A stretch of 22,908 nt of DNA, taken from the NCBI GenBank assembly GCA_964244895.1, contig CAXTKV010000067.1, forward strand, positions 1 to 22,908, given 5' to 3'. The position numbers and the translations under genes are program-made. Of the stretch, positions 1 through 22,908 are shown piece by piece; within the stretch, counting starts at the first letter, position 1, and every line of letters starts with the position of its first letter. Below the pieces are notes generated by a model. It was not told where the DNA came from. It made no database searches and saw nothing but the letters and a program-made list of their open reading frames with translations. Origin of the DNA: an uncultured Deinococcales bacterium (GTDB lineage: Bacteria > Deinococcota > Deinococci > Deinococcales > JAAFIG01).

Positions 1-211
1 CACGCAGCGCACCGAAGACCTGATGGAAATCTGGAAGCAGCAGACCACGATCGGGGCCGTGACCCACAACATGCAGCAGGCGTCGCGGGTCAGCGATACG
101 ACCAGCTTCTTTCTGGTCGGCGATCTGGTCGAACACGGTCAGACCGAACAGGTCTTCACCAACCCGCGCGACGAGCGCACGGAAGCTTACATCACGGGTC
201 GGTTCGGCTAA
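1..211 (+). CDS. pstB: Phosphate ABC transporter ATP-binding protein, C-terminal fragment (5' truncated by window)
   Basis: Open frame from base 2 to TAA 209-211. Contains [13 protein letters not shown] (H-loop) and the PstB-typical end [18 protein letters not shown]. Lies directly upstream of phoU. Confidence 0.92.
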
Positions 212-262
212 ACACCGTCCAGCACGCAATTCACAGATACCGTCCGGCACGGTCTTCTCGAG
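211..262. repeat. Intergenic palindromic repeat, family A copy
   Basis: AACACCGTCCAGCACGC-N9-ATACCGTCCGGCACGGTCTTCTCGAG, immediately after the pstB stop. Confidence 0.8.
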
Positions 263-278
263 AATGCACCGGGGGAAC

Positions 279-896
279 ATGCGACATCTCGAGACGGAAC
301 TGGCCGACCTGAAACGCGAATTCTTATTGATGCTCAACCGCGCGGGCATCACGCTGGAACTGGCCGTGCAGGCGCTGCGCGAAGCCGACAGCACCAAAGC
401 CGAACGCGCCACCGCCAGCGACCGCGACGTGGACGCCTGGCAGCGCGATCTTGAGGATCGGTGCCTGGAATTGATCTCGCGACGCAGCCTGCTGGCCAGG
501 GATTTACGCTTCGTGACGCTGGTTTTTGCCAGTCTGTCTGAACTCGAACGGGTCGGAGATTACGCCGTTCACGTCGCCACGGACGCCGCGATCATCGCGC
601 CGGAACTCAGCCTGGAACCCGTCGCGCGGGTGCTGCTGGACATGCGCGAAGACCTGGAACAGGCCATCCGGCTCGAGGACGCCAGCCTCGCCGCGAACGT
701 CGCCCGCCGCGACGAGGAAGTCGACGACGCGATCGAGCAGTTCAACCGCGAACTGACCGTGCGCGTCCTCGAGCGCCCCCGCGAGATCACCCGCGTGCTG
801 GCCCTGCAACGCGTCGGACGCAGCCTGCAACGCGTCGGGGATCACCTCGAAAACGTCGCGGAACGCACCGGCTTCTGGCTGACGGGCGCACGCTGA
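279..896 (+). CDS. phoU: Phosphate signalling complex protein PhoU (205 aa)
   Basis: Two PhoU repeats (ARDLRFV..SELERVGDYAVHVA; RRDEEVDD..LQRVGDHLENVAE). ATG 279 is preceded by GGGGGA. Follows pstB. Confidence 0.92.
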   Translation: MRHLETELADLKREFLLMLNRAGITLELAVQALREADSTKAERATASDRDVDAWQRDLEDRCLELISRRSLLARDLRFVTLVFASLSELERVGDYAVHVATDAAIIAPELSLEPVARVLLDMREDLEQAIRLEDASLAANVARRDEEVDDAIEQFNRELTVRVLERPREITRVLALQRVGRSLQRVGDHLENVAERTGFWLTGAR

Positions 897-1003
897 AGCT
901 CGAGATCGAAGGATAAGCACCCCTCAATAAGGCAAGCACGACGCGAGAGACAGAGCGGACGGGTAATACCGAAAGGGTTCGCTCAGGACACGAATGCTGC
1001 CCC

Positions 1004-1036
1004 AACCGATGTTGAGGATTGTCATCGGTTCTTCTT
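1004..1036 (+). terminator. Possible terminator hairpin downstream of pstB-phoU
   Basis: AACCGATG (1004-1011) / CATCGGTT (1023-1030) inverted repeat followed by CTTCTT. The stem is weak. Confidence 0.3.
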
Positions 1037-1196
1037 GCAGGTTGATGCTGTGGACAATTCACCCATCCCGTTAAGATCAGGCCAGAACTGAGCAGGATCA
1101 GACCCATTCAGACCCACCTGTTCAAAAGAATGGCTTCCCCCACGCAAACAGTGCGCGTAGGAGCGCAGCCCAAGTGAACAAAGGAGCTGAAGAACA

Positions 1197-2051
1197 ATGC
1201 CTGAAACGAATACAAATAAGCGAGTCTGGTTGATCACGGGATCAGGGCGCGGGCTGGGCGTGGACATCGCCAAAACAGCCTTAGAGGCGGGTCACACCGT
1301 GATTGCCACTGGCCGTGACCCAGAACGGGTCACGGCGGCCATCGGGCATCATGATGATTTACTCACCGTCAAGCTCGATGTGACCAATCAAGAAGACGCT
1401 CAAGCGGCGGTACGTGCTGCGGTGCAGCACTTTGGTCACGTGGACGTGCTGGTCAACAATGCGGGTAACTTCTACGCTGGATTCTTCGAGGAACTCTCTC
1501 CTCTGCAGGTTCGCAGTCAGATCGAGACGTTGCTGTTCGGGCCGATGAACGTGACTCGCGCTGCACTTCCTCAAATGCGAAAACAGCGTTCCGGTCTGGT
1601 GATGACGATTTCCTCGACGGCTGGCCTGGCTGGGGGGGTGTTCTGCACCGCTTACGCTGCCGCCAAGTTCGGCATTGAAGGGTGGATGGAGTCGCTGGCC
1701 CCGGAGATTGCCCCCTTTGGCATCAAGACGATGCTGGTTGAACCGGGATTTTTCCGCACTGAACTACTTACCAATGACTCCACCACTTACGCCGAGCCGC
1801 ACATTGACGATTACGTCGAGACCACCCGGCAGACGGTCACTGCCTGGAAGGGCATGGACGGTCAACAGACGGGTGACCCGGCCAAACTCGCGGCGGCCCT
1901 CGTTCAACTGGCGGCGCTGCCTGATCCACCCGTGCGTTTCGCGGCTGGTGCCGATGCCGTGGGGGTCTTTGAGCGCAAAGCCAGGGACTTGCTTGAACAG
2001 GCGAATGCCCACCGTGAATTGTCGAGCAGCCTCGCCATAGATCCCGCCTAA
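1197..2051 (+). CDS. Short-chain dehydrogenase/reductase (classical SDR, 284 aa)
   Basis: WLITGSGRGLG Rossmann motif, VNNAG, catalytic YAAAK, VEPGFFRT. RBS AAGGAG upstream. Confidence 0.93.
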   Translation: MPETNTNKRVWLITGSGRGLGVDIAKTALEAGHTVIATGRDPERVTAAIGHHDDLLTVKLDVTNQEDAQAAVRAAVQHFGHVDVLVNNAGNFYAGFFEELSPLQVRSQIETLLFGPMNVTRAALPQMRKQRSGLVMTISSTAGLAGGVFCTAYAAAKFGIEGWMESLAPEIAPFGIKTMLVEPGFFRTELLTNDSTTYAEPHIDDYVETTRQTVTAWKGMDGQQTGDPAKLAAALVQLAALPDPPVRFAAGADAVGVFERKARDLLEQANAHRELSSSLAIDPA

Positions 2052-2247
2052 AACCAGGCAGGCTGTCCAGACGGTCATGGATGACCTTGCAAACACGGCG
2101 GGATTCGCGTTGCTTGACGGTCTACCGATGCGCACAGGCTGGCATCTCGGGCCAGCACCGCGCGAGGCTGCCGTGCGCACTTCGCAGCGTTTGCGCGCGC
2201 TGCAGGACAACCCGCCCGCCACCGTGCGCTAATCTGGGCTGGACACC

Positions 2248-4182
2248 ATGCCCGACTGGTCGTATCAGAACTTGTTTCGTCCGGCGCTGTTCCGCCTGCC
2301 ACCAGCGCGGGCGCGCGACCTGACGCTGAACACGGTCGGTCGTCTGGCTGGGGGGCGCGCTGGGCGGGCGTTGATCGAGTTCATGGGGCACATGACGCCG
2401 CCCACCGGGGCGGGTTCGGACGCGTTGGGTGGGTTGCACAGCCGGGTCGTGATCACGGCGGGTCTGAGTCCCGGCTGGTTGGGCCTGAACGCGCTGGGGC
2501 GCTTCGGGGTGGGGGCGCTCGAGGTCGGCCCGGTGACGCTGGGTGGCGCGGATGAAATCAGCGATGTTCGACGCGACACGGAACATCGCGCGCTCGAGTA
2601 CGCGCATCCGGGCTTGAACTGTTCGGTCAAAACCGCGATCAAAAAACTTGAACATCTCGATGCGGGGCAGGCGAAGCTGATCGTGCAGCTCGGCTGGGAC
2701 GCGCTCGAGGCGCAACGCGAAGTGGTCGAATTGCTCGAGGCGCACGCGGCGGCTTTCACGCTGAGGCCACCGTTGAGCGCTTCCGGCAGGCTCGAGGTGG
2801 CGCTGGAGAATTGGCGAGACCATCTAAGCGCGCTGGCGAAGATCACCGCAAAACCGATCCTGGCGCTCGTCCCGCTCACGCTCGAGCCTGAGTTTCTGGA
2901 CGATTTCGGGCGGGCCTCAATGACTGCGGGCGCTGCCGGATTCGCGCTGCTGGACGGTTTACCGACGCCCACGGGATGGCGTCTCGGGCCGGAATCGTTC
3001 GAGGCCGCCGTGCGCACCACGCAGCGTTTGCGCGGTCTGACGGACGGCCTGATTCTGGCCTCCGGTGGCGTCGACCGGCCCGGTCGCGCCATCAGGCTGA
3101 TCGAAGCGGGTGCCGATCTAGTCGGCATTCACGAGGGTCTGGTCTTCAGCGGCCCCGGACTGCCCAAGCGCATCAACGCCGGCATCGCCGCCCGAGAAAC
3201 CGCTCGGTCCCAGACCGCACCCCAAGCCTGGATCGCGCAGGGCTGGGTCTGGTTGCTGGCGCTCGGGCTGGGCATGATCGCGTCCGGCGCAATCGTCGGT
3301 CTGGTCGGGGTGACGCGCGCCACGCTGCCCTACGACGAAGTTTTTTTGAACCTGACGCGCGCGCAATTCGAGGCCATCAACCCGCGATTGCTGGACTTCC
3401 TGCGCCACGACCGCGTCACGCTGGGCGCAACCATGATTTCGGTCGGTTTGATTTACGCGGCGCTGGCGGTCTTCGGCGTGCGGCGCGGCCTGCACTGGGC
3501 CTGGCGCAGCATTTTCCTGTCGGCCACGGTCGGGTTCTCGAGCTTTTTCCTGTTCGTGCTGTACGGGTATTTCGACCTACTGCACGCGGTCATCAGCCTG
3601 GCGATGCTGCCTTTTTTGGTGGTCGGGATTCGCCAGCCGCTCCCGGCGCGGCGCACCGATGCGGCCACCGACCTGGAGAACGACCGCGTCTGGCGGGCCG
3701 GGCTGGTCGGGCAGTTGCTGTTCGTGGCGACCGGGCTGGGATTGATCCTGGCGGGCGCGAGCATCGCCGGGGTCGGTGCAATCCGCGTGTTCGTGCCGCA
3801 AGATCTGGAGTTCATGCGCACCACGCAGGGTGCGCTCGGGCAGGCCAACGCGCACCTGATCGCGTTGATCGCGCACGACCGCAGCGGTTTCGGCGGGGCG
3901 CTCTGGAGCACCGGCATCGCGGTGCTGACGACCGCGCTGTGGGGCTTCGAGCGCGGCGCGCGCTGGTTGTGGTGGACGCTGGCCGCGTCCGGGACGGTCG
4001 GGTTCGCGTTGACGCTCGGCGTGCATTTCGGCGTGGGCTACACCAGCTTCGCGCACCTGTTTCCCTCGTACATCGGCTTGTGGCTGTTCGCGCTCGGGCT
4101 CGCGTTGTCCGGGCCGTACCTGTTCGGACTGCGCGAGATCGATAGATTACCGTCCGGGAAACGTGTCCGGGAAGGCGTCTAG
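2248..4182 (+). CDS. Dihydroorotate-dehydrogenase-like FMN barrel fused to an internally duplicated multi-pass membrane domain (644 aa)
   Basis: N-half resembles class 2 DHODH (FGVGALEVGPVT; ASGGV..AGADLV..GLVFSGPGLPKRIN). C-half has about 8 hydrophobic segments with two HDR-containing repeats. Confidence 0.8.
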   Translation: MPDWSYQNLFRPALFRLPPARARDLTLNTVGRLAGGRAGRALIEFMGHMTPPTGAGSDALGGLHSRVVITAGLSPGWLGLNALGRFGVGALEVGPVTLGGADEISDVRRDTEHRALEYAHPGLNCSVKTAIKKLEHLDAGQAKLIVQLGWDALEAQREVVELLEAHAAAFTLRPPLSASGRLEVALENWRDHLSALAKITAKPILALVPLTLEPEFLDDFGRASMTAGAAGFALLDGLPTPTGWRLGPESFEAAVRTTQRLRGLTDGLILASGGVDRPGRAIRLIEAGADLVGIHEGLVFSGPGLPKRINAGIAARETARSQTAPQAWIAQGWVWLLALGLGMIASGAIVGLVGVTRATLPYDEVFLNLTRAQFEAINPRLLDFLRHDRVTLGATMISVGLIYAALAVFGVRRGLHWAWRSIFLSATVGFSSFFLFVLYGYFDLLHAVISLAMLPFLVVGIRQPLPARRTDAATDLENDRVWRAGLVGQLLFVATGLGLILAGASIAGVGAIRVFVPQDLEFMRTTQGALGQANAHLIALIAHDRSGFGGALWSTGIAVLTTALWGFERGARWLWWTLAASGTVGFALTLGVHFGVGYTSFAHLFPSYIGLWLFALGLALSGPYLFGLREIDRLPSGKRVREGV

Positions 4183-4281
4183 GACGGCGTTTTCGAGGTT
4201 TTTGGCCCAAGCCGCACGTTCTCAAATACACCGTCCAGCGCGCGAGCTTTACACCTCGGAATAACGCGCGTTGGAAGATGC
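4149..4281. repeat. Two family A repeat copies, the first overlapping the 3' end of the DHODH-like gene
   Basis: ACCGTCCGGGA..GCGTCTAGGACGGCGTT (4149-4191) and ACACCGTCCAGCGCGCG..CGCGCGTTGGAAGATG (4228-4280). Confidence 0.7.
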
Positions 4282-4398
4282 TGCGTGATCGAAGGTCGCT
4301 TTGAAATGATCGACCCTCGAGCAGGGCAGGCATCGGTGTTCGTCAGCAACGCAAGCCGCGAGCCCGTCCACGAACCAGCGAGCCTGACGCGATGCCCG

Positions 4399-5751
4399 CT
4401 ACTTGATGGCGGGAAAATTCAGACGCAACTTGTCCGGGGACACGTTGCACATGTTGAAACTCTGCCAGTCTTTCGTAACCCGTCTCATCTTGCCCATGCC
4501 CATGCCGGAATTGTTCGACCAATCCGAAACCCAGTTCGCGGTCAGGCTGCGCCAGGTGTCCGCACCGGAATCCGTGACGTAACTGGCCTGGTCGCGGTCG
4601 TCGGGTTTGGCGCGATCGTCGACGACCAGGCGGGCTTTAAAGGAAGAGCAGATGCCCTTGACGTTGGTTGGATCAACCGACGCCCGGCCTTTGGCGGGCC
4701 AGAAGTGAAAGTTGTAGTCCTTGTCCGCCCGCACGGAAATCACGCCGTCGGGCTCAATCCGAAGGTCGGCGGGCTTGTTGGCGTCGTTGGCGAAATCGGT
4801 GACGTAGGCTGCACCGCCCACCTTGTCTGGCGCTTGGGCTTCGTACCACACGTTGTTCTTGTCCAGGATCCAGGCGGTTGGATCCTTGATGGCGACGCGC
4901 GTGTTGGTGGCGTGGTTGCTCGCGCCTTCGTAGAGCTGACCCCAGGCAGTCATGGCGTAGAAATCGCTGGGCCAGACTGGATCAAGAAACACCGGAGCTT
5001 CAGTCGCCCACGAGTACCAACTGGGCACCCCCTTGGGGAGGTCTTCGTGCGGTCCGCTGCTGTCGGAGATCATCTGCTCGACCGTGTTCGGGACGGTGTT
5101 GGCCTTCTCGAAAGGCAGTACCAGCTCGAGCTTCCATTTCTGAGCGCACGCGCCCGTCTGGGCTTGCAGCTTCAAAACCGCAAGATTGGTTGAGGTTTCC
5201 GTCCCGGCCAGTTTGCCGCTGCGCTTATTTTTCAGGTACGCCAGCCCAGCGCCCGCGTCTTCGATCAGCCAGCGCTGAGAGTCCTGGTCGCTGGCGGGTT
5301 CCTGAAGCACCTGGGCGTTATCGGCGCTCGAGCCATGTTCGATGTCCAACACCAGCCCGCTGTGTCGCGCCGTCAGGATGAATGCGCCGCTGGCGCTGGA
5401 TTCAATCCGGTACTTCTGGCTGACCGCGTCACCCCACGGCCAGAGGGTCGCGGTCAGGCCGGGGTCCGACCAGCCGTTCGTGATGGAGACCGCCAGCCCC
5501 TTGCACGATTCGGTGATCTTGTACAGGCCGCCGTCGTTCGGCACGAACGGGTTCGGTGGTGGCGCGGGTGGTGGGCTCGCCGGAGGAGGCGGTGGGCTCG
5601 GCGGGGTGGGCGTCGCTGGTGGTGTGGGCGGCGCGGGCGATGTTGGGCTGGGCGTCGGTGGCGGGCTGGAAACGGTTGGTGCTGAATTGCACGCGCTCAA
5701 GCTGAACGCGCACACCAACGCCAGGACGAGTTTGGGTTCGTGCTTGATCAT
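4399..5751 (-). CDS. Predicted lipoprotein: Pro-rich linker, ricin-type beta-trefoil domain and an uncharacterised C-terminal domain (450 aa)
   Basis: Start reassigned to ATG 5751 (GAGG RBS). MIKHEPKLVLALVCAFSLSAC lipobox, about 40-aa Pro/Thr/Ser run, QxW-like repeats (SQKY, SQRW, AQKW), HSGLVLDI motif. Confidence 0.8.
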   Translation of the reverse strand: MIKHEPKLVLALVCAFSLSACNSAPTVSSPPPTPSPTSPAPPTPPATPTPPSPPPPPASPPPAPPPNPFVPNDGGLYKITESCKGLAVSITNGWSDPGLTATLWPWGDAVSQKYRIESSASGAFILTARHSGLVLDIEHGSSADNAQVLQEPASDQDSQRWLIEDAGAGLAYLKNKRSGKLAGTETSTNLAVLKLQAQTGACAQKWKLELVLPFEKANTVPNTVEQMISDSSGPHEDLPKGVPSWYSWATEAPVFLDPVWPSDFYAMTAWGQLYEGASNHATNTRVAIKDPTAWILDKNNVWYEAQAPDKVGGAAYVTDFANDANKPADLRIEPDGVISVRADKDYNFHFWPAKGRASVDPTNVKGICSSFKARLVVDDRAKPDDRDQASYVTDSGADTWRSLTANWVSDWSNNSGMGMGKMRRVTKDWQSFNMCNVSPDKLRLNFPAIK

Positions 5752-5910
5752 GCTGAACCTCGAGCTTCGGTGGTCGGTGCGCTTCCGAATGCGTTCGCGG
5801 AATTCTTGCCCAGATTCCAGAATTCTGCGTGAAGAACTCCACACGAGCTGCGTTTCTCGAGGGTTGATGCTCGAGTCGAGCGCGCGGTGTTCAAAAAATA
5901 CTTGGAACAG

Positions 5911-5968
5911 ATACACCGTCCAGCACGCAAATTTCGAGCTTCAGGGAAATGCGTGCTGGACGGTGTAT
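5911..5968. repeat. Family A repeat, perfect 19-bp inverted repeat
   Basis: ATACACCGTCCAGCACGCA (5911-5929), 20-nt spacer, TGCGTGCTGGACGGTGTAT (5950-5968). Confidence 0.9.
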
Positions 5969-6121
5969 TGACTCAGGCCACGGCGTTGATCAGTCTATGA
6001 GCTGATGGTGCCACCGCACCCGAGTCCTGAGGTGCGCGCCGGAATCGGTCGTGCGGTGGCGCGACCCGTGCTCGAGAAAGCCCATGGATGAGAGAACCCA
6101 TGGATGGGCGAGCCCGCGACT

Positions 6122-7411
6122 TCAGCCCGAACCTCGATGCCTTGAACGCAGGCGCTCGAGGCGGTCGCGCACTTTTTCCTCCCAACCTTCGCCCGTCGCC
6201 TCGAGAAAGCGGCGTCCGGCCAGCTCATCCGGCAGGTAGGTCTGCGCAAAACTGCCGTCGGGATCATCGAAGTAGTACGCGTATGAAGTCCCGTAGCCGA
6301 TGGATTTCATGTAGACCGTCGGTGCGTTCCGCAGGTGCAGCGGCACACCGTAGCTCGGTTCCTCGCGCGCAGCTTTCAACGCGGCGCTCCAGGCGGTGTA
6401 GACGCTGTTCGATTTCGGCGCGAGCGCCAGGTACACGACCGCCTCGGCCAGCGCCAGTTCGCCTTCGGGCGTGCCCAGGAAATCCACGGTCTGGTAGGCC
6501 GCCACGCAGAGTTTCAGCGCGTTCGGGTCGGCCAGCCCGATGTCCTCGGCGGCCATCCGAACCACGCGCCGCGAGACGTACAAAAGGTCTGCTCCGCCCG
6601 CGATCATGCGCGCCAGCCAGTACAAGGCCGCGTCCGGGTGCGACCCGCGCACGGATTTGTGCAACGCGCTGATCAGGTTGTAGAACTCCTCGCCACCCTT
6701 GTCCATGGCCGGAACCTGCGCACCCAAGGCTTCGCGCACGCTTTCCAGATTGATGCGCCCGTCGCTCGAGGCCGCCGCGACCTCCAGAGCCGTCAAGGCG
6801 CGCCGCGCGTCACCGTCCGCCGCGACGGACAGGGCCAGCAGCGCGTCTTCATCGGCCTGAACGCCCGGCAAGCCGCGCGGGTCGTTCAGGGCGCGTTCCA
6901 GCAGCGCCCGGATGTCCTGCTGGCTGATCGGCTCGAGCTTCAGGGTTCTGGCGCGGGAACGAAGCGCAGGGTTGACCTCGAAACTCGGGTTTTCGGTGGT
7001 CGCGCCGATCAGCACCATCAGGCCCGATTCGACGTGCGGCAAGAGCGCGTCCTGTTGCGCCTTGTTGAAACGGTGAATCTCGTCCAGAAAGAGGATCGTC
7101 TTGCGCCCGTAATCGCGGTTCTTCCTGGCGTGATCCACCACGTCTCGCACGTCCTTGACGCCCGCGCCGACGGCGGACAACCCGAAGAATTCCGCACCCG
7201 CCACGCTGGCCACCAGCCGCGCCAGCGTGGTCTTGCCCGTGCCCGGCGGCCCCCACAAAATCAGGCTGCTGATCTTGCCGCGCTCGAGCATCGCTCGCAA
7301 GGGTTTTCCAGGCCCGACCAGGTGCGCCTGCCCGACGACTTCCTCGAGCGATTGCGGCCTGAGGCGCTCCGCCAGCGGCGCGTTCGGCGCGAAGATCGTG
7401 TCTGGAAGCAT
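6122..7411 (-). CDS. rarA: Replication-associated recombination protein A (MgsA/RarA AAA+ ATPase, 429 aa)
   Basis: PLAERLRP, Walker A GPPGTGKT, Walker [55 protein letters not shown]. Confidence 0.96.
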
Positions 7412-7417
7412 GGCTCG

Positions 7418-7423
7418 AGTCTA
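7418..7423 (-). promoter_or_regulatory. -10 box (TAGACT) of probable leaderless rarA transcript
   Basis: TAGACT-cgagcc-ATG on the minus strand, no Shine-Dalgarno. Confidence 0.65.
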
Positions 7424-7531
7424 CAGAATTCGATTTTATCTGGCACGGTGGCGGGGTACGGCGATCCCTTCAGCTCGAGATATCTCGATCCACCTCTCTT
7501 CATTGTGGGAAGACAGGAGTGGAGTCTCGAG

Positions 7532-7589
7532 GAAGACCGTCCCGCACACGAATTTCTTGAATCGAAAAGCACCGTCCTGGACGGTGTTC
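7532..7589. repeat. Family A repeat copy with self-palindromic core
   Basis: GAAGACCGTCCCGCAC.. followed by CACCGTCC-T-GGACGGTG (7570-7586). Confidence 0.8.
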
Positions 7590-7644
7590 CCTTAGCCCAA
7601 AACGGGTTGCGAGCCGCAGCGCGCGCGCACTTTGGCGGCTGTCG

Positions 7645-7650
7645 TAGGAT
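7645..7650 (+). promoter_or_regulatory. -10 box (TAGGAT) of probable leaderless transcript
   Basis: TAGGAT-cccggc-ATG(7657). Confidence 0.65.
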
Positions 7651-7656
7651 CCCGGC

Positions 7657-8664
7657 ATGAAGATCCTCGTCCTCGGCGGCACGGTCTTTCTGGGACGCCA
7701 CATCGTTCAGGTCGCGCTCGAACGCGGACACGAGCTCACGCTGTTCAACCGGGGGCAGCACGGTGCGAACGCGTTTCCCGACCTGGAGCACCTGCGCGGC
7801 GACCGCGACCCGAAGATCGGGGACGGTCTGAACGCTTTGCGGGATCGCGTCTGGGACGCGGTTGTGGACACCTCGGGCTACGTGCCGCGGATCGTTAGGG
7901 CATCGGCGGAATTGCTTTCGGGTTGCGGGCATTACAGTTTCGTCTCGAGCATCAGCGCCTACGCGGGTTTCAGCCAGCCCGACCAGGACGAGACCGCGCC
8001 GACCGCGACCCTGGAAGACCCCGATATTGAGGACGTGCCCGCCCATTACGGTGCGCTCAAGGCCGCCTGCGAACGCGCAGCCGAAGCCGCCATGCCCGGA
8101 CGCGCGCTGAACGTGCGCGCGGGGTTGATCGTCGGCGCTTACGATCAGACGGATCGGTTCACGTACTGGCCCGCCAGAATCGCGGACGGTGGCGAGGTGC
8201 TCGCACCGGGATCGCCGGACGCGTTGACGCAGTTCATCGACGCCCAGGACATCGCGGTCTGGATGCTCAGAATGATCGAACGCGGCACGGTCGGCGCGTG
8301 GAACGTCACGGGCCGACCGATGCGATTGGGCGATCTCTTCGATGCGATCAGGCTCGAGACGAAATCCGATGCCAGCTTCACCTGGGTCGGTGAGGATTTC
8401 CTGCTCGAGCAGGGCGTCCAACCCTGGATGGGCGAGAACAGCCTGCCGCTCTGGATTCCGTCAACCGACGAATCCATGGGCGGGTTCGCGCGGTTCAGCA
8501 TCGCCAGGGCGCTCGAGAACGCGTTGCACATTCGCGCGTTGCCGCTCACGCTCGAGGACACACTTTCGTGGGTTCGATCCAGACCGAAGGATCACACCTG
8601 GCGTTCCGGATTGAGCAGGGATCGCGAACGCGAATTGCTGAGCGCCTGGCGCGCAAAAACCTGA
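7657..8664 (+). CDS. NAD-dependent epimerase/dehydratase (extended/atypical SDR, 335 aa)
   Basis: MKILVLGGTVFLG Rossmann motif, FNRG, WDAVVD, VSSISAY, YGALKAACE (YxxxK). Confidence 0.92.
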   Translation: MKILVLGGTVFLGRHIVQVALERGHELTLFNRGQHGANAFPDLEHLRGDRDPKIGDGLNALRDRVWDAVVDTSGYVPRIVRASAELLSGCGHYSFVSSISAYAGFSQPDQDETAPTATLEDPDIEDVPAHYGALKAACERAAEAAMPGRALNVRAGLIVGAYDQTDRFTYWPARIADGGEVLAPGSPDALTQFIDAQDIAVWMLRMIERGTVGAWNVTGRPMRLGDLFDAIRLETKSDASFTWVGEDFLLEQGVQPWMGENSLPLWIPSTDESMGGFARFSIARALENALHIRALPLTLEDTLSWVRSRPKDHTWRSGLSRDRERELLSAWRAKT

Positions 8665-8681
8665 AGCGCGAATTCTCAAAG

Positions 8682-8730
8682 GCACCGTCCTGGACGCATT
8701 TAAACGACCCCGTCCGGGACGGTGTCCTCG
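8682..8730. repeat. Family A repeat copy between convergent genes
   Basis: GCACCGTCCTGGACGC-N-CCCGTCCGGGACGGTGTCCTCG. Confidence 0.8.
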
Positions 8731-8785
8731 AAAAACCAGGCTCGAGAAGCGCGCCGATGCCCCGCCCTCAGCCCTGCGTTGTGAC

Positions 8786-9166
8786 CTAAAAATTCCCGAA
8801 CAACTGCCAGCTCAGGTTCAATCGACCGCTGGAACGCTCGAACTGCACGACCATGCGGTAGAACCCGGCGTCCACGACGGGCAAACGCTGGGTTTCCTGG
8901 TAGGTGCGCCCGGCCTCGAGCCTGCGCTGCCAGACGATCACGCCGTTCGGCGCGATCAGGTCAACGACCGTGCGCCCCTGATTGATGGTCGCGTCCAGAC
9001 TGACATCGACCGAAGCGTTGTTGATTCGAATCGAGATCGGGTACGTGTTCGTGCCCTCGGCGTTCCAGTACGACATGGGAATGTCCGGCAGGAAGCCGAA
9101 GCGCACGCCGATGGTCGCGTACAGGATCGCGAACGCCAGCAAAATCACGAGCAAAATGAACCGCAC
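8786..9166 (-). CDS. Hypothetical membrane-anchored or exported beta-rich protein (126 aa)
   Basis: N-terminal hydrophobic helix (MRFILLVILLAFAILYATIG) then beta-strand-rich sequence. TAGAAT lies 6 nt upstream of the GTG start. Confidence 0.75.
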   Translation of the reverse strand: MRFILLVILLAFAILYATIGVRFGFLPDIPMSYWNAEGTNTYPISIRINNASVDVSLDATINQGRTVVDLIAPNGVIVWQRRLEAGRTYQETQRLPVVDAGFYRMVVQFERSSGRLNLSWQLFGNF

Positions 9167-9321
9167 GACACGATTCTAGCCTGCCGAAGACCGCGCGAAC
9201 CCCGCAAATAACCCGCAAAGAGCGATTGGGCGTTGAACGGACGCGATCCTTTCCGAATCGATACCGTCGCTGACGCCTCGCTGGATGATTTCAACCCGAA
9301 GGCTGGAACGATTCTTGAACA

Positions 9322-11250
9322 TCAATTGAGCGCACCGATGCGGCGATCCAGCACCTGCAACCGCAACGGCAACTCGCCGACCTCATCGCGGTAACGCTTT
9401 GTGATGTCCTCGAGCTTCCGGCGAGCCGCGACGTGACCCTCGAGTTCCAGCGTGGCGCTGACCAGGTACTCGGCCAGCACCTCGTTCAAGGGTTCGATCT
9501 CGAGAAGGCGCACGGAAAGCTCAAGGCACTTGCCGAACTCGCCGCGCGCGCTCCAGGTGTCCATCAACCGCAATCCAGCTTTGACCACCGACCATTCCAA
9601 GGCTTCACGCTCCGAGCGGGCCCAATCGCTTTCCGCCTGCGGCAGAAAAGCCCCCGTGTACACCCTGACGGCGCGCTCGAGACCATCTTCCTCGTCGGCA
9701 CTTAGCAGGCTCTTTATTTCGGTCACGTCAACTTTCAGGCGCGGCCCTTCGCAACTGACGCTGTAGCGCTTGGTGGCCCGGTCGTAAACGATCACCATGC
9801 CCGGTACGGCCCGCGCGAGTTCGTGGCGCACCTGGTGCATGTAATTCGCGGAGGCGTCCGGCGCGTCCTCGGGCCACAGGGCGGCCAGCAGTTGATCGCG
9901 CGTCACGTCCGGATTCAAGAGCAAATACGCGATCACTTCCAGGCTGCGGCGCATCACCAGCTTGACGGTTCGCCCGTCCGCCAGCAGCTGCGGCTGACCG
10001 AGCGTCACAACCTGCAAGCTGACCGGGGCGCTGCCCTCGAGGGCGCGCCAGTCCTCGAACAGCACGGCGGCGTAGGCGCTCTTGGGCAATCCGGCCACCC
10101 GATCAAAGCAATTCGCTAAGCCCCGCAACTCGAGCACGATGGCTGTCCCCACGCCGAGCGCGTGGCGCGTATCCGCGACCGCCTCGAGCGCCCGATCTGC
10201 GGCGGGCAGGTTGCCGGAACGCAGGTGCGCCTCAGCCAGGTGCAAGAGCGCCCAGGCGGCCTCGCGGCGCAACCCGAACTGCTCGAAGGCCGTCTGGGCC
10301 TGTTCGAGTGTACCGAAAGCCCGCGCGTCACCTTGCGCGGCCCACATCGTGCCTTCGCGCAACGCCAGGAAAGCGCGTCGGCGGTCGTCCGTCGCCAGCA
10401 TCCGGGCGCGCGCCAGGTGCGCCCGCGCCGCGTCCATTCGCTCCAGCCCGACCTCGATGGCGGCAGACCCCAGTTCTGCGAAGAACTCCGTTTCCGCGTC
10501 CAGGATGGTGCGGGCCTGAACGGAAGCCGCGCCAAACGCCTCGAGCGCTTCCGCCCAGCGTCCCTGAGCGCGCCGCAGCGTCCCCAAATAGTAGGCCACC
10601 ACGGGCTCCGCGTTCGGCGTCTGTTTGAGCAACATTTGCGCTTCCAGCACGGCATTTTCTGCATCGTTGAAGCGCCCGGCGTAGACCAGCGACAAGCTCT
10701 GTTTAATCAATGGGTAAAGCCGTTTGCTGCCCGAAGCGTACTGAAGCGCCAGCTCGAAATAATGGCTCGCCTGACGTTCCAGACTGCGGTGACTGTAGGT
10801 GCTGGCCAGCACGTGCGCGATGCTCGAGCGCAGGGCGGCTCCCGCGTCGGACGCCAGGGCCGCATTCCAGGCGCGTTCGAGCGCATCGGTGGCCTGCCGG
10901 AGCGACCCGCTCAGCAGCAATTGAATGCCCTTCTCGCGTTCCGCCAGGGCGCGATCAAACGGACTGAGTTCATCGAACGGCAGGGCTTGGAGGGTGCTGG
11001 ACGCGAGTTCATCCTGACCCAGATGCCGCAGAACCGTCGAGAGTTCGATCGCGGCGGGACGGCAACCCGCGCCGACGGATTTCATCAACAAATCCTTGGC
11101 GGACAGCAGTTGACCGACGGCGAACAGGCAATACCCAGCCCAGCGGTCGTCTTCCGGAGCGGCGAGCTTGAGTTTGCGGTGAATCTGCAATCCGCGCTCG
11201 TAATTCGATTCCAGGATCGACTCGAGTATGGCGTTGGGTCTGTCCGGCAT
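9322..11250 (-). CDS. TPR-repeat / winged-helix / BTAD (SARP-type) transcriptional regulator (642 aa)
   Basis: Start reassigned to ATG 11250 (GAGGAG RBS). About 400 aa of TPR-like helices (e.g. YYLGTLRRAQGRWAEALEAF), then VVTLGQPQL..EVIAYLLL..RDQLLAALWPE (SARP wHTH) and YTGAFLP..SDWARSERE..LLEIEPLNE (BTAD). Confidence 0.88.
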   Translation of the reverse strand: MPDRPNAILESILESNYERGLQIHRKLKLAAPEDDRWAGYCLFAVGQLLSAKDLLMKSVGAGCRPAAIELSTVLRHLGQDELASSTLQALPFDELSPFDRALAEREKGIQLLLSGSLRQATDALERAWNAALASDAGAALRSSIAHVLASTYSHRSLERQASHYFELALQYASGSKRLYPLIKQSLSLVYAGRFNDAENAVLEAQMLLKQTPNAEPVVAYYLGTLRRAQGRWAEALEAFGAASVQARTILDAETEFFAELGSAAIEVGLERMDAARAHLARARMLATDDRRRAFLALREGTMWAAQGDARAFGTLEQAQTAFEQFGLRREAAWALLHLAEAHLRSGNLPAADRALEAVADTRHALGVGTAIVLELRGLANCFDRVAGLPKSAYAAVLFEDWRALEGSAPVSLQVVTLGQPQLLADGRTVKLVMRRSLEVIAYLLLNPDVTRDQLLAALWPEDAPDASANYMHQVRHELARAVPGMVIVYDRATKRYSVSCEGPRLKVDVTEIKSLLSADEEDGLERAVRVYTGAFLPQAESDWARSEREALEWSVVKAGLRLMDTWSARGEFGKCLELSVRLLEIEPLNEVLAEYLVSATLELEGHVAARRKLEDITKRYRDEVGELPLRLQVLDRRIGALN

Positions 11251-11473
11251 GATCTCCTCGCTGTGCGGGCCGACAGCAGCGCGCTTCTTCTGCTCGCATC
11301 CTACGGGTTGGCGCGGAACGTGTGTAGTCCACGACTGACGTTTGAGATCCCTCGGAATCGAGCGGGTCAGTTCCGGTTTCAAAATCCAGATTTTGTGTTT
11401 CAGTCCTTACAAAACAACTCAGAATCATCATTTCTTTCGCGTTGATCGGCTTAAAAAGCATTCCGAGTCGTGG

Positions 11474-11503
11474 TTGACAGCCTCAAAGAGAACCCACGAT
11501 AAT
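11474..11503 (+). promoter_or_regulatory. Sigma70-type promoter for the small peptide gene
   Basis: TTGACA (11474-11479), 18-nt spacer, GATAAT (11498-11503), in an AT-rich divergent intergenic region. Confidence 0.6.
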
Positions 11504-11567
11504 CCCTACGTAAACCCAAACAATCCCTCGTTTACCCTCCTGGAAACCCAAGAGGAGGGTACGAAAC

Positions 11568-11690
11568 ATGAATAAACGATTCCTAAAGCTGATGCTCGCG
11601 TTCCTTCTGGTCGTGGTTGTCGGGGCGGCTTCCGCAGAACCCGGCTCGAGCCACGGCGGCGGCCTCGGCGCCGCCTGCGTCAAGTGCTGA
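11568..11690 (+). CDS. 40-aa secreted peptide precursor MNKRFLKLMLAFLLVVVVGAASA-EPGSSHGGGLGAACVKC (absent from ORF track)
   Basis: Strong RBS AGAGGAGG 9 nt upstream of ATG 11568, TGA 11688-11690. Basic N-region, hydrophobic core and A-S-A signal peptidase I site. Own promoter upstream and terminator downstream. Confidence 0.82.
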   Translation: MNKRFLKLMLAFLLVVVVGAASAEPGSSHGGGLGAACVKC

Positions 11691-11726
11691 TCCCAAGCTG
11701 AAATCCACGAACACGGTTCGTTCGAC

Positions 11727-11766
11727 CCGCCCGACCGCGCTTCATTCGTCCCGGTCGGGCGGTTTT
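11727..11766 (+). terminator. Intrinsic terminator after the peptide gene (possibly shared with the convergent response regulator)
   Basis: 11-bp perfect stem CCGCCCGACCG (11727-11737) / CGGTCGGGCGG (11752-11762) followed by TTTT. Confidence 0.65.
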
Positions 11767-12448
11767 ATTCCAGGTTGCTCGGGTCGATCCAGGCGCGTTT
11801 GATGGCGTACAGCACGGCTTCCGTGCGCGAGCCCACGCCCAGCTTGGAAAAAATGTTCGCCAGGTGAACCTGGACGGTGCGCGGGCTGATCTCGAGATCG
11901 CGCGCGATTTCCTTGTTGGTGCTGCCTGTGGCCGCGACCCGCAGCACCTCGAGTTCCCTCGGGCTGAGGGTTTCCTCGGTGGCGGTGATGCGGGCGGTCG
12001 GCATGGTCTGGGCGCTGAAGCGCGACAGGACTTTCTTGGCGACGCTCGGGTGCAGCACGCTCTCACCGTCCGCGACCGCCCGGATGGCGCTGACCAGTTC
12101 GTCCTCTCGGGCGTTCTTGAGGATGTACCCGGCGGCTCCGGCTTCCAAGAGCGCGAAAACGTACGCGTCGTCGTCGTAACTGGTCAAGACCAGCACGGCG
12201 GTGGCGGGCAGTTGCGCCTTGATTTTTTGCGTGGCTTCGATGCCGTTCATGCCGGGCATCGAGACATCCATCAAAATCACGTTCGGTCGGTGCTCGAGCG
12301 CCTTGTCGATGCCTTCCTTGCCGTCCGAGGCCTCACCGACCACGCGCAGGTCCGCGTGCGGTTCGAGCATCTCGCGGGTTCCCTTGCGGACGATCGGGTG
12401 GTCATCGACGAGGAGCAGCGTGATCGTGCGCTCGAGGTTGTCTTCCAT
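11765..12448 (-). CDS. NarL/FixJ-family response regulator (REC + LuxR HTH, 227 aa)
   Basis: LLVDDHPIVR, ILMDVSMPGMNG (phospho-Asp), LTSY, GYILK, and LSPRELEVLR..NKEIARDLEISPRTVQVHLANIFSKLGV. TAGACT lies 7 nt before the ATG. Confidence 0.95.
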   Translation of the reverse strand: MEDNLERTITLLLVDDHPIVRKGTREMLEPHADLRVVGEASDGKEGIDKALEHRPNVILMDVSMPGMNGIEATQKIKAQLPATAVLVLTSYDDDAYVFALLEAGAAGYILKNAREDELVSAIRAVADGESVLHPSVAKKVLSRFSAQTMPTARITATEETLSPRELEVLRVAATGSTNKEIARDLEISPRTVQVHLANIFSKLGVGSRTEAVLYAIKRAWIDPSNLE

Positions 12449-12482
12449 GCTGGACAGTCTACTCGAGTTGCGCCAGCCAGCG

Positions 12483-12541
12483 GAACACCGTCCTGGACGC
12501 TGTTTCCTCGAGCATTACTTTTGCGTGTGGGACGGTGTTTT
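12483..12541. repeat. Family A repeat copy between divergent genes
   Basis: GAACACCGTCCTGGACGCTGTT..GCGTGTGGGACGGTGTTT. Confidence 0.8.
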
Positions 12542-12607
12542 TCCGGAGTGTTACCCGATTCGCGCGGCGGGCATTCGAGCCTCATTTTGCAGCGTTAATC
12601 TTCACGC

Positions 12608-13204
12608 GTGAACATCATCGTTTTCGGCGCATCCAGAGGCGTGGGTCGACAGGTCGCGCTGCAAGCGCTCGCCAAGGGCCATGACGTGACCGCTTTCGCC
12701 CGCAACCCGAAGCTCGAGCCGCACCCCAACCTGAGCGTCCTGGCGGGCGACGTGTTGGACGCACAGGCCGTGGCGCGCGCCGTGGTCGGTTTCGACGCCG
12801 TGATCTGCGCGCTGGGCAGCGGCAACACCAACCAGGGCAACGTCCGCAGCATGGGCACGGCCAACATCGTGGCCGCCATGCGCGAAGCGGGCGTCAGACG
12901 CCTGGTGGCCGTCAGTTCTTTCGGCGTGGGCGACAGCCGCAAAGGGTTGGTCGCCAACATCGCGTGGTTGTTCCTGCGGGCCGCGCTGGAAGAACACGAA
13001 CGCCAGGAGGTGATCATCCGATCCAGCGGCCTGAACTGGACGATCGTGCGCCCGACCGGGTTGACCAACGATCCCGCCACGGGCAACATCCGCGTCGGCT
13101 CGAGCGGACGCGGTCGGATCTCTCGGGTGGACGTGGCGGCGTTCGTGCTGAATCAGCTCGTGGATGACTCGAGTTTCAGCCGTTCGATCACGATCAGTTC
13201 GTGA
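12608..13204 (+). CDS. NAD(P)H-binding protein, flavin reductase/BVR-B-like atypical SDR (198 aa)
   Basis: IIVFGASRGVG, GDVLD, DAVICALG, WTIVRP, ISRVDVA. TAATCT lies 6 nt before GTG 12608. Confidence 0.9.
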   Translation: MNIIVFGASRGVGRQVALQALAKGHDVTAFARNPKLEPHPNLSVLAGDVLDAQAVARAVVGFDAVICALGSGNTNQGNVRSMGTANIVAAMREAGVRRLVAVSSFGVGDSRKGLVANIAWLFLRAALEEHERQEVIIRSSGLNWTIVRPTGLTNDPATGNIRVGSSGRGRISRVDVAAFVLNQLVDDSSFSRSITISS

Positions 13205-13216
13205 TCGAATTGAGAT

Positions 13217-13266
13217 AGAACACCGTCTGGAACGCGGATCAAGAATGTCGTGCTGGACGGTGTTCT
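13217..13266. repeat. Family A repeat copy between convergent genes
   Basis: AGAACACCGTCTGGAACG..CGTGCTGGACGGTGTTCT. Confidence 0.85.
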
Positions 13267-13346
13267 CGCGTGAAGGTTCGACGCGAGGCTCGAGAACCGC
13301 TCGATCTCGAGGTGTCGTGAGCGCTCGAGCGCCAACGGTGCGCTGA

Positions 13347-14414
13347 TCAATCCTCGTCGGGTTCCGGGTCGTCCACGGCGTCCACGCCGACCTTCATGAC
13401 TTCGCGCAGTACGACGGTCGCAAAGGAGCCTTTGGGCAATCCGAATTCGATCCAGAAGCCCCCCTCTGGGGTGGCGTCCAGGCTGTCCCCGTCGAGCTTG
13501 ACGCGCGTGATGCGCCGCGAACCCTTGCGCGCCCTGAACGATTCCACGCTCAACTCGAAGGCGGCCAGCACCTCGTCCTCGAGGGCTTTCGATGGGCCGT
13601 GCGCGGGCATGACTTTCTTGCCGTACAACGGGCCGGTGGCGCTGACCTCGAGCCGTTGGGCGCGAGGACTTTCGAGTTCGCCGTCAGAGACGGTGAACAT
13701 CCCGCCGGTGTCGTGCTTTTTGGCCACGTCGCCGGTCAGGAACGCGTCGTACAGGCCGCGTTCCAGGCGCAAGCGAACGTAATGGTTGAACAGCACGCTC
13801 TGCAAACTGCCGATCAGGAAGCGCTTCAAGGGGATGCTCTCGGGGCCGCGCATCCGCCCATCGCGCACCAGTTCCAGGCCGCGCACCGCGTTCTGTCCGG
13901 TGTTGCCGAAGCGTTGCGGCCCGAAGTAATTCGGCACGCCCATGACTTCCAGCCTGTCCAGCACGGCCCTGGCGATGTGCGCCGCGTCCGGCACGGTCTC
14001 GCGCACGCGCAGCCGGAAGCGGTTGCCGCGCAGGTGCCCGATGCCGAGCTTGTTCTCGTGCCTCGAGACTTCGACGATTCGCGCGCCGTCCAGCTTGAAG
14101 GATTCCAGTCGCGGCTCAAACTTGCGCGGCAGGCTGATCCACTGGCGCGTGATCGCGTGCCGATCCTTCAGGCCCGCCACGCCGATGTCACCGAATTTGA
14201 CGTTCAGTTGCCGTGAAAGTTCGTCCAGCACGAATTTTGTCGTGTGTCCCGTCTTCTCGAGCCAGAGGTACGTGTGGTCGCCCTCGCCGGATGGGACGTA
14301 CGCGGGAATCTCCGTGACCTGGAAATCCTCTGGTTCGACCCGGATGCGCCCGCCCGTGCCGGGAAGGTCGGCGGTCACGGGCGGCAGGTCGTTCCAGTCG
14401 AACTCGAGTTTCAC
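13347..14414 (-). CDS. truD: tRNA pseudouridine(13) synthase TruD (355 aa)
   Basis: PEDFQVTE, GEGDH, AGLKDRHAITRQW (catalytic Asp), LRGNRF, PNYFGPQRFG, LPKGSFATVVLRE. TAGAGT lies 6 nt before the GTG. Confidence 0.96.
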   Translation of the reverse strand: MKLEFDWNDLPPVTADLPGTGGRIRVEPEDFQVTEIPAYVPSGEGDHTYLWLEKTGHTTKFVLDELSRQLNVKFGDIGVAGLKDRHAITRQWISLPRKFEPRLESFKLDGARIVEVSRHENKLGIGHLRGNRFRLRVRETVPDAAHIARAVLDRLEVMGVPNYFGPQRFGNTGQNAVRGLELVRDGRMRGPESIPLKRFLIGSLQSVLFNHYVRLRLERGLYDAFLTGDVAKKHDTGGMFTVSDGELESPRAQRLEVSATGPLYGKKVMPAHGPSKALEDEVLAAFELSVESFRARKGSRRITRVKLDGDSLDATPEGGFWIEFGLPKGSFATVVLREVMKVGVDAVDDPEPDED

Positions 14415-14448
14415 GCCCCGACTCTACCAGCCCCGCGTGATCCGCACG

Positions 14449-14503
14449 AGAACACCGTCCAGCACGGTGTTTTTGAAATCGCGTCCGGGACGGTGCCCTC
14501 GAG
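14449..14503. repeat. Family A repeat copy between divergent genes
   Basis: AGAACACCGTCCAGCACGGTGTT..GCGTCCGGGACGGTGCCCTCGAG. Confidence 0.85.
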
Positions 14504-14606
14504 ATGGACGCACCCGAGACCGTGCGATGGCGTGCAGGGCGCGATCAATCTCTCGTCCCCACGAGAAGCGGGGTCGTGCGCCCGACCAGAGCCTTATGAT
14601 TCGCCC

Positions 14607-15449
14607 ATGCCACTCAACGAACATTCCATTCACTTCGATCTTCAAGGCCAACGCGTCTGGGGCATGCTGCACCTGCCGATGACGGTCGCAAAACCCGTCC
14701 CAGCCGTGCTGTTGCTGCACGGGTTCACCGGGCAACGCACGGAACCGCACCGGCTGTTCGTGCTCTTCTCGAGGCTGCTGGCGGAGCGCGGCATCGCCTC
14801 GATGCGCTTCGATTTTCGGGGCTCGGGGGAATCGGAGGGAACGTTCGACGAGATGACCCCATCGCGCGAGGTCGAGGACGTGGTCGCCGCGTACGCTTTT
14901 CTGAAAGCCAGGCCGGAAATTGACGGTCAACGGTTGGGCTTGCTGGGCTTATCCATGGGCGGCATGGTCGCGGCCTTGTCCGTGGCGCAACCGGGTCTGG
15001 AGTTCGCGGCGCTGGCCTTGTGGGCTCCGGCGCACCCGAAAGTCTGGCTGGGGCCGATGCCGGAACAGGTGAGCGCCGCGCAAGTCTGGGACGCGTACCG
15101 TGGGCGCACCGACGCGCCCGAAGCGACCGGAATCGGCTTCGACGAAACGACCGACCGCATAGATTTCAGCGGCAACCCCGTCAGTTTCGGGTTTTTCGAG
15201 GATTTGTTGCGCCTCGAGCCCTTCAAGACGGTCGCGGCGCACCGTGGCGCGGCGCTGGTGGTTCACGGCACCGCCGACCCGACCGTGCCGATCAGCGTTG
15301 GGCAGACCTACGCGAAATCGCTCGAGGCCAGGGGTGAGACAACGTTTCACGCGGTTCCAGACGGGTTGCACACCTTCGAGACGCTCGCTGCGCAGCGCGA
15401 GGCGCACGCCGTGACGCTCGAGTTCTTCGAGAAAACCCTGCTGGTCTGA
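14607..15449 (+). CDS. Alpha/beta-fold hydrolase (esterase/peptidase S9-like, 280 aa)
   Basis: Start reassigned to ATG 14607 (TATGAT 6 nt upstream). LLHGFTG, RFDFRGSGES, nucleophile GLSMGG, HGTADPTVP (Asp), GLHTF (His). Confidence 0.9.
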   Translation: MPLNEHSIHFDLQGQRVWGMLHLPMTVAKPVPAVLLLHGFTGQRTEPHRLFVLFSRLLAERGIASMRFDFRGSGESEGTFDEMTPSREVEDVVAAYAFLKARPEIDGQRLGLLGLSMGGMVAALSVAQPGLEFAALALWAPAHPKVWLGPMPEQVSAAQVWDAYRGRTDAPEATGIGFDETTDRIDFSGNPVSFGFFEDLLRLEPFKTVAAHRGAALVVHGTADPTVPISVGQTYAKSLEARGETTFHAVPDGLHTFETLAAQREAHAVTLEFFEKTLLV

Positions 15450-15477
15450 CGCGAGAACACCGTTCTTGCGCACAGGA

Positions 15478-15686
15478 CAGCACCCTCTTGACCATAAAAC
15501 GCACCTTCTTGCCGCTACTGATAGCACCTGACGGGCTTGCGGCGCTGACGGGCATGGTCGCTTCTTGATCCTGAACATGCACCTTCTTGCCCCTAAAACA
15601 GCACTTGACGGGCTCTGGGCGCTCACGGCAGGATCGCTATCGGGCTGTTCCCGCTTCTTGATCAACAGACAGCACCTACCGGGCTA
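15478..15686. repeat. Degenerate tandem repeat (minisatellite-like)
   Basis: Recurring GCACCTTCTTGCC (15501, 15579), AGCACYTGACGGGCT (15523, 15600), CGCTTCTTGATC (15559, 15652). Higher-order units of about 78 and 93 nt. Confidence 0.7.
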
Positions 15687-15690
15687 CTCG

Positions 15691-15734
15691 CGCTCCAGCA
15701 CGCGCGTATTGATTCGCGCGCTGGACGGTGTTCT
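15691..15734. repeat. Family A repeat copy abutting the MarR stop codon
   Basis: CGCTCCAGCACGCG..CGCGCGCTGGACGGTGTTCT. A further left half-copy GAGAACACCGTTC lies at 15453. Confidence 0.75.
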
Positions 15735-16222
15735 TAACGCGTTGCGCTGTCGGTTCCGACGGATTTCAGCAAACGCTCCAGGCCGTCGCGCAGCGCATCG
15801 AAGCTGTCGGCGCCCAGAACCGTGCGGAATTCGGCTTCGATCTCGAGCCTGACGCGGTTGGCTTCCAGGCAAAAAGCCCAGCCGGTCGGTGTGAACAGCA
15901 CCAGGGTCGCGCGGCGGTCGGTCGGGTCGGGTTGGCGTTCGACGTAACCAATTTTCTCGAGTTCGCCGACCAGTTGGCTGGCGGATTGTTTGGTCACGCC
16001 GAGCCGTTCGGCCAGCGTCGTGATGCGCGTGCCGTCCAGGTCGAGGTTTGAGAGCAGCGCGCCGTGAAAGTTGCTGAGTTCCGCGTGGTGTCCGCCCGCC
16101 AGTAGTTTGGCGCTGGTCATGTCGTTCAGCAGGCGGTAGGCGCGGATCAGCAGACGTCCGACGTGCGGCTGGCGCAGTTCGGCGAGTTGTTCGGTGGTGA
16201 TCTGAGCTTCGGATTTCAACAT
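15734..16222 (-). CDS. MarR-family transcriptional regulator (162 aa; alternative TTG start at 16228)
   Basis: wHTH: RITTLAERLGVTKQSASQLVGELEKIGYVERQPDPTDRRATLVLFTPTG. Confidence 0.92.
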   Translation of the reverse strand: MLKSEAQITTEQLAELRQPHVGRLLIRAYRLLNDMTSAKLLAGGHHAELSNFHGALLSNLDLDGTRITTLAERLGVTKQSASQLVGELEKIGYVERQPDPTDRRATLVLFTPTGWAFCLEANRVRLEIEAEFRTVLGADSFDALRDGLERLLKSVGTDSATR

Positions 16223-16223
16223 G

Positions 16224-16266
16224 GTCAACCTGCTTGACTAAAATAGTCAGTCTGATTTACTATAAT
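16224..16266. promoter_or_regulatory. Divergent promoter region with tandem palindromic operator boxes (probable MarR sites)
   Basis: GTCAA-CCTGC-TTGAC (16224-16238) and the related GTCAG-TCTGA-TTTAC (16246-16260). They overlap TTGACT (16234-16239) and TACTAT/TATAAT (16258-16266). Confidence 0.6.
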
Positions 16267-16298
16267 CCTCGCGCGATCAGAAACACCAGGAGGAACGC

Positions 16299-16886
16299 AT
16301 GAATACTACCCACCGCGAACGCCCCCCGATTCAACCCGGCACGCCCGCCCCAAACTTCCAGACCCACGATCACCTCGGACGACCCATCGCGCTCCAGGAT
16401 TACGCCGGGAAATGGGTGCTGCTGTCTTTTCTGCGCAACGGAGCCTGCGCGATCTGCAACCTGCGCGTCCACCACCTGATCGAACGCTACCCGCAGCTAC
16501 ACGCGAAAGGGCTCGAGGTGCTGACCGTCTTCGAATCCGCGAGAGAAAGCATCGGCACCTCCGTCGGCAAGCAGGACGCGCCATTTCCGATCATTCCCGA
16601 CCCGCAAGCCAACCTGTATGCCCTTTACGGCGCGGAAACATCGCAAGAGAAGATTGAGGCCGTCATGAGCCGACCCGAAACGCCCGGTGTGATCCAGGAT
16701 GCCGCCGCCAACGGCTTCAACCTGACCCCCGAAGAAGGCAGCAACTTCCACCGCCTGCCCGCCGATTTCCTGATCGCACCCGACGGCATCGTGCGAATAG
16801 CGCACTACACCGATCACCTCTACGATCACCTGAGCTTCGAGCAGATCGAAGAGCAACTCGAGGCTCGAGCAACCGTTCACAGCTAA
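16299..16886 (+). CDS. AhpC/TSA-family redoxin (peroxiredoxin-like, CxxC; 195 aa)
   Basis: PAPNF..LQDYAGKWVLLSFLRNGACAICN, FPIIPDP, PADFLIAPDGIVR. RBS AGGAGG. Confidence 0.88.
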   Translation: MNTTHRERPPIQPGTPAPNFQTHDHLGRPIALQDYAGKWVLLSFLRNGACAICNLRVHHLIERYPQLHAKGLEVLTVFESARESIGTSVGKQDAPFPIIPDPQANLYALYGAETSQEKIEAVMSRPETPGVIQDAAANGFNLTPEEGSNFHRLPADFLIAPDGIVRIAHYTDHLYDHLSFEQIEEQLEARATVHS

Positions 16887-16900
16887 GTATTCCCACGAGG

Positions 16901-16945
16901 GCCGTCCAGCACGCGAATATGGCTTTGCGTGCTGGACGGTGTTCT
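16901..16945. repeat. Family A repeat copy
   Basis: CCGTCCAGCACGC-N11-GCGTGCTGGACGG-TGTTCT, 13-bp perfect arms. Confidence 0.85.
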
Positions 16946-16972
16946 CTGGGCTGAATCGTGTCAACCCGGCGA

Positions 16973-17001
16973 CTGACACCGCGCAAAACAGGTGGTAATC
17001 T
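16973..17001 (+). promoter_or_regulatory. Probable trxB promoter
   Basis: CTGACA (16973-16978), 17-nt spacer, TAATCT (16996-17001) with extended -10 TG. Confidence 0.5.
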
Positions 17002-17039
17002 CCGCTGACTCGAGGCGAACGCCTCACACGGAGGAACGC

Positions 17040-18008
17040 ATGGAATACGACGTGCTGATCATCGGCGGCGGCCCAGCAGGACTGACCGCAGGCATTTACG
17101 CGGGGCGCGGCAACCTGAAAACCGTGATTCTGGAAAAAGGCCAACCCGGCGGGCAGATCGCGCAGACCGAAGAAGTCGAGAACTACCCCGGCTTCCCGGA
17201 CGTGATTCCCGGCCACGAACTCTCCGAGCGCATGGTCAAACAGGCCCAGAAATTCGGCGCGCAACTCATCAGTGACGAAGTTCTGGGTCTCGAGCAGATC
17301 GAGGGCGGCTTCCGCGTCAAGGGCTACGACCAGTCCTACACCACCAAAGTCATCATCATCGCCACCGGCGCGAACCCGAAGCGCCTGAACGTTCCCGGCG
17401 AGGACAAGTTCTACGGTCGCGGCGTCAGCACCTGCGCCACCTGCGATGGCTTCTTTTATCGCGGCAAGAACGTGATCGTCGTCGGTGGCGGAGACGCCGC
17501 CGTCGAAGAGGGTACCTTCCTGACGAAATTCGCGCAGAGCGTCACCATCGTTCACCGCCGGACTGAACTGCGCGCCAACAAGGTCGCGCAGGAACGCGCC
17601 TTCAAGAACCCGAAGATGCGCTTCGTCTGGAACACCATCGTCGAGGAAGTCCTGGGCGAAGAAACCGTCACGGGACTGAAAGTCAAGAACCTCGAGACTG
17701 GTGAGGCGTCCGTCATGCCGACCGACGGGTTGTTCATCTACGTCGGTCACGAACCCAACACCGGATTCCTGTCCGGCGTGCTGGAGCTTTCCGCCCACGG
17801 CTACGTGGCCGTGCGCGACGAGATTTACACCAGCGTCCCCGGCATTTTCTCCGCCGGAGACGTCAGCGACGAAATCTACCGCCAGTTGTCCACCAGCGTC
17901 GGGGCGGGCACCAAAGCCGCCATGCGCGCCGAGAAGTACATCGCCGATCTGGAGGATCAGCCCGCACCGATCCTTCAAGCGCCGAGCGTCGCGGTTTCCG
18001 CCGATTGA
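17040..18008 (+). CDS. trxB: Thioredoxin-disulfide reductase (322 aa)
   Basis: Start ATG 17040 with [35 protein letters not shown] redox motif, [19 protein letters not shown]. Confidence 0.97.
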
Positions 18009-18025
18009 ACCCGCCAGTACAGACG

Positions 18026-18055
18026 AGGGAGAGGCCGAAGCCTCTCCCTTTTTTT
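18026..18055 (+). terminator. Intrinsic terminator of trxB
   Basis: AGGGAGAGGC-CGAA-GCCTCTCCCT 10-bp stem followed by a T run. Confidence 0.9.
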
Positions 18056-18093
18056 GCTCGAGAAACCGTTTGGGCTCGAGCAAATTTTTATCG

Positions 18094-18323
18094 TCACGAG
18101 AACATCGTTGGGAACGTGTTTGGTAGATACGTCTCGAGGGAAGGGGAGGGACAAGCCCTACCCCTACAACACCCTGTCCTGTAGGGGCAACCTTTATGGT
18201 TGCCCTCGCGTCAACACGCTCTCGAGACTGACGCTCGCACGACGTCTCATCATGAGAACATCGGTGCGAACGTGTTCAATACATACGTCTCGAGGGAAGG
18301 GCGGGTCACAGACCCGCCCTTAC
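18094..18323. repeat. Composite REP-like cluster (family B): two 52-bp direct repeats each followed by a GTAG/GTAA hairpin, plus an inverted partner hairpin
   Basis: 18094-18145 vs 18250-18301 match at 45/52. Hairpins at 18142-18167 (minus, GTAGGGGTAGGGCTTGTCCCTCCCCT), 18181-18206 (plus, GTAGGGGCAACCTTTATGGTTGCCCT) and 18298-18323 (minus, GTAAGGGCGGGTCTGTGACCCGCCCT). Confidence 0.75.
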
Positions 18324-18368
18324 GAAACCTTGGGTTCGACCCGCCCGTGATGCGGGAGCCCGCGTCAG

Positions 18369-18427
18369 GAACACCGTCCCAGACGCAGATATATACTTCG
18401 AGAAAACGCTGTCCTGGACGGTGTTCT
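18369..18427. repeat. Family A repeat copy
   Basis: GAACACCGTCCCAGACGC..GCTGTCCTGGACGGTGTTCTC. Confidence 0.8.
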
Positions 18428-18432
18428 CGGGG

Positions 18433-19206
18433 CTAGCGCTTTTTAGCGCGCAGACCCTCCCAGCTCGCGTCCGCGAACCAGCCGCCGTCCACGGAAAGCG
18501 CGTGACCGTTCACGAACGCGCTCTTCGATCCGTCCGCCAGGAACGCCACGGCCTGCGCGATGTCGTCCGGCGAGGCGAATCGGCTCATCGGCACGCGACC
18601 TTCGATGTCGGCGTCGGTGTACGCGCCGCTGCCCATGTCCTGAACGTCCATTTCCGTCTTGACCCAGCCGGGACAGACGGCGTTGACGCGCACGCCGCGC
18701 CCACCCCATTCGGCGGCCAGCGTGCGCGTCAGACCGATCAGACCGTGCTTGCTGGCGTTGTACGCCGCCCGATCCGCCACAGCCAGCAGACCCGCGATGC
18801 TGGAAATGTTGATGATGCTTCCGGATTGCTGCTCGAGCATGACGCGCCCGAAGGACTGGCACATCAAGAACGGCCCGGTCAGGTTGACTTCCAGCACGCG
18901 CCGCCAGTCGGCGGGTTTGATGTCCTCGGCGGGCGCGATGAAGCTGATGCCCGCGTTGTTGACCAGCGCATCCACCCGCCCGAAGCGCTCCAGCGCGGCG
19001 TTTTTCATGCGTTCCACGTCGTTTTCGTTGGACACGTCCCCGAGCACGGAAATCGCGTCCGCACCGAGCGCCCGGACTTCCTGAAGGCTTTCTGACGGTT
19101 CCCGCAGGTCGTTCAAGGCCAGCGAGAAGCCGTTCTGAGCCAGCACGACGGCGGTGCGCCGCCCGATGCCCTGCGCGGCTCCGGTGATGACAGCGATCGG
19201 TTTCAT
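18433..19206 (-). CDS. Short-chain dehydrogenase/reductase (FabG-like SDR, 257 aa)
   Basis: VITGAAQGIG, LVNNAG, NISS, YNASK, VNAVCPGWVKT, VDGG. TAAAGT lies 6 nt before the ATG. Confidence 0.93.
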   Translation of the reverse strand: MKPIAVITGAAQGIGRRTAVVLAQNGFSLALNDLREPSESLQEVRALGADAISVLGDVSNENDVERMKNAALERFGRVDALVNNAGISFIAPAEDIKPADWRRVLEVNLTGPFLMCQSFGRVMLEQQSGSIINISSIAGLLAVADRAAYNASKHGLIGLTRTLAAEWGGRGVRVNAVCPGWVKTEMDVQDMGSGAYTDADIEGRVPMSRFASPDDIAQAVAFLADGSKSAFVNGHALSVDGGWFADASWEGLRAKKR

Positions 19207-19224
19207 GCCAGAACTTTACCTTGA

Positions 19225-19516
19225 AACGACCGTTCCAGACGGTGTTCCTGGGGCACTCCAGAAACTGAATCTCGAGCCGCACTTGCCTGTCATTCTGAGG
19301 AGGCACGAGGAATCTTTTGCTGCTTCCTGGGTACGAAACGCTGTGCCAGATGGCGTTCTCGACTTCCGTGGCAGCGAAAGACCATGCACTGCGTTCAGGG
19401 CGAGGGCGAATGTGCTCGAGAACGAATCGCCTGAACGTCGCTGCTCGAGGCTTCCGCAAGAAGAACACCCTCCCGCACACGTCCCCGAAATTGCGTCCTG
19501 AACGGTATTCCTCGAG
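19225..19516. repeat. Several degenerate family A repeat copies between the SDR and mutL
   Basis: GACCGTTCCAGACGGTGTTC (about 19228-19247), AACGCTGTGCCAGATGGCGTTC (about 19337-19358), GAACACCCTCCCGCAC..GCGTCCTGAACGGTATTC (about 19462-19510). Confidence 0.6.
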
Positions 19517-19552
19517 TTCGTGATCTTTGGGATGGCGTGCGATACTGGGCGC

Positions 19553-21217
19553 GTGCCGATCAGGGTTCTACCGGAGAGACTGGTGCGCGAGATCGCGGCG
19601 GGCGAGGTCATCACCCGCCCAGCCGATGCGGTCAAGGAGTTGCTGGAAAACGCCCTGGACGCGGGTGCGACCCGCCTGGAAATCGAGATCGCGCGCGGTG
19701 GGGTCGGGCTGATTCGGGTCGCGGACGATGGCGCGGGCATTTCGCTGGCGGATTTGCCGTTGGCGGCGCAGCGGTTTGCGACCTCGAAGCTCGATCCGGA
19801 CGCGGGCCTGGCGCGCGTGTCAAGCCTGGGTTTTCGCGGCGAGGCGCTCTGGAGCATCGCCTTCGCGGCGCACCTGCGCGTCACGTCCAGGCCGCCGGAT
19901 CAGCTCGGCGGGATGCGGTTGAGCGTCCAGCAGAGCGCCGGGCACCTGAGCGAACCAACCCTCGAGACGGTCGCGTCCCCGGCGGGAACCAGCGTGGAAG
20001 TGCGCGAGCTGTTCGCGGATTTCCCGGCCCGCCGCGCATCCCTGGAGAGCCCGGCGCTCGAGGCGCGGCGCGTGATGGCGCTCGTCTCGCGCTACGTGCT
20101 GCACCATCCCGGCGTCGGGTGGCGGCTGGTGGTGGACGGTGAACTCAAGCTCGCGCACACGCCCGGTGGTTTCCGCGCGGCCATGGCCAGCGTTCACGGC
20201 CCGATCACCGCCAACCGCCTGCTCGAGATCGCGCTCCAGGACGGTGCTTATGCCATTGAGGGCGTCACGTCCAGGCCGGAACTGGCGCGCCCGCGCCGGG
20301 ATCGGATCGCGGTGGCGGTCAACGGGCGGCCCGTGGAACCGGAGGATGCCGTGGTGAACGCGCTCCTGAGGGCTTATTCCGGTTTGCTGCCCAAAGGTCA
20401 CGCGCCCGTGGCCACGCTCAATTTGCGCGTGCCGCCCGAATTCGTCAATCAGAACACGCACCCCGGCAAGCTGCGGGTCGCGTTCCTCGAGCCCTCGAGG
20501 GTGGAATCGCTGGTGCTGGAAGGCGTCTCGAGCGCGTTGCGCGAGCATCCATTGGTGCGCCCCGCGCCGGAGCCGCGCGTCGTGACCGGCCCGGTGCGCG
20601 CGACCGGTTCCAGCTTCCCGGCGCTTCGGTACATCGGCGCGTACCGGGACGCGTACCTGCTCTGTGAAGGCGACGGCGATCTGTGGTTGATCGACCAGCA
20701 CGCCGCGCACGAGCGCGTGATTTTTGATGAACTCGAGCGCGCCTTCGACGCGCAGCACGCCTTGGAGCTGCCCGAACCGGAACTCGTGACGCTCTCAGGG
20801 GCAGAAATAGCCAACCTCGAAGCCCGCGCCCCGGAGCTCGAGGCGTGGGGATTGCGCCTCGAGCCTTTCGGTCAGAACCTCTACCGCGTGCGATCCCTGC
20901 CCGCCGTGGTGATCGGCCTGCCCGTCCAGAACATCGTCTACGACGTGGTATCTCACGCCCTCGGGCAGAGCGATGCGAAAACCAGCGTGCTGGCGCGCCT
21001 CGCGTGCCACCCGGCGGTCAAGGCCGGACATCGCCTGTCCCGCGCCGACGCCGAGGAGCTGATTGAAGCCCTGCGCGCCTGCGCCGTGCCGTGGTCGTGC
21101 CCGCACGGCAGGCCGACCGCGCTGCGCTGGACGGAACGCGATCTGGCGCACCAGTTCGGACGCCGCAGCGCCCGCGATATTCCCCGCGAGGGTGACGAGA
21201 TTCGCTCCGAGCGGTGA
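19553..21217 (+). CDS. mutL: DNA mismatch repair endonuclease MutL (554 aa)
   Basis: Start reassigned to GTG 19553 (VPIRVLP; TG-c-GATACT 6 nt upstream). IAAGEVI, VKELLENALDAGA, GFRGEAL, endonuclease motif DQHAAHERVIFDE, CPHGRP. Confidence 0.96.
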   Translation: MPIRVLPERLVREIAAGEVITRPADAVKELLENALDAGATRLEIEIARGGVGLIRVADDGAGISLADLPLAAQRFATSKLDPDAGLARVSSLGFRGEALWSIAFAAHLRVTSRPPDQLGGMRLSVQQSAGHLSEPTLETVASPAGTSVEVRELFADFPARRASLESPALEARRVMALVSRYVLHHPGVGWRLVVDGELKLAHTPGGFRAAMASVHGPITANRLLEIALQDGAYAIEGVTSRPELARPRRDRIAVAVNGRPVEPEDAVVNALLRAYSGLLPKGHAPVATLNLRVPPEFVNQNTHPGKLRVAFLEPSRVESLVLEGVSSALREHPLVRPAPEPRVVTGPVRATGSSFPALRYIGAYRDAYLLCEGDGDLWLIDQHAAHERVIFDELERAFDAQHALELPEPELVTLSGAEIANLEARAPELEAWGLRLEPFGQNLYRVRSLPAVVIGLPVQNIVYDVVSHALGQSDAKTSVLARLACHPAVKAGHRLSRADAEELIEALRACAVPWSCPHGRPTALRWTERDLAHQFGRRSARDIPREGDEIRSER

Positions 21218-21302
21218 GTGGTGGGCAGGGGTCAGCAGTCGGGGGTAAAAGCGGGTGCTCGTTCCGGATGATCTCGGGCGGGAATGCGTTTTGCACCGTT
21301 CA

Positions 21303-21327
21303 GTAAGGGCGAATCTCGTATTCGCCC
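21303..21327 (+). repeat. Family B REP-like hairpin
   Basis: GTAA-GGGCGAAT-CTCGT-ATTCGCCC. Confidence 0.65.
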
Positions 21328-21372
21328 GAGTGGGATTCGGATTTCAACGCCATCTGAAGAACCCGTAAGCTC

Positions 21373-21423
21373 GAGAACACCGCCCGGTACGCAAAGAAAG
21401 AACACCGTTCAGGACGGTGTTCT
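21373..21423. repeat. Family A repeat copy between convergent genes
   Basis: GAGAACACCGCCCGGTACGC..AGAACACCGTTCAGGACGGTGTTCT. Confidence 0.8.
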
Positions 21424-21441
21424 TTATTCATAATTCGAGTT

Positions 21442-21792
21442 TTAGCCCTGCTGCACGGGGTTGCCCGCCGGAATCGTGCCGTGCGGCGTGAGCTTGTCCA
21501 CGGCGGTCGGCAGGTGCTGCGCGAGCTGGCTGGCCATCTCCTGCGGTGTCACGCCAGCCTCGGTCGCCATCTTCTGCACGGTGTCCGCACCGAGCGCCTG
21601 ATGAACCTGATCGGCTGTGACGGGCTGGTTCTGACCGGTGCCGATCCAACTGTTGACGACGCCGCCCAGTCCCTGCTTCTGAAATTGATCCACGATGCCC
21701 TGAACGCCGCCGTGCTGGTTGATCAGATCGCCGACCGCTTTGATCGCGACCGCGCCGACCGCACCGCCGAGAAGTCCATCGAGTAAGCCCAT
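21442..21792 (-). CDS. YidB-like (DUF937) protein (116 aa)
   Basis: Start ATG 21792 with AGGAGG RBS. MGLLDGLLGG..GGVQGIVDQFQKQGLGGVVNSWIGTGQNQPVTADQVHQALG..LPTAVDKLTPHG. Confidence 0.85.
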   Translation of the reverse strand: MGLLDGLLGGAVGAVAIKAVGDLINQHGGVQGIVDQFQKQGLGGVVNSWIGTGQNQPVTADQVHQALGADTVQKMATEAGVTPQEMASQLAQHLPTAVDKLTPHGTIPAGNPVQQG

Positions 21793-21943
21793 AGTGTTCC
21801 TCCTTGAATTCACTGTCGTCGAGTCAGTTTTCTGCTCGGGCCAGTTATCCGCTTCCAAGATGGAGGGCATGTGAATTCTGAACTCGAGCACCGAAAATGT
21901 TCAGTTCGATCTGCGCTCGAGGCGACCGGGTTAACATTCATCC

Positions 21944-22822
21944 ATGAAACTTCAAGGCATCATTCCGCCCGTGGTCACGCCCTTCACGGCTTCCGGGGAA
22001 CTGGACGCGGACGGGCTTCAGCAGGTCATTGCGGCGCTGGAACCCGACGTGGACGGCCTGCTGATCCTGGGCAGCAACGGCGAGGTGGCGTACCTGAGCG
22101 ACCTCGAGCGCAAACGCGCCCTGATGGCCGCCAGGGAAGCCATTCCCAGAACCAAACCGATGATCGCGGGCGTGGTCGCGGAGGCCACGGCGCACGCCGT
22201 GCAGCAGGCCCGAGACGCCGCCGATATCGGCGCGGACGCGGTGCTGGTGTTGGCGCCCCATTACTACAAGGCGTCGATGACCGGCGACGTGCTCGAGGCG
22301 CACTTTCGGGCCATCGCGCAGGCTTCACCCGTGCCCGTGTACGTCTACAACATCCCGCAGGTTTCCGGCATCGCGCACGCGCCCGCTTGGATGGCCAGGG
22401 TCGCGGGCATCCCGAACATCGCGGGGTTCAAGGACTCGAGCGGCGACACGCTCAACCTGACCGAGATGCTGCGCCAGGCGCCCAGCATGAACGGTCTGAC
22501 CGGCAACGCGCCGACCCTCCTGCCCGCGCTCTCCGTCGGCGCGGCGGGCGGGATTCTGGCCGCCGCCAACGCCATCCCGCGCCACTTCGGGGCGTTGTGG
22601 CGCGCCTGGAACGCGGGCGATGTCACCCGCGCGCTCGAGTTGCAGCGCGCCACCAACCCGATGTCCTTCGCGGTCACGTCCGGCTACGGCGTTCCCGGCC
22701 TGAAGGCCGTCATGCGCTTGCAGGGCAAGGCCGCCGGGTTCCCGCGCGCTCCGTTGATGGATGTCGATGCTGAAGCCCAGAAGAAGCTCCAGGCGATCCT
22801 CGAAGCCCTGCCGAGCGTCTGA
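21944..22822 (+). CDS. DapA/NAL-family class I aldolase, HOGA-like (292 aa)
   Basis: PPVVTPF, LGSNGE, YVYNIP (Tyr), GFKDSSGD (Schiff-base Lys), RAPL. TAACAT lies 6 nt before the ATG. Confidence 0.88.
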   Translation: MKLQGIIPPVVTPFTASGELDADGLQQVIAALEPDVDGLLILGSNGEVAYLSDLERKRALMAAREAIPRTKPMIAGVVAEATAHAVQQARDAADIGADAVLVLAPHYYKASMTGDVLEAHFRAIAQASPVPVYVYNIPQVSGIAHAPAWMARVAGIPNIAGFKDSSGDTLNLTEMLRQAPSMNGLTGNAPTLLPALSVGAAGGILAAANAIPRHFGALWRAWNAGDVTRALELQRATNPMSFAVTSGYGVPGLKAVMRLQGKAAGFPRAPLMDVDAEAQKKLQAILEALPSV

Positions 22823-22878
22823 CCCGACCCGCTCTCGTCCTCCTTCACCAGATCTCCGGCGAACGCGATCGAACACGG

Positions 22879-22908
22879 CTCGAGGGAAGGGTAACCACGA
22901 GGGTTACC
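22879..22908. repeat. Family B composite repeat, truncated by window end
   Basis: CTCGAGGGAAGGG (same as at 18133 and 18289) running into hairpin GGTAACC-ACGAG-GGTTACC. Confidence 0.6.

Follow-up and report, generated by a model that had tools for sequence, protein, structure and literature searches.

Intracellular peptide-pheromone receptors have been described for Bacillota, and the proposed cell-density signalling of Deinococcus involves DqsI/DqsR and LuxS, which are small-molecule systems (AHL, AI-2). These quorum-sensing components are tabulated in a review in which the words ‘TPR’ and ‘SARP’ have 0 occurrences (PMC6300522), and small-molecule signals have also been placed in non-Bacillota phyla (PMC10075063). 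The RRNPP(A) systems of Bacillota with which the present locus was compared, NprR-NprX, PlcR-PapR, Rap-Phr, AimR-AimP and Rgg-SHP, combine a C-terminal TPR region with an N-terminal effector, either an HTH or a 3-helix bundle (PMC10075063). SARPs, which have been called exclusive to actinobacteria, carry the SARP domain at the N-terminus in their small, medium and large forms, the large ones with an NB-ARC switch (PMC10972967). A divergent gene pair in a 22,908-nt stretch of DNA (the window) is best read as an RRNPP-like feedback loop on a SARP activator, and not as an RRNPP member. Like the RRNPP(A) systems, it consists of a cytoplasmic TPR regulator adjoining a small Sec-type propeptide with a basic N-region and a hydrophobic core, occurs as several distinct pairs per genome, in some propeptides repeats the peptide in tandem (propeptides carrying more than one peptide are known for RRNPPA, PMC9765709), and at some loci has secreted proteases nearby, with an S8 protease behind the peptide in L068, L083, L094 and L096. 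In contrast to RRNPP(A), the TPR region is N-terminal, the output is a C-terminal SARP domain rather than an N-terminal HTH or Rap module, the conserved core lies at the mature start, most RRNPPA pheromones being located at the C-terminus (PMC9765709), and the host phylum is Deinococcota instead of Bacillota and their mobile elements. RRNPP_detector discards clusters with an N-terminal TPR (PMC10075063). The pair shares the phylum and the proposed cell-density signalling with DqsI/DqsR and LuxS, which contain neither a peptide nor a TPR-SARP receptor. No description of this TPR-SARP/peptide pair was found in a search of openly accessible main texts, and no peptide signalling loop in Deinococcota was described in the literature found.

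The regulator gene (9322..11250, minus strand) codes for a 642-aa protein with an N-terminal TPR region (residues ~1–400), an OmpR-type winged helix (~409–505) and a BTAD domain (523–626), as proposed in the first-pass annotation. The BTAD was confirmed by a PF03704 match at residues 523–626 (E 2.8e-6) and was seen in 30 of 39 family members, and the winged helix was confirmed by profile matches of the SARP output half (9325..10038, minus strand; residues ~405–642) to EmbR and AfsR. The profile of this C-terminal half matched EmbR (2fez) with E 3.1e-5 and the AfsR SARP domain (8hvr) with E 1e-4 over positions 7–235 of 238, the winged helix and BTAD being homologous over the full length to those of Streptomyces coelicolor AfsR (PDB 8hvr, 8k60, 8jke) and EmbR. 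The sensor half (residues ~1–400; 10051..11250, minus strand), identified by the family profile and by Pfam TPR matches in family members, is the predicted peptide-binding part. The ~400 aa of TPR-like repeats claimed earlier were upheld across the family (Pfam TPR_2 in 25/40 and TPR_12 in 23/40 members), but not by the window regulator’s own sequence, which gave no Pfam TPR match. RRNPP(A) receptors are cytoplasmic proteins with 5–9 tandem TPR motifs, to which the family corresponds with a TPR region of ~400 residues (Pfam matches in 25/40 members). The family TPR profile matched generic TPR proteins, NprR (E 6e-10) and the AfsR TPR domain (E 1e-9); the NprR match ranked no better than those of generic TPR proteins and gave no sign of an affinity to RRNPP(A) receptors over and above that of TPRs in general. 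Together, the Pfam matches in the family and the SARP profile match confirmed the inverted architecture, which also departs from that of known SARPs by the C-terminal position of the module and the TPR-SARP order without an NTPase, no NTPase domain being found in the 642-aa regulator. The nearest clusters in the ESM Atlas were BTAD/TPR proteins, Deinococcota being their commonest source and Chloroflexota one of several other groups that gave look-alikes, which we regard as leads only. A putative regulator promoter (11254..11303, minus strand), proposed from sequence only, contains a −10-like TAGGAT at 11303–11298 and an RBS, GAGGAG, at 11259–11254.

The divergent regulator and peptide genes are separated by a spacer which has the 317-bp length reported earlier and is AT-rich only relative to the window (51% versus 64% GC). 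The propeptide gene (11568..11690, plus strand; 40 aa) codes for a Sec-type signal (11568–11636) followed by a predicted mature 17-mer (11637–11687). It is preceded by a Shine-Dalgarno sequence, AGAGGAGG (11551..11558, plus strand), and followed by a terminator-like hairpin of the intrinsic type with a T tail (11726..11770, plus strand; 11-bp stem at 11726–11762, z −2.0), making the peptide transcript monocistronic in this window. Thus the 40-codon ORF with its Sec signal, the RBS and the 11-bp terminator of the first-pass annotation were all present, and the ORF proved to be a real family member. It had also been taken for unannotated; an identical peptide is present, unnamed, in a protein collection, so that some gene callers did call the ORF. 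A homology search with the window peptide returned only one relative, at 90%; a 40-aa relative carries 4 substitutions, none of them in the core.

This core, the first 10 mature residues (11637–11666, plus strand), is of the conserved type, and the tail of the mature peptide contains a CxxC motif. Across the family, mature lengths range from 8 to 60 residues and tails from 0 to ~50; the conserved part begins right after the cleavage site and is retained where tail and signal have diverged. The conserved core forms the C-terminus of the propeptide in the short clade and in the shortest peptides, and it is repeated in tandem in L095, L102, L181, L182 and L199. The family mature start consists of an alanine before the cut and [D/E/N]P after it, followed by a Gly-rich stretch. 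A [DENH]P start was observed in 41 of 65 distinct cores and in 0/107 ordinary secreted-like ORFs of the genome, a count that is partly circular because the cleavage sites were set by a rule favouring such dipeptides; Gly residues at mature +3..+10 numbered 3.5 in family cores versus 0.7 in the ordinary ORFs. A generic signal-peptidase preference for DP/EP was ruled out by the same 0/107 figure. The window peptide is predicted to be cleaved after an ASA motif and then exported. The claim of a released 17-aa peptide agrees with the predicted mature 17-mer, but the conserved core comprises only its first ~10 residues, and these, rather than all 17, are likely to be the active part.

Pairing of the two genes was the rule among regulator homologues. 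By profile, a divergent Sec-type propeptide lay within 700 bp at 117/146 regulator loci (7 of the 117 outside the training set), with only 2 further genuine matches elsewhere in those 146 loci. When a test with fixed criteria was applied, 112/145 loci scored positive for a divergent Sec-like small ORF (2 of the 112 being spurious by eye), compared to 3, 4 and 3 of 121 when three different positions near these genes were tested and 16/1253 for the long genes of the genome, where 3 of the 16 were family members; overall, control rates for a divergent propeptide were 1–3%. This outcome, with 117/146 loci positive, ran against the possibility raised in the first-pass annotation that homologues generally lack an adjacent signal-peptide micro-ORF. 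No profile match within 700 bp was found at 29/146 loci; on inspection by eye, five of these had a plausible peptide, and in two the peptide was displaced. Several intact regulators without a peptide (L092, L123, L131, L159, L190) kept a SARP-box promoter, there preceding genes for other exported proteins, indicating that the regulator does not require a peptide next to it.

The window genome contains 6 regulator copies, each with its own different peptide. With a profile built without the peptides of this genome, the window peptide ranked 1st of 15,841 small ORFs (E 3.4e-9), ranks 1–5 all adjoined regulator paralogs, and no free-standing peptide copies were found by profile among these ORFs. 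The C217 paralog combined a poor peptide score (E 2.3) and a promoter rank of 22,003 with a stop in the regulator. The family was present in 127/364 genomes of the searched set, the window’s own phylum; the named relatives of the pair are Deinococcales, in agreement with the suspected Deinococcota origin. Intact pairs reside on plasmids of named cultured Deinococcus species, and no phage match was found. The Gly-rich core, short length, stop and terminator were common to all clades of the tree (a FastTree, used descriptively) and to four families.

Co-variation of peptide and receptor, a check suggested at the outset, linked the mature core to the TPR half. At 44 loci, core similarity followed TPR identity with C-terminal identity removed (partial r 0.54; 0.52 among 898 distant pairs) and did not follow the C-terminal half with TPR identity removed (partial r −0.16), a comparison between kin and linked genes in which permutation P values overstate the effect. 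The signal h-region, which is placed between the core and the TPR on the DNA, showed no such tracking (0.09; −0.03; 44 loci). The L078 and L091 loci share an identical core despite 54% TPR identity. This co-variation, taken with the role of TPRs in RRNPP receptors, suggests that the core binds the TPR half. A tracking of the C-terminal half by promoter DNA depended on the measure (0.36 versus 0.09; 0.21 versus 0.19 by another) and was dropped.

The peptide promoter contains an array of four imperfect 11-bp direct repeats, or SARP boxes (11491..11530, plus strand; aligned pair 11505–11512 and 11516–11523), and a family-conserved −10, TACCCT (11533..11538, plus strand), 35 nt upstream of the peptide ATG. 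TANNNT at −45..−22 occurred in 50/65 loci versus 18 in shuffles, and the repeats showed a strong periodicity (lag-11 z 11.1 and lag-22 z 7.4; 77 loci); in the short clade (about 555 aa), lag-11 repeats were absent within 130 nt of the peptide. A promoter matrix built without this genome ranked the window site 2nd of 10,226,252 and paralog sites 6th and 53rd, the C5 and C293 paralogs lying outside the anchored promoter set. The conserved columns at −28..−21 and −17..−10 relative to the −10 (49 loci) and the two 11-bp repeats, which overlap the −35 region at the same place relative to the −10 as in AfsR/afsS, a likeness of the long clade only, suggest that the SARP half of the regulator binds these repeats. 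As in AfsR/afsS, the small target gene adjoins the regulator. AfsS itself is a cytoplasmic protein and in this differs from the signal-peptide-bearing product of the small gene here. In the afs promoter, each repeat (−40 and −29) is contacted over its first 8 bp (PMC10936776), and the conserved peptide-promoter columns equal these contacted positions.

The sigma70-like TTGACA-18-GATAAT promoter of the first-pass annotation (11474..11503, plus strand) is indeed in the sequence with 11/12 matches, but the conserved SARP-box promoter sits 60 bp downstream of that −35, and the GATAAT falls inside the repeat array. One such promoter was found versus 0.3 expected in shuffles of 3.6 kb, and its transcript would hide the RBS in a hairpin (opening energy 15.0 versus 6.5 kcal/mol). 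Seen in only 1/65 family loci, it was set aside as the main peptide promoter; it is possible that it serves as a second, basal one, with TACCCT (11533) in the SARP-box promoter being the likely actual −10. In other loci the genes behind the SARP-type promoter also include those for lipoproteins, c-di-GMP enzymes or exported proteases, and in the window the peptide is the sole gene behind a repeat-bearing promoter. No distant regulon was found: the three-copy window pattern occurred at only 2 other places of the genome, and the other top sites of the matrix were unlinked to genes. The window had no Rfam match.

These data largely support the original interpretation of an analogous peptide-receptor pair, for which quorum sensing or kin communication would be a possible role only. 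In the proposed loop, the small gene would yield a Sec propeptide that is predicted to be cleaved at the ASA motif and exported, trimming of the variable C-terminal tail would leave the ~ten-residue Gly-rich core, and an Opp/Dpp-type ABC system might take it up (the window genome has 22 family-5 solute-binding proteins). The re-entered core would then bind the TPR half of the adjoining regulator, whose SARP domains, judging from the geometry of AfsR at afsS, would bind the 11-bp repeats side by side and recruit RNA polymerase, switching on the peptide promoter in positive feedback. We give this complete sequence of events about an even chance; its weakest step is that the peptide activates rather than inhibits the regulator. 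With the same ligand and receptor, the ligand-free regulator could be active, giving rise to the peptide and to exported proteins co-transcribed with it, and the returning peptide could shut it off, as a negative feedback or timer analogous to Phr on Rap and AimP on AimR, which the pairing and co-variation would fit equally. Activation without ligand is known for the AfsR SARP domain in isolation (PMC10936776), and regulators without a peptide, with their strong promoter ahead of exported proteins, would then work constitutively. Such copies could nevertheless respond to peptides of paralogs or neighbours, and the upstream promoter of the window with its poorly translated transcript resembles the basal seed of autoinduction, albeit at 1/65 loci; we consider the inhibitory sign unlikely, though a serious candidate.

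The outer membrane of Deinococcota may prevent the peptide from reaching neighbouring cells. In this two-membrane envelope the peptide could bind its receptor after cycling only within the periplasm of its producer, and would then report on the capacity for export, on proteolysis in the periplasm or on leakiness of the outer envelope, a role compatible with the molecular steps of the preferred loop and different from it in range alone. The targets are often exported proteins, and the neighbours include no recurring exporter or importer dedicated to the outer membrane; against this, the diverse cores, the many pairs per genome and the tandem cores resemble diversifying communication codes, and Gly-rich cores of 8–10 residues are small; we hold self-sensing to be very unlikely. 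The chance is also low, if marginally less so, that the peptide is the output only, an exported product activated by the SARP (an AfsS-like target, or an envelope or antimicrobial peptide) while the TPR senses something else. AfsR-afsS offers the precedent of a SARP activating an adjoining small gene via the same box geometry, and the promoter in question also serves orphan regulators to express other exported genes; a pure output should, however, track function or species and not the sensor half, whereas it is specifically the TPR half that the core, and not the signal region, tracks, and each paralog has its own core with no free-standing copies in the genome. That full-length exported proteins occupy the peptide position in orphan loci might suggest that the ORF is a relic, in which only the signal-peptide stump of an exported protein has been left behind a SARP promoter after deletion of the rest. 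This reading is scarcely credible and largely refuted by conservation: the Gly-rich core, short length, stop and terminator were kept across all clades and the four families, the mature starts are unlike those of ordinary secreted proteins, and the core is unchanged in the relative with 4 substitutions elsewhere.

Returning to the activating loop, we tentatively suggest, at somewhat below even chance, a large peptide-signalling family of Deinococcota’s own that would act from cell to cell and would have originated independently of RRNPP, through fusion of an N-terminal TPR peptide sensor with a SARP activator. It would comprise dozens of orthogonal Gly-rich codes (up to six pairs per genome), use SARP boxes for autoinduction, and have exported proteins and c-di-GMP turnover as outputs. 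If true, peptide signalling would extend to a two-membrane phylum, SARP domains would gain a genetically encoded peptide ligand, and the RRNPP design would prove to have been reached a second time by an independent route. The family lends itself to direct testing with the cultured plasmid pairs, synthetic ligands of 8–17 residues and a target promoter predicted to the base, and its many pairs with different cores are a potential source of orthogonal inducible switches.

Neither the convergent NarL-type response regulator gene (11765–12448) nor the 126-aa gene downstream of the regulator was a recurring neighbour by neighbour clustering, and neither is counted as a part of the system. Pattern scans with a single protein detected 3 genome loci and 1 metagenome locus, and one DNA run yielded a contig colinear with the window over 9200–12500, with 182 differences and no gaps.

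The window locus carries a 40-codon peptide ORF (11568-11690, +) divergent from the gene of a 642-aa regulator (11250-9322, −; BTAD at residues 523-626), with the RBS AGAGGAGG at 11551-11558 (+), a promoter-like TTGACA-18-GATAAT at 11474-11503 (+) and, beyond the peptide ORF, an 11-bp terminator hairpin at 11726-11762, all located as in the first-pass annotation. The spacer described there as AT-rich is so only relative to the window (51% versus 64% GC), and the proposed TPR repeats were found in the family (TPR_2 match in 25 of 40 members) but not in the query regulator itself. Family matches to TPR_2, BTAD and SARP confirmed the inverted order TPR-winged helix-BTAD. A profile covering the last 238 residues matched EmbR (E 3e-5) and the whole AfsR SARP domain (E 1e-4), and the regulator has no space for an NTPase domain. 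Two regulators, L199 (419 aa) and C293:2652-3755 (367 aa) of the window's own genome, G000, appear to be limited to the TPR half; each has a divergent peptide, and they may act via protein contact or be truncated. Ten more G000 matches, on contigs C41, C116, C73, C18, C16, C118, C111, C239, C269 and C134, were confined to the C-terminal SARP half, and three lie within open frames of 1102, 1190 and 282 aa; by these matches, the genome is predicted to encode many other C-terminal SARP regulators.

G000 encodes four further full-length regulator paralogs (33-41% identity), one of which, on C217, carries an internal stop, plus one partial copy, and each copy has its own divergent signal-peptide ORF. 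By profile search, with only three candidates scored per genome, 127 of the phylum's 364 genomes contained the family, the named relatives being Deinococcales. Our locus set combined 140 loci from family matches that include the N-terminus with the six own-genome copies, leaving out matches lacking the N-terminus, a small number of short matches and 27 that were unlisted. A fixed test, which required a divergent ORF no more than 600 bp away and 25-100 aa long, with a basic N-region, a hydrophobic stretch and an RBS or leaderless start, was positive at 112 of 145 loci (one of the 146 was too short), including L168 and L178, which look spurious. The same test was positive at 3, 4 and 3 of 121 for three control positions around these genes and at 16 of 1253 long genes of G000, 3 of the 16 being family members. 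The homologue scan for adjacent signal-peptide micro-ORFs suggested in the first-pass annotation bore out the pairing, with peptide profiles matching 117 of 146 loci, seven of them outside the training set. Elsewhere in the collected loci, the profiles yielded only two more genuine matches, at L098 (downstream of the regulator) and L162 (1.9 kb off); inspection by eye added plausible peptides at L064, L095, L102, L129 and L130 and showed broken ones at L156 and L178. Two RefSeq plasmid records contain the peptide in the DNA with no listed gene and gapless locus tags, in a gene table known to be incomplete. Two loci (L075, L125) have tandem peptide genes with different cores ahead of a single regulator, and at L138 an ORF with a repeated ~11-residue unit, possibly a multi-core precursor, replaces the usual peptide behind the divergent promoter, ~250 nt from where the regulator begins.

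In the long clade (regulators of ~640 aa), the mature peptide began with [DENH]P after A-x-A in 41 of 65 distinct cores versus 0 of 107 ordinary secreted-like G000 ORFs, a count affected by the cleavage-site rule used, which favours such dipeptides. Glycines at +3 to +10 numbered 3.5 in these cores versus 0.7 in the ordinary ORFs, and an independent alignment of 40 propeptides showed the −1 alanine to be invariant. When 15,841 small ORFs were ranked by a profile built without G000 peptides, five of these peptides took the first five places, with the window peptide at the top (E 3.4e-9), and the sixth, at C217, scored E 2.3; this ranking revealed no free-standing peptide copy among those ORFs. 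The first ten mature residues are conserved, with tails of zero to about 50 residues. The core was repeated within five propeptides (L095, L102, L181, L182, L199), a relative of the window peptide, likewise 40 aa long, differed by four substitutions, all outside the core, and 13 of 71 peptides had a CxxC/CxxxC tail. Other small G000 ORFs with an RBS and signal-peptide pattern that scored weakly against the family profile lie at C310:2639(-), followed on the same strand by a 476-aa ORF, C50:24757(-), followed by 123-aa and 572-aa ORFs, C28:26340(-), C134:2854(-) and C33:2869(-). Short-clade regulators (~555 aa) occur mostly as a single copy per genome and within one family; their propeptide is highly conserved, with a C-terminal 8-9-residue S-Q-R-type peptide, and has the look of a signal inherited vertically throughout the family. 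In this clade (L140-L191, e.g. L140, L160, L181) the propeptide lies 380-550 bp from the regulator, the GGTTGGGAG motif recurs upstream, and an HD-domain gene often stands behind the propeptide.

Upstream of long-clade peptides (77 loci), 3-mers recurred at lag 11 (z 11.1; 311 against an expected 134) and at lag 22 (z 7.4), a signal absent from the short clade within 130 nt. TANNNT occurred 22-45 nt ahead of the ATG at 50 of 65 loci versus 18 in shuffles, and 49 loci anchored on it shared conserved columns at −28 to −21 and −17 to −10. According to the accessible text of PMC10936776, the two 11-bp repeats of the afsS promoter begin at −40 and −29 relative to the transcription start, with AfsR contacting the first 8 bp of each, positions equal to our columns provided that the −10 element starts at −12. 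With a matrix from which G000 was left out, the window site (−10 TACCCT, 11533) came 2nd of 10,226,252 positions; sites of paralogs came 6th and 53rd, and that of C217 22,003rd. This repeat/−10 promoter, with four imperfect repeat units at 11491-11530, was missed in the first-pass annotation; the TTGACA/GATAAT promoter put forward instead exists in the window, but in only one of 65 family loci, and its −10 falls within the repeat array. By computation, a hairpin in its transcript (z −2.6) would hide the RBS, whose opening energy would be 15.0 kcal/mol versus 6.5 from the downstream start. Judging from this one locus, the promoter could act as a weak basal one that bound regulator displaces. 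At 9166-9225 (−), TAGAAT lies 6 nt ahead of the GTG of a 126-aa gene downstream of the regulator, a leaderless-type start, and two copies of TTTGCGGG spaced by 11 bp lie ~25-45 nt upstream of it; the sequence is possibly another regulated promoter, and the 126-aa gene product had no Pfam match.

Co-variation of peptide and receptor, also raised in the first-pass annotation, was evident across 44 non-redundant loci: with C-terminal identity removed, core (+3 to +10) identity tracked TPR identity (r 0.54, not corrected for phylogeny; 0.52 over 898 distant pairs). The reverse comparison, core versus C-terminal half with TPR identity removed, gave −0.16, and the TPR versus C-terminal difference held for the core in 70% subsamples (0.49-0.91). 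The signal h-region, located between the core and the TPR gene, did not track the regulator (0.09; −0.03), which, with phylogeny uncorrected, argues against mere linkage. Tracking of the C-terminal half by promoter DNA was dropped, as it appeared by shared 5-mers (0.36 versus 0.09) but not by box identity (0.21 versus 0.19).

Given the observed pairing, architecture, promoter geometry and co-variation, the peptide is quite probably the receptor's ligand, a judgement that sums three readings. The likeliest, held with roughly even confidence, is an autoinducing loop, in which the propeptide would be exported by Sec, cleaved after ASA, trimmed and re-imported; its binding to the TPR half would release the SARP half, predicted to bind and activate the repeat promoter. 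G000 encodes 22 family-5 solute-binding proteins, which could serve peptide uptake. The sign and range of the peptide effect are presumed in this loop. Inhibition by the peptide within the same pair is unlikely, and action of the pair only inside the producer's own envelope is very unlikely.

That the peptide is merely an output appears quite unlikely, as core and TPR half co-vary, and it is extremely improbable that the ORF is a relic, given the conserved core.

As to possible outputs of the regulator, the window peptide gene is followed by its terminator, and a matrix/pattern scan of G000 found no distant regulator target. Six of 17 scored peptide-less loci retained a high-scoring box promoter, in five (L092, L123, L131, L159, L190) ahead of signal-peptide or lipoprotein-like ORFs, and the regulators of these five would be natural orphan receptors. 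Neighbour genes differed among loci. The scan took in the products of 70 of the 75 first upstream genes, 8 cluster examples and 57 of the 69 genes downstream; those that recurred were proteins with HD or GGDEF/EAL domains, PAS kinases, peptidases of the S8 and M23 types and transposases. HD-GYP-like or GGDEF/EAL genes were present at 26 of the 91 loci of the long clade and at 14 of the 43 of the short clade; G000 gives a rough expectation of 5%, and the loci are kin rather than independent.

The pair resembles RRNPP systems in its way of working, yet lies outside them because TPR position, output domain, core position and phylum all differ from those in the accessible parts of PMC10075063 and PMC9765709. 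It shares the SARP module and SARP-type promoter with SARP regulators, but its domain order is opposite to all classes in the available text of review PMC10972967, which treats SARPs as exclusive to actinobacteria. The pair is unmentioned in the accessible sections of a Deinococcus review (PMC6300522), a small-ORF proteomics study (PMC9650054) and a D. deserti RNA-seq study (PMC4007540); a 2005 paper lists D. radiodurans DR0724, in its available portion, as a SARP-domain protein of unknown function (PMC1274311). Searches of the open literature, at the level of listings and abstract openings, yielded no description of a TPR-SARP/peptide pair, although supplements or subscription journals could list these peptides; the pair is real, widespread and apparently undescribed, a probable variant of intracellular peptide signalling.

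Elsewhere in the window, in a 505-aa ORF (4399-5916, −), a lipoprotein-like stretch and a proline-rich linker accompany a ricin-B-type lectin domain (PF14200, E 1.5e-25), and the C-terminal half lacks a Pfam match. In another ORF (2248-4182, +; 644 aa), an N-terminal part resembling dihydroorotate dehydrogenase (weak PF01180) is fused to a multi-pass membrane C-terminal part.
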